Source: Demequinaceae bacterium (GTDB lineage: Bacteria; Actinomycetota; Actinomycetes; Actinomycetales; Demequinaceae). Taken from it: a stretch of DNA of 32,000 bases. A program made the translations under genes and the position numbers. The notes beneath the pieces were generated by a model that was not told the origin of the DNA, ran no database searches, and was given only the letters and a program-made list of their open reading frames with translations. Positions 1 to 32,000 of the stretch are shown piece by piece (positions within the stretch are counted from its first letter, which is position 1; the number at the start of each line of letters is the position of its first letter). The stretch covers positions 90,001 to 122,000 of the forward strand of contig OZ252279.1 of the NCBI GenBank assembly GCA_965250005.1, read 5' to 3'.

Positions 1-2340
1 AACGGGTCGCTCGTCACTCAGCCCGCCCCGCCCCCGCGCGCCGGTTACGCGTTCGACGGCTGGTTCGACGCCTCGAGCGGCGGCTCGGCCTGGGACTTCG
101 GATCCGACACCCTCACCGGCAACGTGACTCTCTACGCGCAGTGGTCCGCTATTCCGTACACACTGGCCTTTGACAGCCAGGGCGGCACACCGGTGACCGC
201 ACAGACGGTGCCGTACGACACGCTCGCCACCGAACCCACCGACCCCACGCGTGGCGGCTACACGTTCGACGGCTGGTACACGCTCAGCTCCGGCGGCGTC
301 GTGTGGGACTTCACGACCGACACCGTGGTCGCGGACGCCACCGTTTACGCGCAATGGACGCCTGTGGACTACACGCTCACGTACGACAGCCAAGGCGGCG
401 ACGCCGTGTCGAGTGAAACCGTCGCGTACGGCGCGCTCGCGACCGAGCCCGTTGACCCGACGCGCACGGGCTATACCTTCGACGGCTGGTCCACCGCCGT
501 ATCCGGCGGAAGCGCGTGGAACTTCGCGACGAACACCATGACGGGTGACCGCACCCTCTACGCCGCGTGGACGCCCGCGTCCTACACCGTCACCTTCGAC
601 ACCCAGGGCGGCAGTAGCGTCCCGGACGAGACCGTCGACTACAACGAGTTCGCGACCGAGCCGAGCGCGCCGACCCGCACAGGTTACGCGTTCGACGGCT
701 GGTTCGACTCCGCCTCCGGTGGGACCGCGTGGGACTTCGACGCGACCACGATCACCGATGACACGACCATCTACGCGCAGTGGACCATCTTGACCAACGT
801 CGTGTCGTTCGATAGCCAGGGCGGCGGTACGGTGCCGAACCAAACCATCGACTACGACGACACTGCCACCGAGCCGACCGAGCCCACCAAGTCCGGCTAC
901 ACCTTCGAAGGCTGGTTCAGCGCTCCGACCGCCGGTACCGAGTGGGACTTCACCACCGACACCGTGGTGACCAGCCTCACGCTGTACGGCCAGTGGACCA
1001 TCGTCACGTACACCGTCAGCTACGACAGCCAAGGTGGTTCCGCCGTGGCGAGCGAGTCCGTCAACTACGGTGGCCTCGCCACCGAGCCCACCGACCCGAC
1101 GCGCACCGGCTACACGTTCGATGACTGGTATTCGGCGTCGTCGGGCGGCTTCGTGTGGGACTTCACCAGCAACACCATCACCGCCGACAAAACGCTCTAC
1201 GCCGCGTGGACCCCGATCGATTACTCCGTCACGTTCGACACGCAGGGCGGCACGGTGGTGTCCGGCCAGACCGTCAGTTACAACACCTTCGCGGCGACGC
1301 CGGCGACACCCACCCGCACCGGCTACACATTCGACGGCTGGTTCGACGCGGCGTCCGGAGGGTCCGAATGGGACTTTGGCACCGACGCGATCACCGATGA
1401 CACCACGATCTACGCGCAGTGGACGATCATCACTAACCCCGTGACGTTCGACAGCCAGGGCGGCAGCGGCGTGTCGAGCCAAACCATCGACTACGACGGC
1501 CTCGTAGTAGAGCCTGTCGACCCGACGTTCACCGGCTTCACGTTTGACGGCTGGTTCGACGCGGCGTCCGGCGGCACCGCATGGGACTTTGGCGCCGACA
1601 CCGTCACGAGCCCGGAAACCTTGTACGCGCAGTGGACAGCGATCACGTACAACGTGACGTACGACAGCCAGGGCGGCTCGGCTGTCAGTTCCGAGACCGT
1701 CGGGTACAACGCACTCGTCACCGAGCCCGCCGACCCGACGCTCACCGGCTACACGTTCGACGGCTGGTTTGACGCTTCGTCGGCCGGGGCGCCGTGGGAC
1801 TTCCCATCCGACTCCGTGCTCGCGGACACGACCCTGTACGCGCAGTGGACAGCAATCGACTACACCGTGTCGTACTCGAGCCAGGGCGGTTCCGCCGTCG
1901 CGAGCGAGACCGTCGCGTTCAACGGCATGGCGACCGAGCCGTCCGACCCGACTCGACCCGGCTACACATTTCTGGGCTGGTTCGACTCGGCGTCCGGTGG
2001 ATCGGTGTGGGACTTCACGGGCACGTCCGTGTCGGGCGACATGACGTTGTACGCCCACTGGAGCGCGATCGACTACACCGTCACGTTCGATAGCCAGGGC
2101 GGAAGCGCGGAGGCGGCCCAGACCGTCAACTACGACGACCTCGTTGCCGAGCCCTCCGACGCCACGCTTTCCGGGTACACATTCCTCGGCTGGTTCGACG
2201 CGGCGTCCGGTGGCACGCTGTGGGACTTCGCGGCGGACGGGGTCACCGGCGACGTTACGCTCTACGCGCACTGGGCGCTGCTCGTCAACGTATCCTTCGT
2301 CAACGGCGCTGACACCATTCCGTCGCAGCTCGTGATCGTG
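1..2340 (+). repeat. In-frame tandem array with a 213-bp (71-aa) unit, about 11 copies, and a 639-bp three-unit super-period over units 2-8
   Basis: The F/Y codon of the xFDSQGG motif falls at 169, 382, 595, 808, 1021, 1234, 1447, 1660, 1873 and 2086, which is exactly 213 nt apart. The next one is at 2296 (210 nt). Units 2, 5 and 8 resemble each other (Y.V.YDSQGG..V.SE.V.Y..LATEP.DPTRTGYTFD ... TLYAAWTP). So do units 3 and 6 (TFDTQGG ... ITDDTTIYAQWTI) and units 4 and 7 (TN.V.FDSQGG). Confidence 0.9.
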
Positions 2341-2625
2341 GGCGGCTATGCCGTCCCGCCGTCGACGCCCGTGCGGGACGGATACACCTTCTTGGGATGG
2401 TTCACCGATCCGACCGGGGGCGACGAGTGGGACTTCGCCGTCGATCCCGCCACCGGCGACATCGTGTTGCACGCCCACTGGGAGCGGGACACGCTAGCGG
2501 CCACGGGTGCGCCCGTCGACCGCCAGGTCACGTGGGCGCTTGGATTGCTGCTCGGGGGATTCCTCCTGCTGATGCTTGGCCGCTGGCGCCGCACGCGGCT
2601 CCTGGGCATGAACGACCCCGCCTAG
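1..2625 (+). CDS. Cell-wall-anchored surface protein made of Listeria-Bacteroides type repeats (InlB B-repeat / Flg_new-like); 5' end lies outside the window
   Basis: Frame 1 is open from nt 1 (NGSLVTQPAPPPRAGYAFDGWFDASSGGSAWDF...) and continues into the listed ORF 124..2625. The motif Y-T-x-x-F-D-S-Q-G-G ... T-E-P-x-x-P-T-R-x-G-Y-T-F-D-G-W-F ... W-D-F ... T-L-Y-A-Q-W recurs about 11 times. The protein ends with an LAATG sorting signal. Confidence 0.9.
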   Translation, partial: NGSLVTQPAPPPRAGYAFDGWFDASSGGSAWDFGSDTLTGNVTLYAQWSAIPYTLAFDSQGGTPVTAQTVPYDTLATEPTDPTRGGYTFDGWYTLSSGGVVWDFTTDTVVADATVYAQWTPVDYTLTYDSQGGDAVSSETVAYGALATEPVDPTRTGYTFDGWSTAVSGGSAWNFATNTMTGDRTLYAAWTPASYTVTFDTQGGSSVPDETVDYNEFATEPSAPTRTGYAFDGWFDSASGGTAWDFDATTITDDTTIYAQWTILTNVVSFDSQGGGTVPNQTIDYDDTATEPTEPTKSGYTFEGWFSAPTAGTEWDFTTDTVVTSLTLYGQWTIVTYTVSYDSQGGSAVASESVNYGGLATEPTDPTRTGYTFDDWYSASSGGFVWDFTSNTITADKTLYAAWTPIDYSVTFDTQGGTVVSGQTVSYNTFAATPATPTRTGYTFDGWFDAASGGSEWDFGTDAITDDTTIYAQWTIITNPVTFDSQGGSGVSSQTIDYDGLVVEPVDPTFTGFTFDGWFDAASGGTAWDFGADTVTSPETLYAQWTAITYNVTYDSQGGSAVSSETVGYNALVTEPADPTLTGYTFDGWFDASSAGAPWDFPSDSVLADTTLYAQWTAIDYTVSYSSQGGSAVASETVAFNGMATEPSDPTRPGYTFLGWFDSASGGSVWDFTGTSVSGDMTLYAHWSAIDYTVTFDSQGGSAEAAQTVNYDDLVAEPSDATLSGYTFLGWFDAASGGTLWDFAADGVTGDVTLYAHWALLVNVSFVNGADTIPSQLVIVGGYAVPPSTPVRDGYTFLGWFTDPTGGDEWDFAVDPATGDIVLHAHWERDTLAATGAPVDRQVTWALGLLLGGFLLLMLGRWRRTRLLGMNDPA
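2494..2625 (+). other. C-terminal sortase sorting signal: LAATG (LAxTG, class E sortase type), hydrophobic span, basic tail
   Basis: cta gcg gcc acg ggt at 2494-2508 encodes LAATG. It is followed by APVDRQVTWALGLLLGGFLLLMLG and then RWRRTR, close to the stop codon. Confidence 0.75.
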
Positions 2626-2973
2626 GCACCTTCCACGTCTTCCAGCTGCTCGAGCGTGTGGCGGATCTCCACCAGGTTGCTAGCGGCCGCCATAACCTTG
2701 TCGTCGTCCTTGTAGGCGCCCGGTATCTCGTCGATGAACGCGCCGGAGTCCCGGTGACTGCCACCGTGGAGCCGTACGCGTTCGGGACGGCGTTCGTCAC
2801 GACCGTCGGCTACTACTACGCGAACTTCCCCGGCTACACCCAGTCCACGTGGGCCACGGGCGGAGAGAACTACGCGAGCGCCGCGATCGCCGCCCATTCA
2901 CCACCGAGTGTAGAGCCGGTCCTCGGGCCCGCGACGCGTCGCTGAGTAGTTTCACCCTTATCCCAGCCGGACG

Positions 2974-3312
2974 TTACCGCGGCAAGTTGGGGCCGGGCGC
3001 GTACATCTCGCGCCAGCCTTCGGGCAGCCCGCTTTGCGTGTGCTGGGGGATCCACCCGACCAGCGCCAGTTTGAAGCCGTGCGCCATCGCGGCGCCACCG
3101 CCGCGGCCCGCCGCCTGAGCGACCGAAACGCCGAGGACCCACATCGCTCCCGCCGCGACGGCAATGGTGGCGACGAAGAACGCAGGCATCGCGTCCCTGG
3201 CGCCTTGCGTGATCAGCACGCCCATCCCGCCGATGGCGAGCACGAACCAGCCGAGCGCGATGACAACGTACGTGCGCTGCGCGGCCTTGGACCAGGTCTT
3301 GAAACGGATCAT
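2974..3312 (-). CDS. Small membrane protein (112 aa, two hydrophobic spans), family not recognised; paralog copy 1
   Basis: ATG-started ORF with high GC3 and hydrophobic segments VVIALGWFVLAIGGMGVLI and AFFVATIAVAAGAMWVLGV. A second copy at 8686-8985 matches at about 80 of 99 aligned residues by hand alignment. Confidence 0.7.
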   Translation of the reverse strand: MIRFKTWSKAAQRTYVVIALGWFVLAIGGMGVLITQGARDAMPAFFVATIAVAAGAMWVLGVSVAQAAGRGGGAAMAHGFKLALVGWIPQHTQSGLPEGWREMYAPGPNLPR

Positions 3313-3348
3313 GTGTTCAGGTTCTCACGCGGAGTGCGGTCTGTGCCG
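2974..3348 (-). repeat. Direct repeat copy 1 (small membrane-protein gene plus 36-nt upstream leader)
   Basis: Collinear with 8686-9060 from the stop codon through 36 nt upstream of the start position. The leader matches at 28 of 36 nt by hand count. Similarity stops at both ends. Confidence 0.8.
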
Positions 3349-3469
3349 CGCTATTGGGAACCGGCAGTCCGATCCCCACGTGTCCGTGACTCCCAGTCCT
3401 CGACCCAGTCCGCCGGATAGTTCGGTACTGAGTGTTCGCCGCGCATCGGCTGCCTGCCGAACGAAGGTG

Positions 3470-3485
3470 GAGACCTCGAGGTCTC
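3470..3485. promoter_or_regulatory. Perfect 16-bp palindrome GAGACCTCGAGGTCTC in a divergent intergenic region; candidate operator or hairpin
   Basis: Read directly from the sequence; the string equals its own reverse complement. Flanking bases extend it imperfectly (gtGG...tCac). It lies between the divergent starts at 3312 (-) and 3616 (+). Confidence 0.35.
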
Positions 3486-3580
3486 TCACGAACTGCGCCC
3501 TGTCCCGGTTACGGGCGGCCCGAAGGCTGCGCGGCCTAGCCACGCCCAAGCGCCTTCGCGTGGAGCCTGCCTCCGGGCGC

Positions 3581-3609
3581 TTGACGGGGGCACTCGTTCA
3601 CACTAGGTT
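3581..3609 (+). promoter_or_regulatory. Candidate sigma-70-type promoter giving a leaderless transcript for the 3616 gene
   Basis: TTGACG at 3581-3586, a 17-nt spacer, then TAGGTT at 3604-3609. The GTG start at 3616 is 6 nt after the -10 element and has no Shine-Dalgarno sequence. Confidence 0.35.
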
Positions 3610-3615
3610 CGCCAC

Positions 3616-4386
3616 GTGACAACGCCGACTACACCGAGCGCCGAGGCGCCACTGCCCGGAACCCCTCCCGTGCACGGCACTAAGCCGTCACATGGTTACG
3701 GGGAACTCCTCGGGTCGATGCCCGCGCCCGTCGAGGTGAAGAGGCGCAACGCCACTAGCATCGTGCGGTGGATGTCCGGCGGCATCGTGCTCCTCGTGGT
3801 ACTTCTGATTGCTGGCGCGGTGTTCCTTTTCAAGTCGAGCTTCTCTGACGAATCTCCGAACTATGCGGACGAGCCCGTGTCCGCACAGGTTGCGCCCGCT
3901 GTTGGCTGGGTGCAGGTCACCGATTCTCAGTCCCGCCTCGCCTTCGACGTGCCCGCCCACTGGCGCGACGCGACCGAGGTAGTGCCGGGATCCGATGCAC
4001 TGATTGATTCCTCTCCAGACGTGGAGCAGGTGCGCGCGTGGCTCGCCGGTGACGGCGTCAGCGAGCCACTGATGCTGGTCTCGGTTTTTGCCAGCACCGA
4101 CCCGGTGCCTCTTCCAGGCAAAATCCACGCAGAATCCTTCCTGCTCGGGGTCGAGGCAACCGCAGGTCCCCTGACCGTTGAAGATTCCGCGGCGATCACT
4201 ACGTCAAACGGGCTGGTGGGTCATTGGATCACCTATCGAATCTCGGTATCGGGGGATGACGCGGACGGCGCGGTAGTGGCATTGACCCACGGAACAACCG
4301 CGTTCATTCTCTCGGTAACTGCCTACGAGTCGGACGTGGACCCCGAACTCATCAACGAGATAGTCGAGACTGTTCGCATCGACTAG
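3616..4386 (+). CDS. Single-pass membrane protein with a ~180-aa extracytoplasmic domain, family not recognised (cassette gene A)
   Basis: 256-aa ORF. It has a Pro/Thr-rich N-terminus, then KRRNATSIVRW, one hydrophobic span GGIVLLVVLLIAGAVFLF, and a soluble C-terminal domain. GC3 is somewhat lower than in flanking genes. Confidence 0.7.
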   Translation: MTTPTTPSAEAPLPGTPPVHGTKPSHGYGELLGSMPAPVEVKRRNATSIVRWMSGGIVLLVVLLIAGAVFLFKSSFSDESPNYADEPVSAQVAPAVGWVQVTDSQSRLAFDVPAHWRDATEVVPGSDALIDSSPDVEQVRAWLAGDGVSEPLMLVSVFASTDPVPLPGKIHAESFLLGVEATAGPLTVEDSAAITTSNGLVGHWITYRISVSGDDADGAVVALTHGTTAFILSVTAYESDVDPELINEIVETVRID

Positions 4387-4590
4387 ATTGCGCAACTCAC
4401 GCGCGAACGAGGGCGTTGTGGCACGCTATTGCCCGAGCACCCGTCTGGCGATTGGGTCCTCTCACAGCCGCAAGCGCCCACCCCGTGCAGATCCAGGGCG
4501 ATCACCCGCGCTCGCGCAGATCTGAAGGTTTGTGTACTTTGACCCGATGTTGCAATCGCAAGTTGTCGGAAGCGAAGGAGCTCACTGGAC

Positions 4591-5841
4591 ATGAATTCGA
4601 GTCGCGTCAAAGAGTTCACAGTTTCACTCGGCACCGTCACCGCGACTGCCGCGTTCGTTACCCTCATCGTGTTTGCCGCACTCGCATTCAATCACGTCGA
4701 ACTCGGGGTCAACTTGGCGGTGTCCGGGCTCTTGTTGGGCATGTTGATCCCCGTCGGACTTGAGGTTCGATCCCGATCATCGCGGCCGCGTCGAATACTA
4801 TTCCTGGACTTCCGGCGCCATCAATACGGTCAAGGTGTTGCTTCCGGCGCCCTGCGGGTCCTTCATGCGGACAAGCGCCAGTGGCTTGTCGATGTAAAAC
4901 AGCCTGAGGCGGCTGATGGCAAAGGATCTGTGCAATGGCAAATCCGGGAAATCGAATTGGCCATCATTGACAACATCGATGGCGTGATCATCATCCCGGC
5001 GGAAGACAGCGACGAACTCTGGCACGCTCTCGCGACGCTCGTTAAATCCAACGCGATGGTGATTGCGCTTGACAGCAAGCCCCCAAATGCCGTTTATCGC
5101 CGTGTCGGTCTTGACCCGCCGCGCTTTGTCTCGGCACGTTACGAAAAAACTGGCACCCTGATCGGTAACTGGCTCGCCGATTGGATGCTCGAGGATCCTG
5201 AGAGGACCTGCATTCTGTGGATCGGACCCGAGGGCAGTTGGGCTGGAGAAGAGCGGAGCCGCCAGATTATCTACTGCCTCGTGAAGGCTGGCGTCCAGGA
5301 CCGGATGAGGCTGCAGCCAATCAACAACTGGATGCCGACTCCCGAACGGTGCAATGAAACCCTCGACGTCATTGAGGCATCGGACGGACAAGTGGCGATC
5401 TATTGTGCTGACGACGAGAACGCGCTCGCTCTCCACCTGATGACCCTGACCGACCGGACGCCGCTCCGCTCCCAAATGCGCATTGTCGGATGCAACGCGA
5501 CTCCAGACGACTGGGGAAACATCCCAGCCGTAGACATGCACGCTGTCGACGTGACTGTCGATATTCTCGCTCAAGAGCAGGGCGCGGAGGCGGCACGGCT
5601 GCTCGTGCTTGAACGGTACGGAAAGTTGTCATCCACGCAACGGAGCGTCTACATTGCCCCGCACATCCTGGTTCCGGGGGCACGGGAAGTCCGCTGGCTG
5701 GACCGGATCTTTGACGGTCACGATGTTGAGATCGCTACTCCTGCTCCTCCTACGCCAGGGGAGGCCCCCAGCGAGCCAAGCATTCCGGTGGTCACCACTC
5801 GCCACAACACCAAGAAGCGCGACAAAGGGACTCCCTCGTAG
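4591..5841 (+). CDS. Membrane-tethered periplasmic-binding-protein type I (LacI/ribose-binding-like) ligand-binding domain protein without an HTH (cassette gene B)
   Basis: GAAGGAG lies 7-8 nt before the ATG. Two N-terminal hydrophobic spans are followed by RSRSSRPRR. PBP1-like blocks are present: DGVIIIPAEDSDELWHALATLVKSNAMVIALD, VSARYEKTGTLIGNWLADWM, CILWIGPEG, VAIYCADDENALALHLMTL and MRIVGCNATPDD. Many A/T-ending codons (aaa, caa, gaa, att, gat) contrast with neighbouring genes. Confidence 0.75.
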   Translation: MNSSRVKEFTVSLGTVTATAAFVTLIVFAALAFNHVELGVNLAVSGLLLGMLIPVGLEVRSRSSRPRRILFLDFRRHQYGQGVASGALRVLHADKRQWLVDVKQPEAADGKGSVQWQIREIELAIIDNIDGVIIIPAEDSDELWHALATLVKSNAMVIALDSKPPNAVYRRVGLDPPRFVSARYEKTGTLIGNWLADWMLEDPERTCILWIGPEGSWAGEERSRQIIYCLVKAGVQDRMRLQPINNWMPTPERCNETLDVIEASDGQVAIYCADDENALALHLMTLTDRTPLRSQMRIVGCNATPDDWGNIPAVDMHAVDVTVDILAQEQGAEAARLLVLERYGKLSSTQRSVYIAPHILVPGAREVRWLDRIFDGHDVEIATPAPPTPGEAPSEPSIPVVTTRHNTKKRDKGTPS

Positions 5842-6082
5842 CGATTGCCAGAGGCGCTCGAAATCCGGTAATAATGGGGGCGAGATCAGCAATGATGCGG
5901 CAGAGGCATTCTTGGCAATGCTTCGCCAGGTCACGGATGTCGCCGATGGGGCCGCCGTATCCGCCGCGAACATGATCCCCGTGGCCCCGGCGGCGAAGAT
6001 GTAGGTTCAATCGAGACCCGCAACCCTCGCAAACCTCTCGTTCCGGTCGCGGATTGACCGGATCAGGGCTACATTTCGGCCT

Positions 6083-8689
6083 ATGGTGTTCCTTGAAGAC
6101 AAGAGCCCGGTGCAGGTGCCACCTGACACGATCGAACTACGTGTCCACGGGGTGTCCGGGACGCCCCCGGACACCATGCTCAAGTCCCCGGTGGTGCGGG
6201 TCTCCGGGGATGAGGACTCCGGCTTCTATCGCAAGCCCGGAGAGACGAACGCCACGGGCGTGTCCGAGGCGTACAGCTGGAGCGGGCTCACCAGCGGCGC
6301 CCGGATCACCGCGTACTGGCTGCTGCTCTTACCGTTCTCGCTCATCAACGTAGCCGGCTGGGCCATTCCCACGCAGCCCGTCGAGGGCGGCAGAGTCAAG
6401 GGCGAGAAGGACGGCACGGCACGCTCGCGCCGCACCAAGAAGCGCTGGATCAAAGTGCGCGGCGCCATCAACCGCGTGCTCGCGTTGCTGCTCTCGGCCG
6501 TGGTCGCCGCAGGGCTGTTCCACCTGTCATTCCTTGTCTTTGGGCCCAGTGATACGTACCCAGGGGGGCTGCTGTCGTGGGGCGTGCGCCTGGACCTGCT
6601 CGTGATGCTGGTTGCCGCGAGCGCAATCCCGTTCGTGCTGTCGCGTTTGGGGCTGTGGTCGGGCCGGGCCACACGCACGCGGCGCACGCCGCGGTACCCC
6701 CCCTCCCGGCCTGCCGCCAAACCCGGGAAGCAGCCCGGCCTGTTCGCCCGCTTCTTCCACTTTGAAGAGCTCGATCTCGAGATGGACGTGACGGCGCACC
6801 CGTCCATCCAGCCAAGCAAGGATGTCAAGGGCCTGGCCGATCGCCAAGAGAAGGCCCGCAAGAAGGGCGCCGCATACGACGAGGAGGCGGACAGCGCCGC
6901 CCACGCTTGGCGGCGCTGGGACAGCCAAGTGTTCATCCGCAAACTCGCATTCGTGCACCGGATCATGGTGCTGTCGATCGTGGTGCTCTGCTACGGCGCG
7001 GTGCTGCTTGGCACTGCCGAGTCGGCATCAGGGCACGACGCTCTCGTCGCCCCCGCGCGCGTGCTCATTGCTTTGTCCGCGATCACGGTCGTCCTTTGCA
7101 TCGTCACCGTGGTGGCGATGGACCAGGCGAACGGGGGGCCCCTGCGGTGGCTCGTGTTTGCCACCGTGAACCTTGGCCGCATCGCGTGGGCCGGCGCCGT
7201 TGTTGTGACATTCACCGCGGAGCTACCCGACGCGATGGGGTCCGACAACCCCGTGACCACCACGGGCATCTGGTTACTTGCGGCTACCGCAATCCTGCTG
7301 ATCTCCCTGTGGGCCCTCGACTTTGCCCTGTGCACCGACACCCACCTGCGCACGTCGCGCTTCTACTCAGCGGCGCTCTCGTCCGCCGCGTTCTTTGTGG
7401 TGATCCCCCCGTATGCGCTCGCGATCCTCGCGATCGATCGGTTGTTGATCGACGGCGTCGAGGTCGGGTGGATCAGCATCGCCGTCCCCGCGTCCACGGC
7501 GCTGTTCCTGCTCATTGCCATGCGCTTCCTCTGGGTTGCGGACTTTGTTGGCCGCAAGCGTGTCCGCCCGCGCGCGGCGAAGGCCGATCCGTACTCGCGT
7601 GAGGATGCCGCGTACCTGACACAGAAGCATCGGCGCGTCGGCACCCGCGAGGGGGTGGACACCGCTGGCGACACGATTCGCGGTGCAGTCCCAGCGTGGC
7701 TGCTCGTAGCGCTGGTGGCGGCGATCGTGAATGCGGCCGGCAGCGTGCTCGGGTTTGAGTCTGCTCTCGGAGAGCCCGCCGTCGGCATGGCCCTGGTCGT
7801 TGCGCTGTCTGCGGCGCTGGTGGGCGTGGCACTGCTCGACGACCGGCAGCGAGTAGCGGGCTTGACGGCGCTCGCAATCCTGGGTGGGACGTCGGCCGCG
7901 TTGTACTTGTTAGAGCCGAAGTGGGCCGCGTGGTTTATCGACGCGCTGGAGCGGACGGCCGATTGGCTGGTGGTCGCTGTCATTTGGGGGTCGGTCGCTG
8001 TGCCGGGCCTGGGGATCCTGTGGTTCCTGCTTCGTGGGTCCAAAGAGCGCGACGCACGCAAGGGCGTGGGGCTGCTGTGGGACGTTGTGAACTTCTGGCC
8101 GCGCTTCTACCACCCGTGGGCGCCCCCCGCATATGCCCACCGCGCCGCCGAGGACCTGGTTGCGCGCATCGAGACGCTCGTGGACAGCAGCCCCAAGTCC
8201 GGCAAGGCGCACAAGCTCAAGGTGGTCGTTAGCGCCCACAGCCAGGGCGCGACTGTCGTGTTTCCCGCGCTTGCGACGCTCGCTGTGGTGCGCCCGGACC
8301 TGCGCGACAACGTCAGACTGCTCACGTACGGGTGCATGCTCGAGACCCTTTACGAACGCATCACGCCCGCATTCTTTGGCCCCGCGGGGATCAGGGGCAT
8401 GGACCGGCGGCTCGAGCACCGGTGGATACACCTGTACCGCCGCACCGACTGGTTGGGGCAGCCCATCTGCACTCTAGGCGATCGCAACATCGAGGTGCCG
8501 TCGTACGAGGAGGTCACGGAGGACGAGGCCCTGTCACACGAGAATTACCAGTACAGCGACCGCTACCAGGTCGCGCTTATCGAGCTGGCGAAGCGGGGCA
8601 AGACGTCGATGCCCGCGAAGTACCGTGGGCCACAGTCCGACCCACGCGACCCTGACGAGGACCTCGCGCCCGCATGCTCGCCCGACTAG
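6083..8689 (+). CDS. Large polytopic membrane protein with lipase-like alpha/beta-hydrolase motifs at the N- and C-termini (cassette gene C)
   Basis: 868-aa ORF with high GC3. LRVHGVSGTPP lies at 6143-6160. I count about 13 hydrophobic segments by eye. The C-terminal soluble domain has VVVSAHSQGATVV (AHSQG at 8234-8248), YRRTDWLG (Asp codon 8447-8449) and LSHENY (His codon 8537-8539). Confidence 0.85.
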   Translation: MVFLEDKSPVQVPPDTIELRVHGVSGTPPDTMLKSPVVRVSGDEDSGFYRKPGETNATGVSEAYSWSGLTSGARITAYWLLLLPFSLINVAGWAIPTQPVEGGRVKGEKDGTARSRRTKKRWIKVRGAINRVLALLLSAVVAAGLFHLSFLVFGPSDTYPGGLLSWGVRLDLLVMLVAASAIPFVLSRLGLWSGRATRTRRTPRYPPSRPAAKPGKQPGLFARFFHFEELDLEMDVTAHPSIQPSKDVKGLADRQEKARKKGAAYDEEADSAAHAWRRWDSQVFIRKLAFVHRIMVLSIVVLCYGAVLLGTAESASGHDALVAPARVLIALSAITVVLCIVTVVAMDQANGGPLRWLVFATVNLGRIAWAGAVVVTFTAELPDAMGSDNPVTTTGIWLLAATAILLISLWALDFALCTDTHLRTSRFYSAALSSAAFFVVIPPYALAILAIDRLLIDGVEVGWISIAVPASTALFLLIAMRFLWVADFVGRKRVRPRAAKADPYSREDAAYLTQKHRRVGTREGVDTAGDTIRGAVPAWLLVALVAAIVNAAGSVLGFESALGEPAVGMALVVALSAALVGVALLDDRQRVAGLTALAILGGTSAALYLLEPKWAAWFIDALERTADWLVVAVIWGSVAVPGLGILWFLLRGSKERDARKGVGLLWDVVNFWPRFYHPWAPPAYAHRAAEDLVARIETLVDSSPKSGKAHKLKVVVSAHSQGATVVFPALATLAVVRPDLRDNVRLLTYGCMLETLYERITPAFFGPAGIRGMDRRLEHRWIHLYRRTDWLGQPICTLGDRNIEVPSYEEVTEDEALSHENYQYSDRYQVALIELAKRGKTSMPAKYRGPQSDPRDPDEDLAPACSPD

Positions 8690-8985
8690 TTCGGCAGGTC
8701 GGGGTGAGGCGCGTACAACTCGCGCCAGCCTCTTGGCAGGCCGCTCTGTAGGTGCTTGGGGATCCACCCGATCAGCGTTAGCTTGAAGCCGTGCGCCATG
8801 GCCGCACTGCCGCCCCGGCCGGCCCCCTGAGCCACTGAGACGCCGAGGATCCACATCGCCCCCGCTGCCACCAAGATCGAGGCGACGAAGAACGCGGGCA
8901 TCGCGTCCCGGGCGCCTTGCGCCACCAGAACGCCGAGCCCGCCGATGGCGAGCACGAACCAGCCGAGCGCGATGACTACGCACAT
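8686..8985 (-). CDS. Small membrane protein, paralog copy 2; the ancestral start position carries ATA, so the start may be internal
   Basis: 99-aa ORF from the ATG at 8985, about 81% identical to copy 1. The frame stays open upstream to a TGA at 9037-9039. It encodes ITRLETWSKTAQR, collinear with MIRFKTWSKAAQR of copy 1, but ATA at 9024-9022 replaces ATG. Confidence 0.6.
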   Translation of the reverse strand: MCVVIALGWFVLAIGGLGVLVAQGARDAMPAFFVASILVAAGAMWILGVSVAQGAGRGGSAAMAHGFKLTLIGWIPKHLQSGLPRGWRELYAPHPDLPN

Positions 8986-9060
8986 GCGTTGCGCCGTCTT
9001 GGACCAGGTCTCTAAACGGGTTATGAGCTCAGGCTCTCATGTGTGGTGCGGTCCGTGCCG
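8686..9060 (-). repeat. Direct repeat copy 2 (small membrane-protein gene plus 36-nt leader)
   Basis: See copy 1. The similarity ends at 9060, 2 nt before the mazF stop codon at 9062-9064. Confidence 0.8.
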
Positions 9061-9061
9061 T

Positions 9062-9367
9062 TTACGAGACGTCCAGATCGAACGCCGCGAAGATGCCGCG
9101 CGCGAGTTCGCGCTCCTGGCTCGCGTCGAGGTAGCCGACCACCGGGCCGAGGGCGTCGCGCGCGATGGTGGCGACGTTGTCGAGCGAGATGACGGAGTCG
9201 TGGTCGAGCCCATTGCGTGCGCCTACCGGCACTTCCGTGGAGAGGCCGCGCACCGTGGATGTGATGGGAGCGACGGTGATGCGGGCGAGGAACGGGACTA
9301 CCTGGGCACGGGTGAGCACCACCACCGGGCGCGGCTTGTCGAGGCGGGCGGTGTGGATGGGGCGCAT
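9062..9367 (-). CDS. mazF: Type II toxin, MazF/PemK family endoribonuclease
   Basis: The 101-aa sequence MRPIHTARLDKPRPVVVLTR...ITVAPITSTVRGLSTEVPV...DSVISLDNVATIARDALGPVVGYL fits the MazF/PemK pattern, of the short-N-terminus type I recall from mycobacterial MazF proteins. Its start overlaps the upstream stop codon (TGATG). Confidence 0.85.
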   Translation of the reverse strand: MRPIHTARLDKPRPVVVLTRAQVVPFLARITVAPITSTVRGLSTEVPVGARNGLDHDSVISLDNVATIARDALGPVVGYLDASQERELARGIFAAFDLDVS

Positions 9368-9609
9368 CAGTCGAGGTTCCGCCAGCCGTCTTGGGCTGCC
9401 GAGGTGAACGCGGTGAGGTCCTCGGGCTCGGTTGTGCCGCTCGCGGCATGGTAGATCGCGGCGTCGGCGAGCGCGACTTGGTGGCGCCGCTCGCGCATGA
9501 GTGCTTGCGCGACAACGGCTGCTCGGCTGCGGGCGTCGCCGGCGGTAACCTGCGCATCGGCAAAAGCGACGAGTTCGTCAGGGATCCGGACGGTGATCTG
9601 AGTGGACAT
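9367..9609 (-). CDS. mazE: Ribbon-helix-helix antitoxin (MazE-like)
   Basis: MSTQITVRIPDELVAFADAQV...SRAAVVAQAL is a typical RHH N-terminus. I chose the ATG at 9609 rather than the ORF-track start at 9678. The gene is translationally coupled to mazF. Confidence 0.75.
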   Translation of the reverse strand: MSTQITVRIPDELVAFADAQVTAGDARSRAAVVAQALMRERRHQVALADAAIYHAASGTTEPEDLTAFTSAAQDGWRNLD

Positions 9610-9617
9610 GCCTTGAG

Positions 9618-9646
9618 CATACCGTGTAACATCCCAGATTGGTATG
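9618..9646 (-). promoter_or_regulatory. Inverted repeat CATACC-N17-GGTATG overlapping a TATGCT -10-like hexamer just upstream of mazE; candidate autoregulatory operator with a leaderless start
   Basis: On the minus strand the sequence reads ...GCCATACCAATCTGGGATGTTACACGGTATGCTCAAGGCATG. TATGCT ends 6 nt before the ATG, and the -35 region is poor. Confidence 0.3.
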
Positions 9647-10061
9647 GCACTCGCGGCGGAAGGAATAGCGGCGGTCATGGGACGACGCTACGGCGCGCTG
9701 GCGCCGCGCGGGCGCTATCCACAGGCCGAGTCGCGGCGCGCCGAACGCGGACCCTGCGCTCGGACCCGACGTCAGTTGTCATGCCGTCGACGTTAGCGTT
9801 CTAGTCGCGAGCGCGCGGGGTCTGGGACTGAATCGTGACTTGTCCGGAACTTGGAGGTGTCTTGCGGCTAGGCCTCGCGCGGATCCGGACCGTGCTTGTT
9901 CGCGCCCTTGCGGCTGGGCTTTGCTCGCGCGCGTCGGCGTGAATGCTCAGTGCAGCGGCGCTACACCCAGCGCACAGAAACGCGCCCCTCGCGCCGCGAC
10001 CCCAACGGGCGCTAGCCTGGGCGCATACGCAACCACCCCGTCGTCAACTGAGGAGATATCC

Positions 10062-11924
10062 ATGGACAAGCCCACCCTGCTGCAGCGCTGGCGCTACTGG
10101 TTCGACAACTTCATGGGTAGGGGAACGGGCGCGATGCTCGCGTTCCTGGGCGCCATCACCGTTGCGTTCATCCTGGTCAATACTGCGATCGTGAAAGTGC
10201 TCAACCAGGGTGAAGGCGGAGAGACGGAAACGTGGGCCGAGATCCTGTGGAACAACACCGTGAGCGTGCTGCGGTCCAAGGATGTGGTGGAGGGCACCCC
10301 GTGGGCGTTCCGGTTCGCGATGCTCGCGATCACCATCATCGGCGTGCTCATTGTGGCGAACCTGATCGGAATCATGGCGGGCGCGTTCAATGCGAAGGTC
10401 AAGGCCCTCAACCGCGGGCGGTCAGCCGTAATCGAGCGCAACCACACGGCAATCATCGGCTGGAACTCCAAGATAATCCAGATAGTGACCGCGCTGTGCG
10501 AGGCGAACGAGTCCAAGGGCAAGTCTGTGATCGTCATCATGGCCGACCGCGACAAGGTCGAGATGGACGAGGCGATTCGCGAGAAGATCGCCGACCCGGG
10601 CCGCACCAAGATTATTGTGCGCAGCGGCGACCCTCTCGACCAGGACGACCTGCTGCGTGTGCGGCCGTTCCGCGCCAAATCTGTGATCGTGCTCGCGTCG
10701 GAGGAGTACCCCGATAGCGACGCACGCGTCATCAAAATCGCACTCGCGTTGTCCCGCCATCCCGAGCGCCCCGCCACCGAGCTCAACCTGGTGGGTCAGA
10801 TCGCCAACCCCAAGAACCTCAAGGTTGCCCAGCTCGCCGGCCCCGACAAGGCCCAATGGCTACTGGGCACGGAGAAGATCGGCCAGATCACCGCTCAAAC
10901 CAGCCACCAGCCCGGATTGAGCGCCGTCTACTCTGAGTTGCTCAGCTTCAAGGGTTCCGAAATCTACTTCTCCCCGCAGCCCACGCTCGCGGGCGTCACG
11001 TACGCCGAGGCGCAGCTGAAGTATGCCGAAAGCACCGTGATCGGCGTCTCCACGGGTGGGGACGTGCACCTCAACCCGGCGCCCAACACGCAGCTTGGCG
11101 CAGACGTCAACCTCATCGTGATTGCCGAGGACGACTCCAAGATCGCTGTTACCGAGCCGGGACAGCCAGACCGGCGCGTGTACTCCAAGGCGAAGAAGAG
11201 CGCTCCCAGGGCGCACAAGACGCTGATTCTGGGAGCGAACCTGACGCTGCCGCACGTGCTCCGTGCACTGGACGCGTATTCCGCCAAGGGTTCCACGGTC
11301 ACCATCGTCTCCGAGTTCGACGTGCCGCCCGTGGGCAAATTCGCCAACGCGTCGGTGAAGATAGTTGAGGGAGACGCATCCGACCGCGACACACTTGACC
11401 AACTCAAGCCGGCTACGTACGATCACGTGATCGTGCTCGCCTACTCCGAAGACTTGCCGGTGCGGCAGGCAGACACCCGCACGCTCGTGACGCTACTGCA
11501 CCTGCGCGACATCATGGAAACCACCGGAAAGAACTTCAACGTGGTGAGCGAGATGTTGGACGAGAAGAACCGCCGCCTGGCCGAGGTCACTAAGGTCAAC
11601 GACTTCATCGTCTCGGACCACCTCGTCAGCCTGATGGTCGCACAGGTCTCCGAAAGCCCGCGTATGGCCGCGGTCTTCGCAGACCTCTTCTCTGCGCAGG
11701 GCAGCGAGATATACGTTCGACCGGCAGACTGGTACGTCAAGACCGGCAGCACGGTTGACTTCTACACGGTCACTGGTGCTGCGTCTGAGCGCAATGAAAC
11801 GGCCATCGGTTACATGATCGCCGCGCATGACGGTGGCGAGCCGATCATCGCGGTCAGCCCTTCGAACGCCGCGAACGTCACATTCGGCATGGACGACAGG
11901 ATTATTGTCCTCGCGGAGGGCTAG
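10062..11924 (+). CDS. CASTOR/POLLUX(DMI1)-related putative ion channel: two TM helices plus tandem RCK/TrkA-N domains
   Basis: AGGAG at 10051-10055 precedes the ATG at 10062. The in-frame extension back to 9840 has low GC3 and looks non-coding. RNHTAIIGWNSKIIQIVTAL resembles the CASTOR HILILGWSDKLG Rossmann start. A second RCK-like half begins at KTLILGANLTLPHVLRAL. Confidence 0.85.
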   Translation: MDKPTLLQRWRYWFDNFMGRGTGAMLAFLGAITVAFILVNTAIVKVLNQGEGGETETWAEILWNNTVSVLRSKDVVEGTPWAFRFAMLAITIIGVLIVANLIGIMAGAFNAKVKALNRGRSAVIERNHTAIIGWNSKIIQIVTALCEANESKGKSVIVIMADRDKVEMDEAIREKIADPGRTKIIVRSGDPLDQDDLLRVRPFRAKSVIVLASEEYPDSDARVIKIALALSRHPERPATELNLVGQIANPKNLKVAQLAGPDKAQWLLGTEKIGQITAQTSHQPGLSAVYSELLSFKGSEIYFSPQPTLAGVTYAEAQLKYAESTVIGVSTGGDVHLNPAPNTQLGADVNLIVIAEDDSKIAVTEPGQPDRRVYSKAKKSAPRAHKTLILGANLTLPHVLRALDAYSAKGSTVTIVSEFDVPPVGKFANASVKIVEGDASDRDTLDQLKPATYDHVIVLAYSEDLPVRQADTRTLVTLLHLRDIMETTGKNFNVVSEMLDEKNRRLAEVTKVNDFIVSDHLVSLMVAQVSESPRMAAVFADLFSAQGSEIYVRPADWYVKTGSTVDFYTVTGAASERNETAIGYMIAAHDGGEPIIAVSPSNAANVTFGMDDRIIVLAEG

Positions 11925-11942
11925 CGGCGACAGTAGCATTGG

Positions 11943-11970
11943 CGTCGGCCCGGTGCGCCCCGCGCCGACG
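11943..11970. terminator. Possible bidirectional hairpin between convergent genes
   Basis: CGTCGGC at 11943-11949 pairs with GCCGACG at 11964-11970 across a GC-rich 14-nt loop. There is no clear U-tract. Confidence 0.25.
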
Positions 11971-11974
11971 GCCA

Positions 11975-13543
11975 CTAAGTGCTCTGAGCCGGCGGAGGAG
12001 GAGGAGGTGGCGGAGGTGGCTGGACGGCCGGAGTGGGCTGCGTGACTGGCGGAGCTAACGGAAACGGACGGCTCCGCGTGACCGCCGGACTGGGGACCGC
12101 CGGACTGGGGACCGCCGGACTGGGGACCGCCGGAGTAGGGGCCTCTGCGGTGACAGGCGCGGGTAGGCCAGGAAATGGCGCAGCCGGGGCGGGAACTGCC
12201 GGAGTCTCGACCGGGGGTTCCGCGACCACGTCGCCTTCAGTATTGGAGCGGTGTGTACCCCCGCGACGCGGGGGTTTCTTGGCCCGCTGGGCGACCGGTG
12301 TGTCCTTGAACACGGGCTGCCAGAACGCCTCCGCGCCGGGACGAATTGAAGCCCCCTCGGGCTCGGCGAGCCCAAGCAAAGCGCGCGCGCTCCGCGAGTG
12401 GGGGTCGGCCTTGAACCAGCCGCGAGCCTTCGCCCACAGCATGCCAAAAACTAGCATCCCGATGAACGTGGTCGCGCCAACCGAAAGGAACACGGTGGGC
12501 GCCCCTGCAAACACCATTGCGGTCCACGAGGCGAGTCCCGCCACAAGGCCGACCGCGCCCGCAAACGCGTAGGCGGGCGCCCAGCGGCCTTCGCCGGGGG
12601 AGTGCACCCTTGCCAGCGAGTTGAGGATCAGGGCTGAGGCGATCACCGCTACGGTCACGGCGAGGATGACTGTGGTGCCGCTGGATGCATCTTCGTATGA
12701 GCGGGTGAGGCTCAGCGGCACGAGCAGAGCGAGGGCTGAGAATCCTAGGATCGCGCCTGGGATTCCAAAGACGTAGCGCCAGGGCTTGCGAGGATCGGGC
12801 CGGCGGCTCGATTCGCTGACGAGCACCATTGCGATCAACGCTGCGATTAGGCCAAGTACCACTGGAGCAGGCACGGCGAAGATCGCTGCCCGTGGCTGTA
12901 TCGTGTCCGATAGTTCGACCACAGCGATGTCTTCACAGCAGCTAGCCCCAAGGAAGCCTTCGCGGGTCCAAGCGCCCGCCTCCCTTCGCGTCGCGAATCC
13001 GTCGCGCCCGTTGGCGGCGACCACCGTGTATCCTTCCGCGTCGCCAATGACCGCGACGCCGCGGGTTGCAAGATCGGAGGGGATTCCCGTCAGGTGCGGC
13101 AGGGCGGCCTCGAGTTGGTCGCGCTGAGTGTCCGGGACCTCCCACTCGATCGTCCACGTCGCGCCGGCATCGTCGCTACGTTCCACCGCCAGGCGGTCGC
13201 GCACGGCACGGAAGCACGTGTTTGGGGCGCCGTCGACGCATTCCATGCGATGAAGGTTGGCGGTAGCCACCGTGGGAAGTCCCGCCTTGATGCCGTCCGA
13301 CCCAAGAACAAAGGACCATCGGCTCAAGTTACCGGAGCCGATCCAGCCCGCTGGGGCGAACCCGTCGTCGGCGAGTTGTCCGATGTAGAGAACGTTGTCT
13401 ACCGTCGCGGCGCCAAAAGCGCTTGGCTGATCAGGGGAGGTGCCCGCAGCGGTCAACAATACGGCGGCTGACGTGATTGCGGCCGTTTGCGCAGCCATCT
13501 TGCCCACGCGGCGCGCGTTGTCGCGCGCTTCCCTCAAATTCAT
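11975..13543 (-). CDS. Polytopic membrane protein with an N-terminal exported domain carrying one Asp-box (BNR-like) motif and a proline-rich C-terminal tail
   Basis: GGAGGA precedes the ATG at 13543. SDDAGATW matches the Asp-box pattern S-x-D-x-G-x-T-W. At least five hydrophobic spans follow. The tail reads ...PAVPSPAVPSPAVPSPAV...PPPPPPPPPP. Confidence 0.75.
   Translation of the reverse strand: MNLREARDNARRVGKMAAQTAAITSAAVLLTAAGTSPDQPSAFGAATVDNVLYIGQLADDGFAPAGWIGSGNLSRWSFVLGSDGIKAGLPTVATANLHRMECVDGAPNTCFRAVRDRLAVERSDDAGATWTIEWEVPDTQRDQLEAALPHLTGIPSDLATRGVAVIGDAEGYTVVAANGRDGFATRREAGAWTREGFLGASCCEDIAVVELSDTIQPRAAIFAVPAPVVLGLIAALIAMVLVSESSRRPDPRKPWRYVFGIPGAILGFSALALLVPLSLTRSYEDASSGTTVILAVTVAVIASALILNSLARVHSPGEGRWAPAYAFAGAVGLVAGLASWTAMVFAGAPTVFLSVGATTFIGMLVFGMLWAKARGWFKADPHSRSARALLGLAEPEGASIRPGAEAFWQPVFKDTPVAQRAKKPPRRGGTHRSNTEGDVVAEPPVETPAVPAPAAPFPGLPAPVTAEAPTPAVPSPAVPSPAVPSPAVTRSRPFPLAPPVTQPTPAVQPPPPPPPPPPAQST
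12081..12140. repeat. 15-bp tandem repeat accgccggactgggg, 3 perfect copies plus 1 imperfect, in frame (encodes PAVPS repeats on the minus strand)
   Basis: Units at 12081-12095, 12096-12110 and 12111-12125 are identical. The unit at 12126-12140 has 2 mismatches. Confidence 0.9.
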
Positions 13544-13715
13544 CGCTTCCTCCGGTCATGAGAGTACGCGTTGGCACGTGCAATCGCACAACGAGACGCG
13601 CGCGCAGGCGTGGGAGATTGTGATTCCCGTAGGGGAGGCTGTGCAAATGGCGGGGCGACACCCACCTTGTCATCGCCGCATGCCCGCGCGCTCGGGCGTA
13701 TCAAAGCCAAGGACT

Positions 13716-14687
13716 TCAGTCGCGGCCGACCGTCGATACCGGCATCGCCGCTCCCAGCATCGCGGCGCCAACGGCGGCCACGGGGACGTGCGCTTCGAGC
13801 CAGACAACGCGGCTCGGCAGGTCAAGGGACGCGATGAAGTCGCCTTCCCGCTTGCTGCTCTCTAGGTATTGCTCCACGCCTAGGCGGAGTTCGTCGCGCA
13901 TTTTGACTAATCCTCCCCCGATGATCACGGCGTCCACGTCTAGCGTGAGGACGAGGATCCGCACGGCCTGGGCAACCCCCCAGCGCAGCCCCTCGCGGAT
14001 GGCTTGCGCGCGAGTGTCCCCGGCGAACGCCTCGAGCATGATCTGATCGGCCGCCTCGGGCCCGTGCCACTGGTAAGCAATGCCACCGCCGGACGCATAG
14101 GTTTCGAGTCGCCCGCGTACGCCGTCGCGGTCTTTGGGTCCGTTGGGATCCACCACGACATAGCCGATTTCCCCGGCGGCGCCGCGTGAACCGCTCCAGA
14201 GTTTCCCGTCGAACACGACGCCGGAGGCAAGGCCGGTGCCTACATTGAGGAATGCGATGGACTTCGCCTCGCCGCGCGCGAGCGTCCACGCACCGAGGGT
14301 CGCGGCATTGACGTCGTTGGCGACGACGGGGCGAACGCCCCACGACTTGGCAAGCTCGCCGGCTAGATCCACCTCCGTGATGCCGAGGTTGACGGCATGG
14401 GACAGGCGCCCCTTGTGGACGCGCCCTGGGGCGCCGATGCCCACGGTGAGCGCGCCGACTCCCGCGACTGCGGCCAAGTCCGCGAGTGGCGAGCCCGCGG
14501 AGTCCTGCAGTCCCTTGACGGTCTCGATGACGGATTTCAGAAGCGCCTCGTTGCCCTGGCCCGCGGGAAGCGTATGCCGGTGAAGAACGGCGCCGTCGGG
14601 CTCGACCGCAACCGCGTCGATCTTGGTGCCGCCGATGTCGATGCCGATTTGTACGCCGCCGTGTGCCGCTACGCTCATCGAAGTCAT
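13716..14687 (-). CDS. ROK-family sugar kinase-like protein, cysteine-free (lacks the ROK zinc motif)
   Basis: IGIDIGGTKIDAVAV is an ATP-binding N-terminus, and VANDVNAATLGAW and GAAGEIGY are ROK-like blocks. The start was chosen at 14687, where ATGA overlaps the upstream GH3 stop codon. Confidence 0.85.
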   Translation of the reverse strand: MTSMSVAAHGGVQIGIDIGGTKIDAVAVEPDGAVLHRHTLPAGQGNEALLKSVIETVKGLQDSAGSPLADLAAVAGVGALTVGIGAPGRVHKGRLSHAVNLGITEVDLAGELAKSWGVRPVVANDVNAATLGAWTLARGEAKSIAFLNVGTGLASGVVFDGKLWSGSRGAAGEIGYVVVDPNGPKDRDGVRGRLETYASGGGIAYQWHGPEAADQIMLEAFAGDTRAQAIREGLRWGVAQAVRILVLTLDVDAVIIGGGLVKMRDELRLGVEQYLESSKREGDFIASLDLPSRVVWLEAHVPVAAVGAAMLGAAMPVSTVGRD

Positions 14688-16234
14688 TCCACCAGTTCTC
14701 GGAGGGCCTCGCACACCAGGCGGGACGACCCAAAGGTCGCGACGTCAACGCCTTCGAAGTCCGATTTGGGCCAGCCCATGTCCACCACCAGGAGAACGCT
14801 CGCGTGCTGGTGCAGCGCTCGGATGGCGGCGCCAGCCCACGCGTGCTGGTGCAGGTTCTTGCCCACGACGATCACTTTGGCGCCCTCGGTGACCGCCGCT
14901 AGTGGGTTGTCATCGGGACCTACGCTGACGGCGTGCTCAATGCCACCGCCGATCGGCTGCCACGGGGACACGCCCGCGGCGATGTCGCCCTCGCTCGCAA
15001 GTCGGATCCACTCGGCGTTGCCGTTTGTATTGCCGCCGCCGCTCAGCCCGTCCGTCTTCCCACCGTTGCGCGACAGGAAGTCGTGCCCGTGCGCGCTGAT
15101 ATGGAATACCTTGCGGACGCGCGCAGTATCGAGACCGGGGACGCGCCCGGGAGTAAACGATGCGGGCGGGCCGGCACCTTCGCGCCCGGCGCGCAGTTGG
15201 GCGCCCAAGGCATGTACGCGCGCGCCCGCGTCCTCGAGCTGCGACATCGCGAGTATTCCGGCTGCCGCCGCACGCTTGATGCCTAGAACGATCTTCCCGA
15301 TCTGCTCGTCATTGTTGTTCGTGCCGATGCACAGCAGGTCACAGCCTCCCGCCAACGCGCGCCCGGCTGCGGCGGGGATCCCGATTTCACCGCTCGCGCC
15401 GACCATGTCGAGTGCGTCGGAGACCGCGACGCCGGTGAACCCGAGCTCGTCGCGCAAGAGGCGGCCGAGGATGTCAGGAGAGAAGGTGGCCGGCTGCTTG
15501 GGATCTAACACCTGGAACAGGATGTGCGACGTCATGATGGTTTTCACGCCCGCGCGGATCGCGGCCGCGAATGGCACGAGCTCGCGATGCCGCACCTGGG
15601 TCTCATCGGCGTCGATCGAGGGAAGTGAGAGGTGCGAGTCCTGGCTGGTGTCGCCGTGGCCGGGGAAGTGCTTGGCGCAGCCCGCGACACCCGTGGATTG
15701 GACGCCGCGAACCCAAGCCGCCACATGGTCGGCAACGGGTCCGGGTTCTGCTCCAAAGCTGCGGACGCCAATGACGGGGTTGTTCGGGTTTGAGTTCACA
15801 TCGGCGACCGGGGCGAATGTGAGCCCGATTCCCACCGCGCGCATTTCCCAGCCCACTTGCGCGCCCACGCGCTCGGTGAGGTCGAGGTCTCCCAGGCGGC
15901 CCAGCACCGCGGCCCCGGGGAATGGTGCGCCTACGTGCAAATAGAGGCGAGTGACGTCGCCGCCCTCCTCGTCGATTGCGATCACGGCGTCCGGGTTGGC
16001 GGCATAGATTTGGTCGCAGAGCGCGCGGATTTGCTCGACTGACTTGACGTTTTCGCGGAATAGGCAGATGCCGCCCAGGCCGTCGCGCAAGCGCGCTGCT
16101 AACCAGTCGGGAAGTTCGTTGCCCACGAACCCCGGCATGAGGGTCGCGAGAACGGCGCGGCTCAAAGCGGCCTCACAGTGGTGGGAGCAGTCGCCGCCCA
16201 GTCGAGCGCGTTCGTGCCCACGAGCCATGGCCAC
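14684..16234 (-). CDS. Glycoside hydrolase family 3 (NagZ-like beta-N-acetylhexosaminidase type) with a C-terminal extension
   Basis: The GH3 N-domain motif KHFPGHGDTSQDSHLSLP is present, along with IAIDEEGGDVTRL and SDALDM. The start is GTG at 16234 or ATG at 16228. Confidence 0.9.
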   Translation of the reverse strand: MAMARGHERARLGGDCSHHCEAALSRAVLATLMPGFVGNELPDWLAARLRDGLGGICLFRENVKSVEQIRALCDQIYAANPDAVIAIDEEGGDVTRLYLHVGAPFPGAAVLGRLGDLDLTERVGAQVGWEMRAVGIGLTFAPVADVNSNPNNPVIGVRSFGAEPGPVADHVAAWVRGVQSTGVAGCAKHFPGHGDTSQDSHLSLPSIDADETQVRHRELVPFAAAIRAGVKTIMTSHILFQVLDPKQPATFSPDILGRLLRDELGFTGVAVSDALDMVGASGEIGIPAAAGRALAGGCDLLCIGTNNNDEQIGKIVLGIKRAAAAGILAMSQLEDAGARVHALGAQLRAGREGAGPPASFTPGRVPGLDTARVRKVFHISAHGHDFLSRNGGKTDGLSGGGNTNGNAEWIRLASEGDIAAGVSPWQPIGGGIEHAVSVGPDDNPLAAVTEGAKVIVVGKNLHQHAWAGAAIRALHQHASVLLVVDMGWPKSDFEGVDVATFGSSRLVCEALRELVE

Positions 16235-16356
16235 GTCCGGCGGGCCCGACGATGGCGGGACGCGGCGGCAGGCGTGTCAAAGGCCGCGCTGGATGTATTC
16301 ACATTTCTCAACGTAGCACCGCCACGCGGGCCGCCCAACGGAGGTACGTTCGAGTC

Positions 16357-16944
16357 ATGACAATTCGACCGGGAACCCACGCGGATGCCGACGCGATCGA
16401 GCGCATCTGCCTGGTCACGGGACGCGTCGGCCAGGACGCCACCGGCGCCTACGGTGATGACGCCGTCCTGTCAGATGTGTACGCCACCCCTTACCTGTTC
16501 GGGCCATCCAGCTTCTGCCTGGTGTGGGAAGACAACGGCAAGGTGCTGGGCTACGTGCTCGGGGCATCGGACACGCGCGAGTTTCAGAAGTGGTTCGTTG
16601 AGGAGTGGTGGCCCGGCGCAGGCGCGTCGCGCGAGCCCCGCACGGATATGGACCGCGACCTGTTCAAAGCGGCGGCGAATCCCACGCGAATGCTTGTGGA
16701 TGAGGTCGACCGATACCCCGCACACCTTCACATTGATCTCTTGCCCGAGGCGCAGGGCAAGGGTGCCGGCCGCGCGCTGATCGAGGCGTGCGTTGAGCTT
16801 CAGCGCGACCGCGGGATTCCGGGCCTGCACTTGGTTGCAGAGAACGCGAACGAGGTGGCGCGGGCGTTCTATCCGCGCGTGGGGTTCGAGGCGCTTCGCA
16901 CGTTCAGTGGCGTCACGCTTTTCGCGCGGACCATCGAGGTCTAG
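16357..16944 (+). CDS. GNAT-family N-acetyltransferase
   Basis: GGAGGT at 16340-16345 precedes the ATG at 16357. HIDLLPEAQGKGAGRALIEA is an acetyl-CoA-binding Q/RxxGxG/A-like motif. The protein ends with NEVARAFYPRVGFE. Confidence 0.8.
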   Translation: MTIRPGTHADADAIERICLVTGRVGQDATGAYGDDAVLSDVYATPYLFGPSSFCLVWEDNGKVLGYVLGASDTREFQKWFVEEWWPGAGASREPRTDMDRDLFKAAANPTRMLVDEVDRYPAHLHIDLLPEAQGKGAGRALIEACVELQRDRGIPGLHLVAENANEVARAFYPRVGFEALRTFSGVTLFARTIEV

Positions 16945-17009
16945 AGCAAACCCGGTTGGAGTTCTTGCGGCTACATCCGTGATCCCGGTCGCCAACGTAG
17001 GCTCGCAGC

Positions 17010-17522
17010 ATGACCGTTGCCCCTGGACCTGACGCAGTTGGCGGCCAAGAAGCGACCACGCCCGCCCTCGACTCCCTCGCGCTGCTAGGCATCGCTCACA
17101 CTGTTCATCGCCACGGACGGGTCGACTCGCTCGAGGAGGCTGCGGCTGCGCGCGGGCTCGTGCCGCGCCAGGTGCTCAAAACCCTCGTGGTCCGCCGCGG
17201 CGACGACGATTTCCTGTTCGTGCTCGTCCCCGGCGACCGCCAAATATCTTGGCCCAAATTGCGCGCGGTCCTGGGCGTGAGTCGCCTGTCGATGCCGAGC
17301 ACCGACGTGGCGTTCGAAGTGACCGGCTACGTCCGCGGCACCATCACACCTTTCGGCGCGTCCACGGCCTGGCCCGTCTACGCCGACGCGCTGGTGGTCT
17401 CGCGAAATGAACAGGTGAGCATCGGCGGGGGAGCACATGGGGTTTCCGCGACGGTTGGGCCTGACGAACTGGTCGCGGCCCTGGGCGCAAAAACTGCCGA
17501 CGTGACGGAGCCGTTGGGCTAA
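17010..17522 (+). CDS. YbaK/EbsC/ProX-type aminoacyl-tRNA deacylase domain protein
   Basis: VLKTLVVRRGDDDFLFVLVPGDRQISWPKLRAVLG ... GYVRGTITPFG fits the YbaK-family pattern. Confidence 0.8.
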   Translation: MTVAPGPDAVGGQEATTPALDSLALLGIAHTVHRHGRVDSLEEAAAARGLVPRQVLKTLVVRRGDDDFLFVLVPGDRQISWPKLRAVLGVSRLSMPSTDVAFEVTGYVRGTITPFGASTAWPVYADALVVSRNEQVSIGGGAHGVSATVGPDELVAALGAKTADVTEPLG

Positions 17523-19144
17523 GTTTCTTCTGGCACCATCACGATCGCGCCCGCAGGGCACTCGGCCACGCAGATCCCGCAGCCCTTGCAGAAGTCCAGG
17601 TTGATCTCAAACCGGTTGCCGGGACCTAGTTTGATGACGGCGTTGTCGGGGCACACCCCAAAGCAGTTGTCGCACTCAAAGCAGTTGCCGCAACTCATGC
17701 ACCGGCGGGCCTCGAACAAGGCGGTGGACTCGTCGAGTCCGTGAACCACCTCGTCAAAGGTGGACGCCCTCCGCGCCATCTCAAGCTTGGGGCGGACCTT
17801 GTGGGGCGCATCAGCGTAGTACCAGGTGTTCAGCACATCGAAATTGGCCAGGTCGTGCTTGGGTGCGGGTTCCGCCTGGTCGCCGCGTAGCCATTGGTCG
17901 ATGTTGCGGGCTGCCTTCTTGCCGTGGCCCACGCCAACGGTGACGGTCCGCTCGGCGGGCACCATGTCGCCGCCAGCGAACATGCCGTCGTAGCCCGTCA
18001 TCATGTGGGAGTCCACCTTGACCACGCCGTCCTCGAATTCGAGCCCGGGGACGCCGTCCAACAGGCCGAGGTCGGTTTCCTGGCCGAGCGCCAGCACCAG
18101 CGAGTCCGCCTCGAGTTCCTCGAACTCTCCCGTGGGTTGCGGGTACCCGGACTCGTCGAGCGCCATCTTTTCAATCTTGAGAACGCCCTCGTCCGCATGC
18201 TTCACGGTGGACAGCCAGCGCATCAGGACGCCCTCCTCAAGAGCCTCCTCCACCTCAGTGTCGTGTGCCGGCATCTTCTCGCGTGTGCGGCGGTAGACGA
18301 TGATCGCCTCTTCTGCTCCCAGCCGCTTGGCGGTGCGGGCCACGTCGATCGCGGTGTTGCCGCCACCGTAGACGGCAACCTTGCGGCCAAGCAGCGGCGC
18401 GTCGCCGTCCTCGAGTTCGCGCAGCACGCTCACCGCGTCGAGTACGCGCGCGGCCTCCCCGGCGGGCACATGCGCGCGCTTGCCCACCTGTGCGCCTACG
18501 GCTAGGAACGTGGCGTCAAACTTGCCGTCCTTCATCTCGTCTAGCGCGCTTTCCACGCGGTGGCCCAGCTCGAACGTCACGCCCATGGACTGGATGCGAG
18601 CCACCTCGACGTCGAGGATCTCGCGCGGCAGCCGATACTTAGGGATTCCGAACCGCATCATGCCCCCGGGCAGGGGTGCGAGGTCGCGGACAACAACTTC
18701 GTGGCCCAGCCGGCGCAAATGGTACGCGGCGCTCAGCCCTGACGGCCCCGCGCCCACCACGAGCACGCGCTTGCCGGAGTCCGCAGCGGGGGCTGGAAGT
18801 TCCCAGCCCTCTTCGATGGCCTTATCTCCGAGGAACCGCTCGACCGCGTTGATGCCGACAGCCTCGTCCAACTGCCCGCGATTGCACACGTCCTGGCAGG
18901 GGTGGTAGCAGACGCGACCCATGATTGCGGGGAAGGGGTTCTCCTGCACGAGCGTGCGCCATGCGCGCTCATAGTTGCCGTCCTCGGCGTCGTAGAGCCA
19001 CTGCTGGATGTTCTCCCCGGCCGGGCAGGCTTGGTTGCACGGCGGTAGGCGATCGACATAGATGGGCCGTTCGACGCGCCACGACCCGGTCTGGTTCTGC
19101 AGGCTCGAACCCACGTCCAGCGTGATAGCAAATGGCTTGTCCAT
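17519..19144 (-). CDS. GltD/SudA-like FAD- and NAD(P)H-dependent oxidoreductase fused to a C-terminal 2x[4Fe-4S] ferredoxin domain; last gene of the 2-oxoacid oxidoreductase operon
   Basis: N-terminal Cys motifs are CNQACPAGENIQ and CYHPCQDVCNRG. Dinucleotide folds are VVGAGPSGLSAAYHL and VYGGGNTAIDVART. The C-terminus carries CMSCGNCFECDNCFGVCP and CKGCGICVAECP. The start overlaps the upstream stop codon (TAATG). Confidence 0.85.
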   Translation of the reverse strand: MDKPFAITLDVGSSLQNQTGSWRVERPIYVDRLPPCNQACPAGENIQQWLYDAEDGNYERAWRTLVQENPFPAIMGRVCYHPCQDVCNRGQLDEAVGINAVERFLGDKAIEEGWELPAPAADSGKRVLVVGAGPSGLSAAYHLRRLGHEVVVRDLAPLPGGMMRFGIPKYRLPREILDVEVARIQSMGVTFELGHRVESALDEMKDGKFDATFLAVGAQVGKRAHVPAGEAARVLDAVSVLRELEDGDAPLLGRKVAVYGGGNTAIDVARTAKRLGAEEAIIVYRRTREKMPAHDTEVEEALEEGVLMRWLSTVKHADEGVLKIEKMALDESGYPQPTGEFEELEADSLVLALGQETDLGLLDGVPGLEFEDGVVKVDSHMMTGYDGMFAGGDMVPAERTVTVGVGHGKKAARNIDQWLRGDQAEPAPKHDLANFDVLNTWYYADAPHKVRPKLEMARRASTFDEVVHGLDESTALFEARRCMSCGNCFECDNCFGVCPDNAVIKLGPGNRFEINLDFCKGCGICVAECPAGAIVMVPEET

Positions 19145-20247
19145 TACGGTGTCTCCTCTGGGTCAGGGGACGATGCAGCGGCGACGTCCTCAGAGGAGGC
19201 CGGCTCTGGCTCGGGTGACCACCACGCGTCGCGTCTGCCGCCAGCGACGGGTGCGACGTCATCCATCAGGTGGTAGCGCTCGATATTGCGGTCGGCCATC
19301 GCCTGCAGCTTGGCGAGCACGTCTTCGCGTCGTTCGGGTTTGAACAGGTGCTTGTAGCGACCCTGCGGCAGGAGGTACTCCTCAACCGTGTTCCGGTGGC
19401 GGATTTTGGTGGCTGCTGTGACCTCGCCGTGTTCCGCTTCGAACACGGGAAACAGTCCGGACTGGGTGGCGAGCCGGGCGAGCTTGATCGTGTCGTCGGA
19501 CGCGGATCCCCAGCCCAGCGGGCACGGCACAAATACGTGGAGGTAGCGCGAGCCACGGAACTCCATGGCCTTGATGGCCTTGGCTTCGAGGTCGCGCAGG
19601 TCTGCAACGGTGGCGGTGGCGACGTAGGGGATCTCGTGCGCCATCGCGATGCGTGGCAGGTCTTTGCCCTGGCCAAACACGTTGCCGGGATCGTCGCCGA
19701 CAGCCTGGGTGGTGGTGGTGCGCGCGGCGGGCGGCGTCGCGCCCGAGCGTTGCACGCCCGTGTTCATGTACGCCTCGTTGTCGTAGCAGATGTACAGGAC
19801 GTCGTCGTTGCGCTCGAACATTCCGGATAGGGCTCCGAAGCCAATGTCTACGGTGCCGCCGTCGCCGCCCTGGCCCACCACCCGGACGTCGTTGCGGCCC
19901 TTGGCGCGCATTGCCGCCGCCACGCCGGTCGCGACCGCGGGCGCATTTCCGAACAGCGAGTGCAGCCACGGGATGTTCCACGAGGTTTCGGGGTACGGCG
20001 TGGAGAAGACTTCGAGGCAGCCCGTTGCGTTGACAGCGACCATCTGACTGTCGGTGGCCGCCATCACGGCGTCGAGCGCGTAGCGTGCGCCGAGCGCCTC
20101 GCCGCAGCCCTGGCACGCGCGGTGGCCCGAGGTGAGAGAATTCGCCCGTTCCGTGTCCGACTGCAGGCTCGCGTACTCGGGGTCGAGCAGTCGATTGCCC
20201 ACGGCGAAGCTGCCCACTTGGTAGAACTTCACCGGTGCATCGGCCAT
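19144..20247 (-). CDS. 2-oxoacid:ferredoxin oxidoreductase beta subunit (TPP-binding)
   Basis: CQGCGEALGARYALD and GQGGDGGTVDIGFGAL (the TPP GDG motif) are present. The gene is adjacent to the alpha and gamma subunit genes. Confidence 0.9.
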   Translation of the reverse strand: MADAPVKFYQVGSFAVGNRLLDPEYASLQSDTERANSLTSGHRACQGCGEALGARYALDAVMAATDSQMVAVNATGCLEVFSTPYPETSWNIPWLHSLFGNAPAVATGVAAAMRAKGRNDVRVVGQGGDGGTVDIGFGALSGMFERNDDVLYICYDNEAYMNTGVQRSGATPPAARTTTTQAVGDDPGNVFGQGKDLPRIAMAHEIPYVATATVADLRDLEAKAIKAMEFRGSRYLHVFVPCPLGWGSASDDTIKLARLATQSGLFPVFEAEHGEVTAATKIRHRNTVEEYLLPQGRYKHLFKPERREDVLAKLQAMADRNIERYHLMDDVAPVAGGRRDAWWSPEPEPASSEDVAAASSPDPEETP

Positions 20248-20248
20248 G

Positions 20249-21535
20249 TCAGGCTCCCTTCTGCGTTGCGGCAGGATTCGCGAGTCGTTCGGTGAGGTCG
20301 CGGATCATGTTCTCTGCGGCGGGCCCGGACCGGCGGGTCTTGGCCTCCCGCTCGAGCTCTCGGTCGATGAGCTCTTTGTCTAGGTCGAGGAAGGTGAGCG
20401 GCTCGAGTTCGCCCGTCACGGCGTCGGCGATCATGTTGTGAAGCGAGGCCTTGCCGATGGGGCGCCCACCGAGGCCGGCGACCACCGTGTAGTTTTCGAC
20501 TCTGTCGCCTGCGGCGCTGCGCTCGGACAGTGCGGTCCGCACGTTGGACGACACGATTCCGCCTATGCCCACCGCGAACGCCTTCTCCACTACGACCACC
20601 CGCTTGGCGTCCGCAAGTGCGTCGCGCACGGCCTCGAGTGGGAACGGCCGGAAGGATCCGATGCCGAGCACGCCGATCGACTCGCCGTCCGCGATGCGCT
20701 CGTCGGCTACGTCCTTGATGGTGCCGAGCACCGATCCGAGCGCGATCACTACGGTCTCTGCGCCTTCAGTCTTATAGGGGCTCACTAGCCCGCCGGAGTC
20801 GCGGCCGAAAGCCTTCTTGAAATCTGCGGCGACTTGGGGGATGAGGTCCAGCGCCTGCATTTGCTTGGCGTGTGCGAGGTACTTGACCTCCATGAATGCC
20901 TCCGGTCCGACCATTGCCCCGATCGAAATCGGGTCCGCAGGGTCGAGCACCTGGCGCGGCTCGAACGGCGGGAGGAACGCGTCGACGGCGTCGAGGTCAG
21001 GCACGTCCACCTGCTCGTGGGCGTGCGTGAGGATGAAGCCGTCCATGCAGACCATCACCGGCAGCGAGAGCTCTTCGGCAATCTTGAACGCCTGCACGTG
21101 CAGGTCTGCGGCCTCCTGGTTGGTCTCGGCGTACAACTGTATCCAACCGGAGTCGCGCTGCGACATGGCGTCGCTGTGGTCGTTCCAAATATTTATGGGG
21201 GCGCCGATAGCCCGGTTGGCGACCGTCATCACGATGGGCAGGCCCAGGCCCGACGCGTTGTATACGGCCTCCACCATGTAGAGCAGTCCTTGGCTGGCCG
21301 TCGCCGTGTAGGCACGCGCGCCCGCGGCCGAAGCCCCGATGGCGACCGACATGGCCGCGAACTCGGACTCGACATTGACGAATTCGCAACCGGGCAACTC
21401 GCCAGACTTCACCAGCCGGCTGAGGCCCTCGACGATGTGCGTCTGTGGGCTGATCGGGTACGCGCAGATGACTTCGGGGCGGCACGCGGCGACGGCTTCG
21501 GCGACTGCTACGGATCCTTCGAGCTGCTTAAGCAC
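20249..21535 (-). CDS. 2-oxoacid:ferredoxin oxidoreductase alpha subunit
   Basis: MLKQLEGSVAVAEAVAACRPEVICAYPISPQTHIVE is a typical PorA/VorA/KorA N-terminus. Confidence 0.9.
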   Translation of the reverse strand: MLKQLEGSVAVAEAVAACRPEVICAYPISPQTHIVEGLSRLVKSGELPGCEFVNVESEFAAMSVAIGASAAGARAYTATASQGLLYMVEAVYNASGLGLPIVMTVANRAIGAPINIWNDHSDAMSQRDSGWIQLYAETNQEAADLHVQAFKIAEELSLPVMVCMDGFILTHAHEQVDVPDLDAVDAFLPPFEPRQVLDPADPISIGAMVGPEAFMEVKYLAHAKQMQALDLIPQVAADFKKAFGRDSGGLVSPYKTEGAETVVIALGSVLGTIKDVADERIADGESIGVLGIGSFRPFPLEAVRDALADAKRVVVVEKAFAVGIGGIVSSNVRTALSERSAAGDRVENYTVVAGLGGRPIGKASLHNMIADAVTGELEPLTFLDLDKELIDRELEREAKTRRSGPAAENMIRDLTERLANPAATQKGA

Positions 21536-22106
21536 CGGCCAGCTCCTTCATCGCGTCGTGGACCTGCTTGTGCGCTTCGGTCGCTCCGGCCACGTTGCTA
21601 TCCGCGACTTTTCCCGAGAACTTTTCGCGAACGGCATGGTTCACAGACGGCAGAGAAACGACGCGTGTGAGCGCTGCAAACCCGCCGAGTAGGACGATGT
21701 TGGGAACGTTGCGTCCCAGGTGGCGCATGGCGATTTCCGTCGCGCCCACCGTGATGATGCGGGCATCCGAGTCGTCGGTCAGGTCGGTCAGCCCCAACTC
21801 GACAGACGTGCGTTCCGAGTTCACGAGCACGTAGCCGCCCTGTTGGAGCCCGGCGAACACGTTCACGTGATGCAGCAATGTGGGATCCTGGACGATGACC
21901 GCGTTGGGGTTGACTACTGGCTCTCGCACGCGGATCGGCTGGTCGCCCATGCGACAGAAGGCAACCACGGGAGCGCCTGTGCGCTCGGAACCGAAACTGG
22001 GAAAGGCCTGCGCGTGCTGACCCTCGTCAAACGCCGCGACGGAAAGCAACTCGGCAGCCGTAACTACGCCTTGGCCTCCGCGCCCATGGATACGGACCTG
22101 GAACAT
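21528..22106 (-). CDS. 2-oxoacid:ferredoxin oxidoreductase gamma subunit
   Basis: MFQVRIHGRGGQGVVTAAELL is a typical gamma-subunit start. GGAGGAAGGAA precedes the ATG at 22106, so the longer ORF-track start at 22238 is rejected. The gene overlaps the alpha start by 8 nt. Confidence 0.85.
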   Translation of the reverse strand: MFQVRIHGRGGQGVVTAAELLSVAAFDEGQHAQAFPSFGSERTGAPVVAFCRMGDQPIRVREPVVNPNAVIVQDPTLLHHVNVFAGLQQGGYVLVNSERTSVELGLTDLTDDSDARIITVGATEIAMRHLGRNVPNIVLLGGFAALTRVVSLPSVNHAVREKFSGKVADSNVAGATEAHKQVHDAMKELAGA

Positions 22107-22218
22107 CGTGTTCCTTCCTCCCCACACTCCATGGTCACGGCCCGAGGGGGTGACCCTGCGGGACGAAGGTCCCTTGCGGGGGCGCGGCGGAGAATGCCGT
22201 CCTGAGCGAAGTTGGCTG

Positions 22219-24363
22219 CTACTTAGTCTCTGCGGCAACGAGACCCAGAATCTGGTCCATCTCCCACGCCAAGTACGGGGCGAGGGTGCGCACGTAAGTG
22301 TCCGTCAGGTGGTAGCCGCCGCGGTATACCACCACGTTTCCAATCACCGCGGGACAGTCGTCGGGGCCGCAAAAGTAGTCAGTGAAGTCGATGACGCTGA
22401 CCCCCAGCGACTGGGCAGCCGCCTCGCGCATCTCGTCGCCCGAACTCCGTCTGATGGACGAAGCGCGGGGGAGGTTGCATGCTGCGAGGTTGTCGAGGTT
22501 GTTCTCAAGGCACTCGACTATGTCGGGCGCGGGGATGGGGTTGTCGATCAAGACAATGACGTCGATGCCGCTGGCCTTGAGTTCCGCCCAGCGAGTCGCG
22601 TACGCAGCCACGCCGGTGTCGCTCGTGACCCGGGAAATATCAGTCTCGCCGGGTGAGCCTACCTCTCCGAAGATGCTCGACGTAATGACGTACTCCGGGG
22701 GGTTCGCCAAGAGATTTGCCAACACGCGGGCGTTCCATTCGTCGCAGTCTTCGTAGGGGCCGCCGCTGAAGACCAAGGTGCCGTTGGCGAATGAACAACT
22801 GACCTTGGACGTGAACTCGATCCGCCAGCCGCGGGAAGTCCCGTACGCGTCTAGCGCCGATGACCATTGCCGCGCCTTCGAGTCGCCCACGACAACCATG
22901 CGGCGTTCCGATCCCAGGTCCCCCGTTGCGCAGTACACCGGTTCTGGGTCGCCGCGGCCCGAAATCGAGCAGTCGGCGTCTGGAACCGGCGCCCGGTCGC
23001 TAAGAGTAAACTCTACGGCGGGGAAGACGAGCGACCCGTCGGCCGCCGGTTGATTGGCCCAGCGCGTCGCTGGATCGGGCCACAGCGCCGCTGCTCCCAA
23101 GGGCGTGGCCCAGTCGATTGTGTGGAGCGCTTGTTCAGCGGGGCGCTCGCCTGCGGGCGCGATGTTGATGTCGACAGGCTCCGGCGACTTGCCGGCAACC
23201 GAGATAAGGACACCGGCGCCCGCGCCCACCAGGCTGAGCATTGCGCCGTAGGCGAGCGAGCGGGCGGGGCGCGCGATAAGGGGTTTCGAGAAGCGAATGG
23301 GGTCCTCGATAAACCGGCGCGTGAGCCACGCAGGCACGATCGACGCCGCCACGACCGCGAGGCCCAGCGGCACCGTCACGTCGTCCCAGATGGCTCGCGC
23401 CGCGACGAGCAGCGGCCAATGCCACAGGTACAGCGCGTACGACAATCCACCCACCCACACGAGTGGCGACCACGCGCGGCTGCCGAGCCGCAGCGGATCC
23501 CACGTGGACGAGCCGGCAGCGATCAGCATCGCCGTTCCGACGGTAGGTAGCAGCGCGGAGGCACCCGGCCACGGCGTATACGAAGAAAATTGCACAACCG
23601 AAACGACAATCAACACGGCGCCTACGACCACGAAGCCTTCGGCGGTCCGGCGCCGCACCCGCGCCCAGAGCGGCGCGGCGATGGCCACCAGACCACCGAG
23701 CGACAACTCCCACATGCGGGTCCCGGTGTCGAAGAATGCGAACTGCGCGTTGGCCTCCGTCGATGCGACGGACCACACGAGGGAGGGCAAAGCCACCGCA
23801 CCCAAGGCAATCGCGAGGGCGGGGTGCATTCTCCACGACCAGCGGCGGATTGCCCACGCGACCAGGATGAGCAGGAGCGGCCAGATCAGGTAGAACTGCT
23901 CCTCTACCGACAGTGACCAGTAGTGCTGAGCCGGCGACGGAGGGATCTCTGCGCCAAGGTAGTCGACGGCTCGCCCCGCAAAGCGCCAGTTGGCGAAGTA
24001 GCCCGCCGCGGAGGCCAGGTCGAGCCCGTAGGTCTGGCGAAACGATTGCGGCGACAAGTAGGCGACCACGGCGCCCGTGAACAGGATGACGGTGACGGCC
24101 GCGGGAAGCAGGCGCCGTGCCCGTCGCGCGTAGAAGTCGCGGAGGCGGATCCGGCCGGTGCTCTCCAGCTCGCGAACCAGCAACCCGGTGATCAGGAACC
24201 CAGAGATGACAAAGAAGATGTCGACGCCAACAAAACCGGCGGGCACAGCGGTGACCCCGGCGTGGAAAATCAGTACAAGCGCCACTGCTATCGCCCGGAG
24301 GGCCTCGACGTCCTTGCGGAAGTCAATCGGCCGCGCGGGGCGTTCGAGGCGGGGCGGAGGCAT
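22219..24363 (-). CDS. Acyltransferase family 3 (OafA/OatA-like) membrane protein with a C-terminal SGNH-like domain
   Basis: FRKDVEALRAIAVALVLIFHAG is the AT3 signature start. Multiple TM spans follow, then a ~330-aa soluble C-terminal domain. Total length is 714 aa. Confidence 0.85.
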   Translation of the reverse strand: MPPPRLERPARPIDFRKDVEALRAIAVALVLIFHAGVTAVPAGFVGVDIFFVISGFLITGLLVRELESTGRIRLRDFYARRARRLLPAAVTVILFTGAVVAYLSPQSFRQTYGLDLASAAGYFANWRFAGRAVDYLGAEIPPSPAQHYWSLSVEEQFYLIWPLLLILVAWAIRRWSWRMHPALAIALGAVALPSLVWSVASTEANAQFAFFDTGTRMWELSLGGLVAIAAPLWARVRRRTAEGFVVVGAVLIVVSVVQFSSYTPWPGASALLPTVGTAMLIAAGSSTWDPLRLGSRAWSPLVWVGGLSYALYLWHWPLLVAARAIWDDVTVPLGLAVVAASIVPAWLTRRFIEDPIRFSKPLIARPARSLAYGAMLSLVGAGAGVLISVAGKSPEPVDINIAPAGERPAEQALHTIDWATPLGAAALWPDPATRWANQPAADGSLVFPAVEFTLSDRAPVPDADCSISGRGDPEPVYCATGDLGSERRMVVVGDSKARQWSSALDAYGTSRGWRIEFTSKVSCSFANGTLVFSGGPYEDCDEWNARVLANLLANPPEYVITSSIFGEVGSPGETDISRVTSDTGVAAYATRWAELKASGIDVIVLIDNPIPAPDIVECLENNLDNLAACNLPRASSIRRSSGDEMREAAAQSLGVSVIDFTDYFCGPDDCPAVIGNVVVYRGGYHLTDTYVRTLAPYLAWEMDQILGLVAAETK

Positions 24364-24441
24364 CGGGCTAGCGTATCGCTGGGCGATGCCTGGGGAGGAG
24401 TCGCGGAACTCCTGTCGAGGGGTTGCGCGCGAACGTCGGCG

Positions 24442-25227
24442 CTAGGCGGACAGGCGTGACCCGGGGACGAGGTTGGGCCGACCCGGATCGGGGGCGGCGG
24501 AGGATTCGGCAGCGGTGCTGGCGCGCCGGGATGCGGCCTTGTCGCCGATGCTCGACAACCAATTCGCTCCCCACTCGGCAAGCGAGAGGCATACGTTGAG
24601 CACACCTATGGCAATGAAAGGCGCGGCAGCGATTTGCATCAGCCACATTTGGAACCACACCCGGCCCCACAGCAGAGTTGCGGCGTTCACCGCAGCGATG
24701 GGCGCCCACCAGGGGAAGCCAAAGAAGTCGGCGCCAATGGCGCCCGCGACGATACCCCAACCGAGGAGGACGTAGCCCCCTGTGAGTTGCACCGCCTGGC
24801 CCCATTTCTGGAACCACACTCCTTGGTCCCAGTAGCGGCCTACGGCGGCGCCTGCGAATATCAGGTTCGAGCGGAAGCGGGGGACTCCTGCGTCTCGCAA
24901 CATGCGAAGGAGGCGGCGATCGGCGTTCTCGCGCGCCGTTCTCCAGATGATTCCGCGCCGCTTCCAGCTTGCTTTGACGGCGTTCGCGGTGAGATCCGAA
25001 ACCTCTTGGTCGTGGACCAACGCCGGGCGCGTTTGTCGGCCGAATGGGGAAAGCACCGACCACAGTGGCCAAGGTATGGATGCGAGGTCAGTCGCCAGGC
25101 CCTCATGCGCGACCCGGCGTTGGTGCTTTTTTGGCTCAGTCGGGTCTATGTACGTTACGTCTTCGAGCAGGCGGAATCGGCCGCTTTCAAATTGCTCGAT
25201 CTTGGCGGATTGGCTCTCCCAAGGCAT
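24442..25227 (-). CDS. DUF1353-like domain fused to a Trp/Gly-rich multi-span membrane region
   Basis: ATDLASIPWPLWSVLSPFGRQTRPALVHDQ matches the DUF1353 core pattern as I remember it. The C-terminal half has 3-4 hydrophobic spans. The start is set at the ATG at 25227. Confidence 0.65.
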   Translation of the reverse strand: MPWESQSAKIEQFESGRFRLLEDVTYIDPTEPKKHQRRVAHEGLATDLASIPWPLWSVLSPFGRQTRPALVHDQEVSDLTANAVKASWKRRGIIWRTARENADRRLLRMLRDAGVPRFRSNLIFAGAAVGRYWDQGVWFQKWGQAVQLTGGYVLLGWGIVAGAIGADFFGFPWWAPIAAVNAATLLWGRVWFQMWLMQIAAAPFIAIGVLNVCLSLAEWGANWLSSIGDKAASRRASTAAESSAAPDPGRPNLVPGSRLSA

Positions 25228-25363
25228 ACGGCGTGCCCCCCAAATACGGTTGAGCGCACGTCGCTGTGCGCAGGGGTGGATCGGTACATTTCGACCATAA
25301 CCTGGCGCCGCGCAAAGCGCGCGGGATAGAAACTCGCTCGACCCGCCCGCATAGGCTGGTGCA

Positions 25364-25882
25364 ATGAGCAAAGACGCGCGCGTGGCTGATTCCGGCGAGT
25401 CGACCCAGCCCGACGGGGTGCGCCGCGGATGGGTGCTGGTTGCGATCCAAGGAGCGTTGTTTGCGGGGGTTGTGATTGCCGCGTTTGTGCCGCCCGTGGG
25501 CCCTGAATTGTGGACCTCTACGCCAGTCGCGCTCGCAGTGGTCGTTGCCGGAGCGGTCGGCGTGGTTTTCGCCGCGAGGCACTTGGGCAGTGCGTTGACG
25601 CCGCATCCCGTTTCGAACGGAACGGGATTGGCCGTGCGCGGGGTCTACAAACAGGTCCGCCATCCTATGTACTCGTCGCTCGTGTTGATCTGCCTGGGCG
25701 TCGTGCTGGCCGTAGGAACGCTGGCAATCTACGCGGTAGTGGCAGGGCTGGCCGTGCTGTTCGAAGTGAAGACGCGCATGGAGGAGCAGTACTTGATGAC
25801 CGCGTACGACGGCTACGCCGAGTACGCGGCGCGCACGGGGAAGTTTGTCCCAGGAGTCGGGCGGCGGCGCGTGCGCTCGTAG
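25364..25882 (+). CDS. Isoprenylcysteine carboxyl methyltransferase (ICMT/PEMT-like) family membrane methyltransferase
   Basis: GVYKQVRHPMYSSLVLICLG ... EEQYLMTAYDGYAEYAARTGKFVPG fits the ICMT-family C-terminal pattern. Confidence 0.8.
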   Translation: MSKDARVADSGESTQPDGVRRGWVLVAIQGALFAGVVIAAFVPPVGPELWTSTPVALAVVVAGAVGVVFAARHLGSALTPHPVSNGTGLAVRGVYKQVRHPMYSSLVLICLGVVLAVGTLAIYAVVAGLAVLFEVKTRMEEQYLMTAYDGYAEYAARTGKFVPGVGRRRVRS

Positions 25883-25946
25883 GGGCGTGTCCACAGGTTT
25901 GGCTCTATCTTCTGCACATTTGCGCAGGCGCCGATAGGGTCTCCGC

Positions 25947-26570
25947 ATGGCTAGAACCATTCGAAATCACTCGATCCGCGCCCGCGGAGTGGCGGTTGGG
26001 CTAGCGGTTGTTGCAGCGGCTGCTGCTTGCACCGAACCCGGCCCCGTCGTCACGGAGACTCCCACGCTAGCCGTCTCAGCCACCCCTACCGCTGCGGCGG
26101 TGCCGTCGCCGTCGCCCACCCCGCTTACGGATGCGGAACTGCTCGCGCGGCTCCCTCCGGGGGCAGAACTGCCCGATGTCCAAGGGGCGATCATCACGGC
26201 GGTTTTCTTCCTCAAGCAATACCCGATTGTGTACGAGACCGGAGACCTACGAGTTTGGAACGCGCTCTCGGGCCCGGACTGCGTGTTTTGCGGGTCTGTG
26301 CGTGCAGGAGTTGAGGAGATATTTGCCGACGGCGCATTCTTGACGGGTGGTGCGATGAATATCGATGAACTGAGAACTGTAGCTAGCGCCAATCTGGACG
26401 ACGGGTTTACCTATGTTTCGCTGCATGTTGACATTGATCCCACTACGAGAAATCTCGCGAGCGGGGAACTAGAACCTGAAGGCGACGGTGGGCCGGGAGT
26501 CGTTCATCTGCGGATGGACTTGCAGGGCGGTATGTGGCGCGTCTCAGACGTCGGCCTTGAAGAGGTGTAG
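25947..26570 (+). CDS. Putative lipoprotein (resembles the actinobacterial DUF6318-type family)
   Basis: The signal-like N-terminus is GVAVGLAVVAAAAAC, with the Cys as the candidate lipidation site. A Pro/Thr/Ala linker follows, then FFLKQYPIVYETGD and SGPDCVFCGSV. Confidence 0.6.
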   Translation: MARTIRNHSIRARGVAVGLAVVAAAAACTEPGPVVTETPTLAVSATPTAAAVPSPSPTPLTDAELLARLPPGAELPDVQGAIITAVFFLKQYPIVYETGDLRVWNALSGPDCVFCGSVRAGVEEIFADGAFLTGGAMNIDELRTVASANLDDGFTYVSLHVDIDPTTRNLASGELEPEGDGGPGVVHLRMDLQGGMWRVSDVGLEEV

Positions 26571-26573
26571 CAG

Positions 26574-27443
26574 GTGCTGATCGAAACACTTCAGCGAGGC
26601 GTGGTCGCGATTCTGGTTGGGGCCATCGCGCTGGCGCCAGGGGAATCGCCCGGTTTTTGGGGGGAAACCGATAACGGTGACGTTACAGTTGGCGCTGAAG
26701 ACATTAGTGGAGGCGCCAGCGCTCAGGGCGCGGACGGTGGCAGTAGCGGTGCGCGAATCGAAGAGCGCATCGCCGCACCGGCCTGCATCTACGTGTGGCT
26801 CCGCGTCGACGGAGGCTACGGCTGCACTGATCCCGTCTACGAGGTCGCCGCGTTCTGCGCGGATGGCACTCCGGCATTGGATCCCATCTGGATGAGGTTC
26901 CGAATCGGCTCGGGGCCGTGGTCGGTCTGGACAATGATCACTTGGTACCGATGCCCCGGCGAGACCGCGCGCGAGACCGCGATCCGTGAAGCCTGGGGCA
27001 CCATGCCGATCAGGGCGAACACCATTACGGTCCAGCCAGCGACCGGATGGACGGTTACTACGGTCCCGACCATCGTCTATGTGGATCGCGGCCCGCGCAC
27101 GCTATCCGTCAACCTGCTCGGCACGCCAGTCCTGATTCGCGCCAACGCCTCCGCGTACACCTGGCAGTGGGGGGATGGCAGCCCGGCCACCATTACGGGT
27201 AGCCCCGGCTCGGCGTACCCGAACCACGACGTGACGCATACGTACATGTACGAAGAGCGGCTCGTGACGATCTCGTTGACCACCTCGTGGACCGGCCAAT
27301 ACTCGACCGACGGCGGCGCCACCTGGAGTGCCGCACCCGGCACCGCGTACACGGCGTCGACGCCTGTCGACATCTATGTGTACAACCCTCACAGTCACCA
27401 AGTGAACTGCGACATCACCGAATACTGCCTTACGGATCCGTAG
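26574..27443 (+). CDS. Secreted or membrane-anchored hypothetical protein with a PKD-like segment
   Basis: The GTG start lies 3 nt after the upstream stop codon. An N-terminal hydrophobic span is present. YTWQWGDGSPATITGSPGSAYPNHDVTHTY resembles the PKD W-x-F-G-D-G ... H-x-Y pattern. Confidence 0.55.
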   Translation: MLIETLQRGVVAILVGAIALAPGESPGFWGETDNGDVTVGAEDISGGASAQGADGGSSGARIEERIAAPACIYVWLRVDGGYGCTDPVYEVAAFCADGTPALDPIWMRFRIGSGPWSVWTMITWYRCPGETARETAIREAWGTMPIRANTITVQPATGWTVTTVPTIVYVDRGPRTLSVNLLGTPVLIRANASAYTWQWGDGSPATITGSPGSAYPNHDVTHTYMYEERLVTISLTTSWTGQYSTDGGATWSAAPGTAYTASTPVDIYVYNPHSHQVNCDITEYCLTDP

Positions 27444-27555
27444 GGACCACCGGCGCCAGCAGCGCGCGGATCAGTGCGACCCGTCGCCGCAGTCGCCGCC
27501 CAAGTGGCGCTAGAGCACCAAGAACCTGAACGGCGACCGAAGTCGGCAGCAGTCG

Positions 27556-27894
27556 TTACATGCCAGGGACGTCGGCGCCTTCGAGGACTTCGACTTCACA
27601 GCCGCCGGGCATGTTCAGGTGCGGGTGGTCCTTGGCGAGTGCGACTGCCGCGTCCATGTCGGCTGCCTCGATGATCGTGTATCCGGTAATGTCGCTGCTG
27701 CTCGGACGGGCCTTGCCGCCGGGGCTTACCGTCTGGCCGCCGCTCAGGGGAGTGCCGAAGTCAGTCATGTCGCCGCCGACCTTCTCGGCCCACTTCATCC
27801 ACTCGCCCATGACGGCCTTCATGTCTTCTTCGCTGGGTGCAGCGCCATCGGGCATCTCGGCCGGACCGTGGTAAATGAATACGAACTTGCTCAT
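27556..27894 (-). CDS. YCII/YciI-like domain protein
   Basis: MSKFVFIYHGP...MGEWMKWAEKVG...GYTIIEAADMDAAVALAKDHP is a typical YCII-family pattern. Confidence 0.8.
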   Translation of the reverse strand: MSKFVFIYHGPAEMPDGAAPSEEDMKAVMGEWMKWAEKVGGDMTDFGTPLSGGQTVSPGGKARPSSSDITGYTIIEAADMDAAVALAKDHPHLNMPGGCEVEVLEGADVPGM

Positions 27895-27952
27895 GTTCTG
27901 CTCTTTCTGTTGTGCCCGGCCACGTGCCGAGCGATGCGTAGTGCGATGGGTA

Positions 27953-28384
27953 CTACTTCTCGTGGAGCTCGGCGAGCGTGTTGAGGCAGCCCACCCAGCC
28001 TTCGTGGTGGTTGTCCGCGACGGTCTGATTCTCGAAGCGCGCGTGGGTGAGCGTCACCAGGGTCCGCTCGCCACGGTCCGTGAAATCGACTGTCACCACG
28101 GCCCCGTGAAGGTCGAGGCCCTCGCAGTTCCATGTGAAGACGATGCGCTCGGGTTCGTCAAAGGTCACGAACTCGCCGTCGAGCAGCGTGCTGCCCTCGG
28201 CCATGATCATCTCGAATGTGTAGTGGCCACCCGCGCGGGGGTCGATGGTGACGGCGGTGGGCTCGAACAGCTCGAGCGAGGGCCGCATCCACTGGCTCAG
28301 GTGTTCCCTGTCCGTCTACAGCTTCCACATGGTCGCGCGGTCCACAGCGAACTCGCGCTCGACCGAAACACTCAAATCCGTCAC
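27953..28384 (-). pseudogene. SRPBCC (AHSA1/START-like) protein gene interrupted by an in-frame TAG
   Basis: The reading frame starts at GTG 28384 (GTGA overlap with the arsR-like stop codon) and gives VTDLSVSVEREFAVDRATMWKL*TDREHLSQWMRPS... The stop codon is at 28316-28318. The ORF track only reports the 111-aa portion downstream, from the ATG at 28288. Confidence 0.7.
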
Positions 28385-28725
28385 TTTTTCTCCTCGTTGA
28401 TTCTGTCGATGTACGCCTCGAGGTAGTTGAACTGCTGCGACCAGTACTCGCGCGTTTGGTTCATCCACTGCTGCGCCTCATTGAGCGCGTCGCGATTGAG
28501 GATGAGGTGCCGCTCGCGGCCGGCTTCCCGGCGCTGAGCGATCCCAGCTTTTTCGAGTGCGATTGCGTGCTTGTTGAGCATCTGTGGGGAGATGGCATTG
28601 TCGCGGGCGACGGAGGTCATGGCTGGGGGCGACGGCTGGATCGCCAGGTATTGCACGATGCCTCGGCGCACCGGGTGCGACAGCGCGGTAAACACGTGAT
28701 CGAGCGTGACAGGTTGATAAACCAT
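28381..28725 (-). CDS. ArsR/SmtB-family HTH transcriptional regulator
   Basis: LDHVFTALSHPVRRGIVQYL is typical of ArsR-family N-termini. I preferred the ATG at 28725 over the TTG at 28761. Confidence 0.8.
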   Translation of the reverse strand: MVYQPVTLDHVFTALSHPVRRGIVQYLAIQPSPPAMTSVARDNAISPQMLNKHAIALEKAGIAQRREAGRERHLILNRDALNEAQQWMNQTREYWSQQFNYLEAYIDRINEEKK

Positions 28726-28826
28726 AAGGTTTAGTATGCGCTGGGGCGGCGGGAAACGCAACCCCTACCGGCACGCCCGCTGGCGCGGCTACTGGCGGGC
28801 ATCAACCGCGGACGTAGGCTGATGCC

Positions 28827-29597
28827 ATGACAGAGCTTCTTCATGTAGTGGTCACGGGGGCATCTTCGGGAATCGGCGCGGCGACCGTACGCGCGCTCAC
28901 ATCTGAAGGCCTCCAGGTCACCGCCGTTGCCCGTCGTGCGGACCGTCTAGCGGAGCTCGCGGAAGAGACCGGCTGCGCCACGATTGTCTGCGACATCACC
29001 AAGGACAAAGACGTCGCGGCCATGGTCAAAGCCGCGACCAAGTCCGGACCCGTGCACGCACTTGTCAACAACGCGGGCGGGGCGCTCGGGATGGGCCCCA
29101 TTGCCGATTCGTCTCTGACCGACTGGACCACTCAGTACGAAGTAAACGTGGTCGGAACCGTCCGGGTGACCAAGGCGCTACTGCCGTCTCTGCGTGAGAG
29201 CGGGCATGGGGACGTCGTTGTCATCACATCGACCGCGGGCCTCGAGCCGTACGAGGGCGGCGCCGGCTACGTGGCCGCCAAGACCGCCGAGCATGCGATG
29301 GCGCGAACCCTGCGACTCGAGCTCACGGGCACCGGAGTGCGGGTGATCGAGATCGCGCCCGGAATGGTTCACACCGAGGAGTTCAGCCTCAACCGGTTTG
29401 ACGGAGATCAAGAGGCCGCGGACAGCGTTTACAAGGGCATCGAACCGCTGGTCGCGGAAGATATCGCCGATGCGGTCGCCTGGGCGATTCACCGTCCGCA
29501 CCACGTGTCGATCGACCAGATGGTGATCCGCCCGCGCGAGCAGGGCAGTGCGACCAAGACCGTGCGCTACATCGGCTCGGCCGGAGAGCAGGATTAG
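28827..29597 (+). CDS. Short-chain dehydrogenase/reductase (SDR) family oxidoreductase
   Basis: VVTGASSGIGAA is the TGxxxGxG motif, NNAGG is present, and YVAAK is the YxxxK motif. Confidence 0.9.
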   Translation: MTELLHVVVTGASSGIGAATVRALTSEGLQVTAVARRADRLAELAEETGCATIVCDITKDKDVAAMVKAATKSGPVHALVNNAGGALGMGPIADSSLTDWTTQYEVNVVGTVRVTKALLPSLRESGHGDVVVITSTAGLEPYEGGAGYVAAKTAEHAMARTLRLELTGTGVRVIEIAPGMVHTEEFSLNRFDGDQEAADSVYKGIEPLVAEDIADAVAWAIHRPHHVSIDQMVIRPREQGSATKTVRYIGSAGEQD

Positions 29598-29599
29598 CG

Positions 29600-29764
29600 A
29601 TGGACGAATCGGCTGCCTACGAACTCGTTGGCGAACTGATCGGGTATCTCCTTGTTCCCGCAGCCGTCGTCTGGCTAATCGTCAGGCACAACCGGAAGGT
29701 TGCAGCTCGCAAAGAGGACGAACTCCAGGCCGAGCAGGACGGCTCAGGCGTCGCGCCTCAGTAG
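29600..29764 (+). CDS. Possible 54-aa single-span membrane peptide, below the ORF-track length cutoff
   Basis: The ATG lies 2 nt after the SDR stop codon, with GGAGAG about 12 nt upstream. It encodes MDESAAYELVGELIGYLLVPAAVVWLIVRHNRKVAARKEDELQAEQDGSGVAPQ. The only support is the hydrophobic core followed by a basic flank. Confidence 0.3.
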   Translation: MDESAAYELVGELIGYLLVPAAVVWLIVRHNRKVAARKEDELQAEQDGSGVAPQ

Positions 29765-29997
29765 CCCTTCGAGATTCGCCAGTTCGCCGAACGCGTATAC
29801 GTGGGGATCAGGAACGCGTCGATGAGCCAGCCGACGCCCAGAAGGCCCGCCGTGAACAGGTAGATCAAGCCCCAGATGGGCTTGCGCAGGTAAAAATGAT
29901 GCCCGCCAAAAATGCCGAGGAAGAACCACAGCAAGTAGGCGATTCCGACGTCCTTGAGCGGACGAGAGGCATTGGCGGGCGAAGGTGTCGCTGTCAT
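29758..29997 (-). CDS. TM2 domain-containing membrane protein
   Basis: IAYLLWFFLGIFGGHHFYLRKPIWGLIYLFTAGLLGVGWLIDAFLIP matches the TM2 domain pattern. Confidence 0.8.
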   Translation of the reverse strand: MTATPSPANASRPLKDVGIAYLLWFFLGIFGGHHFYLRKPIWGLIYLFTAGLLGVGWLIDAFLIPTYTRSANWRISKGY

Positions 29998-30086
29998 GCC
30001 ACGATGCTATCCGCGCGCGGAGAGGCGCAACATCAGGGAGCACCCCGACCCCGCACGGGGGAGGCCCGAAGTGGCTTGCGTGTGTC

Positions 30087-30467
30087 TTAGGAGCGGGATG
30101 CGATTGCGATTGCCACGAGGGCGATCGCAGGCAGCGTGCCCTGCACGACTGCTCCGCGCCACAGCCTGGGGAACCGCCATACCAGCACGATTGCCGCTCC
30201 AGCCATGTACGCCATGCTGTAGATGAGTAGCGTGTTCGAGTCGCTCTGCGCCGCCATCCACGCACCCACAAGCGCGCCTATAGCGAGGAATAGGTTGTAG
30301 AACCCCTGGTTGAAGAACACGCCTTCTTGCGCGAGCGCGTCTTCGGCGCTGCGCGCACCAAACAGGCGCCACACGGGCTCACGCTTCCACAGGAGCGACT
30401 CCAGCATCCAGATCCCAATGTGGACGAGTCCTGCGAGGGAGGCAGCAACGACGGCGAAGGTAATCAT
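30087..30467 (-). CDS. DUF1304-like small membrane protein
   Basis: The protein is 126 aa with four hydrophobic spans. HIGIWMLESLLW ... FFNQGFYNLFLAIG is as I recall for DUF1304. Confidence 0.7.
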   Translation of the reverse strand: MITFAVVAASLAGLVHIGIWMLESLLWKREPVWRLFGARSAEDALAQEGVFFNQGFYNLFLAIGALVGAWMAAQSDSNTLLIYSMAYMAGAAIVLVWRFPRLWRGAVVQGTLPAIALVAIAIASRS

Positions 30468-30526
30468 GCGCCGAGCCTACGCGGGTGGGCCCCACAGGGC
30501 CCACCCGCCAGCGAACTTAGGTCTCG

Positions 30527-30901
30527 CTACTCGGGCAAACCTTCGAGGACCGAGATGATGTTTCCGGCCGGATCCTTGAACCACGCCACGCCCGGCGCCG
30601 TCGTCCGATCGATGCCCTTGGCGTCGGTGTTGGGGTATATCTCCATCGTGACGCCGCCGGCGACGAGGCTGTCAACGGCCTCCTCCACGCTGTCAACAGG
30701 GATGTTAAGGCAGGTGTACACAGCCGCGACGTGGTCAGGCTTGTCGTACGCCATCAGGGTGCCGCCTCCGTGCGTGATCATCAAAAACCCCTCGTTCATG
30801 GTGACGTCGAAGCCAAGGACTTCGCTGTAGAACTTCTTGCCCGCCTCGAGGTCGGGCATGGAGACGCTGCTGAATGACTTTGCTTTTGCGAACATGTTCA
30901 C
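30527..30901 (-). CDS. VOC (glyoxalase/bleomycin-resistance/dioxygenase) family protein
   Basis: The protein is 124 aa. FYSEVLGFDV ... WFKDPAGNIISVLE is a typical VOC-fold pattern. Confidence 0.8.
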   Translation of the reverse strand: MNMFAKAKSFSSVSMPDLEAGKKFYSEVLGFDVTMNEGFLMITHGGGTLMAYDKPDHVAAVYTCLNIPVDSVEEAVDSLVAGGVTMEIYPNTDAKGIDRTTAPGVAWFKDPAGNIISVLEGLPE

Positions 30902-30979
30902 TCCTTGTGATCTTCATTGATCAGTGCCGTTGATTGCACTATGGGATGGGGTACTTCTGCACGCAACGAGCCCCGTGGA

Positions 30980-32000
30980 CTACGCAACCTCCTCCACGGT
31001 GACTCGCACGATTCTGTCGTCCCCGTCTCGGGGGCCGCCGTTGCCATCAGTGTTGCTCGTCATGACGTAGAGCGCTCCGTCGGGCCCCCACGACACGGCT
31101 CGGATTCGACCCAAGTCGTCGAGGAGCACGTGCGGCGTGCCGACCCCCTGGCCGACTAGCGGGATCCGCCACACGCGAGAGCCGCGGAGCGCGCCCATGT
31201 AGATCGCCTCGTCGGTGACGGCGATCCCCGAAGGGGACGCCTGATCCGTTGGCCACGTAGCGACGGGGTACGTGAGCCCCTCGACTGTTGCGCCCAGCTC
31301 GGTTCCGTTGGGGGAGCCGAACAGCCCCTCAACGGTGGGCCAACCGTAGTTTGCGCCGGCGACTATTTGGTTGAGTTCGTCCTGTTCATTCTGGCCGAGC
31401 TCGGAGGCGAACATTCGCCCGTCCGGTGACCACCCCAGGCCCTGGACATTGCGGTGTCCCCAACTCCAGATGCGCGTGCCAAACGGGTTGCCCGGCGCGG
31501 CTTCACCGTCGTTAGCACCGCCGTCGGCGACGACGCGCAGGATCTTGCCCGCGAGAGAGTCGAGATCCTGCGCGAGGGGCTTATTGGCCGCGTCTCCCGT
31601 TGCGATGTAGAGGTATCCGTCGGGACCGAACCGGATTCGGCCGCCGTCGTGGTTGTGTGCCTTCGGGATTCCTGACAGGATCACGGTCGCCGGGCCGAGC
31701 GTGTCGCCGGATACCTCCATGCGCACCACCGTGTTGCCCGAATCGCGCGTGACGTATGCGAACAGCAGAGTTGGGTCGTCGGGATGCAGGGCCAGGCCTA
31801 GAAGTCCAGCTTCGCGCGCGTTGTAGAGCGCGGATTGCAGGTCGTCCGCGCCAGCTCCGGTGAGCTCAGTGACGGTGGCGCCGTCGACTCGCAGAATCTT
31901 GGCCTGATCACGCAGTGAGATTAGTGGCGTCCCGTGCGGTTCCCAAGCGATGTCCCATGGCGCGGCGAGTCCCGTGACCCAGTCCTCGCGGGCGTCGACT
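30980..32000 (-). CDS. PQQ-dependent (soluble glucose/sorbosone dehydrogenase-like) sugar dehydrogenase; 5' end outside the window
   Basis: The hand translation is open from 31999 down to the stop codon at 30980: ...GLAAPWDIAWEPHGTPLI...HNHDGGRIRFGPDGYLYIATGD...SWGHRNVQGLGWSPDGRMFASELGQNEQDELNQIVAGANYGWP. Confidence 0.85.
   Translation of the reverse strand, partial: VDAREDWVTGLAAPWDIAWEPHGTPLISLRDQAKILRVDGATVTELTGAGADDLQSALYNAREAGLLGLALHPDDPTLLFAYVTRDSGNTVVRMEVSGDTLGPATVILSGIPKAHNHDGGRIRFGPDGYLYIATGDAANKPLAQDLDSLAGKILRVVADGGANDGEAAPGNPFGTRIWSWGHRNVQGLGWSPDGRMFASELGQNEQDELNQIVAGANYGWPTVEGLFGSPNGTELGATVEGLTYPVATWPTDQASPSGIAVTDEAIYMGALRGSRVWRIPLVGQGVGTPHVLLDDLGRIRAVSWGPDGALYVMTSNTDGNGGPRDGDDRIVRVTVEEVA

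Follow-up and report, generated by a model that had tools for sequence, protein, structure and literature searches.

The 32,000-nt stretch of Demequinaceae bacterium DNA analysed here (the window) contains three consecutive plus-strand genes for membrane proteins, termed A, B and C, which lie between two copies of a small gene and beside a toxin-antitoxin pair. This layout, first noticed in a sequence-only reading, is real and raises the question of whether the three genes form one acquired cassette, in which B would be the sensor and C the hydrolase, or whether they are neighbours without a common function. Our analyses favour, with a probability of about two in three, the view that the region is a lineage-specific variable chromosomal stretch and not a functional cassette, in which diverged copies of an orphan small gene flank three membrane-protein genes that have no functional link and are presumably expressed separately.

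Direct repeats, small genes and the toxin-antitoxin module

Two collinear direct repeats, each comprising a small gene and its upstream leader, are located on the minus strand at positions 2974-3348 and 8686-9060. A gap-free comparison showed 305 of 375 nt (81%) to be identical, and a repeat search of the window recovered 300 nt at 83% (2980-3279 versus 8692-8991). Outside the repeat limits the similarity falls to background on both sides in a MAFFT alignment, and 28 of the first 36 nt are identical between the copies, in agreement with the sharp ends and leader identity described earlier. The copies contain an identical run of 39 nt, a length that exceeds expectation (permutation p 0.015). 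The leader had been given as exactly 36 nt in each copy, which holds for the left one, where the small gene (small_L, 2974-3312, minus strand) opens with an ATG at 3312, encodes a 112-aa orphan protein and has a GC3 of 0.885. The right copy contains ATA in place of this ATG and starts at 8985, 13 codons further in (small_R, 8686-8985, minus strand, 99 aa), so its leader measures 75 nt rather than 36.

The two small proteins share 79% identity across 112 aligned positions and show two hydrophobic spans apiece in hydropathy analysis, and tblastn against the window detected no further copy. Their dN/dS is 0.26 in frame, compared with 1.1 and 2.9 for the two alternative frames, with a dS of about 0.5 and with 18, 8 and 29 differences at the three successive codon positions. 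Both are genuine coding genes that have been under purifying selection since an old duplication, and both have a GC3 of 0.88. Among 5.8 billion protein clusters only two homologs were found, both of them on this contig; no relative carrying the small gene was identified in a metagenome scan, and one scan of a genome collection recovered neither this genome nor a near relative. The right repeat is placed between the stop codons of C and of a MazF-like toxin gene, and the stop codons of small_R and C overlap inside the palindrome CTAG (8686-8689). The repeats may end abruptly because the right copy is enclosed between a mobile-type MazEF module and the 3' end of C.

This module consists of a PemK/MazF-family toxin gene (9062-9367, minus strand; PF02452, E 4.2e-11, 43.4 bits versus a cutoff of 23.1) and, directly upstream, an antitoxin gene (9367-9678, minus strand) that overlaps the toxin start by 1 nt. 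The antitoxin contains a ribbon-helix-helix-like YlcI/YnfO N-terminal domain (NF041551, 34.7 bits versus a cutoff of 30) and also has weak matches to ParD-type (ribbon-helix-helix) proteins. At the DNA level the toxin region shares about 69% identity with part of a Rhodococcus plasmid whose annotation reads PemK/MazF plus YlcI/YnfO. The pair at 9062-9678 is a PemK/MazF type II toxin-antitoxin system, with predicted ribonuclease toxicity and its neutralisation. It resembles known PemK/MazF-YlcI/YnfO modules in that both matches exceed curated cutoffs, the antitoxin comes first, the genes overlap by 1 nt and each protein has about 100 aa. Nothing about it is unusual compared with those modules, and its sole tie to the present finding is that the toxin stop codon (9062-9064) begins 2 nt past the right repeat, which ends at 9060, as had been noted from the sequence.

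The three membrane-protein genes

Gene A (3616-4386, plus strand; the database annotation places the start at the ATG at 3718, which gives 222 aa) encodes a protein with a Pro-rich N-terminus. Hydropathy analysis revealed one hydrophobic span (residues 54-72) that is preceded by K/R residues and followed by an acidic 184-residue domain, and thus agrees, as a prediction, with the single-pass topology and external domain proposed earlier, the domain of about 185 aa being predicted to be extracellular. No Pfam match was obtained. Among 1.84 billion representatives, 24 weak homologs were found, the closest at 37% identity; they share a conserved C-terminal ...RID motif, and two carry DUF2510 at the N-terminus. 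By its sequence relatives, A is a member of a small, weakly conserved family of predicted single-pass proteins.

Gene B (4591-5841, plus strand) is preceded by a GAAGGAG ribosome-binding site upstream of its ATG and encodes an N-terminal membrane hairpin (residues 15-33 and 41-59 by hydropathy), a K/R-rich segment after the second span (RSRSSRPRR), a type I binding domain and a disordered tail. Residues 65-360 share the fold of type I ribose/allose/galactose binding proteins and LacI-family sensor domains (PF13407). B itself scores 31.9 bits against PF13407, under the gathering cutoff of 35.1, and many of its homologs have PF13407 matches recorded in the database. The AlphaFold2 model (pLDDT 84) returned about 390 PDB matches at E <= 0.001 in Foldseek, the top match being 5dte (E 3.7e-13, TM 0.84), and the two-span anchor and LacI/PBP-type ligand-binding domain that had been read from the sequence were thereby corroborated. 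Unlike ABC sugar-binding proteins, B has neither a signal peptide nor a lipobox, and according to the model its two-helix hairpin should keep the binding domain cytoplasmic. A function as the sugar-binding protein of an ABC transporter was rejected, given the missing export signal, the lack of an adjoining permease or ATPase and the PF13407 score below cutoff; indeed, no ABC-transporter genes were found beside B in the window or at eight other B-family loci. A role as a LacI/GalR transcription factor was likewise dismissed, as no helix-turn-helix match was obtained with Pfam or NCBIfam and the N-terminus is a membrane hairpin.

The eight other loci of the B family represent seven distinct settings, with IS110/ISL3 transposases (L002/L003), a CHAP-domain protein (L004), GH3 (L005/L006), CofH (L097), rpsL (L098) and ddl (L099) as neighbours. 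At all five loci checked (L002-L006) the GC content of B is lower than that of the host locus, and DNA similarity of B to its homologs ends within the ORF. B represents a rare family that combines a membrane hairpin with a cytoplasmic sugar-binding-protein fold, and that occurs as a single gene in a neighbourhood that is nearly always different. It would bind a small sugar-like cytoplasmic ligand at the membrane, acting alone.

Gene C (6083-8689, plus strand) encodes an 868-aa membrane protein with about 13 hydrophobic spans in hydropathy analysis. Two soluble segments, one N-terminal (residues 1-72) and one C-terminal (about 655-845), carry H22-G23, Ser720 in the motif A-H-S-Q-G, Asp789 and His819, so that the earlier description of C as polytopic with lipase-like motifs was confirmed. 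Across 33 aligned family members G23, D789 and H819 are invariant and H22, H719 and S720 occur in at least 90%; the small-x-Ser-x-small nucleophile elbow is present, followed by the conserved Asp and then His in canonical order. The AlphaFold2 model (pLDDT 71, pTM 0.77) places four strands in each soluble segment. Family members were found in 97 protein clusters and in at least 579 metagenome stretches, and neither Pfam nor NCBIfam has a model for them. No match of C reaches a curated or significance threshold in Pfam, NCBIfam or Foldseek, where the top alpha/beta-hydrolase match (E 0.35) lies below significance; the sub-threshold matches all map to the elbow and are weak but consistent (Lipase_3, Tle3, DUF900, cutinase, PAD4/EDS1 and feruloyl esterase). 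Like the alpha/beta-hydrolases Lipase_3 (PF01764), Cutinase (PF01083), DUF900 (PF05990) and Tle3 (PF24322), C has H-G after strand 1, a nucleophile elbow followed by Asp and His, and eight predicted strands in total. In contrast to these families, about 580 residues that form polytopic membrane helices interrupt the predicted domain of C.

Elsewhere, C-family genes are found among housekeeping genes, and lineage-conserved settings include aconitase-C-methyltransferase-permease (L001, L013, L017) and a position between genes for an M20 peptidase and a DUF4349 protein (L014, L015, L045, L085). C belongs to a widespread actinobacterial polytopic family whose members stand alone elsewhere, with gene order conserved per lineage. 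Based on its motifs and the model, C may be a membrane-integral serine hydrolase or acyltransferase with a putative activity on a membrane or envelope lipid, and its alpha/beta-hydrolase sheet would combine the four strands of the N-terminal segment with the four of the C-terminal one, on either side of the transmembrane bundle in the sequence. The odd number of spans obtained by simple hydropathy (13) conflicts with a position of both soluble halves on the same side of the membrane.

Relationship of the genes and origin of the region

The GC content decreases to 0.55-0.62 in a tract from about 4100 to 6100, which takes in the 3' portion of A, the whole of B and the two gaps adjoining B, versus about 0.67 around it; both gaps have a GC of 0.61. 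GC3 is 0.68 in B, 0.73 in A and 0.85 in C, and the block between the repeats is thus mixed in composition, with A and B low in GC and C host-like. Relative to nine core genes of the window, B is a strong outlier in codon usage (z 6.8), C is shifted towards a GC3 above that of the core genes (z 3.6) and A is no outlier (z 1.2). The earlier interpretation of A/T-rich codons as a mark of foreign origin therefore stands for B and is not supported for A. On GC3 alone B is not unique, since its value is matched or undercut by several ORFs at 24-30 kb. Because the codon usage of A is not significantly foreign, its joint acquisition with B has a weak basis.

The three genes are separated by gaps of 204 nt (A-B) and 241 nt (B-C), B has its own GAAGGAG, and no convincing terminator or promoter was called around A, B and C. 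Co-occurrence was assessed at E <= 1e-3 for tblastn and E <= 1e-2 for profile HMMs. None of the 85 C-family loci (827 kb) contains A, B or the small gene, searched with both methods, or MazEF, and A, C and the small gene are likewise missing from all eight B-family loci (tblastn and profile HMM). The proposed acquired cassette of sensor B and hydrolase C was consequently not upheld: B and C homologs, whose separation elsewhere the sequence-only reading had itself named as grounds against the proposal, never co-localise (0/85 and 0/8). Since A, B and C are never together elsewhere, the region is better described as ordinary genome patchwork than as a new sensor-plus-enzyme system.

As already remarked from the sequence, the window lacks a recombinase: none of the ORFs scanned over the 32 kb has a Pfam integrase, transposase or recombinase domain. 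No tRNA was found in the window, B and the block lack notable inverted or direct (terminal) repeats at their borders, and near-identical terminal repeats or a target-site duplication are absent, the flanking repeats being coding genes with 81% identity and a dS of about 0.5. Searches for a phage match or a close plasmid match for the region, and for a viral-contig relative of B, were negative. No PADLOC-DB v2 match at E <= 0.1 was obtained for any of nine proteins, among them the products of A, B and C, the two small proteins and MazEF, and PHROGs returned only the MazF-like toxin family and two marginal matches (E ~0.004-0.007) to families of unknown function. The failure to recognise a named defence, secretion or signalling system was thereby substantiated, with A, B, C and the small genes negative in PADLOC, PHROGs, Pfam and NCBIfam. 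The best relatives of a neighbouring Castor-like channel are 41% identical and belong to Bacillota.

With two collinear copies of gene plus leader, mainly synonymous divergence (dN/dS 0.26) and unrelated accessory genes in between, the region resembles a segmental duplication with later insertion. It differs from ordinary cases of paralog evolution in that the duplicated gene is an orphan of this contig only, and its copies may be paralogs or xenologs. According to our preferred reading, B, possibly with A, would have been acquired horizontally and inserted between the small-gene copies; the order of duplication, A/B insertion and MazEF arrival is one that we infer. What speaks against this reading is that A, B and C share one strand, all encode membrane proteins and look like a unit at first sight. 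An unlikely variant, which overlaps with it and differs solely in the origin of the second copy, is that one small-gene copy is foreign (a xenolog) and that the block was integrated by homologous recombination at the small gene, in which case deletion or amplification of the 5.7-kb block through the direct repeats could still occur. The collinear arrangement and abrupt ends of the repeats, a dS of about 0.5 that is compatible with between-species divergence, the foreign composition of B, accessory-looking neighbours (MazEF and the Castor-like channel) and the 39-nt identical run, which would suffice for occasional RecA-type exchange, are consistent with such an island. However, both small-gene copies have host-like GC3, the largest gene of the block, C, is host-like and from a family with lineage-conserved gene order, neither a donor nor a relative that carries the small gene is known, and the region has no recombinase, IS element or tRNA.

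More doubtful still is a newly assembled, lineage-restricted module in which B senses a small molecule and regulates C, with A as an external partner and the small proteins in an accessory or immunity-like role. The consecutive same-strand arrangement of membrane-protein genes, the ligand-binding fold of B, the conserved Ser-Asp-His pattern of C and the overlapping stop codons of small_R and C would fit this proposal, but no pair of the genes co-occurs in the 85 C and eight B loci, the B and C families clearly function alone elsewhere, B and C differ in composition and are set apart by the wide gaps, and the small gene is found nowhere else. We regard it as very improbable that the region is a mobile element or anti-phage defence island with MazEF and a phospholipase-like membrane effector C acting jointly. 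A toxin-antitoxin module does abut the repeat, and the C family weakly matches Lipase_3 and the T6SS Tle3 phospholipase domain. Against this stand the negative PADLOC and nearly empty PHROGs results, the lack of viral-contig relatives of B, of integrases or transposases in 32 kb and of notable terminal repeats around B, the 19% divergence of repeats that are coding genes and not element ends, and the housekeeping surroundings of the C family.

Significance of the region and of the B and C families

For genome scanning the main value of this locus is negative, as a tidy, repeat-bracketed layout beside a toxin-antitoxin pair turned out to be ordinary patchwork, and there is therefore no case for following it up as a new system of defence or signalling. 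The readings of the C and B families hold without a real cassette. At somewhat less than even odds, C represents a new, Actinomycetota-wide group of membrane-integral serine hydrolases or acyltransferases whose catalytic domain is split by about 12-14 helices, with four strands and H-G on the N-terminal side and Ser-Asp-His on the C-terminal side, while B separately represents a rare, horizontally moving actinobacterial single-gene family with a binding-protein fold tethered at the cytoplasmic face of the membrane. The B family would accordingly provide a rare case of an intracellularly anchored binding-protein fold that seemingly moves as a lone gene. The C family, which is abundant, not covered by Pfam or NCBIfam and unusual in the predicted split of its catalytic domain, is therefore a candidate both for definition as a new family and for actinobacterial envelope-lipid biochemistry.

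Direct repeats and their small membrane-protein genes

A repeat search of the window paired positions 2980-3279 with 8692-8991 (300 nt, 83% identity), and a gap-free comparison of the minus-strand segments 2974-3348 and 8686-9060 found 305 of 375 positions to be identical. In MAFFT alignments extended by 75-100 nt of flank, identity fell to background exactly at both repeat limits, which bears out the collinear direct repeats with abrupt ends described previously in the sequence-only reading. Neither alignment nor tblastn recovered MazF-like or C-like homology remnants past the repeat ends beside the left copy, and the repeat leaders showed no more conserved RNA structure than shuffled controls did (z -0.6 and -1.0).

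Each repeat contains a small gene on the minus strand (small_L and small_R for the left and right copies), the only two copies detected by tblastn in the 32-kb window, and hydropathy analysis identified two hydrophobic spans in each product, as proposed earlier. The starts required correction: small_L starts with an ATG at 3312 and encodes 112 aa, whereas small_R starts 13 codons further in, at 8985, and encodes 99 aa. The right copy has an ATA where small_L has its ATG, and an in-frame TGA is located at the same upstream place in both copies. Upstream of the small_R start (8985-9024; left counterpart 3273-3312, minus strand) lies an open, partly conserved 13-codon extension with the motif WSKxAQR. 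Judging from these sequences, either the original start of small_R has been lost or a non-canonical start is in use. The stop codon of small_R overlaps that of gene C within the palindrome CTAG (8686-8689).

In the annotated frame, the two copies show 18, 8 and 29 differences at codon positions 1, 2 and 3, respectively, with a dS of ~0.5 and a dN/dS of 0.26, compared with 1.1 and 2.9 in the other two frames. These ratios indicate that small_L and small_R truly encode proteins and that purifying selection acts on both; the codon-position differences together with the dS point to an old duplication rather than a recent rearrangement. The longest identical run between the copies comprises 39 nt (3226-3264 and 8938-8976, minus strand; GTCATCGCGCTCGGCTGGTTCGTGCTCGCCATCGGCGGG), which is somewhat longer than expected (permutation p 0.015) for copies that are otherwise 19% diverged; gene conversion over a short tract, or constraint acting on the first membrane span, could lie behind it. 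Searched against 5.8 billion protein clusters, the small protein matched nothing but its own two copies on this 2.0-Mb contig, and relatives were likewise absent from metagenome contigs scanned with a degenerate pattern; as far as these searches reach, the small protein is an orphan.

Genes A, B and C as a proposed unit

The three plus-strand genes between the repeats, A (3616-4386), B (4591-5841) and C (6083-8689), had been proposed to form an acquired cassette pairing a sensor (B) with a hydrolase (C). We fetched 85 loci with C-family genes (827 kb) and eight with B-family genes, and searched them by tblastn and their six-frame ORFs with profile HMMs of all four families. Relatives of A, B, the small gene or MazEF were present in 0 of the 85 C loci, and relatives of A, C or the small gene in 0 of the 8 B loci. 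Homologs of B and C never co-localised in these loci, the outcome that the sequence-only reading had itself named as speaking against a cassette, and the proposed sensor-hydrolase unit is therefore not sustained.

With nine core genes from the window as the reference, the codon usage of B stands out strongly (Karlin B 0.365, z 6.8), that of A does not (z 1.2), and that of C departs mildly, toward higher GC3 (z 3.6). The GC3 of C and the small genes is 0.85-0.89, and a low-GC tract extends over ~4100-6100. The foreign codon usage suggested earlier thus holds for B but not for A, and the mixed composition indicates that the inter-repeat block is a mosaic rather than one imported piece. Furthermore, the A-B and B-C gaps of 204 and 241 nt and the GAAGGAG ribosome-binding site that B has of its own argue for separate expression of the three genes.

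Gene A, for which the database gene call starts at 3718, encodes a protein in which hydropathy identifies a single span, with K/R residues ahead of it and an acidic domain of 184 residues behind it, in agreement with the single-pass protein with an external domain originally described. It has no match in Pfam, and an exhaustive phmmer search recovered only 24 relatives, all of them weak (closest 37% identity), which share the same layout. The family has a C-terminal ...RID, and two homologs carry DUF2510.

Protein families of B and C

The product of B consists of a two-helix hairpin, the sequence RSRSSRPRR and a domain with a binding-protein fold, consistent with the two-span anchor and LacI/PBP-type domain recognised before. 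The AlphaFold2 model of this domain (pLDDT 84) matched ribose-, allose- and galactose-binding proteins in Foldseek (best 5dte, E 3.7e-13, TM 0.84), and B scored 31.9 bits against Pfam PF13407, just under the 35.1 cutoff. By the positive-inside rule, the binding domain would be cytoplasmic. Across its 37 clusters, the family is rare but strongly conserved, with top matches 68-77% identical and invariant motifs including DxKPPN, GEERSR and DDENA. No sequence relative of B was identified in viral contigs, phage families or plasmids, and the viral structures yielded only one generic LacI/GalR-like sensor-domain fragment (E 4.9e-05, TM 0.68). Terminal repeats around B or the low-GC tract were limited to chance-level matches. 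A literature search on the B and C families returned nothing.

The neighbourhood of B differs in almost every one of the eight fetched loci: settings include IS110/ISL3 transposases with a broken heliorhodopsin gene, a CHAP-domain protein, GH3, CofH, a position upstream of rpsL and one between DUF3515 and ddl. The GC content of B was below that of the host locus in five of five loci checked (L002-L006), and DNA similarity between B and its homologs stops within the ORF. Together, these features form the pattern expected of a lone, horizontally moving gene, although, as stated above, phage and plasmid searches yielded no copy and terminal repeats did not exceed chance. In locus L002 (1-12500; ENA ERZ25039483 contig_6847), a ~11-kb stretch with IS110 and ISL3 transposases holds the B homolog; its borders are an intact heliorhodopsin gene and, on the opposite strand, a second, fragmented copy of that gene. 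Here too, B occupies rearranged DNA with copies of a membrane-protein gene on either side. Single B homologs also interrupt core regions whose gene order is otherwise highly conserved: one immediately precedes rpsL-rpsG-fusA-tuf in L098 (8001-10014), and one separates DUF3515 from ddl in L099 (5346-8415), with no visible mobile-element machinery around either.

Gene C encodes a polytopic membrane protein of a large actinobacterial family (97 protein clusters, 700-990 aa), with at least 579 members in metagenomes (579 of the 600 pattern matches listed were confirmed by tblastn). It has no match in Pfam, NCBIfam, PADLOC or PHROGs, and no significant match among PDB sequences. The family alignment shows the conserved N-terminal elements ELRVHGVSGTPP and EAYSWGGLTSG, a variable polytopic core and a conserved C-terminal WDxxxFWPRxxHPxxPPxY. 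A nucleophile-elbow-like A/G-H-S-Q-G (Ser720) is present in at least 90% of aligned sequences, and Asp789 and His819 are invariant. The AlphaFold2 model (pLDDT 71, pTM 0.77) places four strands within residues 16-65 and another four within 713-804, a total that would match the canonical alpha/beta-hydrolase sheet of eight strands, with the nucleophile following strand five. Direct support for this fold is consistent but only sub-threshold: family members weakly match Lipase_3, Tle3, DUF900, Cutinase and Abhydrolase models, the family profile contacts cutinase, PAD4/EDS1 and feruloyl esterase at the elbow, and Foldseek returned EDS1, thioesterases, lipase B and Tle4 at E 0.35-3. The polytopic nature and lipase-like motifs initially reported for C were thus recovered, its fold matches staying below significance.

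Hydropathy predicts 13 spans, and the K/R-rich loops, after spans 1, 3 and 9, all lie on one side, which places the C-terminal segment in the cytoplasm. Taken with these loops, the span count would set the N- and C-terminal soluble segments on opposite sides, a puzzle given that the model and motifs suggest one domain. Span 1 (residues 75-93) has a central proline, is modelled as two short helices and may be re-entrant.

In the clade closest to C (L001, L013, L017), the gene is fixed at aconitase-C-TRAM/tRNA-U5 methyltransferase-amino-acid permease, followed by trkA, and in another clade at M20 peptidase-C-DUF4349. Lineage-level conservation of this kind is what a stand-alone gene passed on vertically would show. 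Clustering of neighbour ORFs in search of a universal partner of C showed only clade-level synteny, and most of its output consisted of spurious overlapping frames, as arise in high-GC DNA. The C gene of the window lies outside the aconitase/methyltransferase context, so a second copy may be present at that canonical site in this genome.

Accessory surroundings and proposed history

The first 13.5 kb of the window, comprising a repeat-rich surface protein, the A-B-C region, MazEF, an RCK channel and a 522-aa protein, looks accessory, and ordinary metabolic genes follow from 13.7 kb onward. As noted before, no integrase or transposase was identified anywhere in the window, nor was any tRNA or Rfam element. 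The surface protein (124-2625, plus strand; 833 aa) contains 11 Listeria-Bacteroides (Flg_new) repeats that are ~55% identical to one another and scores strongly, under curated cutoffs, against internalin models; its gene is convergent with small_L across a 348-nt gap. The MazEF module claimed beside the right repeat is upheld: 2 nt separate the upstream end of the repeat from the stop codon of the PemK/MazF toxin gene (9062-9367, minus strand; PF02452, 43.4 bits, curated cutoff 23.1), and the antitoxin gene (9367-9678) is upstream of and overlaps that of the toxin (NF041551, YlcI/YnfO; 34.7 bits, curated cutoff 30). An annotated Rhodococcus plasmid pair shares ~69% DNA identity with this module.

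The adjacent Castor/Pollux-type RCK potassium channel gene (9840-11924, plus strand; PF06241, Slo-like RCK, TrkA_N; GC 0.626) was probably acquired horizontally, as the closest matches in 185,579 species genomes (39-41% identical, 41% for the best in Bacillota) belong to Bacillota, Clostridia, Christensenella and Kofleriaceae MAGs and not to actinobacteria. Used as a synteny anchor in a genome-collection scan, the channel retrieved only these distant proteins and no synteny; being accessory itself, it is a poor anchor. The 522-aa ORF (11975-13543, minus strand), flanked by the channel gene and by a ROK kinase gene that is the first of the core metabolic genes, has no match in Pfam, NCBIfam, PADLOC or PHROGs.

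Most likely, the locus would have arisen through an old duplication, or the gain of a xenologous second copy, of the orphan small gene, the insertion of B, perhaps with A, and the landing of a MazEF module beside the right copy. Such a three-step history would explain why the repeats end abruptly. The components are uncharacterised members of known superfamilies, and the predicted split architecture of C and the apparent lone-gene mobility of B are modestly interesting in their own right.

Follow-up and report, generated by a model that had tools for sequence, protein, structure and literature searches.

The protein encoded at 6083..8689 on the forward strand of the window (the whole stretch of 32 000 nucleotides analysed here; 868 amino acids plus stop) is probably a membrane-integral serine hydrolase in which one alpha/beta-hydrolase fold is split after strand beta4 by a membrane insert, with the two ends rejoined at the inner face of the membrane. 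The split after beta4 was favoured because the C-terminal part was found to contain only beta5–beta8, and the HG strand and beta4 that it lacks are present in the N-terminal part; the contact between the two ends is one that we infer from the models. In the initial annotation a lipase-like fold split by a very large insertion and an unrelated N-terminal motif had been left as two options and the architecture had been called effector-like; the first option is the one preferred here, and the effector-like part was not supported.

The gene was defined by its open reading frame and translation, and the ATG start was backed by homologues starting at the same aligned position. It was present in single copy in the 2.0-Mb genome, and a scan for promoters and terminators around it gave nothing above shuffle expectation. 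Motif positions were checked codon by codon and agreed with those first described. LRVHGVSGTPP occupies residues 19–29 and includes the proposed oxyanion-hole dipeptide His22-Gly23 (6146..6151, +; His22 at 6146–6148, Gly23 at 6149–6151). The putative nucleophile Ser720 (8240..8242, +) lies in AHSQG (residues 718–722), the proposed catalytic acid Asp789 (8447..8449, +) in YRRTDW (residues 785–790) and the proposed catalytic base His819 (8537..8539, +) in LSHENY (residues 817–822). The distance from the HG motif to Ser720 is 698 residues, in line with the earlier description of an 868-residue polytopic protein with hydrolase elements about 700 residues apart.

Conservation was counted in an alignment of 108 homologues, which are only 23–31% identical to the query. 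His22, Gly23, Glu18, Glu62, Trp66 and V24 were invariant (108/108), and His22-Gly23 was also kept in 244/244 sequences of a second alignment. Ser720 and Gly722 of the elbow were each retained in 107/108 homologues, Asp789 in 106/108 and His819 in 105/108; the exceptions at the three triad positions were gaps (both of those at Asp789), plus one Pro at position 819. The triad residues, whose conservation had been left to be checked, and the HG motif were thus essentially invariant, and given this near-invariance the arrangement of HG and the putative Ser-Asp-His triad is no chance pattern. The membrane part was poorly conserved across the same homologues.

The family is large, unnamed and actinobacterial. 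One search returned 123 homologues and another 2040 cluster representatives at 50% identity; of 301 genomes sampled across the phylum 25 carried a member, and so did all eight (8/8) from a single actinobacterial family with large genomes. The N- and C-terminal modules lay in one ORF, 1.5–2 kb apart, in all genomes that gave a match, and two matched stretches, one for each module, were obtained for nearly all of the best 150 of the 2040 representatives. When unsplit soluble relatives were sought with a joined N+C profile, only gene fragments and frameshifted calls were returned, none covering both parts. Pfam and NCBIfam were found to hold no model for the family, the query matched none of their models, and a literature search yielded no publication on these proteins. 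In one family member a GmrSD_C nuclease domain is fused after the hydrolase.

Structures were predicted with AlphaFold2 for the query (pTM 0.79) and for homologue P0035 (25% identity; pLDDT 89.7, pTM 0.92). The C-terminal catalytic module, residues 655–840 (8045..8602, +; pLDDT ~90), starts with a juxtamembrane helix, the motif W666-D-x4-W-P-R-x2-H-P-x2-P-P-x-Y684 and helix alphaB (684–701), and proceeds through strand 713–719, Ser720, alphaC, strand 744–749, strand 781–785, Asp789, His819 and helix 826–837. Within it R659, D667, W672, P673 and R674 were conserved in 108/108 homologues. The elbow A718-H-S720-Q-G722 is located between strand 713–719 and helix 721–736, as in alpha/beta hydrolases, with Ser720 at the strand-turn-helix junction in both models, and the order Ser720, Asp789 after strand 781–785 and His819 is the alpha/beta-hydrolase order. 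A complete hydrolase fold in the C-terminal part alone, named in the initial annotation as an outcome that would speak against the split, was not found: only strands beta5, beta6 and beta7 and a short beta8 were modelled, starting at alphaB.

The N-terminal soluble module, residues 12–74 (6116..6304, +; AlphaFold2 DSSP, pLDDT 84–96), has no signal peptide and carries 7 K+R. Its predicted elements are strand 16–22 followed by His22-Gly23, which would form the oxyanion-hole element and be equivalent to beta3, a hairpin (38–42/47–50) and strand 60–65 (EAYSW), equivalent to beta4; the same elements were present in the model of P0035. A strand followed by HG-x-x-G is the canonical lipase oxyanion element. 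N-terminal extensions within the family reached 89 aa at most, their median length being 16 aa. The principle of the strand-HG oxyanion element has been stated previously (PMC9860674). The two models agreed that the C-terminal part is without the early strands and that the N-terminal part is made up of exactly the missing strand-HG, hairpin and strand; four strands were counted in the N-terminal part and three or four in the C-terminal part of both models, which together would make a canonical sheet.

Residue couplings were analysed by the mean-field method using 244 and then 236 sequences (Meff ~174), the early runs being dominated by gap artefacts. The cleaned run recovered plausible intra-domain pairs, e.g. 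717–749 and 790–818. Couplings between the N- and C-terminal parts were only marginally above the shuffled null and formed no clean strand-pairing pattern at this Meff.

The polytopic insert, residues 96–654 (6368..8044, +), was modelled with 12 spanning helices (127–153, 172–192, 287–314, 319–348, 353–378, 390–415, 425–455, 462–491, 538–555, 565–583, 587–608 and 625–651) and three long basic cytoplasmic loops. The N- and C-terminal ends are set apart by ~580 residues of membrane helices; residues 530–610 were modelled at low confidence (pLDDT 39–54). The family core consists of 10 spanning helices and hydrophobic segment 1, and the query has 12 and segment 1, the helices at ~538–583 being its two extras. 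By Kyte–Doolittle scan and AlphaFold2 helices 13 hydrophobic segments were obtained between residues 75 and 651, which bore out the initial count of about 13. The two long basic loops first reported were found at 96–126 (11 K+R in 31 residues) and 193–286 (19 K+R), and a third is also present at 492–537 (11 K+R). Inside loops contain 42 K+R and outside loops 3 in the query, with the same pattern in P0035, and the charged loops thus support the earlier placement of the C-terminal part in the cytoplasm. Six positions of the insert are at least 90% conserved, four of them at the cytoplasmic face (P96, R131, W279 and H292); of the remaining two, T138 is in mid-membrane and one Pro in an outside loop. 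His292 (6956..6958, +; 108/108) is at the cytoplasmic end of helix 4, with Trp279 (6917–6919, +; 103/108) and Arg131 (6473–6475, +; 104/108), both conserved in >95%, near it. Outside loops vary from clade to clade, and a Cys pair in the loop that joins helices 2 and 3 on the outside is conserved in 197/238 members. This Cys pair and the GmrSD_C nuclease domain of the fused member also speak for the orientation given by the charged loops.

Segment 1, residues 75–95 (ITAYWLLLLPFSLINVAGWAI; 6305..6367, +), is the best-conserved hydrophobic segment of the protein, with P84 in 244/244 sequences, N89 in 243/244, F85 in 239/244 and L82 in 231/244, and Arg at position 76 in 82%. Its helix is broken at residue 82 in the query model and is continuous over 21 residues in that of P0035. 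With the C-terminal part in the cytoplasm and 10 or 12 spans, reassembly of the fold requires that segment 1 be non-spanning, and on grounds of helix parity we propose that this segment is re-entrant or buried. The topology caveat of the initial annotation proved robust, as an odd count that includes segment 1 (11 in the core, 13 here) would put the N-terminal module outside. Segments of PglC and caveolin-1 that are called transmembrane by predictors have been found by experiment to enter and exit on the cytoplasmic face, and a branched-residue-Pro motif and a basic N-flank have been reported to make the hydrophobic helix re-entrant (PMC6133551). Segment 1 resembles these re-entrant helices in having a hydrophobic stretch of ~20 residues, a branched-residue-Pro (or Ser-Pro) pair at mid-length, here the invariant L83-P84, and a basic N-flank, here the Arg at position 76; it differs from them in that there is no homology and that the helix break is seen in one of two models.

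An unlikely alternative is that segment 1 is transmembrane, so that the N-terminal module would be a small extracytoplasmic beta domain with a non-catalytic HG, and the C-terminal part a truncated hydrolase-like domain with its sheet and oxyanion hole completed by other elements, e.g. juxtamembrane helices. Helix parity (10 or 12 helices plus segment 1) and the unbroken helix in the high-scoring P0035 model fit this arrangement, as do the N-module's lack of significant similarity to hydrolase N-termini and the N–C couplings, which are not clearly above null. However, the sheet of the C-terminal part would then have just three or four strands, with that of the nucleophile outermost, and a second oxyanion donor would be missing; the cell would also need to export a module of 75–165 residues that carries 7 K+R and lacks a signal peptide. 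The module is moreover invariant across clades in the manner of the cytoplasmic-face residues, whereas the outside loops on which it would dock are not conserved, and its strand-HG-x-x-G is that of lipase oxyanion elements.

The matches obtained in profile and fold searches were weak, lay around the nucleophile elbow and were all to alpha/beta hydrolases with lipid or ester substrates, among them Tle3 (8boz, E 0.006), cutinase (E 0.0076), feruloyl esterase, lipases, PLA1, LCAT and CALB. Foldseek comparison of both whole models with the PDB gave weak local alpha/beta-hydrolase matches (E >0.1), this sequential aligner being unable to bridge the 580-residue insert. With the joined N+C profile against the PDB and single joined sequences against Pfam, the nucleophile elbow alone was aligned. 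No Pfam alpha/beta-hydrolase model reached threshold with the query, the homologues or the joined N+C constructs; sub-threshold matches of the homologues and joined constructs were to Lipase_3, Cutinase, DUF900, Hydrolase_4 and Tle3. Fold matches of the insert to MATE/Wzx were insignificant (TM-score ~0.2).

Membership of known families was considered in turn. Cutinases, class 3 lipases and feruloyl esterase A (PF01083, PF01764; 4oyy, 1cex, 1uwc) were the best recurring profile and fold matches and have in common with the query a small Ser-Asp-His core; the cutinase elbow G-Y-S-Q-G is of the same x-S-Q-G type as AHSQG, with Gln after Ser. The cutinase and class 3 lipase matches cover the elbow and next strand only and are below curated cut-offs, and these enzymes are soluble, secreted and contiguous, whereas the query fold would be interrupted after beta4 by 10–12 helices and face the cytoplasm. 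Cutinase membership (PF01083) was rejected on a best score of 18 bits against a cut-off of 25.9 bits, the lack of a signal peptide and the ~580-residue interruption. DUF900 (PF05990) was likewise rejected, as the query was unmatched and 2 of 40 members gave E 3.6e-4 or worse, under the cut-off; hhalign against a purpose-built, low-diversity DUF900 alignment gave the joined N+C parts a probability of 15%, at the elbow only, and the N-module alone 0.3%. The order of elements is nevertheless common to DUF900 and the query: strand-HG-x-x-(G/T), a strand ending in (Y/F)-S-W-x-S/G-G, a helix and x-A-H-S-x-G. The same order is presumably found in minimal lipases of the Bacillus subtilis LipA type. 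DUF900 and LipA-type proteins are contiguous and soluble, unlike the query family.

Tle3, a phospholipase of the T6SS (PF24322), was the best PDB sequence match and has in common with the query an H-S-Q-G elbow after P-x-x-Y...helix. Its second oxyanion NH (Val55) is 210 residues before Ser265 (PMC9860674), so that the two elements can be far apart in sequence. Membership was rejected on 49 matched residues, 14.4 bits against a 27-bit cut-off and no conserved neighbour; Tle3 is secreted as a soluble toxin and has an immunity partner, whereas the query family is integral to the membrane and has no partner gene. The GPI inositol deacylase PGAP1/Bst1, MprF-like proteins and AT3-SGNH fusions also have a lipid-acting catalytic domain welded to a polytopic domain, with the active site at the membrane surface, and are analogues in architecture only: their catalytic block is contiguous and lies before or after the helices, whereas in the query the helices would be inside the fold. 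No sequence or fold match to any of the three was found.

In the split fold proposed here, the N-terminal 74 residues would supply beta3 with the His22-Gly23 oxyanion-hole turn, the hairpin and beta4, and the last ~190 structured residues would supply alphaB, the nucleophile strand with Ser720 (AHSQG), beta6, beta7 with Asp789, and His819. The polytopic domain, of 10 helices in the core and 12 here, would be inserted in the loop after beta4. Both halves would be cytoplasmic, and segment 1, in which Leu-Pro84 and Asn89 are invariant, would either be buried or reach into the inner leaflet without crossing. Cytoplasmic halves and a non-spanning segment 1 would in turn bring the active site up to the inner membrane face, beside the invariant His292, Trp279 and Arg131 at the cytoplasmic helix ends. 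The protein would then work as a serine hydrolase or acyltransferase of alpha/beta-hydrolase type that is integral to the membrane, and would attack an ester (or thioester) bond in a substrate embedded there by way of an acyl-Ser720 intermediate. The substrate is probably of the membrane lipid class.

The alpha/beta-hydrolase fold is among the best studied, and its known elaborations include caps, lids and terminal membrane anchors. We know of no 10–12-helix membrane domain inserted inside such a fold among them. Insertion combined with a non-crossing hydrophobic segment would be a novel means of keeping the active site of a serine hydrolase at the inner leaflet, and topology predictors, by which segment 1 would be mis-assigned, could be tested cleanly on this family. 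Assignment of a substrate would annotate thousands of genes, since the family is large and has no Pfam or NCBIfam model, and may bring to light a new step in the membrane-lipid metabolism of actinobacteria. It is more speculative, and in our view rather doubtful, that the insert has a function of its own, as a lipid-binding or lipid-translocating module with an unrecognised fold. Formation of acyl-Ser720 on the cytoplasmic face would then be coupled to the transfer of the acyl group to an acceptor that is embedded in the membrane or translocated, or to its removal from such an acceptor. If so, the protein would represent a new class of membrane acyltransferase or lipid-remodelling enzyme, and the transporter-like domain inside a hydrolase fold would act as a coupling device whose cytoplasmic mouth is the site of His292, Trp279 and Arg131.

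The effector-like reading, that of a membrane-damaging lipase in a defence island or toxin cassette which kills the cell or a competitor, is improbable. The gene lies in a three-gene cassette flanked by 83%-identical direct repeats and adjoined by mazEF, and the GmrSD_C fusion in one relative and the match to a T6SS phospholipase point the same way; that match, however, is confined to 49 elbow residues. No PADLOC-DB family was matched at E up to 1 by the protein or its two upstream neighbours, and no conserved neighbour or immunity-like gene was found. Homologues lie among housekeeping genes, between aconitase and tRNA methyltransferase or next to smpB, and the PBP-like neighbour was not found in 4/5 relatives' genomes that carry a homologue. 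Presence throughout the large-genome family noted above also argues against such a role, as does the plasmid collection, where only two records were matched by tblastn, a 727-kb Streptomyces replicon and an 11.85-Mb, chromosome-sized Nonomuraea record.

That the protein is a catalytically dead scaffold, a pseudo-enzyme keeping the hydrolase shape, is highly improbable: the query departs from the family at R660K, F761T, N783H, position 76 and P790W, but Ser720, Asp789, His819, His22 and Gly23 are retained in query and family alike, the signature of purifying selection on catalysis. The first three substitutions are at positions at least 89% conserved in the alignment, T76 stands where 82% of the family have Arg as given above, and P790W is at a moderately conserved position (Pro in 79/108). 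The protein ends in an acidic, Pro-rich tail, residues 841–868 (8603..8686, +), which is predicted to be disordered (pLDDT <50) and is unaligned among homologues and not conserved.

The ORF at 6083-8689 (+), carried by a complete actinobacterial genome of 2.0 Mb with ~66% G+C, was intact and encoded a product of 868 aa, its ATG start being supported by homologues that begin at the same aligned position. All motifs named in the initial annotation were located in the translation: LRVHGVSGTPP at residues 19-29 (containing His22-Gly23), AHSQG at residues 718-722 (Ser720), YRRTDW (Asp789) and LSHENY (His819). Hydropathy scanning and the AlphaFold2 helices agreed on 13 hydrophobic segments within residues 75-651, as had been estimated, and long basic loops were present, numbering three (96-126, 193-286 and 492-537) rather than the two reported.

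No match to the query was obtained among Pfam, NCBIfam and PADLOC models. A word-indexed search returned 123 homologues of 690-1150 aa, annotated throughout as hypothetical or integral membrane protein, the nearest named ones being from Demequina. Among cluster representatives at 50% identity, 2040 matched with E no higher than 1e-3, 1475 of them with E no higher than 1e-10, and all named sources were Actinomycetota (Demequina, Micromonospora, Streptomyces, Nonomuraea, Nocardiopsis and Pseudonocardia). The family was present in 25 of 301 sampled genomes of the phylum, including 8/8 genomes of one family with 7-10-Mb genomes; in the window's own family it was found in 4/24 genomes, and in neither of two same-genus genomes searched. 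In every match of the 301-genome sample, the N-terminal module (residues 12-74) and the C-terminal module (residues 655-840) were encoded by a single ORF, 1.5-2.1 kb apart. Conservation was scored on 108 aligned members with 23-31% identity to the query. The triad, whose lack of conservation would have counted against a hydrolase, was retained at Ser720 in 107/108, Asp789 in 106/108 and His819 in 105/108, the exceptions being gaps and one Pro at 819. Columns E18, H22, G23, V24, E62, W66, P84, N89, H292, R659, D667, W672, P673 and R674 were invariant, and the membrane part was otherwise poorly conserved.

AlphaFold2 models of the query (mean pLDDT 74, pTM 0.79; 84-96 pLDDT in both modules) and of P0035, a compact homologue 25% identical to it (mean pLDDT 89.7, pTM 0.92), gave the same secondary-structure picture. 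In both, the last membrane helix led through a juxtamembrane helix into an invariant W-D-x4-W-P-R-x2-H-P-x2-P-P-x-Y stretch; alphaB, the nucleophile strand and alphaC came next, then beta6 and alphaD, beta7 bearing the Asp, a short beta8, the loop with the His and a last helix. The C-terminal module is thus modelled as an alpha/beta-hydrolase from alphaB onward. Its sheet had only three or four strands with the nucleophile strand at the edge, and the beta3-oxyanion turn and beta4 were missing, so that the possibility raised earlier of a complete C-terminal hydrolase fold was not borne out. The first 74 residues were modelled as a strand of seven residues that ends in HG, then a hairpin and a further strand, EAYSW, and would supply exactly the two missing elements. 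By these models the modules are complementary, with no duplication and no other element lacking, which would therefore place the membrane domain in the loop after beta4.

We regard it as probable that the two modules reassemble into one hydrolase. Several results counted against this: the couplings between the modules were only marginally above a shuffled null in an analysis (Meff ~174) that recovered sensible intra-domain pairs, profile-profile comparison with a DUF900 alignment aligned the elbow alone, and a search for an unsplit relative found none. It is unlikely, in our estimate, that the modules instead lie on opposite membrane faces, an arrangement that turns on the topology. The cytoplasmic location proposed for the C-terminal domain was upheld by loop charge (42 K+R in inside loops and 3 in outside loops, taking the loop after the first hydrophobic segment as cytoplasmic), by the same charge alternation in P0035 with its 10 spanning helices, by a Cys pair, C-x(3-12)-C, in the predicted outside loop that joins helices 2 and 3 (query 154-171; 197/238 members, 83%), and by one member in which the hydrolase is followed by a fused GmrSD_C nuclease domain. 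The Cys-pair loop has the consensus A-W-Q-C-x5-C; in the query and the rest of its Demequina-like clade this loop is shorter and has no such pair. The extra length of the query comprises two additional helices (~538-583), an even number that preserves orientation. The caveat already attached to the split fold is therefore real: should the first hydrophobic segment (residues 75-95) span the membrane, the N-terminal module would be outside and could not join its counterpart.

This segment was by far the best conserved of the hydrophobic segments (P84 244/244, N89 243/244, F85 239/244), and since all its faces are conserved it is more likely to lie within the protein than against lipid. An Arg flanks it at position 76 in 82% of members, and frequently another at 95, leaving only 18 residues in between. 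In PglC and in caveolin, a branched-residue-Pro motif together with a basic N-flank makes the predicted TM helix re-entrant (PMC6133551), and the segment shares both features. The query model broke the helix at residue 82; the better P0035 model kept it as a single helix of 21 residues, which counted against reassembly. Also in favour of reassembly, the N-terminal module has no signal peptide and 7 K+R, and in relatives as many as 89 residues come before it, an N-tail whose export would be unusual. Six positions of the insert were at least 90% conserved: four at the cytoplasmic face (P96, R131, W279 and H292), one in mid-membrane (T138) and one, a Pro, in an outside loop; outside loops differed from clade to clade. 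The conservation pattern of the N-terminal module matches that of the cytoplasmic face.

Every weak similarity of the family, by sequence profile or fold, was to lipid- or ester-acting alpha/beta hydrolases (Tle3 8boz, E 0.006; cutinase 4oyy, E 0.0076; feruloyl esterase A, Lipase_3, DUF900, CaPLA1, LCAT, LPLA2 and CALB), in the elbow region only and under curated thresholds in all cases; membership failed for every curated family tested. The sole DUF900 gene found among 151 genomes of the phylum was 99% identical to a Hyphomicrobium protein, and the short contig that carries it is probably a contaminant in that assembly. As a general rule, one oxyanion-hole NH follows the nucleophile and a residue remote in the sequence gives the other, as with Val55 and Ser265 of Tle3 (PMC9860674). 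The query would most likely function in the manner of a small hydrolase of lipase or cutinase type, forming an acyl-enzyme at the predicted nucleophile Ser720 and acting at the inner leaflet on the ester of a membrane-embedded substrate. From the invariant His292 and the conserved Trp279 and Arg131 at cytoplasmic helix ends, the insert may well form part of the putative substrate site. These residues would also be compatible with a coupled acyl-transfer or translocation machine, though such a machine is improbable. Membrane-tethered hydrolases of the PGAP1 type and MprF-like or AT3-SGNH fusions have contiguous catalytic domains, whereas the putative fold here is split by a membrane insert. To our knowledge, no alpha/beta hydrolase has been characterised in which a polytopic domain interrupts the fold, and searches of the literature found none.

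The suggestion of an effector-like role was unsupported, since the loci of homologues examined had no conserved gene neighbourhood (flanks were aconitase and a TRAM methyltransferase in one, a response regulator and smpB in another), the PBP-like gene upstream of the query was not found in four relatives with a hydrolase homologue, the family was essentially chromosomal and no defence model matched. This holds despite the local setting of the query gene, which belongs to a repeat-bracketed cassette beside mazEF. The nuclease fusion is in P0095, a homologue on a 13-kb metagenome contig (GmrSD_C, DUF1524, HNH-type; residues 941-1058); odd for a lipid enzyme, it hints at some members in conflict systems.

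The query gene is the last of a three-gene plus-strand cassette (256, 416 and 868 aa) enclosed by a 300-nt direct repeat of 83% identity (2980-3279 and 8692-8991), which represents a small membrane-protein gene present twice on the minus strand (products of 112 and 99 aa). G+C dips to 0.59-0.61 at 4-6 kb. The hydrolase stop codon overlaps that of the convergent small membrane-protein gene (CTAG, 8686-8689), leaving no intergenic room for a terminator. The gene for the 416-aa protein (4591-5841, +) encodes N-terminal hydrophobic helices and a Peripla_BP_4-like domain scoring just under the Pfam cut-off (31.9 vs 35.1 bits); it was found in none of five relatives' genomes searched, four with a hydrolase homologue. 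Directly beside the second repeat copy lies a mazEF-type pair (9062-9678, -), in which the gene for an RHH/ParD-like antitoxin (102 aa) precedes that for a PemK/MazF-type toxin (100 aa), the antitoxin stop overlapping the start of the toxin. The 522-aa protein at 11975-13543 (-) matched no Pfam model; it contains several hydrophobic helices, and its Pro-rich tail includes PAVPS repeats and 11 consecutive prolines. The 694-aa channel at 9840-11924 (+) carries Castor_Poll_mid, Slo-like RCK and TrkA_N domains, the make-up of a CASTOR/POLLUX-like cation channel of bacteria. At 1-2625 (+), the terminal part of a giant surface protein contains at least 11 Listeria-Bacteroides (Flg_new) repeats with a period of exactly 213 nt and 63-77% DNA identity between units.
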